DNA of 64,000 nucleotides from Azolla caroliniana (taxonomy: Eukaryota; Plantae; Polypodiophyta). The DNA is taken from assembly GCA_043228905.1 (NCBI GenBank), contig JBHGNT010000011.1, positions 620,001 to 684,000 on the forward strand, given 5' to 3'. Shown one piece after another: positions 1-64,000 of this stretch. Numbering within the stretch: position 1 is the first letter of the stretch; each line of letters opens with the position of its first letter. Position numbers and translations under genes: made by a program. The notes beneath the pieces were generated by a model that was not told where the DNA came from, ran no database searches, and saw nothing but the letters and a program-made list of their open reading frames with translations.

Positions 1-22
1 TTGTTTTGAATCTTAAACTTAC

Positions 23-1475
23 CTGGTATATTCTCTCGATCTTCTCAATGACAGAGTTGAAACGATTTGCAGGAGGGGGGAGAGGATCCTTCTGTATTAC
101 TACCTAAAATGCCATCAACTACAGTTTAACATATCTCTTCATATGATAGTATTGAAAATAAGACACAGTTTAGAGAAAAACTTATTCTACAATAGAAAAT
201 GAACATTTTGCAGATTGTTCTCTGACTTTTTATCATCTTCATACTCAAAATTCACACATACAACAACCCACCATTATTTCTAGAGAGAAAGGTGACCATC
301 TAAAGTATCTTAGCATGTATTTGAAACGGCAAACATGTCCATTACTAGAATCATTACGCAAGTCATTGACCATCCCATACAGAGACCTACCATGGGCTTC
401 GATTTGTCAACCAGTTAGTTTATCCATGCTCTCGTGCCATCTTTACAAGATGAAAATTTTCTCTTGAAAAGGGATAGTAACATATCTGAGGTATCCAAGC
501 TGCAGACATTAGCCAAGCCACGGTTGTGTGGCACTCTTACTTACATGCCCTTATCCTATGCATATCATCCCAGATTTGCAAACACTCTAAAAAATTCACC
601 AGTCTGGGAGTATGTCAGCACCATAAATTATGTGCACGTTCTAGAGGTCAGCATCTGCAAGATAAGCTACCATACTGGAATGTCGTAAATTTTCAAATCT
701 CTTCTTTCATACAAGAGGATATTCATTTCGATTTTTATCCGGCTCATTGTCAACCTTGATTAGACTTCAGCGAAGACTACCCTCTTCCATTGGAATCCAT
801 GGAATAGTTCAAAGGATTTTTTTTTTACCATGAGCACACCACATTTGCTTGACATTATAGTCTATTATGATAATCTGATTGTTCCATTTTAAGTGTTCAG
901 AGACCCGTTGATATAATGGTATACTATCCTTGGTAACCAACAAGGGATCATAAATTGGAGCCTTGCATCCCCTCTCGACCCATTATAAGGCAAAGTGCCT
1001 TTTTGTTTAGTAACACTACTGAAGATCTGTCATGGATCTATTCGGTATTAACAGGATGACGGATGAATCCTACAATGATCCTGTGAACTATAGATATTCT
1101 CTTCCACACGCATTCAGATCAGGTGGAATGAGCTGGTTCCATGAAGGATTAGCCGAGGATGAGAGAATGGAGGCTTACCTCAGGGGCCATCCGCGCTTCC
1201 AGTGCAGGATGAGCACCGAATGGGGTAGGAGACGGGCTGCTGCCATTAGGATTGGTGCCCCTGTGGGAATCCTTGACCAGCTTCCTCCAAGAAACGAAGG
1301 TCGTCTCACCAGGCTTCATCTCCACGTAGAACCGATTCGCTCGACGACCAGCAGCAGCAGCAGCAGCAGCAGAAGAAGAAGAAGAAGAAGAAGGCATGGT
1401 GTTGCAGATCGACAGAGCGGCGGAGGCGGAGGCCTGTTGAAATCCAGGGTCGCTGCTGCCTGCTAAAATCGCCAT
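23..1475 (-). CDS. Ubinuclein/HPC2-like (wound-responsive family) histone chaperone, 5' part. Exon 1 1475-1179, exon 2 103-23; the gene continues beyond the window start
   Basis: Exon 1 encodes RFYVEMKPGETTFVSWRKLVKD...AHPALEARMAPE followed by a GTAAG donor. Exon 2 (AG acceptor, GTAAGT donor, 81 nt, phase 0) encodes VVIQKDPLPPPANRFNSVIEKIERIYQ. Both motifs are typical of plant ubinuclein N-termini. Confidence 0.85.
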
Positions 1476-1581
1476 GGATGGCTACTATTATGTATGCTTC
1501 CGCCGGCATTCATTCGCAGGCTCGGATCGAAGGAACCAAATCTGTTTTCTTCGCAGAGGAATGGAATGACACGCGTGACAA

Positions 1582-1613
<32 letters not shown>

Positions 1614-1849
1614 GGCAACAGAAAAAGATGTGTCCATTACCATTAATTAATCATTCAATCAATCAATCAATAATAAAGCCTTTCTTCAGTCTTCTTCTTC
1701 TTCTTCTTCTCCTTCAGTTTTCTTCTCTTTATGTTAATGTATGCTTCAAGTGAAGAGATTAATCATGTATGTATGTTAAAGTGAATAAAGTCATTGCATT
1801 AATCACTCTCTCTTTTTTCCCTCTCATCGTTATCACATAAGAGTAGATT

Positions 1850-2469
1850 GAGGCCCGAGACCAAGGTTCGCCACTTGAAACTAATATGTTTGTACTCGTG
1901 CAAAACATTGTGTTCCGATTGGATGCAAGCTATGGAAAAAAATTTGGTTTTGGAAGATGGAATGCATCATGGTGCATCAATAAAGTCCTGTGCGGACGAG
2001 GCCTTTTTTGCGACATCAATGTATCAAAATATATGGAGGCTGACGCTTCACACATTATACTACATAACATCTAACTATAAAGGCCATGTTCTTCTTTGAA
2101 TGGGAAAACCACACACGACAATACATGTTAAAGTCCATCACATTGTTTGTGTACAACTTCTTAGCTCACACTCACTACAATGCGAGACGAGGTTTTGGGG
2201 GTACAAATGGATGAGAATAGTAGACTATGCACCTTTTACCCTAAACAAGTTCAAGAATATAAGTGTCGCACTTTGATACAATGCTCTTCCTTTGACTATG
2301 CTTTCCACACATCTTCAACAAAAAACCCAATCCTAATATGAATTTTTCTCACATTCATAGTGTACACTCCCAATTACAACATTTATTAGTAAAGTTCTTG
2401 AACATCAAGTTCATGAAAATGTTATATTTTTTGTCTCATACATCATATTTGACCTGCAAAGACGATAAC

Positions 2470-2528
<59 letters not shown>
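1850..2528 (+). mobile_element. Degenerate 3' fragment of a non-LTR retrotransposon (same family as 2529-3364), ending in a (CT)n tail
   Basis: Decayed similarity to the next copy (CSDWMQAMEK / FGRWNA versus CSGWMQDIENWFGRWDA). Its 3' end TCATATTTGACC...GATAA matches 3311-3336, then (CT)n at 2474-2528. Confidence 0.7.
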
Positions 2529-2533
<5 letters not shown>

Positions 2534-3364
2534 AGTTTCTACAAGTTAAGAAACAAGCGCCCTACACCCTCCTCCTCCTTGAGACGGGATCGCTTCCCAT
2601 TGAGATTATGGCCATGGAAAGGGTTGTTGAATACATGCTTAAGGTTCAAAAAAGTCCCTCACATCGACTTCCTAGAATTGCGTGGGAAGCAAGCAAAAAT
2701 ATCCAAAAGACGCGTAAAATCAAATTTTTGTGTTCCGGTTGGATGCAAGATATAGAAAATTGGTTTGGTAGATGGGATGCGAAACACTAGCTTCATGATG
2801 CATCATTAGATTCCTCTGTAAATGAGGCCTTTTTGCAACGCCAATGTATCATGACATGGGACAAATGTGGAGGCTCACACTTCACACATTATACTACACA
2901 TGTTGCACCTAACTACAAAACCATATTCTTTGCGGAACGGGGAAATCGTACACATCGATGCATGTTAGAGCCCATACCGTTATCTGCCATTCGAACCATT
3001 GCTTCCATTCGGCTTAGCTCACATGCATTGCGATGTGAGACAGGGCGTTGGGGCACACGTGATGAGAGTGGTCGATTATACACACTTTGCCCTAAACAAG
3101 TTTGCGAGTCTAAGTATCACACTTTGATACAATGCTCTGCGTTTGATCATATTCGGCCATACTTTCCACATCTCTTTGACCGAGCCCAATCCTTGCATGA
3201 ATTCCTCTCACAACCACAATGTTCACTCTCGATTGCAACATTCATTGGTAAAGTTCTTGAACATCGAGAGTCACTACTCACTTTCACACTAATATTTTTG
3301 GTCTCATAGGTCATATTTGACCTTCGAAGATGATAATATTATCTATCTATCTATCTATCTATCT
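2529..3364 (+). mobile_element. 5'-truncated LINE, ORF2 C-terminus (RTEX/L2-like), with an (ATCT)n tail
   Basis: ORFs 2338-2790 and 2833-3309 encode LLLETGSLPIE...RLPRIAW and IRLSSHALRCETGRW...LC...HTLIQC, a post-RT Cys/His motif, with one in-frame stop. Short 3' UTR with hairpin GGTCA-TATT-TGACC and (ATCT)n at 3341-3364. Confidence 0.75.
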
Positions 3365-3599
3365 CTTTGTGAAAACACACAATTATATTAATAAATGTGT
3401 GTAAAAAACATTATACTTACAATGGGTGTGACAATGAAGTATGGTTACCCACTAACTACGCTACATGGGCAGTGGAACATGTTGAATTGCCAATAGGCAA
3501 GATAAACACTCCACTAAGGAAAGAATTTCCATTTACTCCAATAAAGAAATTTGGCACGTTAGACTACCGTCAACTTTCGTAGCAATGATACAAAAGATT

Positions 3600-4425
3600 A
3601 GTGGTCACTTGTAACAACAACGTTTGACCCCGTAAACACCAATCAATCCACGGTTGTTCTCCTGTTTGTAGAGGTAAGGGACCTTGCATCAATGCAATAT
3701 TTTGTAGTCGGTGCCAAATAAACCCATAATTAGGCGGGATGCGTCATAATTGTTGTGCTTCAACAAACTCCAAAATTCTTTGAGATGGAGCCTCAACTAT
3801 ATCTCCCACCTCTTTAACCCCCAAACGAAAATAATGATTAAATTGAGAGCGCACTCTCTCCTTTCCTGGCCAACATAATAACTGAGAAGACACAAGTAAT
3901 TGTTTTTGCAAAGAATTACAATGCTCTCTACTTGATGACGGTTTCCATACACATAACAAGAGTGTTTCTTGCCATGAGGTAACCAAGTGTTGAACACATG
4001 AAGAGCCCGGAATCCTAAGTCAAATACATCCATTCAGTAAGTGCCACCATGAAGCCTTAATCGTTGTTTTCCCATATGTTAAACCCTTGTTCTCAATTAA
4101 ATATTGAATAATAGATATCCATGGTTGTGAGTTTGAACACATGTCTTGTAATAATGAAAATCTACGAGCCATTATATGCATAGATAAGTTCAATATTCCA
4201 GCTTCCCCCCAAGCGCTTAGGCATTGTTAGATGATTGCACACAACCCAAGTGATTCCCACCTTATCCCTCTCTTTCCACAACAAATATTGAAGAGGTTGC
4301 AAAACAAAATGCAAAGCCTTCTTTGTCCATGGCAACAATGGCAAGTAATATAATATCATGGATTCCATAATAGATTGTACAACCTTCAAGCGTACAGGAA
4401 ATGGCCAAGATTGTGTCTTCCAATA

Positions 4426-4427
<2 letters not shown>
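3600..4427 (-). mobile_element. Degenerate L1-type LINE ORF2 fragment (post-RT region)
   Basis: ORF 4162-4428 WKTQSWPFPVRLKVVQSI...LLWK...PKRLGG resembles the L1 ORF2 W..L..PK..GGLG motif. Frameshifted, and bounded by (CT)n at 4428-4463. Confidence 0.6.
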
Positions 4428-4465
<38 letters not shown>

Positions 4466-4734
4466 TTTATAATTATTCCACCGAAACCTTGATATTACAA
4501 ATTGATGAGGTAGATGTTTCCTAACATTAGTTATTTAATAGGAAACTAAACTCATCATTTGATGGAATTGTCAAGGACTCGGTGGAAGTCAACATACACC
4601 TAGTTGAGATTTTCGTAAATTCTCTGTGCATTTGCTAGAGTGACAATCTCACATCTCTACCAAATAGTTGCTCACCCAATTCACTTCCAACTAAATCTTT
4701 ACAAGCAAATTTGTTCTATTTCCCTTTTTCCTAG

Positions 4735-5005
4735 TGTAAAGAATCGAGAGTGATTCTATGTAGCAGAAGGACTGTGTGTGTGTGTGTGTGTGTGTGTGCA
4801 CAAGAGAGAATGAGAGAGAGAGTGAGAGCTCTAAACAAGAAACTATATATTACATCCAACAGTAACTAAGTTACAAAAGGTTGGTTTAAATACCAACTAG
4901 TCTAGGGCAAATGCCCTTTCTACTAATTACAAAAATGTCGTAGTAAATTGTCCACCGACTAGTGTGAACACTATTCCTCTGGGAAGTTGAGTTCGATTCT
5001 CAACA
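4735..5005 (-). mobile_element. Copia solo LTR with 5-bp TSD CCTAG
   Basis: TG...CA termini. CCTAG at 4730-4734 and 5006-5010. The reverse complement is similar to the Copia 5' LTR at 15349-15629. Confidence 0.85.
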
Positions 5006-7020
5006 CCTAGTCTTGCCCGTAATGTGACAGTGCCCATGTCAATGCCAATATCTTCATGAGTCATGCTATGTACGATAAGTACTTTAAATGTATGCAAGTA
5101 TATGGAAGGAAAGTGAATAGAAAGAGGAGAAACTAAAATATAAAACCTTGTGCCCCCCATAATCTGAACGGGGTTAAAACAATGTAAAAGACTATAAATA
5201 TCATGTTTGTGTATTTTAATTGAGCTTCCACATTCTTAAGACTAGCTAAAGCTTCTCTCTGCCCCCTTTGTCCCTCACTCCATTTAGTTTTCAATGGCAA
5301 TAGTGTTAAGTATTTTACTTTAATTCTTACACTAATCTTCTTGTGTGAGTGTGATGACTTAACTAAATTGAATGTGTTTTGGCTCTATGTATGTATATGC
5401 TTTCACAACTTATTTAACTTATTGAGTATATTGGTTAAACCATTGGGTTTCATTGACTAATTCCTTCAATCAACTATTTAAGTGAGGAGATGAGGAGTTC
5501 TTTTACGTCTTGTACATAATAGTTTGTAGCTTCCACTCTATTTCATTTTGTCAACATATGTAGGGTAAATGACAACCTACACAACCTTAGTTGGAAGATA
5601 TACATAAGAGAAAGAAGTTCTCTTTGTGCAGCATACCTAGGAGCAACAAACTCAAAGAATTACATGTAAATTTAAGGCGTTTGAAGCATCGAAGCAAATG
5701 TTGACAACAGAACACGCAAAAGATCACGACACTCATAGATGATGAAGCAATTCAACGATTATCTCAATAACTTGTCACCCTTTAGATATTGTAAACTTCT
5801 CCACAATGAGGTATAGGGGTGAAATTTCAAAAGCACAAGGAGTTACACACGGGATGTTATGGTAACGTAAATTCATGATTTCTTCCACAACTCTTTGCCA
5901 CCACTAACAACCTTCCAATGAATCACCATAGATTGAGCAAAGGAATGTTAACACCAAGGGAGACCACAAGTTCCAAGATATAAGATGCATGGGCCATATC
6001 ATCATTCGGCCATAGAGCTCATTGTTCGTAAAGACTATTTATATAGATAAAGAAGGGGGAAATAAGAAACAAAATATTATTCATAATTGGTTCTATGTAT
6101 TTGTTAGCAAAATGAGGGTTATAGTTTCAAACGTCAACCAAGCAAAAAATATTAAAATTCTCTCTTGGAAGTCACAACATCAAATTGAGTAGGTACATTA
6201 AACTAGGTGCTCCGTACAAATAATAATAAAACATACTCTTAAGTTAAGCGATCAAGGATAAAAAACATTGAAGAATTGTAAAAGAAGACATGGGCCAAAA
6301 TTTCAAGGCTCCTTTCTTTCTTTAGTTTTTGTTCTTATATTTTCTTCTTCCTTGTGATTTGTTGACGTCGAAGAGTTGAAGAAATTTTAAGTTTAGGGTT
6401 AGGAAGGTCTAGCATTCCTACTCATGAGTCATGGGCATACACCTACACTTTCACATACATATGTATATTTGTTTGTAGTATGTACCTATGTATATTGCAT
6501 ACACATGTGTGTACCGATACATGCACATACATGTACCTATGTATATGGCATACACTCCATCATACACATACATGTACCTATACGCATACACTCAAGGAAT
6601 TCATTTACTTATACGAACACTTGCATCCCTGATCATAATTACATACGTACAATTAAGCATATATGTTTAAATATATAAAAAAACATGTACTATATGAAAA
6701 AATAGAAGGATTGAAAACAATAACTTTTACGTTTAAAGGCAATGTAAAAATAATATGATGGAAAATAGGTTTGAATGTAGATAAACATGTGTCCATATGC
6801 ATGTTTAAACTCTTCATAATTAGGAGTTCAAGTTTCAGCTCATGTAAGTTTCTAACAACTTCCCCTGGTTCAGAGCAATGTAGTAATTGCATCTATCCCA
6901 ATTTGTCCAAAAGCTAGAACTTGACGATCATTGAGTACATTGGCACTAGAATGGCCAACATTGGTGATTAGAAATAGTTGTGAAACTACTTCCGACTTTC
7001 TTTCGTGAATGTGTCAATGT

Positions 7021-7480
7021 TGTGGTAGAGAGTACACACGCAAAGCACACAACTCTAGCGCCCTCATTCGGGAAAAGCCAAGTGTAAGTAATCAATGATG
7101 AACTATGTATGTCGTGGATGGACAATGGACGGGGTCACTACGTTTGAGAAAAAGTGGATGCACTCATTTAGGATTTGTCACTATCGAGACGGAAAGTTGT
7201 AAATATCCAAACGACGATCCGATCGATTGCCGCTTGGGGATTTCTTGTGGCAAATTCACATGGGGAAAACATTGCAAAGTGATGTGCTCGCATCGATCGA
7301 AGTTCAATCAAACCTAGGGTCGTACAGCGCAGAACTTTGTTAGGACCTACCTACGAAGAGACGTTCAGTTCCTTAGAAGCTAACAAGCGATTCTACGCAT
7401 AATCAATGAGAAATGAGGGCCGGACTTGTATCTCCAAAATTGGCGATTCAATGCTATCTCATTGTGCTATACACCCCCCA
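7021..7480 (-). mobile_element. Possible old 3' LTR with polypurine tract
   Basis: The minus strand reads GGGGGG followed by TGTATAGC...CTACCACA. No TSD or partner LTR found. Confidence 0.3.
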
Positions 7481-7582
7481 CCTGAGCTCGCGAATCCAAT
7501 GATGCAGAGTTAATTGTGGTTGCCTTCCATGAGGTTATGTAATTGCATAAATAGCCAAAATGAGAACATAATGAATGAATGC

Positions 7583-7605
7583 TATCTATCTATCTATCTA
7601 TCTAC

Positions 7606-7637
<32 letters not shown>

Positions 7638-7682
7638 CTACATATCTATCTATTTATCTATCTTATCTATCTATCTATCTAC
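7583..7682. repeat. (ATCT)n microsatellite
   Basis: Imperfect ATCT tandem repeat, directly visible. Confidence 0.9.
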
Positions 7683-8337
7683 ATATTTATGTAATGAAAG
7701 CCCCTGCTTTACAAGTTTTCTTTTATTTTGATAAAAGCTGTTGTATCTTGTTCCCCAAACCAAAAAAACAAAAAAGCAAGTTCCGTTTTTTCTGTTTTAC
7801 TGCTGCATTTTGGTGCCTCGTCTTTTGTGTTTTATGTATGTATGTCTATATTTATTTACTCTTCGTGATCCGAGCTCCACCAGTTTCTTTTCTTTCTGCT
7901 GGTTTGCTTTTGGGCTTTTGGGACTCGAGATTCATCCCCCCCACTCACACCATTGATGATGATGATGATGATGATAATGATGATGATGATGGGGGGGGGG
8001 GGGGGGGGGGGGCAGGCACTGCAGGAATCGGGGCCGTTGCAACCATATCTAATCTATGTATGTATGTATATGTTCGTGACATGGCCATGTGCCATGGCCT
8101 TCCTCTTCTCTTCAATGTTACCGTTAAGAGCAGGTAGTTGATGGTAATGGTAGAATGAATCAGTAGGTAAGTCAGTTAGAAGCCTTGTCACTTCTGAGTA
8201 TGGATTATGGTATGTATGTCATAATCATTTCTGCCACTTTCTCTTAGCAATCCATCAGAACAGACCAGACAGATCTTGGATTAGTATTATGTGTGCAGCA
8301 GCAGCAGCAGCAGCAGAATCTCTCCTCTTCCATTGCC

Positions 8338-9940
8338 ATGGCTAAGCAGTCTCAGATGGAGCACACACACGCCCTACTTGTCTTCCGCCGGCTATGGCAC
8401 CTGCTGCTGCCCCTCTTAATCCCTGCCTTCTGCATCCTACATGCCGCCACAGACGCAAATCCCTCTCACATTCTGGCCCATGGCGATGGCGATGGCGGTG
8501 CAGCTGCAGCTGCTATTGTGGCGGCCAATAAGCAGCGGAGGCAGGAGGTGGAGGAGGAGATAGCAGACTACGCGCTGAGGAGGCTGAGGCAGGAAGGGCG
8601 CGAGGTGAAGACGGGCATGGCTTACGACGTGAACCTGCCGAGCTGGACGGAGCCGTTACGCGGAGCCGTGAAGGGATGCCAGGTCCTGAAGGCGAAGGCC
8701 GGGAGCCTGAGACGCAGAGGCCTGCGCTTCAATGGCTTCGATCTTCCACAGGGTGTCCTGCCCGCCCTGCAGAGCAGCGATTCCACTGCTGATGGACTCC
8801 TGATTACTGAGGTATATATATACACACACACATTCTCTGTTGAATCTTCCATTTCCTGTAGCAGTACATGAATAATTTGACACACAGTCCATGATGCATT
8901 TCTGTGCGCCTGTGTTTTGCTCATTGATCCATCTTCTTCTTCATCCACGCCTTTAGCTCCTCTTGGTTTACCGGCGCATCCATGGCGACCTCAACTTCAC
9001 CTTCTACACGCTTCCTGCTGGCTACACCTTCCTCAGCTCAGTCGTCGCCATCGCCACCTATACCTACCCAACCAACAGTAGCTTCTTCTCCTCCTCTAAT
9101 GGCGATCAGCCAGCCCTGAACACAAGCGATCTCACAGAGGTCCAACTGACGGTCTCCAGCCAACAGTCGACTCCTTCCATTGCCATCACCATCACCGTGC
9201 CCGATCTTGCAGCAGCAGCAGCAGCAGCAAATCAGAATAACGGCTCAGATATCCACATCTTAGCTGAGCCGCTCTGCGCTTTCTTCTTCCCCAACGGCTC
9301 CTTCTCTTTCTCCAACCTCACACAGCCCCCTAATGTTTGCTCTTCCTCCATTCTCACCGACACAGCTCTGGTCCTGGGGCCTGCACCCAATTCCTCCACA
9401 ACCACAAGGCACTCAGCTCCATCTCCAGATTCGGCTGCTCCAGGGGATAAATCAGAAGCTCCCATTACTGACAATCATCATCCATCTGGTATTGTAGGAG
9501 GTGTAAGACTGCCACCGGAGGCTTCGCCCCAAGCTGGAGCTGCGCAGCACCATGACCAGCACCACCACATCATCGTCCTCCTCCTCAGCCTGGGAGGAGG
9601 CATCATTGGGCTCCTCATTCTCATCGTGGCTCTGATCGTCTCGTTAGTTTGCTGTTGCAGCCCCGTTCGTTCATCCGACAAACATCCTTTGTCCGAATCA
9701 GATCTTCATGACAGCCGAAATCAGAAAACATCGCCCGCCACATATCATTGTCCCAAGCTCCTCCACTGTTTGGATGCAATGACTACTAGTGGTAAGGAGC
9801 AGCGCGATGATGAAGACGAAGAGTTCGAAACATCCATGATTACTAGATGGATTGGGCACACCAGGGTGCCCACCGTGCCCGCCCTGAGAACGAAACCCTC
9901 AATAGAAGTGGGCAGCCTCCAGTTGCCCTGCAAGCGGTGA
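8338..9940 (+). CDS. DUF1191-family single-pass membrane protein, about 485 aa (exons 8338-8811 and 8957-9940)
   Basis: Signal-peptide-like N-terminus; motif VKTG..Y.V.LP...KAGSLRRRG..F..F.LP.GV; GT-AG intron 8812-8956 joins in frame to LLLVYRR; TM helix IIVLLLSLGGGIIGLLILIVALIV; C-terminal WIGHTRVPTVPALRTKPSIE. Confidence 0.85.
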
Positions 9941-11794
9941 GGCAAACCAGAAGCAAATTATGTGAAACATTTGCGGAACATCCTCCATCGTGTTGAAAGA
10001 TCGATTCGGTGCGGATATATGTAGTAAGCTTGGGAATCTTGGCAATTCATTTTTTCGTGCTGCTGCAGGAAATGGCAAAACATGTGTGGCAAATCTCTTC
10101 AAGTTGCCAGAGGGCTTTCGAGCCTTCAGGAACCCCATCAGAGAGAGCTAACGATACAGATATTAGAGGGAAGTAAATCCAGAGAATACCGATTGTATGT
10201 ATATCCCAAGGTTAGCTAGCTAACTAACATTGTACATCAAAGTGATCATACCATTCTACTTAAATCATTGGCCGTAAGGTGACCTTTCTTGCTGCCACTG
10301 TATTGTTGACATATGTATCAAAGTCCTTGTACGCATAAATTCATATGGTATATCTATTTGCCTTGCGGGCTCTTGGGAACATGAATTAAACCATTGGATT
10401 GTTCTTTCCTCCAAAGGTGGGTGAACTTGTTATCTAATTGGGTTAGCTTGTCTCTACCAATAGATTAAACAAATTGTGCTCCTTAATTTGCCAAATCTTC
10501 TCGTTGGTAGCATCAACAGAGCTAATTTTAAGACGTAAGCTAACCATACTTTTCAAGATTCTGGGTAATTTTCCGTTCTTTCTACAGTTCACAGTTCAAG
10601 AGTAGGGTATCGGTTTATGTCAGGGTTAAGCTTAGGGCTAGGGTTAGGGTACTCGTATGCTTTTTCTAGACTATACACCAAGTTTCAATCAAACCATTGC
10701 CATACATGATACATGGATGGAGAGCCATCAGTTTTATATCGATAGATAGATACAATGCAAAAAAGAAGAAATGTTATCCCTTCTTAGGGATTGCCCATTC
10801 TACACGATTCATTGATCATTCACGATACCCCTTCTTGGGGAATGTGGTTCATCCAAACAGAAAGGAAACACACGGTTGCATGCAACTTGCAATAATTCAT
10901 TGATCACTCACTATAACCCTCAATAATTCATTGCAACTTTGGAACCATCCATCGATTTAGCTGTGTCAATCTGTTATCAAAAGACATTAACCAATTCGGA
11001 ATATGCAGGTAAACAAATTCAACCAAGTGTGAGAGTACTCTCCCCAGACGTCTGGCAAACCGGATGTGAAAGTAGAAAAATAGTGGAAACAAAGTCTGCC
11101 AAAAGTTAAATTCAGTTTCCAAGATCATGCCCACAAAGCTTTGTGGGGTTCGATAATTTCATCGATTCCAACTGAGCGCAAATTTCAATACAAGTGCCTC
11201 CACCTTAAAGTAATAGGTGCTGTTTTAATCGCCTCTCTACCCAATGGAGCGTAAAGTTCAATACAAGCATTTTCACCTCCAATTCATAGTAGTTCTGATT
11301 TTCACAGCTTCCTGTCATACATGAATTGAATTCTTTTCCCCGGCTGCAAATTGCAAATTCATAATTGGGGTAGTCAGTGCATTCACTGGAACAAAATTAC
11401 TGAGCCCAAGATTTAACACACGCCCTTTATTAACCTCAGTACAAAAAACCATGAAATGTTTAAAATTTTGTCGATAGTGTGCATGATTAGTGTTAGTGTT
11501 ACTTATCATTCTAATTGACATCACTCAAAGATGTGTATCTTAAACCATAGACAAAACTCTGGAAAACGCAAGACAATTGCAGTTCATATGTTAACTAACT
11601 GCTTCATTTACTCTATTTAAGTTGTATATGGGTGGTTAGAGAGAGCGAGAGAGAGATAAGTGTGTGAAGGGAACATTCACTGCAAGGGTAAATTCAGAAC
11701 ATGGAGTAAACAGCGGCACAGAAGCATGAGCTGAGGGCACAGCTCAAACATACACGAGCAAAACTGAAAAGCAAAGCTCTTCTGAACTAAAACA

Positions 11795-13790
<1,996 letters not shown>

Positions 13791-15348
13791 TGCGGCAGGT
13801 TGGGAGGGGGGAGCAGAGAAGAGAGGAAGGAGAAAGGAGAATGTGTGGAGAGGCACAGAAGAGAAAGCTAGCGATGGCGATGGCTATGGCGATGGAGGAG
13901 GAGGAGAAGAAGAAACCCTAAAAGCTGTAGTAGCCTGCAAACAGACAGAGAGAGATCGTCTGCGCACGCCCTTGATGCCGCTCGCTGGATCGGACGGTGG
14001 GTAGGTTCGCGTGTTTTAGTGTTTTTTTTTTAATGAGTATTTTCCCTCTCTTTTTCTCTTACGAGAGAGAGAATGAGAATTTGGAAATTTGGAATGTCAG
14101 GTTTCGAACCCAGAACCGATGGTTCAAAAGCTAACACTTTACCCCTAGCTTAATCTATACATATACATAGTACCTAATAACGCTAAAGATATTACAAGCT
14201 TTTTTCCTTTGTTGTCCCAAAGAAGATTGCTTATGTAGGTATAGAGGTTGTGTATGCATATGTATATGTGTGATCAAAGTAGACTCGCTCACTAGAGTGT
14301 GTAGAGGACTATATGCAAATTTGATGGTCTATGGAAGAGTAGGTACATGAACAAAGGGTCTCAAAAACTAAGCCTTGTTGCCAAAAGCTAATTGTAGAAA
14401 CTGGATGCATCTACTGAGGACGTGTTGGCCCTACTACAATGTCAAGAATGGCCATAAAGGCTTTGATAGTGTTCGTGCCGTGACTACTTGCCATTATACC
14501 ATGTGAATGTAATACCCCCTTTTCTAAATGGGCATCTTAAGGAGTGCCCCATGTTTGTGGCACACGCCCACTATGATTCAAGAGGATATATTTTGGGGTT
14601 ATTCATGGCTTTATATGGGTTAAAACGTGCATCGAGGGCTTGAATTGGGTGGATGGATGCATTTCTCACCCGACGTCTTCTGCATACACTGCACAATATT
14701 GGAACTAGAAGAGGAGAGTAGTTGAAGGTATAGCAAGCCAAAGCATAGTTCGTCATTCAACAAATGTTGTGAATGCATAATACAACCAAACCACATATAC
14801 TCATAACCGGGGCAAGTTTCAAACATTGATGTAATCAATTAGGTGTTATAATTAGTAAACCCAAGTCGTACAATAGACTCGTAATTAAGGGCAAGGGTTG
14901 TAGTCGACCAATCTATGACCCATAGGAACACCTTTAACATGGCACAATCATATGGCATATACACAATAGCAATTGTCTACATATAAATGCTAGAGAATAA
15001 TGTAACATTGAGAGTGAACCTAGAGGTCAACCTTGGTATTCCCACAACTACTAGTAGAGTGATGCTCCTAGTTATGTTACTAGTAGAGTGAAACTCCATA
15101 TAAGACGACGTTAGACGTTTCTATATTCCACAAATCCTTCACAATAAGCACCACAATATACTATTTATATAGGTATATACCTAGCAACATACTCGAATGT
15201 CTTAGATATAGTCTAGGTGTCTTAACATAGAAGTAGTACGGGGAGATATGAACAAAAATGGTCCTCAAAATTCAAACAACTTAGGGGTACATTTTTAGTT
15301 GGCAAAACATGTTTCTTTATCCAAAGAAGATTAAATATTTATGTTAAT

Positions 15349-17539
15349 GGTTGAGAATCAATCCCAACTTCCCCAATGAAATGGCTTTCGCACTAGCAAT
15401 GGACACTAGGCTAGCAATAGAAGAAAGGGCAGTAGCCCTAGGTTAGTTGGTATTTAAACCAACCATTTGTAACTTAGTTATTGTTGGATGTATTTCCTTT
15501 TGTCTAATACAACTGCTTGTTCTCTAAGTTCCTTGTCTCTCCCCCCCTCTCTCAGCTTTGTCTTACACACACACACACACCGAGTTCCTTTCGCCACACA
15601 AGATCACCTACACTCTCCGCTTCTTTCCATGGTATCAGAGCATGTGGTTTTCTGAACGAGCTTATTCAACTGTGTTGTGCCTCACGCTGACGACCAAAAT
15701 AGAATCGGCTCAACCCCAAAGAAGAAAAAAAGGCCACTATGAACACTCAGATGGGAATCGCTCTTCCTACAGAGAAGCTTTACAAGACAAACTTCGCATA
15801 TTGGGAGTACAAGATGCACCAATACATTGTCGATCAAGGATATTAGAGTTATATTGACGGAGTTGAAGAAACACAACCTAACCCAACACATGTCGACTAC
15901 CCAACATAGGAGCAAGCGGTCAGTCGTGTGTTGTATCGTCTAGCATCGTGCGTTCATGATCACATGGTCGGTTACATTCGAGAGGCAAAAATGCCAAAAG
16001 AAGCTTGGGGCAAGCTCAAGAACGTTTTCGCAACCAACACAACCACATGCAAGCTTCAACTCTAACAGGAGTTGAACAATATACAACAAAGGGATATGTT
16101 GATCGCCAGCTATATACCTTGAAGATCAAGGAGTTGTGTGATGTCCTCCAATTGATTAACATCATCGTTGATGATGATGAAATGGTGCAAATATGCCTTG
16201 ACGGCTTAGCACCACGATTCGACATGATTAGATCGGCCATCCTTGTAGGGAGTATCCTCCCTCCTTTTTCGACCTTCAGTCAATACTATTGGTCGAAGAA
16301 AATCACATCCAACAAAGGAGCAATGTGCCCGATGGTCAGATGCTCTACTCCCAATCAAAGAAGGAAAAGGGAGGAGGATTCAACCGAGGAAACAAAGGCC
16401 AATTCAGACGAGGTCAACAGGGTCAGTTGACCCGAGAACGCAACTCCCACCATTGGCAGGAGGCCAGGAACACTCATAGGGAGTTCAGCATAAGGGGCAA
16501 CTATCCTGCCAGACCAAGTCACCAAAACAACCCAATCGGATGTAGGTACTGTGGAAAACTCGACCACTACAAAGAGGAGTGTTGAAAGAATAAATTAAAG
16601 TCGGTTTCGACCAGCCGACAACTCACGAACTATGCCACTAATTTCAATTATGACGACCATGGCAGATTGTTTGTAATGAGGCATAAAGCACATTCGACAC
16701 ATGGTCCAACCAACACCTCTTTGTTTAGAAAATGTATGGTTTGTCAAATCTAAAGCGTCTAATCACATGATGTCTCACGAAGATTGGTTTTGAGAGTTGA
16801 GAAAGCCTGATCGACCCGGCTATGACGAATCTGGGGATGACACAACTCACCCCATTCAACATATCAGAAATGTCCCATTTGGAAACGACGACAAATAAAC
16901 CTACCTCAAGAACGTCTTGCATGTCCCAACTATCACGAAAAATTTGGTCTCGGTCGGCTAGATTGTCGAACAAGGAATGCAAGTACGATTCAATCATGAA
17001 GGGTGCTTTTTCGAGAAAGAAGGTCGACTCATAGCTCGTGGTCGAAGGGAAGGTCGAACATTCATCCTCAAGCCGAACGAGGTGACGTCGGCCATATTTC
17101 CAAATGGCCTCAAAGTCGATACCGACTTAAAATTGTGGCACAAGAGAATCATCCACATTAATTTCCAGAAGCTCCAAACCATGCAATCGAAAGGAGTTCT
17201 CATTAGACTCCCGAATTTTACAAAAAGAGAGAGAGCTGGTATATGCTAGGCATGCCAATTCGGCAAACAATGTCGACATTCATTCCCGACAAAGAGGAAT
17301 GTGAGCAAAGGAGTCTTGGACGTAGTCCACTCCGGCATTTGGGGACCGGCATAGACAACCACATTCAACGGATGCCGATATTATATCATGTTTATTGACA
17401 ACTTCTCCAAGCACACCTGGATCTACCCTATGCGGCAGAAGAGCTAAGTGTTCGAACACTTCCAAAAATTTAAGAATGAAGTCGAAAAAGCTACAAGTCG
17501 ACATGTCTGATGGCTTTGGTCGGATGGGGGTAAGGAGTA
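15349..17539 (+). mobile_element. Degenerate Copia retrotransposon, 5' half (LTR ~15349-15629, PBS, gag, protease, start of integrase)
   Basis: PBS TGGTATCAGAGC (tRNA-iMet) at 15630; zinc knuckle CRYCGKLDHYKEEC; LWHKR pre-integrase motif; interrupted at SDGGKEY by a Gypsy LTR. Many stops and frameshifts. Confidence 0.9.
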
Positions 17540-17626
17540 TGTTACCGGCTGGCAAAGAAGGCTTAAGGAGGTCCAAACTAGAGTGTGAAAGGAATAGTTA
17601 TTCGGGAACTGTTGTAATTAGTAGTC

Positions 17627-17668
<42 letters not shown>

Positions 17669-18964
17669 GTAAGAAGATGTGGACGGACGGACCGGAATCA
17701 GTATGCCGATCTGGATCTGGAACGATCCCGTAAAGGTGCCAGTTGGCACCGTTTTGTATTTCGCACCGGAGACCTATATAAAGGTCCGGTTACAATGTAA
17801 TCAAGAGCGGATAATTAATAAAGCTTATTGTCTTAATCTTCCAGTGTTGATTACCGTTTTGTATTCATTGTTATATCTTATGCGTGTTAATTACGGATGG
17901 CTAAGTAATCGATTAAGGTCTAATTTAGCGTTGTGCCGTAAGTCATTCTGCCGTACCACCCTTTGGTGACGTGTCTTAAGTGGACACCCTGTGTTAGGTT
18001 GTTGTCCGGCCCTAGCAATAACACAGTTTTTGGCGACCACGATTCCTGCATAATCGCAGTGAACAGCGGCAGGAATGGATGACTAGGCCAACAGACGACC
18101 CGGTTACGGAGAGAGCACGAAGACTTGCTGAATGGAGACGACGGCGAGAGGCTTTCCTGCAAGCAGTGGATGAAATCCGAACGGATCAATCATTTTCCAA
18201 AGTGATCCGGAAAGTGGCGGAGGAGTCGCTCCGTCTGCAACAAAACGCCTACCCGGACGAAGGAAGCAGCTTAAGCAACCTCCGGATTGGAGTAAAGAGT
18301 TTTATGTGTTCGTGGACGCTTCCGATATCGCAATCAACAACGCGCTCATGCAGCATACCGAGCCAAGGTGGTACCGGCCAGTATACTATGCCAGCCGGAA
18401 GCTATCCCAAGCAGAACGGAATTATTCTACCACGGAAAGGGAAGCTTTAGGAATGATCTACAGTGTAATAAAATTCAGGCATTATTTATTGGGAAGAAAG
18501 TTCTCCTTCCATGTAGATCATTCGACACTCCTCTACCTAGTATCCAAAGCGTCACTTACCGGTAAGATGGCCCGGTGGACTTTGTTGTTGCAAGAGTTCG
18601 AATTCGAGATATTCCACCAACCCGACATACAGCATGCGGTAGCAGATTATCTAAGCCAGTTAGATTCCGGGGAGACAGGTGACGGAGTACCGGATGAGTT
18701 TCCGGATGCAGAGCTTTTTCGAGTCACCACGGAAACGACAACATATGAAACGGTGGCACAAGAAGATAAGTGGCTAACTAATATGCACCAGTTTCTGAGT
18801 ACCAAATTGCCTCCGGAGGAGATGAACCGGGACGAGAGAAAACGCCTAGCGGTACAGAGCCGACACTTTTGTTTATTACAGGACACGCTATACCACAAAG
18901 GTGCGGACGTGTTGGGAGACAAGTCCCTCCGGATGGGAAGGGAGAAGATCAGTGCTGATGAACA

Positions 18965-19352
18965 AACCGTATGAGGAGAACCCGACTACGGAGAGCCGGA
19001 TGGTGCAGACCCGGTATGAACCGGATGAGGAGTACCCGGCTACGGAGAGCCGGATGGTGCAGACTCGGTATGAACCGGATGAGGAGTACCCGTCTCCGGA
19101 GAGCCGGATGGTGCAGACCCGATATGAACCGGATGAGGAGTACCTGGCTACGGAGAGCCGGATGGTGCAGACCCGGTATGAACCGGATGAGGAGTACCCG
19201 GCTACGGAGAGCCGGATGGTGCAGACCCGGTATGAACCGGATGAGGAGTACCCGGCTACGGAGAGCCGGATGGTGCAGACCCGGTATGAACCGGATGAGG
19301 AGTACCCGGCTACAGGGAGCCGGATGGTACAGACCTGGTGAGAACCGGATGA
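18965..19352 (+). repeat. About 7 tandem copies of a 54-bp CCGG-rich unit within the LTR
   Basis: Unit CCGGCTACGGAGAGCCGGATGGTGCAGACCCGGTATGAACCGGATGAGGAGTAC. It appears as an 18-aa repeat in the ORF track. Confidence 0.95.
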
Positions 19353-19508
19353 AGAGACATATTCGTAAATATGTTTCTGAGAGTCCATTGAGGCTATATT
19401 TGTAAATAGCTGAAAAGTCATATTAGTATAAATATGACTTAGGGCAAACTTTTAACTGTTGTTGTCATTTCTTGTTGGTGCAAGAAGAAGAGAGAGCACG
19501 TAACAGTG

Positions 19509-19551
<43 letters not shown>

Positions 19552-19686
19552 GTCGTAGCCTCTGTTGTAACCGCCGCCTGTGGCGAAGATCGTGAGCACG
19601 AGGTTGCCTCCATGAACTCATTGTTGTACATTCTAGCATAGTGATAGCTTGCAGCCTGTGGGCTGCCGTGGTTTTTCCCTAGTTTG

Positions 19687-20403
19687 GGGTTCACCAACTG
19701 TGTCGAGCCCTTCGGCTCCGGATCGTTGCGTGAGTCGGGTGGGAACCGCTGAGGTTTTGGACTAGGAGGAAGAGGAATACAACTTAAGGCTAGTTATGAA
19801 TAATAGGAAGAGAAGTAAGATAGTAATCTCGTGAATCCCACGAGTTTAGTGTATTTTAAAACAATATTTAGATTATAAGAGTAATTTAGATGGCAAAATT
19901 CGTGAATCCCACGAATATATTAGATTGATCAATTCTTCTATATTAATCAACAACCTTATACATATTTCTCTCCTCATATAAAGATGGAAGAGGCTAAGCA
20001 TGGCTTCATGCTTTTTCACCTAAAGTGTCCATGCACACTAAATGTGCATGTGATGCTTTGTCATTTCCTAAATATAGGGCTCATGCACGCTAGATGTGCA
20101 TGAGTCACTTTTAATGGCACGTGTAAATAAAATATTCACACTCTAAAGAATACATGATTTTTACCTTTTAATAAAGGTATGTGTAAATAAAGGTCTTATA
20201 TGTATTAAATCTATATTTATAACACTAAAGATAAGTTATTACAATGGTAAAGTTGGGGTTTATCTACGTGGAGGTGTATGGTTCAAATCTTGCCTTATGC
20301 ACGTGATAAATTCTTTTGATATATTATTTATTTATTTATATGTATCTAAAATCGGATATATTATTTTATGGTTTTCACGTAGTGTGTGGAATACACTACG
20401 ACA
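19687..20403 (-). mobile_element. 5' LTR (20403-19701) plus 10 nt of tRNA-Trp PBS of a Gypsy-family element
   Basis: The reverse complement resembles the LTR at 62197-62872 (TGTCGTAGTG...CGACA) and is followed by CAGT-TGGTGAACCC. Confidence 0.85.
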
Positions 20404-21729
20404 ACGTAAACATCCTGTGCCCTCGTTTCTTCTTCGTGTCGTGTGTTATTTCCCGTTCTTTCTATGTATGATCCTAAGCTCAGTTGTGGCCGAGCGTTGC
20501 GTATAGCAGAGCGTTTTAGTTCCTGTCAGGACGGTATTTGGCGACGAGCAATGCGCAGCGATGAGAAGGAGGTAATACTACGAGAGGCACACTACGAAGT
20601 CGCCGGAGGCCATTATGCCGGAGATGCGACGGCAAGGAAAGTATGGCAAAGTGGCCTATGGTGGCCGACCACATTGAAAGATGCAGTCCGGTATGCGAAG
20701 GAGTGTGATCTTTGCCAACGAATGGGTCAGCCAACGGAACAAGCTCGGATGCCACGCCAGCCAGTCCTACCATTAGAACCATTCCAGAAATGGGGGCTGG
20801 ATTTCGTCGGGCCATTTAAACCACCGGCAATGAGAACCAGCAACCGGTACATGATCGTCGCGATGGATTACTGCACTAAGTGGGTGGAAGCAAAAGCCCT
20901 ACGAAACAACATCGCGGCGTCAACGACGAAATTCTTATACGAATGTATTTGGTGCCGGTACGGATGCCCCATACAGCTAATAAGCGACCAAGCAGGGCAC
21001 TTTCTTGGACAGGTAGTAGAAAGTTTAACGACGTTCTATTCAGTAGTACATAAACGAAGCACACCGTACTATCTGCAAGCAAATGGGTTAGCTGAGTCGA
21101 CGAACAAAACGCTCCAGAATATCCTCCGGAAGATCATCAATGAAAATCGGACAAATTGGGATACGAAGCTGCATAGTGCGCTCTAGGCTTACCGAACAAC
21201 GTACAAAACAAGCATCCAAACAACACCGTTTCGGTTAGCATTCGGATTGGAGGCAGTCATGCCGGTCGAGTTCTAGATACCAAGCTTACGGATTCAGATT
21301 CATGAACGATTGAACGAGAAGGAATCGGAGGCAATTCGGTTAAAGGCTCTGTGCGAACTGGAAGAACACCGATTGGTGAGCATTATGCACCTAGAATTGG
21401 AACAACGGAGACGGAAAGCATTTGTAGATCGGCACTGGAAGGGAAACGAAAAGATGTTCGGGACTGGCAAGCCGGTACTCGTGTTCCAGACCCGGATGGG
21501 CAAAATGCCAAGTAAACTACGGTTTAGATGGACCAGACCATATTGGATCGCATGCGAGTTCAATGGGTCCTACCAGTTGGGGACACTTGCCGGAAAAGTG
21601 TTGGGCAAATGGGTCAACGGATTTAGACTAAAACCATACAAAGGACCTATGCCTAAGAACCCATTTGAACGAAAGGCCGCCACCGAATCAGACGCCGGCA
21701 GGCCAACCATAACGGCAACCGGTGAAGAC

Positions 21730-24700
21730 TGTTACCGGCCGACGAAGGAGTCCAGAGTGTGAAATGGGGAGTTATTTAATTAGTAGGAATGGTTGTAAGT
21801 AAGCTATGAGTGTGGACGGACGAACCGGAATCGGCATGCCGTTCCGGATCCGGACCGATCCCGAACAGGTGCGGATGGCACCGTTTTGTAATACAGATCG
21901 GAAACCTATTTAAAGGCCCGGATACAATGTAATGAATAACGGTTAATTAATAAAGCTTAGTGTTGTTATCTCTTTGTGTTAATTGCCGTTCTGCATTCAT
22001 TGTTAGATCTTACGCGTGTGATTATTAAAGACGATCATGCTAAGTAACCTAATTAAGTCGGATTAATCGTTGAGTCTAATCCTGTTGCCGTAACACCCCT
22101 TTGGTGAAGTGTCTTCCGTAGACACCCTGTGTTAGGCCATTGTCTGGCCCTAAGAGTTAACACAGTTTTTGGCGACCACGATTCCTGTTTTGCAGCGAAC
22201 GACGGCACGGATGGATGACTAGATCAACGCACGACCTGGTTACAGATTGAACTAGACGCCTTGCCGAAAGGCAAAGGAGACGTGAGGCTTTCCAGCAAGC
22301 GGCGCAGGAAATTAGAGCGGATCGCTCGTTTTCTAACGTAATCCGGAGAGTAGCGGAGGACTCCCTCTGGTTACAGCAAACATCGCACCCGGACGACGAC
22401 AGCAGCCTAAGCAACCTCTAGGAAACCGAATCCCTTCTCCAGGTGTTGGCAAACGGAGAAGGTGAAGCAGAAGCCTTTTCAGCGTATGAATTGGACTCTG
22501 AAGGGGAATACAACGTGCACACGAACTACCGTCGCAGCAACGAAACCCCGGGCGGATCGGAGGACGAAGGATCAGATACCTTACCGACACCGCAACCGGA
22601 AGTGCTAACGTTGGAACCCCCTGAACCAACAGAGGAAGAGTGACCTCCGACACCGGAAGTCGAAGAGGAGAGGCCTTCGTCACCAAAAGAAGAGGACAAA
22701 CCACCGATGCCGGAAACAAATCGGGAAGGACCACTGACGCCGGAGAAAATCCCGGAACGAGCACCAACATTGCCAGCCCGCGCATCGATATTGGACGACG
22801 ACATGCCGTTCCAGTACTCCAAATATAGAGATGATCCGGACGCGGAAGCTCATGTGCACGCCTTTGAACAGACATGGGAAGCCAACCATGTGTCCCAGCA
22901 ATTGACCTCGGATGAAGAGGAACGCTCTAAGATAGCGGAATTTGGCGTCACATTGGAGGGACCGGCAGCAAGATGGCGCCGGACGCAGGACCCATCTACC
23001 ATCAACACCTTTGCAGATTTTAAAGCTAAATTCTTGCATTTTTTCCAAAAGGAGGTGGGCCAGACCGTAATGGTAGGCTTATTTTATACCATCCGACAGG
23101 AAGCAGGGGAGAGCATTCCCCAGTTTGTCATCCGGTTTCAACGGATGCATAGTCAGCTTGCCCGCGCACCCCCCGAGGAGGAATTACGGACTATATTCCT
23201 AAACGCGCTCCGGGAACCCCTACGCACGGTTTGCACGGTAATTGATTTCCGCACAAGTACCATCGACCAGGTCATTGACCGGGTGACAGAGATGGAAAAG
23301 ACAAGCTCCTAGCTCACATTGGGAGCACTTCAACGGGCGTTACCGTCCGATGAAGACCTCCGGTTTCGGCAAGCAATACAGTGCACAACATGCTTGAATT
23401 CCGGACACTCAGCTCTAGAATGCACTATGAGGACGCAATGTGTAATCTGTCAATCCAAGGGCCATACGACGGATAGGTGCGAGTATAATCTATTGAACCG
23501 GCAAGCACCGCCCATCCGACAAATTGAGCCATGCAGCAACCAAGATGAAGAAGAGGAACGCTGGCGGCGAATGGACCGCGACCGACCGGCACAGGATGTC
23601 CGGTATGGCGATCGACGGGAGAATGATGTCCGGTACGGTGATCGGCGGGATAACTATGACCGGCATGATCGATATCGGGATTACAATAGACGATACGAAC
23701 ATTACGACCGGGAGCACTCCCCCGGGTATCGTCAGCAACGGGAGGAATACAGCAGATATAACGGGCAACCCCGTCAAGAGTACCGCAATAAGAAGAGCTA
23801 TAACAAAAAACGGCATTTCAAAAAAGGCGGCTACCCACGGGATCCGGAACAAGGAGCTTTAAGCAGCCAACTGGCCCAAAACCCCACGCGTACCATAGGA
23901 CCTGCCTCGGGTACAACAGACAATGCCGAATCCAGCAATACCCGGAAAGCCTACAGCTACTATTGCCGACAGGAAGGCCATTATAGTAATCAATGCCCGG
24001 TGAAGAGCTATGAAAAACGACCGGCAGTAAATATGGTAGTCCCTGAGGTGGCAGATCTGCAGCAGGTGACCACAAGGTCGAAGGGCATGGCCAAGGAATG
24101 GGAGACGCAGGAGACCATCCGGAAGCAAGCGACGGAATGGGTGAAGAAAGCAAACGAACAGAATGTCACAGACTTACAGCGGCAAAAGCAGAACACCGTA
24201 GGGCTTGTCGGCGGCAGTCACTCCGAGAATGAGACATGGTAGGTGTTGCAAGAATGCCAGATTATGCTGCCACTAGGAAGACTCCTGCAACTCGTGCCAA
24301 GATTCACGGAAGGACTGAAGACGGCCATGACGGCAGGAGAATCATCACCGGCACCGGTACTCTTCTCGAATCCGGAGGAGGGACCAACGGTGGTGGACAC
24401 CAACAGTCCAGTAATCACTGCCATTGTAAAAGGGATAGAGCTCCCCGACACAGTTATATACGAAGGCTCTGGGGTGAATGTAATAAGCCTCCGAACGTGT
24501 GATGCCCTAGGAATCCACGAGTGGGAGCCGTGTCCGTTCTGGTTACGGATGGCCGAGCTCCAGCAGGAAGTTGATCGGGCCGCGACGACGATCGCCGACG
24601 AACGTGCGGAAAATACAAGACGGTTGGACGAGGCGGAGAAGGTCCGGATGGAGCTCCAGAGGCAACAGCAGGAAGAAAAGGAGAGAGCGTCAACGGTATT

Positions 24701-25496
24701 GCAGAAATTACAAAGCACATATCAAAGGCAATTGACGCATTACAAGGAGCAGGCAGAAGACAACGTCAAAATCATCAAGCAACTGAAGGAGGAACGGCAA
24801 GCGGCGGAAACCAAATTGCAATTGGGAACGGGCCGGATCCAGTCCATCCTTCGGGCATGGCTGAATAAGACAAAACACTTGATTGACGAAAGCTCCGTAA
24901 GATGGTGGACAAAGTGGGCACAAAACGTGGCGGAACTCCAATTGCTACGGGCAGAGGTGGCAAACTGGCGGAAGGAAGGAGATGATTGTTATACGTTGAC
25001 TTCTGAGGACTTCACCGCCATACGGGACGAGCTGGCCGACGACTTCCAAGTCCTGGCGGATGAACAGCTGGCGCAGGTCCGGCAACTCGTAGCTCAACTA
25101 GACGATGATAGGCTGGACGCTCAAATCCAGTTTGAAAGCTACGAGCGGTCCCGGGTTCGGGAAGAAAAAGCACGGGCAGCGGCAACGATTAACCTTAGTG
25201 ATGAGGAACCGTCGCCGGCCGAGGGCCAGTCCGGAACCAGTCAACCGGAGACCACTACGACGGAGGGAGCAACGACGGAGACACCGGTGTCAGAGCAACA
25301 AACGGAGAAGCTGCCGCAGCAGCCACCAACGGACCCGTCGCAGCAGACATCAACAGAGCAGCAACAACAACAACAACCAATTCCAGATGAACCATTGGAG
25401 ACTCTCGAACAAAGCATTCTGGATATTTTGGACGAAGAATAGCAAGGGTCGGTTGTGGATTCGACGTACAAGGTACTGTCCCACGGGCGTGCCATG
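21730..25496 (+). mobile_element. Gypsy element B: 5' LTR 21730-22162, PBS, gag, protease fused to a 3' extra ORF; RT, RNase H and integrase deleted
   Basis: PBS TGGCGACCACG at 22170; gag with zinc knuckles CTTCLNSGHSALEC and CVICQSKGHTTDRC; degenerate protease VIYEGSGVNVI; abrupt switch after WLRMA to coiled-coil sequence. Confidence 0.88.
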
Positions 25497-27060
25497 TGTT
25501 ACCGGTCGGAATGGTTGTAGTTATTTAATTAGTAGGAATGGTTGTAAGTAAGCTATGAGTGTGGACGGACGGACCGGAATCGGTATGCCGTTCCGGATCC
25601 GGACCGATCCCGTACAGATGCGGATGGCACCGTTTTGTAATACAGATCGGAAACCTATTTAAAGGCCCGGATACAATGTAATGAATAACGGTTAATTAAT
25701 AAAGCTTAGTGTTGTTATCTCTCTGTGTTAATTGCCATTCTGCATGCATTGTTAGATCTTACGCGTGTGATTATTAAAGACGATCATGCTAAGTAACCTA
25801 ATTAAGTCGGATTAATCGTTGAGTCTAATCATGTTGCCGTAACACCCCTTTGGTGAAGTGTCTTCCGTAGACACCCTATGTTTGGCCATTGTCTGGCCCT
25901 AAGAGTTAACACAGTTTTTGGCGGCTACCACCAAGCCAATAAGGAGGAGCATGAGCCGGCAACCGAGGAGAGCAGAACGACGACAAACCGTCAAGAGGCC
26001 GATAAGTTGCACGCTTCGGGCAAAGGTCCGACAGGATCGGAGAAAAACTAACCCACACAAGTAAGTTATAAAAAATAAAATAAAATAAAATAAAAAATAC
26101 TTCGGCGAGTACTCTCTAGCCAACAAGGGCTACAGGACACAGGGCGGCAAAGATATGCTATTCCGCGAAATTGCCCGTGTGCTCCATGAGTTCGGCCACG
26201 TGTACCCTCGACCCCCCGTCATGCCTCAGAACCGAGCAGGCTTGATCATCGCAACGTACGAAGGGGTCAAGGTGGATTGGTCGGTGCTGATCGCCGACGG
26301 GCTGTGTACGATGATTGATATAGTAAGAGGAAAGGACGGCAAGGAAGGCCGGAAAATATGGCATGCGGTGACACAATGGCTCACCCTGTTGGCACCACCG
26401 GTCGAGCCCGTGCAAACCAAGAAGCGGGGAAGAGCAACAGACGGCACCCCGAAACCTGCTTCGAAACGACAACAATTGTTGGCCTCCGAGGCCACTAAGG
26501 GGAAGACTGTCGATGCAGAAAAGGCGGTGAAGGAGTGCGCCAGCCAGAAGCGGTCGACGGATGCAAGTGAGGAGACACCGGCACGGCCCCTGAAGAGCTC
26601 ACTCCACCGACCGGTGCAACAGGAAACGGACACCCTGGTGGCAAGAATGAATGTCGGGACTCAGGCGGAAGGAATGGAGGAAGAACCCACGGAACACCTC
26701 CAGCGGCGGCTGGTGAAGAGCACCGCTGAATCAGTCGGGAAGCGTTCGGACCCACAGAAGGATGGAACGCCCGCAACTAATGCTGAGGAACCCACGCCAA
26801 GGGAGGCACCAAAACCGGTTCGAAGGGAACCGGTCACAGAAGTCCCGGCAGAACAGGCAGCACCGGCAAGCCCCGTCACCCAAGAGCCGGATACACAAAG
26901 GCCAACCGCCCCAGCCGGCCAAGAACAAGCAGACAAGGGGCGACTAGCCGAAACACACTTAGAGCCAGAACGGCAAAGTGGTTAGCTGGCAGAACCAGAA
27001 GCGCAGCTCGACGTAGAAAGGCGGAACCAGCCACCGGCGAGTGAACCCAAGCAAGGGCTG
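25497..27060 (+). mobile_element. Gypsy element C: LTR 25497-25911, partial PBS, and extra-ORF fragment 26155-26985
   Basis: The LTR is nearly identical to 21730-22162 except at its 5' end, and is followed by the same CAGTTTT-TGGCG. A 276-aa GC-rich ORF lies downstream. Confidence 0.75.
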
Positions 27061-27289
27061 CTAGCTAGAGGATATGTAAGATTCGCCAGACCAAACAAAA
27101 GCATGATAAGCCAAAGCAAAATGAAAGTAATCCAGACGAGATATGTTCCTCAAAGCATTAACTCCGATGAACACGAAACCCATATCCACTAAATGAAAGA
27201 TATGCATGTGCTTGTGTGTGTATATGTGTGTTCTACTACAATCCATGGGCACACAAATGTAACATATCAACAACAACTAGAAAATTAAA

Positions 27290-27620
27290 CGTGAGAACTA
27301 CCAGAAAATTGAGGGGGGGGAGCCAAAATGGGGGATTAGCTATGTTGACACGAGAACTATCAGAAAATGGGTTGCGGCCAAAATGGTGTGATAATTATGC
27401 TCAGTTGAGAACTAACGAGAGAACTACCAGAAATTTGGGGGGCAAAATGGAGGGGACAACTATGTTGAGGTACGAAGTGAGAGCTATCAGAGAATGTTTT
27501 TTTTGGGTGGGTGGGGGGGAGCCATAATTGGCGGAATAGCTATATCAGAGAATGTTTTTTTGTATGGGGGAGGGGGGGGTTTTTTTTTAGGGGTGGAAAA
27601 TAGCCAAAATGGGGGGGCAA
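27290..27620 (+). repeat. Degenerate ~60-bp tandem repeat with G-runs
   Basis: Recurring GAGAACTA(C/T)CAGAAA...GGGGG...CAAAATGG...CTATG, about 5 copies. Confidence 0.6.
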
Positions 27621-30447
27621 ATAGTGCATTCCTTATGCTATTGTTCATAAGTGTATCGTCCTCTCACACACATACACACAAATCACATAATGCAGCTTTA
27701 TCAATACTCACATAGTTAGACCTTAATTAACCCTAGTTAATTACCTAATTATTAACATTACGATTATTCACTTGAAACTAACCGTGTTGTTTGGTAATAA
27801 TTAGGCAAGACCAATGGTTACTTGGACCAAATTGCATAAACATTTGCCAGACATTTACATATTTGTAACGACAATTTGGACATACTGTAAGCAATATTGT
27901 GATTTAGGTCACAAATTTGAAGGATACGCCTATTTAGGTAATGACAATGCTTGAGCATTCATCCAACGTCTATTGGATAGATTGGCATTCCCTACTTGCC
28001 AATCATTCACAATAAAAAATCATATGAAATAATTCAAGAATAATAATGAGGGTAATTTTGCATTTTTGTAATTTGTACATGCATACATGTTGACATAAAT
28101 ATACTATGATTCAATGAAAATAACTAAACGAGTGTCAATAATCAACGGGTTATTATTTTCATGTACGCATATATATGTTGGCATGCAATGCATGTGAATC
28201 TAGAGTTATCTACTTCAATTAATTAAATTAAAAGAAAGGTGAAATGGGAAAAAAGCGAATGAACCACCCTTATCGCGTAGGCTTATATGTTTTTGTACTT
28301 TATATATAATATGTGAAATGGCAACACATATATCCATAAGATAACTTTGTATATAGTCAATCACATAATAAGCATGCCTCGAAATTGTTAAGCCAAATAT
28401 GATGAATCATACTTCATCAATGTAAAGTTGGTGGAAATGACAACGTCAAGGAATGCAACATATATGATGGCAATGATGGATCGATGATAAGTCCTATAAT
28501 ACATATGCCATGACCTACTCATGTGCTCTTTCTCTTTCTCTCTCTCTCTCTCATGAAATAAGTTGATAGATGTTGTGCAATAGAAGATGGCAATTGACAA
28601 ATGGTGTGTGCTACGGCTTTACCTCCCAACCATAGGGAATGTTATTACACGGTAAATGTTATTGTTGCCTCTTGAGTCAATGTTGTGGGTTTTAGTTAGT
28701 GTGTAAATTTTCTAGTCATTGTTGTCCTTACTATTTCAAATTTCAATACAAGCAATATACTTATACAACACATCACAATTAGATAGGAACCACAGTAAGT
28801 GAGGTATTCTACTCGAAGGGTCATTACTATGTTGTCTTGTCCTATGTTTTAGGCTAAGCTATACACATTATGGTCTTTCATCTATATATCACACCAGTTG
28901 AAGAACCAACGATATCCAACATGAATAAGAGTTATCAAGAGTTCCTACCCCCTTGCACACACAACATTATGATGTGTGGTTCGCGCCCAACAAAGCGACA
29001 CCGGGCAATGGCTCCATGACACATTTGGTTATAAACAAACTATGGCATTAGTTAGATTTCATACATATCATGCAATGAAATCGTTGCCTTTAACACTTGA
29101 TATTATCGAGTACATGTGTGTGTTGAGCATGTTAACCAAACAAAAGGCATAATTTGTGTTGCACGTGTTACTAAGTTGGAATTGGATGATTGAACCCAAT
29201 ATTCTATATCATGACATTCTTTGTCTCTGCTCTCTCAACTTTGATCATCATGTGATTGGTCATATTTAAAATCTTTGGTCATATGTGTTTGAAATCCATT
29301 CCCCATACCACAAAAATGGATTACTACATCGAGTGCGTTTGTGTTGTGGGCATGCCTCCAAAATCAAGCCCACAACATTTAAGTGTTGGCATATTTTTCT
29401 TCTTATCTTTCTTCTTTGTACAACTACATCATTCGGTGTCATCATTTAACATATAGGTTAATGTTAAATTTGAGGTTTTTACATGAAACCTTATTCAATT
29501 TGCCACGCTAATTAATACCGATGCTTAAATATATGGATTTGGTATTAATTAATCATGACGCCAAAAACAAACATTGTCAATAATTTGGAAAATTGATTGA
29601 CAATTTCCCATCGATATTAGGTGGGCAATCCCCAAATCGTCTCACCATTGTTACAACTTTTATATATTCTAGAATGTATGCTATATGTATATATGTATCT
29701 ATATGTGGAACGATAGTGTGCATACGTTGTACCAATGCAATGCCAAGTTTAGTTTTGGGGCATCAACATGCGACTTATGCATATATGTTGTGAATTCCTA
29801 ATGAAACTTACCAACCAACCCACCAATATAACAACGAAACATTAAATGTTTACCAAACTCTATAACATAGAATTACTCTATCCCTCTCGGTCCTCAAAGT
29901 GTAACTTACACATTTTATGTCAATATAACCTTTGAATACCGAAGGCATACATGCATGTGAGCAATCATGGAGTGGTGGTAGAAGTCGTAAGTGATCCCAA
30001 ACTCTACATTCACCTTGCTCATTCTCACGTACCAGGCGGCTAAATTTTGGCTCCACCACCTACTTCTCATAATCTTTCCATACCGGTTTTCTGCCAATTT
30101 CTCGTGGGACAAGCTTGTCCACAGATCAAACCAAGCATAGACACAATGTTTTGAAGGCTAGGCCCTAGGGGGTGGCACGAAATGGCTGACCCGATGGCGC
30201 TAGGATTCATCGGAGGGAAGCAGGACAAAGATCTGTGGAATATGTCGTGAGTTGGGACATCAAGCGCATACATATTTTTCACATATCTACGAAAGCATGT
30301 GTCGTATGGAAAGTTCACTACTCGTAAATTAGTGTTTGGGTTGGCCATTAGACTGACACGTAGTAAATACCGAAGAAGAAGAAGAAGAAGAAGGAAGCCT
30401 TTAGTTTCGCTTTTGGAGGGAAATTCAGATTTTAAAAAATCGGATTG

Positions 30448-30465
30448 CCACATCATCAATCCGGC
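30448..30465 (+). promoter_or_regulatory. Degenerate plant histone type I element (Hex + reverse Oct)
   Basis: CCACATCATCAATCCGGC versus consensus CCACGTCANCGATCCGCG. Lies about 70 nt upstream of a TATA box (~30535) and about 200 nt upstream of the H2A ATG. Confidence 0.4.
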
Positions 30466-30663
30466 CCTGAATTACAGGAACCGTCAGATGCAAAGATGGA
30501 GAGAACGGTCAGGATCAGCTTTCGATCCCCCCTCTATATATATAAACAAACACACATCTCTCTTTTCATCTTCATCTTCATCTCCATTTTCGTTTCTGTC
30601 TCTTTGTCTGCACTGAGAAATAGTATCTGTACCCTTCAAGCTTCACAGTCTTAAAGGATCGCC

Positions 30664-31250
30664 ATGGCAGCAGGTGCAGGAAGAGGCAAGGCCTCCGGCA
30701 AGAAGGCCACATCGCGGAGCTCAAAGGCAGGCCTGCAGTTCCCCGTGGGGAGAATTGCCCGCTTCTTGAAGGCTGGGAAATACGCAGAGCGAGTCGGTGC
30801 AGGTGCCCCTGTTTACCTTGCCGCCGTGCTCGAATATCTCGCCGCTGAGGTGCACTAAATTTCCTGTTTTCTTACGAAATTATCTTTCTTCCTGAATAAA
30901 TTGTTGCAACTCTTTTTTCGTTTACCTACTGCTGCTGCCTGAAATTGATCAATGTCAGTTGCTTGGAATCGTTTAATGTCCGTTTCTTGAATTCGTTTTA
31001 ATCCGAGACATTTTTCTCCTGATTCAATCAAATGTAGGTTCTTGAGCTGGCTGGAAATGCTGCCCGTGATAACAAGAAGAACAGAATCGTTCCCCGTCAC
31101 ATCCAGCTTGCTGTGAGGAACGATGAAGAGCTTAGTAAATTGTTGGGTCAAGTAACCATTGCCAATGGAGGTGTTCTTCCCAATATTCACAATGTTTTGT
31201 TACCCACCAAGAAGTCGACTGGAGCGAAATCTGCGTCTGATGACGCCTAG
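30664..31250 (+). CDS. H2A: Histone H2A, canonical type, 132 aa (exons 30664-30849 and 31038-31250)
   Basis: [20 protein letters not shown]...YLAAE | [25 protein letters not shown]...[21 protein letters not shown] intron at the conserved plant position. No SQEF or KSPK tail. Confidence 0.97.
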
Positions 31251-32059
31251 ATTTTCTTCTCCCTTGCTTCCTCTAAGGTGTTTCTGAACACCACCATATT
31301 TCTTGGGTTCATTTCTCTTTGAAAAACAACAGGGTCTTGGATTGGAGAGGAGTGGCAGCCAGTTCTGAAACCTGTCACGAAATACCTGCCGTGTCACCTC
31401 GAATTTATTTTATAACTGAGACGGGCTATCACATTTGTGCCGTGTTGTACAGTACAAGCGTATTCTGCACAAGGGAAATTCTGTGTTTGCTTTCAATTAA
31501 TAGATTAATATGTCCTTTAATAAGGAAGAGGCATACTTTCATGGGTTCGAGTGTAGAGCAGGAACTGAGTGTAATTAACATGGTTTGATTGCTCTACTTG
31601 TGTGTGAGACAATTGTTTATGTTATTCCCTTGAAATAGTGAGGATGAGGCATGGGTCACGATGAAAATATATGACAGAAGGATTCATAGAATTGGCACAG
31701 ATAGTCACAAAGGATCGAACCCATATTTGGAAAGAATGGTTGTGGAATGGATTGTTGAGGAATGAATGCTATTCTTGTTGATAACTCATTATATATCAAA
31801 CGTGTTATTTTTGGACTCAAGGTTGTGGGATAGATTATTGAGAAATGAAGAGTATTTTTGTCCCCACATTCCTTTGGATTAATGTTCTCATGCAACCATT
31901 TGTACCTTGGGTTTCATGCACGAGACTTGCATTCCTAGTTTTGCTTTTGTGAGGACTTGTGCTTTGATGAGGAGCACATTGATGATTGCAATTGCTTCTG
32001 CTTTGATTGGGGCCACTTTGATGGTTGCATCCACTCTTAATTCTTCTCCTACCATAAGA

Positions 32060-33290
32060 ACTAATTGAAGTTAGTTGGTTCTGTCTGTAGTCTGAACACT
32101 AGTATGATTCTTATTTCCATTAAAAAAACTGTCTGCTTGTGATTGTTTTGAAGCATTTGGATCTGATTGTAGCTGCCAAAGTTGTTAAGGAAACTATATG
32201 CTTTGTGGCTGGCTACTGCATCTAATTTGCCATCTGTGAAGGGAAGTGGAAATGCATTAGTTCCGATGGCTGCATTTAACTTTCGGTAGTCCACACATAT
32301 CTGAATTTTGTTGTTCTTTTTTGGCACTACCACAATTGGACTTAGCCATGTGGCTTGCTCTACTATTTGAATCAAGCCAACTCTGAGGAGTTTGTTGATC
32401 TCCTTCGTCACCTTTGATATGTAGTGTTTTCAAAAGTATCTTCGGCTAGCTTTGCATCCTTGCTTAAGTGGAGTGATGTGGGTAAAATTTAGGATCCCAT
32501 CCCTTCATATCCTCGTACGACCACACAAAGACATCCTTGTATTCTTTCAATAATTCTATCATGGTTTTCTTCTTCTTCGACACCATTTCCTTCGCTATTT
32601 AAACCGGCTTGGGTTTTGAGGTGGAGCCTAGATTCACCTCTTCCAAAGATTGTTTCACTCGGTGGGAGATCTCCATCTCTTGTTCCAGTGCTTCCCGAGC
32701 ATAACGCAATTCGGCTATTGCTTTCGGGTCCGACTACCATAGTTCTTCCTTCGACTTGGTGTCATTCTTCGACACATACGGGGTGACTAGTTTGACAACG
32801 TCGATTTTAAACATGCACCAGTTTTGGATTCTTCTCTAGATATTGGTTGACCTCCTCGTCACCCAAGCCTTCCATCATATTAATACCTTCGGCGTACAAC
32901 GGGGTTATATCCCCTTCTGTTGCCACTCGGTCTTGAGTCAGCACTCACTTTTGTTTTTCGACATTGGAAACTAATGATGTTTTTCCACCAATTTTGCTTA
33001 ATATGAGCCATTCGTAGCCATGGTCAGCCCAATAGAAGTGGGTAGGGTTCTCAACCGGAATGGCCGATTTCCGAATGCACTCGTCATCAAGTTGCCTCGC
33101 TTATATAACATTGACGCTTGATCCGCCTTGAGTTATGGCACCTGTCACATTTGTGCCCTTTATGATGGCTTTGATTGCCGGAATTTGTTCATTTAACATG
33201 ATCGGTCCGTGGCTTGGATTCATAAAATTAATTGGGAGTGCCGATGGTTCTTCCTTCTTTACGTATGACAGCCATGGTTTCCTTGAACCT
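32060..33290 (-). mobile_element. Degenerate Gypsy protease/RT fragment
   Basis: ORF 32061-32411 WLSPIVVVPKKNNKIQICVDYRKLNAA...FPLPF is the RT N-terminus. The upstream region resembles the protease region of element B. Confidence 0.8.
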
Positions 33291-33333
33291 TAGCACTAAA
33301 TTCAACAACCATGCCAGTGACAACGTTATTTGG

Positions 33334-33620
33334 TGTAAGGAATGTGGAAGTTGATGTACACAAACAGCTCAACCAAGCAAAATAGTATAACATAGTAGGA
33401 CAATATGATAGAGAACAGAACTGTTACAACTTGCTCTAAGAGCATATTTTATACAAAGCCCATTATTTCTCTCATAAAGTGAGAGGGCTGACAAGAGCAC
33501 AATCAACTCATGAATGAGCACTGAATTCTAGTCTAACTAGAACCGACCTAAGTCGACACTAAGGATAATTGAGCTTGACATCTCAACACTCCCCCTCAAG
33601 GTCAATTTGACGTAAGCTTT
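33334..33620 (-). mobile_element. Copia-type 3' LTR (33588 to ~33334) with PPT
   Basis: The minus strand reads TTGAGGGGGAG-TGTTGAGA...TTACA. Confidence 0.55.
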
Positions 33621-33884
33621 CGGCTCTTCTGGCCTTTATCAGTTTACGACACGATTTGTTTATGACAACACGATTGGAGAACTTGAAGGTATTGCAAGCA
33701 ATAAATGAATTGATATGGGGATTTACAACACGCATCTCCAATTGTGTTATAGCTCAAATGGTAGAGCCCTCGCTTTGCATGAGAGACTATCCACATATTT
33801 GTTTATGACAACACGATTGGAGAGCCTAAAGGTATTGCAAGCAATAAATGAATTGGTATGGGGATTTGCACCACACATCTCCAT

Positions 33885-33957
33885 TTGTGTTGTAACTCAA
33901 ATTGTAGATCCTCGCTTTGCACTCGAGAGGAAGGGGTATCGATACGCCACAACTCCA
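33885..33957 (+). pseudogene. Degenerate tRNA-Ala(UGC)-like copy; duplicated at ~35047-35120
   Basis: GTAACTCAAATTGTAGATCCTCGCTTTGCACTCGAGAGG...ATCGATAC...CTCCA aligns along its length with tRNA-Ala. Confidence 0.7.
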
Positions 33958-34271
33958 GTTTTGTAACCACTACCTTGCATGTCTAACATGTAACATCACA
34001 ATACATTAGTTTGTTTATAACTTTACGACTCTCCCTAGGTGAGAGGTATAGGGGATCAAAGCCCCGGATCTCTGATTATTTTATGCTAATACCATGCGTC
34101 TCCACTCTCTTAGGATAAAGTCACCATCATTAAAGAGGAGTATTGCAACTATGTACTTGAAGTCAAATAGATATGATGAGACTTTTGTATTTTGTTAGAT
34201 TTTAGAGAAAGGCATTGTACCCAAATGGGAGGATAGATAGTATTTGGAATTTTTAAGTTTCAAGTTTCAAA

Positions 34272-34344
34272 GGGGACGTAGCTCAAATGGTAGAGCGCTC
34301 GCTTAGCATGCAAGAGGTACAGGGATCGATACCTTGCATCTCCA
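34272..34344 (+). tRNA. tRNA-Ala(AGC), possibly decaying
   Basis: 73-nt cloverleaf GGGGACGTAGCTCAAATGGTAGAGC...TTAGCAT...CATCTCCA with G3:U70 and the ATCG T-loop. One mismatch each in the acceptor and anticodon stems. CAA immediately upstream and a T-run downstream. Confidence 0.85.
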
Positions 34345-34470
34345 ATTGTGTTATTTTGATACCGTGCATCTCCACTCATTTTACTATCTCGGTATTTCTC
34401 GAGATCATAAAAGCAACACATAAGATTATGCTCTCTACATCTTTATCATGTAATGATGCTTTAGCCTAAC

Positions 34471-34543
34471 TTGGATGTAGCTCAAATGGTATAGTGCTCA
34501 CTTTGCATGGGAGAGGCATGGGGATTGATACCCCACATCTCCA
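34471..34543 (+). pseudogene. tRNA-Ala(UGC) pseudogene
   Basis: TTGGATGTAGCTCAAATGGT...TTTGCAT...CATCTCCA. The acceptor stem 5' end and other stems are disrupted. Confidence 0.8.
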
Positions 34544-35447
34544 ATTTTCTTATCTTCATACATTGCATCTCCAATCACCTCACATCTATGGATTTACGTC
34601 ATTATCTTGATCATGAGATATGCTTTATAGAACCAAATTAAAGAGGATGTGAGAACCATCGACATATTTGTTTATGACAACACGATTGGAGAGCCTGAAG
34701 GTATTGCAAGCAATAAATGAATTGGTATGGGGATTTACACCACACATCTCCAATTGTGTTATAGCTCAAATGGTAGAACCCTAGCGTTGCATGCAGCATG
34801 AGAGACTATCCCCATATTTGTTTATGACAACACGATTGGAGAACCTGAAGGTATTGCAAGCAATAAATGAATTGATATGGGGATTTACACCACGCATCTC
34901 CAATTGTGTTATAACTCAAATGGTAGATCCATCGCTTTGCATGAGAGACTATCCACATATTTGTTTATGACAACACGATTGAAGAGCCTGAAGGTATTGC
35001 AAGCAATAAATGAATTGGTATGGGAATTTACACCACACATCTCCAATTGTGTCGTAACTCAAACTGTAGATTCCTCGCTTTTCACTCGAGAGGAACGGGT
35101 ATCGATACCCCGCAACTCTCGTTTTGTAACCACTAAAATGCATGTCTAACATGTAACATCACAATACATTAGTTTGTTTATGACTTTACGACTCTCCCTA
35201 GGTGAGAGGTATAGGGGATCGAGGCCCCGAATCTCCGATTATTTTATGCTAATACCATGCGTCTCCACTCTCTTAGGATAAAGCCACCATCATTAAAGAG
35301 GAGTATTGCGACTATGTACTTGAAGTCAAATAGATGTGATGACACTTTCGGCTGTCTTTGGCTCGTAGTTGTTTCGGTCTTTCGGCCCTTGTTTGCTTCG
35401 GCGGCCCTTTCTCGGCCTTAAAATCGACCCATTGCAAGTTTTTCCGT

Positions 35448-36179
35448 TCTTGTAGATATCCGTGTGTACGTGTCAGATCGGCGGGACCACCAAGGGCTTG
35501 GACTAGGGAGTCAGAGAGAGAGACTGCCAAGCTTATAGTGGTTGTCCGGCCTGGTCACCGGAGGCCGGATACCGAGCGCATGGGCTCAGGGAAACCGTAC
35601 GTGACTCAAAACTAGCAACGGGTACCAGAGGTTGAGCACACGGGCTCTGAATCACAAAAGATAACGTAGAACGAGAGAAAACAAAATGACACGCTCCCGG
35701 ACACCACAATCAAGATGCAAATACCGGCCCAACTCAAAGAGCGTGAAGTAGAGATCACAGGAGGAGCATCCAGATTCAACAACACCAAATAATCATTAAA
35801 ACAGAGAAAATAAATACAAAGGATGGCCTATTGACCGGGAAGCAGAGCTATGAGCACAATAGAACACGCCGACTGGTGAGCCTTTGGTGGGGAGAACACG
35901 GGCTTCCTACGCGAGCAGAGGCCTCACCAACACCTAACAAAATACACAAAGCAGAACACCGAAACTCAGAGAACAGACACTCGACAACACGAACCGGCAA
36001 CCCCCCCGCACTCCCCTCCCTTGATTTCCTCCCATCACACGCTTTATTTCGCTCTTTTCGAGAGATCTTAAAAGTACCTATTAAACACTCTACCTAGTAC
36101 TTATAAATACTTTCTATTTACATTCTTTTATACATTAGGCCGAGTTCCTGTGCATACATGCACATCCTTATTGTTACAT
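35448..36179 (-). mobile_element. Older partial LTR of the Trp-primed Gypsy family
   Basis: TCTTGTAGATATCC aligns to the family terminus TGTCGTGGAAATCC. Carries the family U5 motif GGGACCAC...CTTGGACTAGGG. Confidence 0.6.
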
Positions 36180-38016
36180 TGTCGTGGAAATCCGTGCATG
36201 CGTGTTGGATAGGATGGGACCACGAGGGTCTTGGACTAGGGAGTAAGAGGAGGAGTAAGAGGAGGGAGAGAAGCTTGGGAGTTCAACCGAGAAGGAAGAG
36301 AAAGATTAAGATTCAAGAGAATAAGATCTAAACAAGACAAGATACATTATGGAAAGCACCACACCAATTACAACCGTGACTGTGTAGGTCGAATGTAAAC
36401 CCTCTAGATGAAACCCTAACTGGATAGGGGAAAAGAAGAAGACGAATAAAACCCCTAAAACGAGATCCTAAAACCCAAAATTCCGAAACCCTAATGGCAA
36501 CCCAAAGAAACCCAAAAAGTGGAAGCCCCTCAAAAATGGCCCCTCACTCCCTTTTATAGTAGTAAGGGGTGAGGCACATTACATAAAGAAGAGGTCAACC
36601 CCCCCTTCTTTCAATGGGGGAATATTTGGCCTTGATCTTAGGAGGAGAGATTGATGGAGCCTTAACTCCCTCTCCTCACACACACACTATGCCCAACACT
36701 CACTACACCTGTACTTCATGTACTCTCCCTTTAGTCTACATATGCATGTGCACATAAGTGCACATCATATTTACACTTTATGAATTTTCGTAGTGCACTT
36801 TTAACACCTTACATTTACCCTTCCTTTTTTACATTTGTTTCTTTTACAAATCTTCCAAGTGCATGTGCAATGTTGCACATCCCCATTTTATCCATCCCAC
36901 TTGGTTTTCTCACCATGGCCGAAAATCCTCATGACATCCACCCCCACCAAACCGCACATCCACCGGTGTCGTGAAGATTTTCGGCAATAGTGTGAAAATC
37001 CCATAAAACGTACAAAATCGAGTATGAATCATGTAATACAATAATTGTGAAGATAACATTTTTAATATCTAAGTACAAAATGATGGAGGTTTCGAATGCA
37101 CTTTATTACACGAGAAATGGACAACTAAATGTCAAGATATGAGGGTATAAAGTTTGTGAAAAGAAAAGAGAAAATTGTGAGATATCCCACATAGGCACGA
37201 CAAATACGACTCTCATCATATATAAGGTGGAGCAAAAGATATTATCTTTGTGTCTATGTGTGGAGCATAGAGAGTTCAAGGTAACTTGAACTTAGAGTGG
37301 AGGTGGCTAGCTACTCGTAAAGGGTTTTGGCCAACCAAAACCGGACCGACGATGGAGCCGGTGATCCGACGGCAATCCGATGGCGGCATGCGGCACCGGT
37401 ATCCGGCGGCGGCATCCGACGTCGGTATCCGGCGAACCGGCGACTAGATAAAATAAATATATAAAAATATATACATATATAAGGAGGGCAAGTATGGATT
37501 CGAACCTTGTAGCTCCAAGTTAGGAGTCAAATGGCTTACCATTAAGCCATAATATTTAGTTGAAATTATATTTCTATCATTGTACTTTTACATGTAAATT
37601 CTCATCCATGAGTGCTAAAATGAGTGACATGGTTAGCATGCACCACATGTAATACTTAAGCGCCAAATGGCAAACATGCAATTTATGCATGTCTTGTACC
37701 CTCACATGCATCATATGCATGAGAGCATCTATAAAAGAGGGAAGGGGGAGGAGAAAAACACGGTTTTTTTTATGAAAATTAAGAAGAAGAAATTCGTTAT
37801 CAAATTGATCGTGTAATCTCAACTTCTCTCTTTCCCAATCTATCTTAAGTACTTTCTCGCCAAAGCTTGTATCGACTCTAAATCCTTCTGGTCTAGAACC
37901 CCGGCGGTTCCGCCTCACGATCCGCGCGTAGTGACGGATCTTCACGACATAATTAAGTGGTGAACCCGACGTGAAAGAGGCGGTAGGAAGGATCAAGTCG
38001 AGATTAATACTTGGAG

Positions 38017-40187
38017 ATGGCGTCCTCAAGCAACCAAGCAGGAGAGCTCGAAAGGATGATGCTAATCGTCGAGCAAATGATGAGATCTCGGGACAACGAC
38101 GCGAGCGTGGAGAAGGCTGTTGATCGTGTCGTAGAGCTCGAGGGCCAATTCGATGGAAGGAACGTTACGAAGTTCCTTGATGCATATAAGAGGGAGATGA
38201 ATCAAAGGGACGTGTCCGAGGCACGTCAAATCGCAAGCTTCAAGAGAGTTGTCGCCAACAACATCCAAAGACAACATGGTCCGAGTTCGAGAAAACGATA
38301 CTAGCGGAGTTCGTGACTGAAGACTCAACGAGGATGACTCGACATGCCCTGATGAAGTGGATAGAGAAGAAGAATAAGAAGATGAGCGTCTCGAGGGTGT
38401 ACGACGAATTCGACCAGATGTTTAGTCGTCTCCCCAATACGGACCAAGTATTGCTTGAAGAGGACAAAACTTTGTACTTCTTGAAGGCCGTGGGCATAAA
38501 GGATAGACGGGAGTTGGGGACTCTTCTCGAAGATGATACCCAAGCAAATGGGCTCGTAGTGGACTGGATCGCGGTGAAGCGGGCATGCAATAGGCTCGAC
38601 AAGCGTCGCCAATGGGTTGATGACACCAACTTGACGGGACCGACTACCACGGAGAAAGCAAGACCGCCGAAAGTAGCTGAGCCGCCAAGACAAAGTAACG
38701 TGGAAGAAAAGAAGATTGATGATGACATCATTGAAGAGCTAGCGAAGAAGTTTGAGAAGGTCACTCTAGCCAACATGAATCGTCGGGGCCCTAAAGGAAA
38801 AGAACCCTTTAGATGCGTGTGGTGTGATAGCATGGACCACATGAGAAGGGATTGTGCGAGCCTTCGAGAGGCGATTCGACAAAATATCGTATACATAGAG
38901 GACAACATGATTTGCTCAAGCGAGACTAGAAGACCCCTACGGGTGAATTTCGGAAGAGGAGGAATGAAGAGATCTATGGAGGATGCCGATGCGACTCACG
39001 TGGATGCGATGCACTATGCTGCGTCGGCCGGAATAAGAGTCGGGAAAGACAAGATTGAAGCTGCTAGAGCGGGAGCAAAGTTTTGGACTTCCGTTCTCGA
39101 ATATGAGAAGAAGGGAAAAATCACATCGAACGAGGTAGAGCTTGCGGACCGAAGCGTGCAAAGCATAACCGGGTGGTCGGATCCGGTGGACGACAACACC
39201 ATACTCGCAGAGGTGATGTGCGACAACCACGAGGTGTTCGTCAAAGAAAAGAGAAAGAGAATAGAAGAGCAAGGGCCATAAAAAAGACATGAAACAAGGA
39301 GCGCGAAAAAGAAGGATGATGCGGAGATGAGTCGACCTTTACAAACGGAGGAACGAGAATCAAGCCGAAAAGGGGAGCCGAGCATATGAGTTGAAGAAAC
39401 GGTTCGGCCCGTGAAGGTTGGTGTCGAAGACCCCGCTCGGAGGACAAGGACCATACCTACCTATAAGCTAAGGTCGGACATAGAGCAGACGATGGACCTA
39501 AAGAAGATTCTCGAAGAACGAGTTCTCGATAGCCACGTAACTTTGTCCTTGAGGGAATTGCTTGGCATTACGAAGAAGGAGTTCCATGACATGATCGTGG
39601 ACCTTGTAAAGAGAAAGAGACAACAATCGGATGAGGAAGAAGAGAAGCCGCAGAAAGCAAAAAGGAATGCCATAACGATGGCAAGAGACGAAATCGATGA
39701 AGATATGGTGGACAGCCACTACACTCGACCTCATTGGGCACGAGCGACAACGGAGACGCCGGTGAAGATTGGGGAGAAGAAAGAGACCGTCGTAGCCTTG
39801 ATCGACCACGGCTCGGAGATCAACCTCATGTCAACCGACTTCTACAAAAAGGGAAGATGGCCAATCAATACAAACCACGGATGGAAGATTCGCGCGGCAA
39901 CAAAGTCTACGGAGGACTTGTACGGAGCTTGTCCCAATGTCAAAGTCACGATCGGGGATGTGGAGATGGATCAACACTTCTTCGTACAAGAATCGACATC
40001 GCATCCTGTCATCCTAGGGCAACCTTATATCACATCATCTCGGATGGAGACCAAAGTGTTCGATAATGGAGCAGCCTTCGCACGAATAAAGAGTCTTAAC
40101 AACCAAAGATCGGTCCAATTCCTAACGGTGCGAGCCAATCATGAAAGGAATCGAGATAGTCTCGGAGGCGAATCCTCGGATTTTTAG
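38017..40187 (+). pseudogene. Gag-protease ORF of the Gypsy element (one frameshifting deletion at ~38270, two premature stops)
   Basis: FDGRNVTKFL gag start, knuckle CVWCDSMDHMRRDC, protease LIDHGSEIN. ORFs 38313 and 39411 are in the same frame. Confidence 0.9.
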
Positions 40188-42685
40188 AGCGGACTATTGA
40201 AGCATGGGGCACAAATAGTCCGAGCAATCACACGACCCCACAAGAAAGAAGAGCGCGTGGATTGCAAGGAGAAGCAACATGTGTCACACCTAGTGGCGCA
40301 TGTAAGCTAGTACTACCCGACAAGAAGCACAAGCGCCGGATACAAGATTTCGAGAAGATGTTGAAAGAAGAGAACATAATAGAAGAAGGAGAGTTCGTGA
40401 CTCATATTATGGAAGAAGCCTCATTTAACGACACCATCGGCGAAATCGAGGACGTCGTGGACTTGAGCTATCTTCACAACCAACGTGTGATTTCGGTTAA
40501 CTCCGTCAACATGTACGCTATCATCGATGAATACCGTCGTGGCATCTTGATGAATGAAGCTGACATCAACACGAAATATAAAACAGTGGATAAGAAGATC
40601 AAGCCAGTTGCGGTTCCGCTACCGGAAGATAGCTGGCAAAAGATGAAGGAAGTCGCTAATGATCCAAGCTTAAGAGATCTGAAGAAGATAGGTCATGACT
40701 TCACCAAAGAGACGAAGGGGAAGCTACAAGTTGGAAAGGAGGATTTCCTTCTCCCTGAAGAGGAGCGAATGTTTCGCGATATGCTTGAGAGACATGGGAA
40801 GGCTTTCGCATTCTTCCCACGAGAAATCGGATGCGCCGACCCAAAGGTTATAGAGCCAATGGTGATCTTCACAGTGCCCCATGTGCCTTGGAATTTGAAA
40901 CCGATACCGGTTCCGAGAGCACACCTTCCGAAGCTGATCGAGCTCTTAAAAGAAAAGGTGAGTATGGGAATTCTAGAACCGTCGAATGCTCCTTATTCCA
41001 ATAGGTGGTTCACGGTGCCGAAGAAGAATGGATCATTGCGATTCATCCAAGATCTTCAACCCGTCAACAAGGTGACAATTCGAAATGCCGGAATCGGTCC
41101 GAGCGTGGACGAATTTGCCGAAGCGTTTGCGGGCCAGTCCATCTACTCCATTGGCGATCTCTACTCCGGATATGACCAATTCCAATTGGCGATCGACAGT
41201 CGGGACATTACAACCATGAGGACTCCGATCGGGCTTGTGCGGATGTGTACCTTACCCCAAGGCGCAACGAACTCGGTGGCTCATATGGTGAATGCCATGA
41301 ATAAAGTCTTGAAGGATTGCATTCCGGAAATCACGATGCCATTCTTGGATGATATTCCGATAAAAGGATGTTCAGATGAGGAGAAAGATGAATCGAAAGA
41401 TAAGGAAGGTTGTAGAAAGTTCATTGCGGATCATATGAAAGATTGCGAGAAGGTGCTTCAAAGGCTCGAAGATGCGAATTTGACATTTTCGGGAGAAAAA
41501 TCCGCATTCGGGCAACCGGAGATCTTGGTGGTAGGTCACTTGTGTGGAGCATATGGCCGAAAGCCCTCGCCATCCAAAGTGAATGCAATCCAAGACATGA
41601 AAGAAGAATGCGAAAACCAAACGGAGGTTCGAAGGTTCCTTGGAGCGTGCGCGTTTTATCATATATGGATTCCTCACTACGCTCATGTCGCCGAACCGTT
41701 ATATGGACTACTAAAGAAAAGAATAAAGTTCGAATGGCGAGACGAGCACACAGAGGCGATGCGAAGATTAAAGAAACTACTTCTTGAAGCTCCGGCACTA
41801 AGGAAGGCCGACTATGCTGAAGGGAAACCAATTTACGTGACCGTAGATACGAGCCCAACTGGAATCGGGTGGGTCATCAATCAAGAAGGTGAAGATAATG
41901 CGCGATATGCCGTCCGGTTCGGAGCAAAGGTTCTCAGCGAACGGCAACAAAGATATGCCCAAGTCAAGCGGGAACTTTGGGGTATTGTGTTGGCAGTGAA
42001 GACGGACAAAGATTACTTGATCGGGTCAGAAGTGATAATAGAGACAGATTGTCTCCCAATTCTCGGAATGGTCTCGGGATGTGCGACCCCAGATCTTGCT
42101 ATGCTAAGGTGGATCGCCTATATCAAGTCTTTAAACCCAGAGATCCGTCACATCGCAGGGAAGAAGAACGCCATGGCTGACATGCTGTCAAGGGCAAGAT
42201 TTTCAAATGGAAGTAACATGGTTTCGGAAGATGAAGATGTCGCCCTCTACTTCTTCAAGATGGCTCGATTGTCGGCGGAAGACCAGGACACACAAACCCT
42301 CCACGCCTTCAACGAGAACGAGTACGAAGGAGAATGGTTACTCATCGGTAGATTCCGAAGAACATTGACGACCGATGCTTCGTTGACAAAGGAGGAGGCC
42401 CTACGAATCCGGAAGAAAGCTTATCAATACTTCTTGAAGGGAGGATTCCTTTGGCGACATCCAAAAAGAAGGACAGGAATACCACGTCGAGTGGTGGTAA
42501 AGAAAGAAGAGCAAGAGACGCTGATGACCGAATTCCACGAGAGTGCTTGGGCAGGTCATAGAGGAACATGGGCGACATTCGAAAAATTGAAGGAGAAGTA
42601 TTGGTGGCCAAGCATGTACAAAGATGTACTCCATTTCGTGTCCACATGTGAAACTTGCCAAATATATTCAAATATACGTCATCGT

Positions 42686-45600
42686 TGTTGGGATATCGGT
42701 CTCTCCGGATGGGATGTCCGGAGACGAATGACGGCAAGCCCGGTTACGGTTACGGAACCGGATGATGACCCGGCATGGAGCCGGATGAAGAAGACCCCGG
42801 TTACGGAGCCGGATGATGAAGACCCCGGTTACGGAGCCGGATGATGTATGTACCCGGAGCGAGATCCGGATGCGGGGACATATTTGTTAATATGTTTGCC
42901 AAGGGCCCTTGAGGCTATAGTTGTAAATAGCCCCAAAGTCATATGTGTATAAATATGACTTAGGGCAAACAGTTTTACTGTTGCTTATTATTTTTCTGTT
43001 TTTCCACTCAAGAGGAGTGAAGAGAGAGGGCAGCCGTGAGAGAGAGAGATAGAGCGCGAGAGAGGACGAGGACGACGCCTCTGTGTATTTCCGCCGCCTG
43101 TGGCGAGGACAGCGAGCTCAAGGTCGTCGCCTTGAAGCTCGTCACTGTATACTTCTCTTTGTATAGTGTCGTTGGAGTCTTGTACTCCCGTGGTTTTTCC
43201 CATCTAGGGTTTTCCACGTTAATCTCTGTGTACTCGTGTGTTTCTCTCTTTGTGGTTCCTATTTTCTGCTCCATCGAATTCGTGCTTACTCGGTTGTGGC
43301 CGAGGGGAAGAAGGTGAATAGAAGCGTCTATTCTCAACAAAGTGGTATCAGAGCGAACTGCTGCAGAAAATGGAAGGCGGCGGCAGCGGGCAGCCGGGGA
43401 TGATGGTGCTGAATGCACAAAATTACGCCGACTGGAAGATCAAGATGGAGGATCTTCTGATTGTTCGGGACCTGTACGAACCGATTGACAGGTCGGAAAT
43501 ACCGAAAGGGGTACTTGAGTCGGAGTGGAAGCTCCTAAACCGGAAAGCCGTAGCGACGATCCGACAATATGTCGATGTAAGCGTCCTACAACATGTGGCG
43601 AACGACACCAACGCATATGAGATGTGGAAGAAGCTGTCGGGCCTCTACGAGAGGAAGAATGCGTTGAACCGGACCTCCCTGATGAGGAAGATAGTGAACC
43701 TCAAGTACCGGGACGGCGAGAGTATGGTAGAACACGTAAGCACGTTCATGGGATTCGTGAATCAGCTTGCGGCGATCAAGTTCCCGTTGGAGGATGCAAT
43801 GCAAGCCATCATTCTGATGTGTACATTGCCGGATAGTTGGGAGAACTTGGTGGTGACCCTCAGCACCTCCTGCACCGAAGATAACTTGTCTCTACAAACG
43901 GTAAAGACAAGTATCTTGAACGAAGAAGCGCGTCGGAGAGATAAAGAACCGGCCTCCGACACGAAGGCGCTGCTTACCGAATCGGATCGGGGAAGACAAT
44001 GGAACCGGAGTCCGCAAAGGCGGGAGAAGTCGGGGACCCGGTCGCAGTCAAGAGGAAGGCCTACATGCTTCCACTGTGGGAAGCCGGGACACTTCCGAAA
44101 GAATTGTCGGCATTACCGAAAAGACAACGGAGCCGACGACACCGATTCGAAGAAGTCACCGGAGAGAAACGGTGCATACCGGGGAGCCACGGACCGGAGA
44201 GGTCCGGATCGGCGAGGGCAGGACCGGAAAGGAACGACGGCACTCGCGGCAAGTGAAGAAGAGATAATGCTGATTACCGAAGAGAGGGAGCTGAACCTTG
44301 CCGGAGTAGAGATGACCTGGGTGGTCGATTCCGGAGCATCGTTCCATCTGACCCCGGAGAAGAAATACTTCTCATCCTACACAGCCGGTGAGCACGGCTG
44401 TGTCCGGATGGGAAATGAAGGCACATGCCGGATTGCCGGCATCGGAGACGTGTGGCTGATGACATCAACCGGATGCAAGATGCTGCTGAAGGATGTTCGA
44501 CACGTTCCGGAGGTCCGATTGAACCTGATCTCGGCCGGGAGGCTAGATGATGAAGGCTACACGGGCAGCATCCGGAACGGTGTCATGAAGTTCAGCAAGG
44601 GGAGCCTGATAGTGGCTCGGGCCCGGAAGGTCAACACACTGTACCTGATGAATTCCCGGCTATGTCCGGAGGAGCTGAATGTGGCAGCCGACACTGCCGG
44701 TGAGCTGTGGCACAAGAGACTGTGCCACATGAGTGAGAAGGGGATGAAGAGGCTTGCAGAAGACAACCTTATTCCAGTGAAGCATGTGCACCTGGAGAAG
44801 TGCACCGACTGCCTGGCCGGTAAGCAAAACCGGACCTCCTTCCACTCAAGGCCACCGACGAGACGTAGTGCACCATTGGAGCTGGTGCATACTGACGTGT
44901 GTCAAGTAGAAACGAAGTCACATGGCGGAGCCCAGTACTTCGTAACATTCATAGATGATCACAGCTGGAAGCTGTGGACGGCACCGTTGAAGACAAAGGA
45001 CCAAGTATTGTCCGTCTTCAAAGAACTCCATGCAAGAGTGGAAAGAGAATCCGGCAAGAAGCTGAAAGCGATACGAGCGGATAACGGAGGGGAATACCGG
45101 GGGCAGTTCCAGGAGTACTGTCGCTCGAAGGGAATCCGACTCGAGTTTACTGTGCCGAAGACGCCGGAACTGAACGGGCTGGCCGAGAGGATGAACCGGA
45201 CCATAATGGAGAGGGTCCGGAGTATGCTGGCGCATGCGAAATTACCCAAGGGATTTTGGGCTGAGGCAATGTCGACGGCGACATATGTGATAAATAGATC
45301 ACCCTCAGTACCTTTGGACGGAGACACGCCGCAGAGAGTGTGGACCGGTAAGGAAGTGTCCTACCGGCATCTGAAGGTGTTCGGGTGTCTCGCATATGTG
45401 CATGTGGCAAAGGACCGGAGAGGAAAGCTAGATCCAAAGACCCGGCCATGCATATTCCTCGGTTACGGCGACGACGAGTTCGGCTACCGAGTATGGGACC
45501 CGGTCGACAAGAAGATATTCAGGAGTCGTGATATCATCTTCATGGAGGACAAGACACTCGCCGACTGGGAGTCGGAGAAGAAGATGGAGAGCTCCAAGTC

Positions 45601-48107
45601 GACCGGTGAGAATCAACTCTACGAGGAGCAGTCCCGACCGGCAAGGGACCGGTTAGCACTCGAGGATCCGGCCGAAGACGGTGAAGAAACAGAACCGGCC
45701 GAAGAAGATGACAATGATACCGGAACCGGCCCCGATCCCGAAATGGATTCGGATGAAGAAGAATCGGAAGAACCGGTTACCGAAGCTCCGGAACGGAGGT
45801 ATCCTCTAAGAGAGAGGAGGGCCCCCCGGAGATTTCCGAAACCAGAGCACGTGCTACTAACCGACGAGGGGGAGCCGGAGAGCTTTGAAGAAGCAAAGCA
45901 TGACGCCAAGAGCCGCAGGTGGTTGAGTGCCATGCAGGACGAGATGGATTCCCTGCATGAGAACCACACATATGAACTTGTGGAGTTGCCGAAAGGAAAG
46001 CGGGCACTTCGAAACAAGTGGGTGTTCAAGCTGAAACCGGGAGATGCCGGAAACCCCCCGAGATACAAAGCCAGGATCGTGGTGAAGGGGTTTCAGCAGA
46101 AGAAGGGCGTCGACTTCGACGAGATATTTGCCCCGGTAGTGAAGATGACCTCCATCCGGACGGTGCTGAGCATAGCGGCAAGCATGGACCTCGAGGTAGA
46201 CCAGATGGACGTGAAGACGGCATTCCTTCACGGTGACCTCGATGAAGAGATCTACATGCAGCAACCGGAAGGATTCGAGAAGAAAGGGAAGGAGCACTTG
46301 GTATGCCGGCTGAAGAAGAGCCTTTACGGACTGAAGCAGGCTCCCCGGCAATGGTACCGGAAGTTCGACTCCTTCATGACCAACGAAGGGTACCTCAAAA
46401 CGCAGTCCGACCACTGCGTGTTTGTGAAGAAGTTCGAAGGAGGAGACTCTCTAATACTCCTCCTGTACGTGGACGACATGTTGATCGTCGGACGGGACCA
46501 GGTTAAGATACGGATGCTGAAGAAAGCTCTTCACCGAACCTTCTCTATGAAGGACCTGGGTCCGGCAAGGCAAATACTGGGGATGCACATCATCCGGGAC
46601 CGGAAGAAGAAGCAGTTGTGGCTGTCACAAGAGAAGTACGTGACAAAGGTGCTTCAACGGTTCAACATGTCGGAAGCAAGACCGGTCGGATCAACCCTCC
46701 CGGCAAACTGCAAGCTGTCCAGCAAGCAAAGTCCCAAGACAAAGGCTGAAAAGGAGGATATGATGAAAGTGCCGTATGCCTCAGCCGTCGGGAGCTTGAT
46801 GTACGCCATGGTGTGTACGAGACCGGACATCGGATATGCAGTCGGAGTGGTGAGCCGGTACATGAGCAATCCCGGCAAAGAGCATTGGAACGCGACCAAG
46901 TGGATACTCCGATACCTGAAGGGCACAACGAATGTGTGCCTCCGATTCGGCTCCGGTAAACCCGAACTCGACGGTTTCACCGATTCGGATATGTCGGCTG
47001 ATGCAGATACCAGCCGGTCCACATCAGGGTATGTGATGACGTATGCAGGGGGAGCCGTTTCGTGGCAGTCAAGGCTGCAGAAGACGGTTGCGTTGTCAAC
47101 CACGGAGGCGGAGTACATGGCGGCTGTTGAAGCCGGCAAGGAAATAATATGGATGAAGGACTTCATTAGAGAGCTCGGTATCCGGCAGGAGGAGTACCGA
47201 CTCTACTGCGACAGTCAGAGTGCCATCCACCTTGCGAAGAACGCGGCCTACCATTCCCGGACGAAACACATCCAGCGTAGATACCACTGGATCCGGGAAA
47301 GGATAGAAGATAAGGAGTTCGTGCTGACGAAGATCCACACGGACGAGAACGGGTCAGATATGCTGACCAAAGTACTCACACCCGACAAGCTGGAAGCATG
47401 CCGGAGGAGGATCGGATTGGAGAGACATCCCATGCCGAAGTGAAGGGGGAGTTTGTTGGGATATCGGTCTCTCCGGATGGGATGTCCGGAGACGAATGAC
47501 GGCAAGCCCGGTTACGGTTACGGAACCGGATGATGACCCGGCATGGAGCCGGATGAAGAAGACCCCGGTTACGGAGCCGGATGATGAAGACCCCGGTTAC
47601 GGAGCCGGATGATGTATGTACCCGGAGCGAGATCCGGATGCGGGGACATATTTGTTAATATGTTTGCCAAGGGCCCTTGAGGCTATAGTTGTAAATAGCC
47701 CCAAAGTCATATGTGTATAAATATGACTTAGGGCAAACAGTTTTACTGTTGCTTATTATTTTTCTGTTTTTCCACTCAAGAGGAGTGAAGAGAGAGGGCA
47801 GCCGTGAGAGAGAGAGATAGAGCGCGAGAGAGGAAGAGGACGACGCCTCTGTGTATTTCCGCCGCCTGTGGCGAGGACAGCGAGCTCAAGGTCGTCGCCT
47901 TGAAGCTCGTCACTGTATACTTCTCTTTGTATAGTGTCGTTGGAGTCTTGTACTCCCGTGGTTTTTCCCATCTAGGGTTTTCCACGTTAATCTCTGTGTA
48001 CTCGTGTGTTTCTCTCTTTGTGGTTCCTATTTTCTGCTCCATCGAATTCGTGCTTACTCGGTTGTGGCCGAGGGGAAGAAGGTGAATAGAAGCGTCTATT
48101 CTCAACA
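42686..48107 (+). mobile_element. Intact Copia retrotransposon, Tto1/Tork-like; 654-bp LTRs 42686-43339 and 47454-48107; TSD ATCGT
   Basis: TG...CA LTRs of equal length, PBS TGGTATCAGAGC at 43343, PPT GAAGGGGGAG, ATCGT on both flanks. Confidence 0.98.
43370..47443 (+). CDS. Copia gag-pol polyprotein, 1357 aa
   Basis: Uninterrupted ORF with CFHCGKPGHFRKNC, VDSGA protease, HHCC and DDE integrase motifs, YVDDM RT and RNase H. Confidence 0.98.
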   Translation: MEGGGSGQPGMMVLNAQNYADWKIKMEDLLIVRDLYEPIDRSEIPKGVLESEWKLLNRKAVATIRQYVDVSVLQHVANDTNAYEMWKKLSGLYERKNALNRTSLMRKIVNLKYRDGESMVEHVSTFMGFVNQLAAIKFPLEDAMQAIILMCTLPDSWENLVVTLSTSCTEDNLSLQTVKTSILNEEARRRDKEPASDTKALLTESDRGRQWNRSPQRREKSGTRSQSRGRPTCFHCGKPGHFRKNCRHYRKDNGADDTDSKKSPERNGAYRGATDRRGPDRRGQDRKGTTALAASEEEIMLITEERELNLAGVEMTWVVDSGASFHLTPEKKYFSSYTAGEHGCVRMGNEGTCRIAGIGDVWLMTSTGCKMLLKDVRHVPEVRLNLISAGRLDDEGYTGSIRNGVMKFSKGSLIVARARKVNTLYLMNSRLCPEELNVAADTAGELWHKRLCHMSEKGMKRLAEDNLIPVKHVHLEKCTDCLAGKQNRTSFHSRPPTRRSAPLELVHTDVCQVETKSHGGAQYFVTFIDDHSWKLWTAPLKTKDQVLSVFKELHARVERESGKKLKAIRADNGGEYRGQFQEYCRSKGIRLEFTVPKTPELNGLAERMNRTIMERVRSMLAHAKLPKGFWAEAMSTATYVINRSPSVPLDGDTPQRVWTGKEVSYRHLKVFGCLAYVHVAKDRRGKLDPKTRPCIFLGYGDDEFGYRVWDPVDKKIFRSRDIIFMEDKTLADWESEKKMESSKSTGENQLYEEQSRPARDRLALEDPAEDGEETEPAEEDDNDTGTGPDPEMDSDEEESEEPVTEAPERRYPLRERRAPRRFPKPEHVLLTDEGEPESFEEAKHDAKSRRWLSAMQDEMDSLHENHTYELVELPKGKRALRNKWVFKLKPGDAGNPPRYKARIVVKGFQQKKGVDFDEIFAPVVKMTSIRTVLSIAASMDLEVDQMDVKTAFLHGDLDEEIYMQQPEGFEKKGKEHLVCRLKKSLYGLKQAPRQWYRKFDSFMTNEGYLKTQSDHCVFVKKFEGGDSLILLLYVDDMLIVGRDQVKIRMLKKALHRTFSMKDLGPARQILGMHIIRDRKKKQLWLSQEKYVTKVLQRFNMSEARPVGSTLPANCKLSSKQSPKTKAEKEDMMKVPYASAVGSLMYAMVCTRPDIGYAVGVVSRYMSNPGKEHWNATKWILRYLKGTTNVCLRFGSGKPELDGFTDSDMSADADTSRSTSGYVMTYAGGAVSWQSRLQKTVALSTTEAEYMAAVEAGKEIIWMKDFIRELGIRQEEYRLYCDSQSAIHLAKNAAYHSRTKHIQRRYHWIRERIEDKEFVLTKIHTDENGSDMLTKVLTPDKLEACRRRIGLERHPMPK

Positions 48108-50574
48108 ATCGTGATGAGTTAAAGCCGACATACCCACTCACCATTCACTTCAAATGGATGGTGGATCTGGTCTCGATGCCAATGGGAGTGGGACAAATGA
48201 AGTACTTAGCGCTCGCAAGGGAAGACTTGACAAATCAAGTGGAAGGACGAGCCTTGACAAATAAGACGACTTCAGCCGTTTGCAAATTTCTACTTGAAGA
48301 TGTTGTTTGCCGATATAGATGTGTAGGGAAGATAGTGGCCGACCGAGGGGAGTTGGACGCGCACGAAGCGACGGAGCTCTTCGAAAGACTAGGCGTGAAG
48401 CTCTCCCTCACGACTGCCTACAATCCGGAAGCAAATGGGAAGATCGAGCGAGGGCATGGACCTATCGTTAAAGCCATCGTACGGGCATGCAACGGACGAG
48501 TCGGGAATTGGCCACGACTATTACCCTATGCCTTGTGGGCCGATAGAACGACACATAGCTCGGTGACAGGGTATATGCCGACGGAGCTTATGTATGGACA
48601 AAAGCCGATTATGCCCATCGAAAGGACGATCGCCTCATGGGTAGCGATACCGTGTGGGAACGAGATGAGCCGAGAAGAGTTATTAGCGGCGCGGATAAGG
48701 CAACTTGAAAGAAGACCTGAAGATTTAGAAAAAGCGCGAAAGATGATGAAGGCAGCCCGAGTAAAGAACAAAGTTCGGTTCGACAACACGCATCGACTTC
48801 GTCCCAAGAAGATTGAAGAAGGGGATTAGGTTTTAGTTTACGACAGCACCCTTGACAATCAACATAGTACAACAAGGAAGTTCGCAAGAAGATGGTTCGG
48901 GCCGTATGTGGTGACAAGTGCCAACGATAATGCCACATACCACCTTGCGGAACTAGACGGATCAAGGTTGGCCGTACCCATTGGGGGAAAAAGAGTAAAG
49001 CTTTTCAAGAAAAGACAAGACAAGGATCCTGACCTCGATTACCTCGACGATGAACATAATAGGCCGGATGAAAATGAAGACATGGAGGAATCTAATTGAT
49101 CATCGTAGCCGAAATCTCACTTCTTCTCTTCTTGGCACGTACCGGAGGACGTGCGGTTTGGTGGGGGTGGATGTCGTGAAGATTTTCGGCAATAGTGTGA
49201 AAATCCCATAAAACGTACAAAATCGAGTATGAATCATGTAATACAATAATTGTGAAGATAACATTTTTAATATCTAAGTACAAAATGATGGAGGTTTCGA
49301 ATGCACTTTATTACACGAGAAATGGACAACTAAATGTCAAGATATGAGGGTATAAAGTTTGTGAAAAGAAAAGAGAAAATTGTGAGATATCCCACATAGG
49401 CACGACAAATACGGCTCTCATCATATATAAGGTGGAGCAAAAGATATTATCTTTGTGTCTATGTGTGGAGTATAGAGAGTTCAAGGTAACTTGAACTTAG
49501 AGTGGAGGTGGCTAGCTACACGTAAAGGGTTTTGGCCAACCAAAACCGAACCGACGATGGAGCCGGTGATCCGACGGCAATCCGATGGCGGCATGCGGCA
49601 CCGATATCCGGCGTCGGCATCCGGCGACGGTATCCGGCGAACCGGCGACTAGATAAAATAAATATATAAAAATATATACATATTTACATATACAAGGAGG
49701 GCAAGTATGGATTCGAACCTTGCACCTCCAAGTTAGGAGTCAAATGGCTTACCATTAAGCCATAATATTTAGTTGAAATTATATTTCTATCATTGTACTT
49801 TTACATGTAAATTCTCATCCAGGAGTGCTAAAATGAGTGACATGGTTAGCATGCACCACATGTAATACTTAAGCGCCAAATGGCAAACATGCAATTTATG
49901 CATGTCTTGTACCCTCACATGCATCATATGCATGAGAGCATCTATAAAAGAGGGAAGGGGGAGGAGAAAAACACGGTTTTTTTTTATGAAAATTAAGAAG
50001 AAGAAATTCGTTATCAAATTGATCGTGTAATCTCAACTTCTCTCTTTCCCAATCTATCTTAAGTACTTTCTCGCCAAAGCTTGTATCGACTCTAAATCCT
50101 TCTGGTCCAGAACCCCGGCGGTTCCGCCTCACGATCCGCGCGTAGTGACGGATCTTCACGACACTGGTATGTGCCAAGAGAGGGAAAGAGGTGAGATTTT
50201 CGGCAATGGTGATTAACCAAGTTCCGCCGCTTCCTTGTTGGCCTTGCCCGACTTCGTCTTCCATTTCGAGCATGCCCATCCTTCCCATACAAACCATCGT
50301 AGCCTCCCGATCCATCGTGTTCGCCACATGTCCCCGAACCATCGGCCCCATCCGATCCACCATATACGATGCTCGCACCTTCCCCCTCGGTCGGTCGTAG
50401 TAGACCTCCCGAACGATGTCGCCGATCCGATCTCTCTTCCTTTGTCCGTTGCATGTGTCCTTCGATTGGACTCCTGACCACTCTGACCGCATGTCGGATA
50501 CCATCCCTCACGCACCTTGTATGTTCCTCCTTCGGCCTGATCGTCTCCTCGTCCCAAGCACCTAGGCGTGCCGT

Positions 50575-51579
50575 TGTCGTGAAGATTTTCGGCAATAGTG
50601 TGAAAATCCCATAAACGTACGAAATCGAGTATGAATCACGTAATACAATAATTGTGAAGATAACATTTTTAATATCTAAGTACAAAATGATTGAGGGTTC
50701 AAATGCACTTTATTACACGAGAAATGGACAACTAAATGTCAAGATATGAGAGTATAAAGTTTGTGAAAAGAAAAGAGAAAATTGTGAGATATCCCACATA
50801 GGCACGACAAATACGGCTCTCATCATATATAAGGTGGAGCAAAAGATATTATCTTTGTGTTTATGTGTGGAGCATAGAGAGTTCAAGGTAACTTGAACTA
50901 AGAGTGGAGGTGGCTAGCTACTCGTAAAGGGTTTTGGCCAACCAAAACCGGACCGGCGATGGAGCCGATGATCCGGCGGCGGCATCTGGCACCGGTATCC
51001 GGCGAGGCACCGGTAACCGACGGCATCTGGCGGCACCGGTATCCGGCGAACCGGCGTCCGACGACTAGATAAATAAATATATAAATATATATATATATTT
51101 ACATATACAAGGAGGGCAAGTATGGATTCGAACCTTGCAGCTCCAAGTTAGGAGTCAATTAGCTTACCATTAAGCCATGCTATTTAGTTGAAATTATATT
51201 TCTATCATCGTACTTTTACATGTAAATTCTCATACATGAGAGCTAAAATGAGTGACATGGTTAGCATGCACCACATGTAATACTTAAGCGCCAAATGGCA
51301 AACATGCAATTTATGCATGTCTTGTACCCTCACATGCATCATATGCATGAGAGCATCTATAAAAGAGGGAAGGGGGAGGAGAAAAAACACGGTTTTTTTT
51401 TATGAAAATTAAGAGGAAGAAATTCGTTATCAAATTGATCGTGTAATCTCAACTTCTCTCTTTCCCAATCTATCTTAAGTACTTTCTCGCCAAACCTTGT
51501 ATCGACTCTAAATCCTTCTGGTCCAGAACCCCGACGGTTCCACCTCACGATCCGCGAGTAGTGACGGATCTTCACGACA
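50575..51579 (+). mobile_element. Solo LTR of the Trp-primed Gypsy family, 4-bp TSD CCGT
   Basis: Closely similar to 36967-37949. CCGT at 50571-50574 and 51580-51583. Confidence 0.95.
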
Positions 51580-51679
51580 CCGTCTCCCTCCATTCCGTGC
51601 TTGCCTTTCATAGGCTCTACCCACGCATTGATGTTGACCTCCGAATACGTGCTCCGTCTTAGGTCCTCATGTGACATCG

Positions 51680-54600
51680 TGGAAGTAATTACGAGAATGG
51701 CAAGGGATTTCGCAAGAAGGAGAGAAAGACGGGAAGAGGTGTACAAGTACGATCGACGCGAGTTCGATCTATGGGTGTCGTCGGCAAAGGCTCCTCGAAG
51801 CGCAATAAAGGCGTTCCGGGAGTTCGATCTCCGGTTTTCCCAACTTTCGGTCCGGGATCAAGAATCGGTGGGGGCGGACAAGGTTCCACTATTCTTGAAG
51901 TCGGTCAACGAAAGGGGGAGAATGGCCATTTTTCCCTACCTCGAAGACGATGAAGGGGCGTACGGCCTCACTGAAGATTGGAACGAGGTGGAATGGGCGT
52001 GCATACAATGCGTTGAGAGGCGGTCGGCCACAATGCGGCCCGTGAGCGGCGGAGAAGAGAGAGCGGCGACCGACTACGCACTACCGCCGGAAGAGAGCTC
52101 AACGCAAATCGGTTCGAAGGAGCTCGACATCGAAGCCTTGGTGCGGGAAGCGTACGAGATCGTAGAGGCACAAATCAAAGCCGAAGAAGGGCTTATTGCG
52201 GAGTCGGGCCCGAGCGGATCAGAGGATGAGGGGGCCGAAAGAGAATGGTACATCGGTACCACGGGAGAGGGTTCGGAGCGAGCCACCCTCTCGACATGCG
52301 GAGAAAGATCGACCGAGGACGAGGTCGGGGACGGTGAGGCGGCGATCGCCGATTCGAGCAGACATGAGGGAGTTTGGGCATGGAGGCCCGAAACATCGAG
52401 TGAGGAGGAGACAAGCGGCGGTGCCGCGACCTTACACACATCGGCCCTAGAGGCACCGGCGGTCGGCCCGATTGCCGACGTGAGACCTAGAGCGACGGGT
52501 GGTGGCGGCAGCAAGGCGGGCAACCGAGACAACGGTAAGGAGACCGTGGAAGAGGAGGCGGCAAGCATAATTGATGCTTGCATATACGGAGGCGGGGTAG
52601 CCACGGACGACGATGTCCGAATGGAGGTGGCTACGGGCATAGCATCGATGAGCGGCGACGTTTCTACCTTACACGCACCGGTTCAAGAGACCCCGACAGC
52701 CGGCCCGAGTGCCCGCGTGAGACCTAGGGTAACGCACGGTGGCGGCGGCAAGGCAGGCGACCACGACGATGACGTGGGAGAGGGTGCGGAGCGAGCGACC
52801 CTCTCGACTTGTGGAAAGAGGACGGCCATGGATGAGGCCGATATCTACGGAGCAATGGATGCCACTTCGAGAGTGGGTGAAAGTTTTGGGACGCGGATGC
52901 CCGAAACGTTCTACGAGGATTTCGTGAGCATACTTGAGGCTTGCGAAATTGAGGAAGAAGAGGAGACGAGCGGCGGTGCCGCGACCTTCTACACACCGGT
53001 CCTAGAGACTCCGGCAACCGGCCCGAGAGCCGGTGTGAGACCTAGAGAGACGGACGGTGGCGGCGGCAAGGCGGGCAACCGAAATGACGAAGAGGAGGTT
53101 CGTAGCGGACGGAGGCGAGATCCCTCGACCCCGGGACCGGAGACTTCGGCGGTTGCGCCCGAGCGCAGACATAAGACCGAAGAGATGGGCGGTGGCTGTG
53201 AGGATGAGAGGCCCGGAGTGGGCACGTGCGAAAAGACCGAAGGAGAGGTCCGGAGCGGCATCGAGGAGCGAGTTGGGAACCGACCCGACTGAAAGATGAG
53301 CCGGTCGGTAATCCGACCCGACCGGGAGGCGGAGCGGAAGAAGAGTGAAGCGGGGTCCGGTCAACCGGGCCCAAACCGAAGAAGAACCGGCAAGGCTGGA
53401 TTTGTGCGGACAAACATGTACCGGCCGGTTACGATTACGGAAGGGAGCCGACCAAACCGGAACTCGATCGGCCGAGACTGATACGGGCGAAGGCTAAGTA
53501 GGCATGATTGGAGATCGGGGAGGACGGGTCACAACACGCGACGAGAGCTGGTGAGCGTATTGAGGAGGCCTAGTGGGCACGGTGATCACGGCTTGCTAGA
53601 AGACCGAGAGCGAGAGGGATCTTCCACACCCATTCTAGAAGCATCGGCGGTTGTGGATCAACGTGAGACCGGAGAGACGGCGGGTGGCGGCGAGGAGTCG
53701 GAGGCCGAAGCGGACAAGGTTATCGGAGCGGGTATCCGGTATGAGATGATGGACGAGCGGGTCCAAGATGGCAAGCCCGGGTCGGAACGGGCTACGGTGA
53801 CAAAGGAAGAAGTGGCCGACACGGAGGTCGGGTCTACGGCGGATAAAGGGCATAACACGAAGCATGCATTATGGTGGTGAAGGGCCCAAGAACGAGCATG
53901 CATCCGAAAGGGCGTCAACGAGTGACCGGAAACGGTGGACTGATTGAGCCTTTGAGAGGCGAGGACTCGGTGGTGGACCGAGAGTGGGAGGAACCCTCCA
54001 CACCTACCCGTGAGGCATCGGCGGTCGCGGATAGAAAGGAGAACGAAGAAACGGTGGGTGGCGGCGAGGAGTTTGAGACTGACGCGGAGGTCGGGTCTAC
54101 GGCGGAATCGCGACATGAGACGCATGCAATACGGCTGGTGGAGGGCCAAGACACAAGCATGCATACGACGGATGGGCGACAACGATTGACCGACAATGAC
54201 GGTTGGGTCAAGCCTTCGAGAGGCAAGCGCGGGACGAAGGACAGCGCGGCGAAACACCAAGACCGACGACATGGGCCGAGTGCGATCGGCATGAGCGGAG
54301 AGTCATGTCTTGAGAACCGAAGAAGGTGCGTGGAGAGCAACGAGCTACGCGCCGGGAAGAGGAAGCGAGGCTTCCCGGAGGGCATGCAAGGCCAAGCGGG
54401 CCAAGAGGGCGCAAGTCGAGGCGAAGCTGTAACGAGAGCCTCGAGGGACACCGACACGGAGGTCGGGATGACAGTACGCTCTACCGCGAAAGAGCACGGC
54501 GAACAACGGGGAAAGCCTACGAAAGGCAAGCGCGAAGCGGAGAGAATCGGCACGCCGAGGTGTGCGGCACACAAAGGGCAGAATCCGGCATGCGACCGGG

Positions 54601-55738
54601 AGCGCATCTGGAGGATATACGAGGCGGACAAAGGAAGAGCAACCGGGTCGGTGACAGTGTTCGGGAGGACCGAACGGGGAGGAAAGCACGAGCATCGGCT
54701 ACGGCAGGTCGGATGTAGTCGGTGGTTCAAGAACCCACGGTGGACGTGGCGGATCGGGTGGAGGCAACGACTCGACGAACATCGTCGAGTGTGGCGGATC
54801 GGATGGCGCCGACGGTTCGAGACCATTCGGCGAGGATGGTGGACCGAAAGACGGCGGTGGTTCGTGTGGACGGGGTGGTCTTGCTCGAAGTGGAAGACAA
54901 AACCGGGTGGGCCCACGAGGACGCTAAGGACTTGGCCGATCGTCGTGGCTGAAAATCTCGTGTTCTCTCCCCTATGTTTTGGCACATATCGGTGGATGTG
55001 CGGTTAGGTGGGGGCGGATGTCGTGAAGATTTTCGTCCACAAGCGGAAACCCGAGCAACGAGAGCCAAAGAGCGATGTGCAACGTTGCACACGTACATAA
55101 TGTATTTGTAATAGTAATAAGGGTAAAGGGTATGGTGCTAGAAATGCCCCATAAGATCCCTAAGGTATAAAGGTGATGTGGTCTTGGGCGCACATCCACG
55201 CAAGAGAGAGAGAGAGGTACTATGCGGTACATAGGTACCTAGTTGTTTGTGAGGAGGTGGGAGTTAAGGGGCCATCAATCTCACCCTCCCCCAAATCAAG
55301 GCAAATATCCCCTTTGAATGAAAGGGGATATTTTAGTCTCATTTTTGTAAACGGTCTTCCCTCCTTGTGCTATAAAAGGAGAGGGAAGGCACCATTGTGG
55401 GTGTTGCCTATTTTGAGTGTGCGAGGTATACCACATAGGTCGAGCGTTAGGGTTAGGGTTAGGGTTTCTTTGTCTTTTCTTCATCTTCGTCGGTTAGGGT
55501 TTCGAGTAGTTGTTTGGTGCGGCCTACGCGGCCACCGTTTTGTAATCATTCATTTCGTTTTAATATATCTTGTTGATAATCTTGTCTCCATCTTCCTCTT
55601 GTTCGATCTAATCTCTTGTTCATTCTTCTTCTTCTTGAGCAAAGCTTCCATCCCATGTCCGATTCCTTCTCCTCTACTCCTTAGTCCAAGACCCCCGTGG
55701 TCCCGCCCTTCTCCACGCACGCGCATAGCAACGCGACA
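51680..55738 (+). mobile_element. 5'-truncated non-autonomous Gypsy derivative: gag fragment plus repetitive acidic ORF, no pol, PPT, 3' LTR 55019-55738
   Basis: ORF 51601-53292 VGADKVPLFLKSV..LEDDEGAYGLTEDW is homologous to the gag at 38313. PPT GTGCGGTTAGGTGGGGGCGGA; LTR TGTCGTGAAGATTTTCG...GCGACA. Confidence 0.85.
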
Positions 55739-56857
55739 CCGCTTTTGATCGTGTTGTCGACATACCCACTCCACTTCGGACCAATCATCGATGAGGCCGT
55801 GTGCTCCATGATCATCTTCGAGCTCGAATAAAAATAGGAGGACTTTGTCCGCCCCCACCGATCTCCTATCCCGTTTGGAGAGTTGAGCAAAATGACGCTC
55901 AAACTGTTGGAATGCTTCCATTAGGCTTCGATGGGCCTTCACCGACGCTACCTATTGATCGAACTCATGCCGACTTCTCCCCTCTAGTTTCTTGTACCCG
56001 TATGCCTCCAGTGAAACTTCCATCCTCGTCCTCCCTTGCCACCCTTCACGTCGGGTTCACCAAAATGTTGCGGAAATCCGCGCGTGCGTGTCGGCTTGGG
56101 CGGGACCACAGGGGGTCTTGGACTAGGGAATAGAGGGGAAATGGGAGCTTATCCCTTACGGCCTTCGAGACGGGGAGGAGAAAGAAGAAGAGATTAACAC
56201 GATAGAGAAATAGATCAAGACAAGGTTAAACAAGCAAATTACACTATAAGGCATGAAAGCCATGATATGATTACAACCGCGGCCATAAGCCGGACTCAAA
56301 CACAAATAGAAGAAAACCCAAGCGAATAGGAAGAAGAACTAAACCCTAATCGAGAGAAGGGAAATGATACGAAAGGGGAACCTAAAACCGAAACCCTAAA
56401 ACGAAATCGGGGAAAAGATGATGAAGAAAATCCTAACGGTCTACCTCTAACGACAAAATGGTCACTCCCTCCCTTTTATGGTAGTAAGGGGTGAGGCACA
56501 TTACATAAAGAAGAGGTCAACCCCCCCTTCTTTTAATGGGGGAATATTTGGCCTTAATCTTAGGAGGAGAGATTGATGGAGCCTTAACTCCCTCTCCTCA
56601 CACACACACTATGCCCAATACTCACTACACCCGTATTTTATGTAGTCTCCCTTTAGTCTACTTGTGCATGTGCACATAAGTGCACATCACATTTACACTT
56701 TATGAATTTTCGTAGTGCACTTTTAACACCTTACATTTACCCTTCCTTTTTTACATTTGTTTCTTTTACAAATCTTCCAAGTGCATGTGCAATGTTGCAC
56801 ATCCCCATTTTATCCATCCACTTGGTTTTCTCACCATGGCCGAAAATCCTCACTACA

Positions 56858-58519
56858 ACGCATTTGACAGACTTCTCTCCCGGTAGTCGAAATCCTTCCA
56901 CTGCACAAGATCATCTACGGTCTCCATTATAAATCCCAATTGTAGATTATGCATTTATAAATAACAACTTGCACTCTTCCTTCCATTAAACTCTTATAGT
57001 CAATCACATAAGAAGACCATTTTTGGGCCAATGCTATATAGATACCAACTTTATTGCAAGACTCCAGAAATGGACCCAAGAACCACTAAATAAGGATCCA
57101 TAAGAATCTACTCTAGACAAGAAAGGATCCATGAGGAACCACTAAATAAGGATCCATAAGAATCAAATGACATTCTTGTAAAAAAACCATATCTGCAGAT
57201 CTCATAAAGGTTTTATGTAAGTCTTGCTTGATTCTAGTCTTAAATTTTTGTGCTTGTGCACCACCCAATCCTTGAACATTCCATGAAACAATACGAAAAT
57301 TACTCATATACTAACAAAAGTCGTTTACCTTTCACTCTCTTCTCCCCCACCGTTGCTTTCATAGGCCTAGTAATTTGCCAAGAAATTGCGAGTCCTGTCA
57401 AAGATTTTCTAGCCACAACTTCTGCATACGTATCCTTCTTTATAGACGAAGAGAGTGTGATCTTTCCCTCAAGCATCATACCTCCATTCATAACCATAGT
57501 ATATGACCGCACAACCAATTTTTCAAGCATGATTCCTTGTGTATTCGTAACATGGTTGGGCAAGGCCTTTGTTTTAGCCCGGGTTAACCTTCCACAATAC
57601 TGAAACCCATCCATATGACCATCAACCATAGACATCACAATTGTGCTCCCTTCATCCTTCTTCATCATAAATAACTCCATGAGAGACTTACCTCCTTCCT
57701 CGAGAGATATCATATGTTCATTAGCATTTCCTCCATTCAAGGTCTTCTCCTTCATAGAATTTATAATATCACTGTCAATTACAATACCATAATCCTTCTC
57801 TCTACCAAGCAACATAATGTTAGTATTAAAAGGAATTATTTGTAAATTTTCTCTTTTTAACCCATTGGTTATCATTAACTACATGTGATGTTTTTCTAGA
57901 TGGTACCCATACACCATTTGATATCCTCATCGAGGATCGTCTATCATGCTTCCTCCTAACTTCCGTCCAACCTTCATCATTAGTATTGCTAGAAAAACAC
58001 TTTTAAAGAGTTTGTTCATCTTGAATGGGACAATCCTTGACCGCATGCCCAATTGTATTACAAATGAAACATTGAATCTTAGGAAGTTTAGAATATTTAA
58101 CCTTTTGTACCCTCAACACGTCTTGAAACATAGAGGGCAGGTTGAAATTCCCAGCCACATAACACACTATGTCAAACTCTTCATCCATCAATTGAGCAAT
58201 CAATGAGGCCATATATGGCATCATTGGTTTCCATTCGTTAGGTAAAGCTAGAAACATGACGGAAAAGACAAAGTAATGAGATAAATGTTCACTAATTACA
58301 TTTAGGTCAAACCTAGGCTCCCATTGCAAGAAGCACAACAGAACACCATTAATCCTCGTAGATCCCATCCATAGCAACTTCACCACCATATTAGCAACTG
58401 GAAACTCAACATGATAACAAACTTTCCTAAGGAATTGAATATCCACAATCAGAGGGAGATATTCTTGGAGTCGAGCTTGCAGCAAGTGATGCAACTCCCT
58501 CTTGGAGCCAACCGTCAGG
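56858..58519 (-). mobile_element. L1-type LINE fragment: ORF1 and the start of the ORF2 endonuclease
   Basis: ORF1 knuckle CFICNTIGHAVKDC; APE start IVSWNVQGL...DMVFLQECHL at 57307. Confidence 0.85.
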
Positions 58520-59962
58520 TGCGGAACAAGAATCAACACTCTTCTTATGAAGATCTCAAGTAGGTAGCAAACAATAATAGATTTAAAGAGTAAACACAAC
58601 TTAATCAGAGATAAGATCAAAGAGAAGATAGGGAGAAGAGAGACACCAAAGTAGGCACACGAAAATGTAACTGTATTAATACTCAGAGTTACAAATGGCA
58701 ACAACAACCCCAACAACTAGGTTACAGAAGTCAGTTTAAATAGCAATAGACTTAGGGCAACTGCCATTTCCAGTATTTACATAAATAGCCTAAAACTAGT
58801 ATGTCCAAATGGGATAATGTGAATACGTTCATTATTTCCCCTATTCGACACTCCCCCGTAATGGGCATATATAAGAAAAAATCTGTAATCAAGAGAATAG
58901 ACAGAAAATATAGATTTATACAAAGGGTTGTTGAACAAGTCATCTTTTGTCCGAATCGACAACATCTGGGAACAAAGGGCTGGGTCTGCCGAGACTAGAA
59001 GAGCTGAAGCCAAATCAATTAGTCCGAAAAGGGAATCCCAATCGAAGAGTCTAATGTCAAGTCGACTATGTTGATTGTCGATTGTCCGAAAAACATCCTT
59101 AATGCCCGACTCAATCAGACTGATTCTTCGTTATGACCATCTGGTGCCGAAGGGATTGGAGATCTGTTAGAAGACACTTGGTCATCCCATTTGCGACATT
59201 ATCGGTTGTGGATATCTTCCTGAGGCCAATTTTCCCAGAAATGGTGCAATCCCGAACGAAGTGATATCTCATGTCTATATGCTTCGAGGTGTTGTGACGG
59301 AATGAATTTCGTGACAGAGCGACAGTGCCTTGACTGTCGCTGTAGACAACGAGAGCTGAGTCAAAGTCGGATTGTCAAAATGTGCAAACTAGCTGACCGA
59401 GCCACAAAGCTTCCATTGCTGTGTTAGAGGCGGTTATGTATTCGGCTTTACTGGTTCGAGTCAGCATAACCGACAATGCTTGAAGTCTTTTTCGGGCCGA
59501 ATAGGATGCCGTAGTCTTTTGTGCCCACCAAATATATGAACACATGCTTGATTGCATTCCAATGCGCTCGACTGGGATTTTGCATAAATTTGTTGACGAC
59601 TCCTACGGCATGGGCTAAGTCTGATTGTGTTGCAACCATTCCATACATCAAGGAGCCGACAGTCTATGTGTATGGCACCAACTTCATAATTACCCCCTCC
59701 GGACCGGATGTTCGGCGGTCCTTCTAAGATAGTTGTAGGCTGATTGGGAGTGGGGTCGAAGCAAATTTTATCGATTGCATGTTGAAGCGTTCTAAGACAC
59801 ATCCAATATAGTCGACTTATCTTCATCCCTAGAATGTATCTTGTTGGAAAAAGGTCCTGTTGGAGACACGACCGTCTCGTGTGGAACAAATCAACACTCT
59901 TCTAATAGAAGATCAATAAGCAGATACAATCAAGGTAGATTGATGGCAACAGAGACATAGAA

Positions 59963-60011
<49 letters not shown>

Positions 60012-60150
60012 GTTGGGCACAAGATGAACTAAATTATATCAACCAACAAAACTAGGTTACAAATTATCAGCTGTACCTATCTTCTCGAGGCTGATTTTCC
60101 TTGAAATGACCCAGTCCCGAACAAAGTGATATCGAACGTCGATGTGCTTC
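58520..60150 (-). mobile_element. Degenerate Copia 3' parts: LTR 58850-58520 with PPT, RT/RNase H remnants, a second partial LTR at ~59880-60065 and a further RNase H fragment
   Basis: YGMVATQSDLAHAVGVV..HWNAIKH, AEYITA and KHIDVRYHFVR remnants. GGGGGAG-TG at the LTR start. Confidence 0.8.
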
Positions 60151-61140
60151 CGAAGTTCGGTCATCTATTGAGCGGTGAAACTAAGGTATTGGGTTATTTG
60201 TGAAAAATACATCTCAATGGACATTTGTCCAGGAGGATTTCCTTTGCGTCATGAGTAGTTTATATACGAAAAAAAGTTAACAAAAACTATGTTTCTGTGC
60301 CCACATATGTGGTTTTGACTCTTTAAGTCCTATTACGAGGACCCCGAAGTGCACTTAGACCTCAAGTCTAAACATGTGTTATAGTCATATGTATCAACAA
60401 TGATGTATGGTCTTGGTTATATTTGAACTCGAGACCTCGAAAACAAATGCATTAAACACTTGAGCTAACAAATTAGGTTGCTCTTTTCGAATGTTTAATG
60501 TTTCATGCGTATAAGAGATATGCAAGGAATTTTCCCATATATGTTTTTTTAAAAGAAACATATGTGTCAAGAGTTCTTATTTCCCCCTCGTTTACCACAA
60601 ACATTGTTGGTACGTTACCTAACCTCAAGTCTCGTAATTACGATGGCATATGCCAAAGTGCAACCTAATGGTCAAGCCAAATGAGCCCTCTTTTCGTAGT
60701 AGGCCCACGTGGCCCATCACATGGTTACGTCATTACGAATGCCTTTTGTAAGAATGATCTCATGGTGGCATCGTATCTATGTAATGAGGGAGGGATGTTG
60801 GATATGTGTGTCATAGGAACGACCTCACATGAAGTGGGTCAAGCCCTACGTTCTCAATATCATTGTGGCTATAGACATTTCTTTACGTAATAAAATCAAA
60901 GTCACCAACGGGAATGTCAACAATAAAAAATTGTTGAAAACAGGGATGGTGACAACGCCATTCTCACAAAAATGTGAGGACAACCACCAAAATCCTTTCC
61001 CCGAAAAGGAAAACATTCGATATTAAAATCACGTAATAACTTATATACACACATATACGATCCAATACGTATACACGTGACCACATATGCATATATTAAA
61101 CAAATCGTTACATCAAATAGCCAAAAATGATGTAATCGAG

Positions 61141-61410
61141 ATACGTAATTGAGGCATATAGCCTCTATGCACACGAAACATCCAGAAATAAGGGTTCATC
61201 GTAATACGCAATTGAGGTATTGACCTCTTACGCATACGAGACCAAACACATATCATTTACAACAAAATCGAGGTATTGACCTCATACGCATACGTAACAT
61301 ATTTACGTGAACGTAATACGCAATTGAGGTATTAACCTTGTGTGCATACAACATTAATCACATATTCAATATATGTCAAATGAGGTATTGACCTCATACA
61401 CATATGTAAA
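61141..61410. repeat. Array of five palindromic GAGGT-ATTG-ACCTC motifs at ~56-bp period
   Basis: Motifs start at 61151, 61214, 61270, 61326 and 61382. Confidence 0.75.
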
Positions 61411-61486
61411 TGTTTTATACAACCAATTAATTACCACTACAACATCCTTGAATTAATGAAAACAAATACATATAGACTATATACAT

Positions 61487-61900
61487 TGTTGAGCGGCAAA
61501 CTCAACTGGAGCCGGATTGGCTAAATAAGCCTGAGCCGGCAAGCGAGACGGATCGGTAAGCTGTGAGCAACCGAGTCGGCAAGCAATAGAGCCGGTGAGC
61601 TGGGGAGCCGATTAGCCGGATCCAATCAGTAACCGGAAGCCTAGTATTAGCGTAGACTACTAGGCAATTATAGTCTCATAGTAAGTGTCAGATGCTCGTG
61701 TGAGCATTGAAGTACGTGGTACTTCTGTCAGTCCCACGAGGACTTGTATAAATAATGCTCATGAGCATAGTTGTACACACAAAGTGTTTTTATCGTTTTT
61801 GAATAAAGACTTGAAGTTCTGCTCTCTCTGTCTCTCCCATGTACTCTGTGTATTCCCTACCTTCTCTATTTTCTAATGCTTCCGCAAGTAATCGTTTACA
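61487..61900 (+). mobile_element. Solo LTR (414 bp) with 5-bp TSD TACAT
   Basis: TG...CA; TACAT at 61482-61486 and 61901-61905; internal TATAAATA and AATAAA. Confidence 0.85.
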
Positions 61901-62196
61901 TACATGATTAGATGGGAGAAGAAAAAAAAGAAAAAGAAAGAAAGGAAATAGTTACCCAAGTTCTTTGTTGATCGTTGTCTGGATCAAGGCCGACCGAACA
62001 TCGATCAATCACCATCAATCAAGAACACCAAAGACAACAAAAGAAACATTAGAACATGAGCTCGGATACCAACTATTAGAGACATGAACTAATGTAAGCA
62101 TAAAATAAGGATAAAAGATAGATCTAGATAGAAAGGAGAGAGACAATGAAGGGTGCCGATCCACCCGATCACCCCCGAGCGAAGGGATCGAGACGA

Positions 62197-64000
62197 TGTC
62201 GTAGTGTATTTTGTACACTACATGAAAAACTTATAAAGTAACGTTTTAGTAAATATGAAGAAATAGAAGAAAATATCAAAATAAATAATACATGCATAGG
62301 GCAAGATTCAAACCTTGCACCTCCATGTTAATAATGTGAAAGCTTACCATTATACTAGCATTTCATTAGTGTTCAAAAGTAGATGTTCCACATAGAAATC
62401 TTAGTTCACCTAGGATAAACACGTATGCTAAAAGAAAAACCTACGCATGCACATCTAGATAAAGCATATAGTCTATCTATAGGAAAAGCATTGAGTCTAT
62501 AGTTAGAGAAGAAAAAGCATGGATTGCTAAGACTCCCTCATCACTACATAAGGATGGGGAGCACAATGTAAGGTGTGTGTGAAATATTTGGGAAATTTGA
62601 TATATTTCCTAAAACACCAATTAATAAAATATATTCGTGGGATTCACGAAGTTTTATATAATCTACTCTTTCAATCTATGCTAAATTGTTATTAGGATTC
62701 TAAATATTAATAAATCTAATTATATATACTTGTGGGATTCACAAGTTCTTTTATCTCTTTCTTATAATCTATTCATAACTAGACTCGTCTCAAATTCTTC
62801 CTCCTCCTAGTCCAAAACCCCAGTGGTTCCCACCCGACTCACGCAACGATTTGGCGCCGAAAGGCACGACACAAGTGGTGAACCCGACGTGAAAGCGGGT
62901 GGCAAGGAGATGGAGAATCAACAAGAGGCGATGAGCATAATGATGATGATGATGATTGAGCGGATGCAACAAGAGCAACATGCGATGTCGGAGATGAAGT
63001 CGGCAGTAGAGCGGCTTGTGCAACGAAACGGGCAATTCAACGGAAATGATGTGTCACGTTATCTACGTGACTACAAGGCGGAGATGATGCGATGTGGGAT
63101 ACCGGAAGGATTGCAAGTGATATCCTTCAGCCGGGTAGCCACAGATGGGTTATAAGAGAGAATCTACAAGATACGGCAACAAAACCCAACATGGGGGTCC
63201 TTTGAAGAAGCTTGACGAGAGGCATATGATTACGATAGACCGAAAGGACGAGATCGGCGAGAGTTCGATGAATGGGTGGCATCGGAGAAGACCCACCGAA
63301 GTGCAACATAAGCATTCCTAGAGTTCGAGCATCGTTTTGCTCGACTCTCGGAGCGGGAACAAAGATTGTTGGGGGAGGATAAAGTCCTAATGTTCGTAAG
63401 ATCGATCGATCAAAAAGAAAGGATGGACATCGGGATCCAACTCGAAGATGATGACGGTGCAAATGGCCTTACCGAGGATTGGGCTGAAGTCGAAAGAGTA
63501 TGCCGAAGACACGATAAGTGGAAGATGAGAATATCGTCGGCAACAACATGGCCTATAAGGGATGATCGATTAAGGATGAACGATGTGGCTGATACGAAGG
63601 CCGAAATACAATATGATGGTACCACGGGAGAGAGTGTGGAACAAGTCACCCTCTCGTCTTGTGAAAGAACGACGGCCAAGGATAAGGTTGATGACTTGAG
63701 AGTGGCGAACACCACTTCAAGAACGGAAGAAGGTTTCGGAATACAAGTATCCGAAACATCGGGTGAAAAAGGGGTAAGCATAATCGATGCTTGCATGATC
63801 GAGGGAGATAAAGAGTGCGAGGCAGAATTAATTGAGGAGTCGCCATGAAAGATGACATCGAATCGGAGGTGGCTATGGACGAAGCGGATGGCCGTATGAA
63901 GACTTTCCCACCACTAGTTCTAGAGACTTCGGCAGTTGCGTTCGAAAAACAACGTGAGACCGAAGAGATGGAAGATGGTGGAGAGAAAACAAAGTTTGAA
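62197..64000 (+). mobile_element. Trp-primed Gypsy derivative: 5' LTR 62197-~62871, PBS, degenerate gag plus acidic tail; runs off the window
   Basis: TGTCGT...ACGACA, PBS TGGTGAACCCGACGTGAA at 62876, gag FNGNDVSRYL and LEDDDGANGLTEDW, tail homologous to the 51601 ORF. Confidence 0.88.

What the first reader, a model, noticed from the sequence alone, without database searches (positions are those of the whole stretch)
37463..37560. Gypsy LTRs carry an antisense tRNA-like Pol III cassette (five LTR copies, two divergent LTR types)
Seen: the minus strand of this LTR reads A box TGGCTTAATGG (37549-37539, within the perfect hairpin ATGGCTTA-ATGG-TAAGCCAT), an anticodon-like loop CT-CCT-AA, a consensus B box GGTTCGAATCC (37506-37496; 43 nt after the A-box start, tRNA-like spacing) and a T5 run at 37467-37463. 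The same boxes occur in the sister LTRs (49762-49709; 51177-51124). A diverged version sits at the same relative position, upstream of the LTR TATA and antisense, in a second and otherwise dissimilar LTR type: 62357-62305 (TAGTATAATGG / GGTTTGAATC) and 20237-20289 (TATTACAATGG / GGTTCAAATC, TTTT at 20314). The acceptor stem does not pair, so this is not a tRNA. Known: Cassandra TRIMs carry 5S-derived Pol III units in their LTRs, and TFIIIC-bound B boxes can act as chromatin barriers. Inference: this family captured a tRNA-type promoter and keeps it either to make a ~95-nt antisense RNA or to insulate its Pol II promoter from silencing. I do not know of this being described for an autonomous plant Gypsy family.
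Basis: partly seen in the sequence, partly recalled or inferred. Interest (0 to 1): 0.82.

Follow-up and report, generated by a model that had tools for sequence, protein, structure and literature searches.

The report
tRNA promoter relic in moss retrotransposons
The end-repeats of several distantly related jumping genes, likely of mosses, carry a back-to-front remnant of a tRNA gene whose two promoter blocks stay conserved while the rest drifts, so it likely serves as an optional protein docking site that would help keep the jumping gene's own promoter open, rather than making a small RNA.

Summary
Observation confirmed letter for letter in all five LTRs. The host element has the hallmarks of the moss Phygy Gypsy lineage. 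An unbiased pull of 83 related loci (by U5+PBS motif) shows the same antisense unit in U3 of three LTR groups whose U3 regions otherwise do not align, on at least three gag lineages. Across groups, two blocks (tRNA positions 14-23 and 43-61) are 83-92% identical; the anticodon arm is 46% and flanks 29-41%. No indel occurs between the boxes in 24 of 24 copies, and no RNA fold is conserved. Against a ~95-nt RNA: the T-run is not conserved, both boxes are canonical in only 4 of 24, C56T occurs in 6 of 24, and a high-coverage sister subfamily has deleted the unit. Other families carry different A/B units in U3, some in sense. Best reading: a facultative TFIIIC-type DNA element upstream of the Pol II promoter, spread by LTR recombination; binding and barrier function are untested. 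Known relatives: Helenus TRIMs and foamy-virus LTR Pol III cassettes. The scan noted similar units in fungal LTRs. New variant; interest 0.55.

The parts
37496..37549 (-). tRNA-derived A/B-box core (tRNA positions 8-62), antisense in U3 of the 5' LTR
37535..37543 (-). conserved block A (positions 14-23: 3' half of the A box plus TAAG)
   Evidence: inter-group identity 0.86-0.92
37497..37515 (-). conserved block B (positions 43-61: B box with its 5' extension)
   Evidence: inter-group identity 0.83; 0.89 with one sequence per subfamily
37516..37534 (-). anticodon-arm relic (positions 24-42), drifting, length fixed
   Evidence: 0.46, no indel in 24 of 24
37463..37467 (-). T5 run, not conserved in sister LTRs
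36967..37949 (+). 5' LTR (type 1, group G1) of a Phygy-like Gypsy element; flanked by 4-bp TSD CCGG/CTGG
37730..37737 (+). TATA-like box of the LTR, about 180 nt from the A-box start (promoter role inferred)
37958..37975 (+). 18-nt primer-binding site (tRNA-Trp type; identity recalled and consistent with Phygy)
38018..49099 (+). gag-pol region, broken by frameshifts and stops, with a nested Copia element at about 42685-48108
   Evidence: Pfam DUF4100, RVT_1, RT_RNaseH, Integrase_H2C2, rve; Copia RVT_2
49172..50163 (+). 3' LTR; cassette at 49762-49709 on the minus strand
   Evidence: 97.8% to the 5' LTR
50575..51579 (+). solo LTR (TSD CCGT/CCGT); cassette at 51177-51124 on the minus strand, no nearby T-run
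62197..62871 (+). type-2 (G2) 5' LTR; cassette at 62357-62305 on the minus strand, B box with C56T
19701..20403 (-). type-2 (G2) LTR; cassette at 20237-20289 on the plus strand (antisense to the LTR), A box with G10T

Best explanation
This is a tRNA-derived A/B-box module that sits antisense in U3 of several Phygy-like Gypsy LTR families and is likely kept as an optional DNA docking site for TFIIIC, which would shield or open the element's Pol II promoter, not as an RNA gene. Shown: tRNA ancestry of the layout, two conserved blocks with fixed spacing, no conserved fold or terminator, position 180-256 nt upstream of the TATA-like box, presence on several gag lineages, and loss in a sister subfamily. 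Inferred: a tRNA gene or tRNA-SINE head was captured once into U3 and moved between families by LTR recombination (mosaic LTR L034); TFIIIC binds block B; the bound factor acts as an orientation-independent barrier or nucleosome-clearing site, giving a modest advantage in a methylated, nested repeat region. Type-1 copies, which have both boxes intact, may also be transcribed by Pol III at some loci.
For: Only shared internal segment among LTR groups G1, G2 and G4. Inter-group identity: block A 0.86-0.92, block B 0.83, arm 0.46, flanks 0.29-0.41; tRNA-invariant columns 0.93 against a core mean of 0.66, column-permutation p 1e-4; same pattern with 9 subfamily representatives. Within groups the blocks rank in the top 2-13% of U3 windows and the arm at 37-44%. 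Variation inside the blocks falls largely on positions that tRNA genes leave degenerate (R15, R57, Y60; degeneracy recalled, and GTTCRAnYC in PMC3159450). B box canonical in 18 of 24, A box in 8 of 24, as expected of a B-box-only factor site. No consensus fold; cloverleaf pairing no better than shuffles. Separate A/B units lie in U3 upstream of the TATA in other families, in either orientation: L047 sense 24.6, L072 two antisense (one 24.6), L032/L069 sense 19.8. Barrier activity of TFIIIC-only sites in yeasts is stated in passages of PMC3159450.
Against: No binding, chromatin or transcription data. C56, which TFIIIC needs (recalled), is T in 6 of 24 copies, including high-coverage L009 and L064 and window copy 62357. 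The unit is cleanly deleted in L017, L022 and L023 (contig coverage 25-143x) and partly deleted in L046 and one L035 copy. 15 of 21 LTR clusters show no A/B unit at 19 or above, several of them partial sequences. All 30 strong hits are antisense, which a single capture explains but an orientation-free site does not require. Plant TFIIIC barrier activity was not found in my searches.
Confidence: 0.45

Rival explanations
1. Neutral passenger: a tRNA-SINE head that inserted into U3 and spread because it offers a patch of homology for template switching between LTR families.
For: Dispensable and patchy. Mosaic L034 switches from G4-type to G1-type sequence at the cassette. A second, more decayed look-alike lies in sense in the R region of some G1 LTRs. 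C56T recurs. Kojima's Repbase screen found that 'not a few LTRs' hold part of a tRNA (PMC10886601).
Against: A passenger should decay evenly. Here the arm between the blocks, which has the same age, has 1.95 extra states per column against 0.67-0.74 in the blocks, and G18, G19, G53, T54, T55, A58 and C61 are invariant across the three groups.
Confidence: 0.2
2. Pol III gene for a short antisense RNA (about 95 nt), the first reader's first option, acting on the element's own 3' U3 RNA or as a small-RNA source.
For: Three window copies and L007 have canonical A and B boxes with tRNA spacing; T5 lies 29-37 nt after the B box in two window copies. Foamy-virus LTRs carry tested A/B-box Pol III cassettes (PMC3993851, passages).
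Against: Both boxes are canonical in 4 of 24 (6 of 24 if a one-base-shifted A box counts). The first T4 lies 13-177 nt downstream or is absent within 200 nt (L007). No conserved fold; folding z -0.61 for the target.
Confidence: 0.15
3. RNA-level bridge: the sense U3 copy at the 3' end of the genomic RNA pairs with the D and T arms of the primer tRNA, as the U3 half of the Ty3 bipartite PBS does.
For: Explains the antisense orientation (30 of 30), the U3 location and conservation of just the D-arm and T-arm blocks. Ty3 precedent in PMC5371799 (passage). A similar HIV-1 U3-R case is recalled only.
Against: The PBS is already a full 18 nt. The primer T-stem deduced from the PBS itself (positions 49-53 R-C-G-T-G, 59 T) disagrees with near-invariant cassette letters A50, G52 and A59 (my deduction). 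Sense-oriented units in L047 and L032 cannot pair. The unit is dispensable.
Confidence: 0.1
4. The tRNA relic was co-opted as binding sites for ordinary Pol II transcription factors of the LTR enhancer.
For: Conserved letters extend beyond the minimal boxes; C56T is tolerated; the unit sits in the enhancer zone of U3 next to other conserved motifs.
Against: The conserved set matches tRNA-invariant positions closely (p 1e-4) and the spacing is fixed; no factor identified.
Confidence: 0.1

Closest known systems
Helenus TRIMs / TRIMp3 (Kojima 2024, PMC10886601; main text parts 1-4 of 6 and searched passages read, supplements not read)
   Same: tRNA-derived sequence inside LTRs, conserved around boxes A and B, not a working tRNA, not complementary to the PBS; proposed origin by SINE insertion into an LTR; one plant family (Selaginella).
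   Different: Helenus elements are non-coding, 311-1263 bp, and are proposed to use the unit as their own promoter. Here the element is about 7.8 kb with gag-pol and its own TATA-like box, and the unit is antisense, so it cannot drive the genomic RNA. The paper argues that autonomous partners must use Pol II and analysed only TRIMs under 1 kb.
Cassandra TRIM (PMC7215508, passages; PMC10886601)
   Same: Pol III internal promoter kept in plant LTRs.
   Different: 5S-derived, non-autonomous, vascular plants, and used to transcribe the element.
Foamy-virus LTR Pol III miRNA cassettes (PMC3993851, passages)
   Same: A/B-box units in the U3 region of an autonomous LTR retroelement; U3 deletions that remove them still replicate.
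   Different: They have tested terminators and structured miRNA precursors; here neither terminator nor fold is conserved.
Extra-TFIIIC sites / chromosome-organizing clamps of yeasts (as summarised in PMC3159450, passages)
   Same: B-box-centred DNA site without a stable Pol III transcript; proposed mode of action here.
   Different: Chromosomal sites shown by ChIP in fungi; here mobile, in a plant, untested.
Phygy lineage of Ty3/gypsy (Neumann 2019, PMC6317226; passages and one supplement table row)
   Same: 4-bp NCGN TSD, Trp-type PBS, 7.7-10 kb, no chromodomain.
   Different: No LTR tRNA-like unit appears in the passages I saw.

Membership tests
Phygy (non-chromovirus Ty3/gypsy) | 4-bp TSD, NCGN | tested here: met
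   CCGG/CTGG (one mismatch), CCGT/CCGT; 5' flanks ACGA and ACGT at the type-2 LTRs; definition
Phygy (non-chromovirus Ty3/gypsy) | length 7656-9968 bp | tested here: met
   13197 bp minus about 5.4 kb nested Copia gives about 7.77 kb
Phygy (non-chromovirus Ty3/gypsy) | PBS for tRNA-Trp | tested here: inconclusive
   18-nt PBS present; Trp identity is recalled; no plant tRNA-Trp gene could be fetched
Phygy (non-chromovirus Ty3/gypsy) | RT-RH-INT order, no chromodomain | tested here: met
Phygy (non-chromovirus Ty3/gypsy) | RT/INT phylogeny inside the Phygy clade | not testable with these tools
   no REXdb reference set held; nearest named proteins are Riccia sorocarpa at about 60%
tRNA gene | cloverleaf with paired acceptor stem | tested here: not met
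Helenus / TRIMp3 | tRNA-derived A and B boxes inside the LTR | tested here: met
Helenus / TRIMp3 | non-coding miniature element (up to about 1.3 kb) | tested here: not met
   gag-pol present, about 7.8 kb
Helenus / TRIMp3 | Pol III unit able to transcribe the element itself | tested here: not met
   antisense in 30 of 30 strong hits
tRNA-derived SINE | dispersed free copies with tail and own TSD | tested here: inconclusive
   0 of 30 strong hits outside an LTR in 287,765 bases, but the set is LTR-enriched and no genome is held
Pol III type-2 transcription unit | canonical A box, B box and nearby T-run conserved together | tested here: not met
   both boxes in 4 of 24; T-run position not conserved; met for two single window copies
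Extra-TFIIIC (barrier) site | conserved B box | tested here: met
   canonical in 18 of 24, six core letters invariant
Extra-TFIIIC (barrier) site | TFIIIC occupancy and barrier activity | not testable with these tools
   needs ChIP and reporter assays

The most novel reading that the evidence does not exclude
Coding-competent moss Gypsy families have repeatedly captured tRNA-type promoters into U3, in either orientation, and trade one such module between families as a portable TFIIIC barrier that protects the retrotransposon promoter from host silencing: a mobile anti-silencing insulator in plants.
Probability: 0.3. Interest if true: 0.8.

Novelty: new variant of a known kind. Interest (0 to 1): 0.55.

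Why it matters
TFIIIC barriers are established in yeasts, and my searches found no plant retrotransposon case. This family offers a natural experiment: sister LTRs with an intact unit, with C56T, with a clean deletion and with sense-oriented units, in a plant group with easy gene targeting. If the barrier reading holds, it is a cis-acting way for autonomous plant elements to resist silencing, and a compact insulator candidate for transgenes. If it fails, it still shows module exchange between distant LTR families and warns that such units can inflate tRNA pseudogene counts.

Tried and rejected
No whole genome is held, so a genome-wide copy census and a free-SINE search could not be run. ARAGORN and Rfam gave no tRNA at the cassette; ARAGORN on 60 of 83 loci found one unrelated tRNA-Leu. 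The U5+PBS pattern found nothing in viral contigs. Searches for a plant tRNA-Trp gene in viral and GTDB contigs found nothing, so the parent tRNA is unassigned; the common Y-T-C-C-T-A-W loop suggests Arg(CCT), from recall only. Sequencing runs: no RNA holder listed; contigs of four runs laid on the LTR and on the cassette cover it as part of longer LTR pieces and cannot show strand, ends or expression. One search had the T-stem out of register and was replaced. The cassette as a self-encoded primer was rejected: its 3' part is unlike the PBS complement. A landing-pad role (lead from earlier notes) was looked for only by eye: no stack of insertions in front of the A box in the window or the loci. 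Literature searches without a matching description. Four papers I wanted (HIV-1 U3-R tRNA-like sequence, salmon sarcoma virus LTR tRNA, Gabus 1998, Simms 2008) are not held; the first two are recalled only. Helenus supplements were not read and may list further LTR families.

Full report
1. Observation. ARAGORN and Rfam call no tRNA here. A scorer made only from textbook tRNA-invariant positions gives the three type-1 copies the maximum score of 24.6 and the type-2 copies 19.1 and 20.1. Ten shuffles of the window never reached 20, and 119 kb of real element-internal DNA gave three unrelated hits at 19 or above, none at 24.6. G19 to G53 is 34 nt, the class I tRNA distance (numbering recalled). 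The layout is therefore tRNA-derived and not chance.

2. Host element. The LTR at 36967-37949 pairs with 49172-50163 (97.8%) around a broken gag-pol region with RT, RNase H and integrase domains and a nested Copia. A solo LTR lies at 50575-51579. Target duplications are 4 bp of the NCGN type, the length without the Copia is about 7.8 kb, and there is no chromodomain. These are the Phygy traits listed by Neumann 2019. The nearest named proteins are from Riccia sorocarpa at about 60%. A moss or other bryophyte host is inferred. Nine LTRs in the window share one U5 motif; five carry the cassette and four do not.

3. Related loci. No genome is held. I scanned metagenome contigs with a U5+PBS pattern that does not include the boxes: 85 matches, 83 loci. 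The 78 loci listed come from 16 assemblies of one accession series, so they are not independent samples. 65 of the 85 had enough upstream DNA and, with the nine window LTRs, fell into 21 clusters. The cassette is whole in 7 of 11 members of G1 (partial in L046, deleted in L017, L022, L023), in 10 of 10 of G4 (two pairs identical at the cassette) and in 7 of 9 of G2 (L035 internally deleted, L029 interrupted). A profile search of all 287,765 bases gave 30 hits at E below 1e-8, all antisense in an LTR U3. Between G1, G2 and G4 the only alignable internal segment is the cassette with 15-40 nt of flank. A tree of 40 gag starts places carriers on at least three lineages separated by well-supported branches, with cassette-free relatives among them (short alignment, 13 of 36 forks open). 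L034 is a mosaic, G4-type before the cassette and G1-type after it, judged by reading the sequence. Lateral exchange of the module is the simplest account; ancestral presence with many losses is not excluded.

4. What is conserved. I aligned 24 distinct copies; from the 30 hits I dropped four identical duplicates, L072 (a different unit) and one L035 copy with a truncated B box. Inter-group identity is 0.86 for positions 14-19, 0.92 for 20-23, 0.83 for 43-52 and 0.83 for 53-61, against 0.46 for the anticodon arm, 0.39 for the 5' half of the A box and 0.29-0.41 for flanks. The tRNA-invariant columns average 0.93 against 0.66 for the core (p 1e-4 by column permutation, which ignores relatedness). 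Nine subfamily representatives give the same picture, and no copy has an indel between the boxes. Within groups the blocks rank in the top 2-13% of U3 windows, the arm at 37-44%. RNAalifold finds no consensus pair, and cloverleaf pairing does not beat shuffles. Sequence, not structure, is what is kept.

5. Results against a working Pol III gene. The first T4 lies 13-177 nt after the B box or is missing within 200 nt. The A box is canonical in 8 of 24, the B box in 18 of 24, both in 4 of 24. C56T occurs in 6 of 24, including two high-coverage contigs; this also counts against strict TFIIIC selection. A 148-nt deletion that removes the whole unit is shared by three contigs of 25-143x coverage, while the least covered loci are near 2x, so a cassette-free subfamily likely amplified.

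6. Other units. L047 has a maximum-score unit in sense about 140 nt before its TATA-like box; L072 has two antisense units, one at maximum score; L032/L069 have a sense unit of 19.8, which is near the real background. A decayed look-alike lies in sense in the R region of some G1 LTRs. So 6 of 21 clusters have an A/B unit in U3. This recurrence fits selection for such a site near the promoter, but it also fits a genome rich in tRNA-like repeats, which I could not measure.

7. Mechanism. I commit to a facultative TFIIIC-type DNA site upstream of the Pol II promoter (0.45). Shown: ancestry, block conservation, position, spread, dispensability. Inferred: factor binding and barrier effect, by analogy with yeast extra-TFIIIC sites (PMC3159450, passages). 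Rivals: passenger and recombination patch (0.2), antisense Pol III RNA (0.15), Ty3-like primer bridge (0.1; PMC5371799; the primer T-stem deduced from the PBS mismatches three near-invariant cassette letters), co-opted Pol II factor sites (0.1).

8. Known systems. Helenus TRIMs already show tRNA-derived A/B boxes in LTRs, with one plant family, and that paper notes many Repbase LTRs with tRNA fragments. Foamy viruses have tested Pol III cassettes in their LTRs. This element is not a Helenus (coding, long, antisense) and not a tRNA. My searches found no description for Phygy or another coding plant Gypsy family; subscription journals and Repbase entries were not searched. Earlier notes of this scan report tRNA-like units in fungal LTRs, one of them antisense and judged a passenger because it decayed like its flanks (unchecked); the present case differs in showing block-specific conservation.

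9. Verdict. Real, conserved beyond chance, a new variant of a known kind, function open but directly testable. Interest 0.55.

Noticed in passing
window 14152-14091 (-): A weak tRNA-like A/B unit (score 17.6, near background) lies about 300 nt upstream of the ATG (13790, minus strand) of a tubulin gene with a beta-type MREI start, in the same orientation.
   Followed up: partly
window 33640-35350: A tRNA-Ala(AGC) gene call at 34272-34344 with a degenerate copy at 34473-34543 and several rearranged tandem fragments of it; looks like a decaying tRNA-Ala array or SINE-like repeat.
   Followed up: no
L047:735-795 (+), L032:1816-1880 (+), L069:1865-1801 (-), L072:886-669 (-): Other A/B-box units in U3 of further Phygy-like families, sense in L047 and L032/L069, two tandem antisense in L072.
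   Followed up: partly
L034:6235-6178, also L014, L036, L046, L071, L079, L082: A second, more decayed tRNA-like relic in sense in the R region, resembling the main cassette.
   Followed up: partly
L017, L022, L023: High-coverage G1 subfamily with a clean 148-nt deletion of the cassette and, in L022 and L023, an expanded GC-rich tandem repeat just upstream.
   Followed up: partly
window 35449-56860: Phygy-like elements nest in each other: the target element sits just before the PPT of a minus-strand relative; an 8-nt gap separates its LTR end from the PBS.
   Followed up: no
window 42685-48108: Nested Copia with 99.8% identical LTRs and an unbroken 1373-aa frame: a very recent insertion.
   Followed up: no
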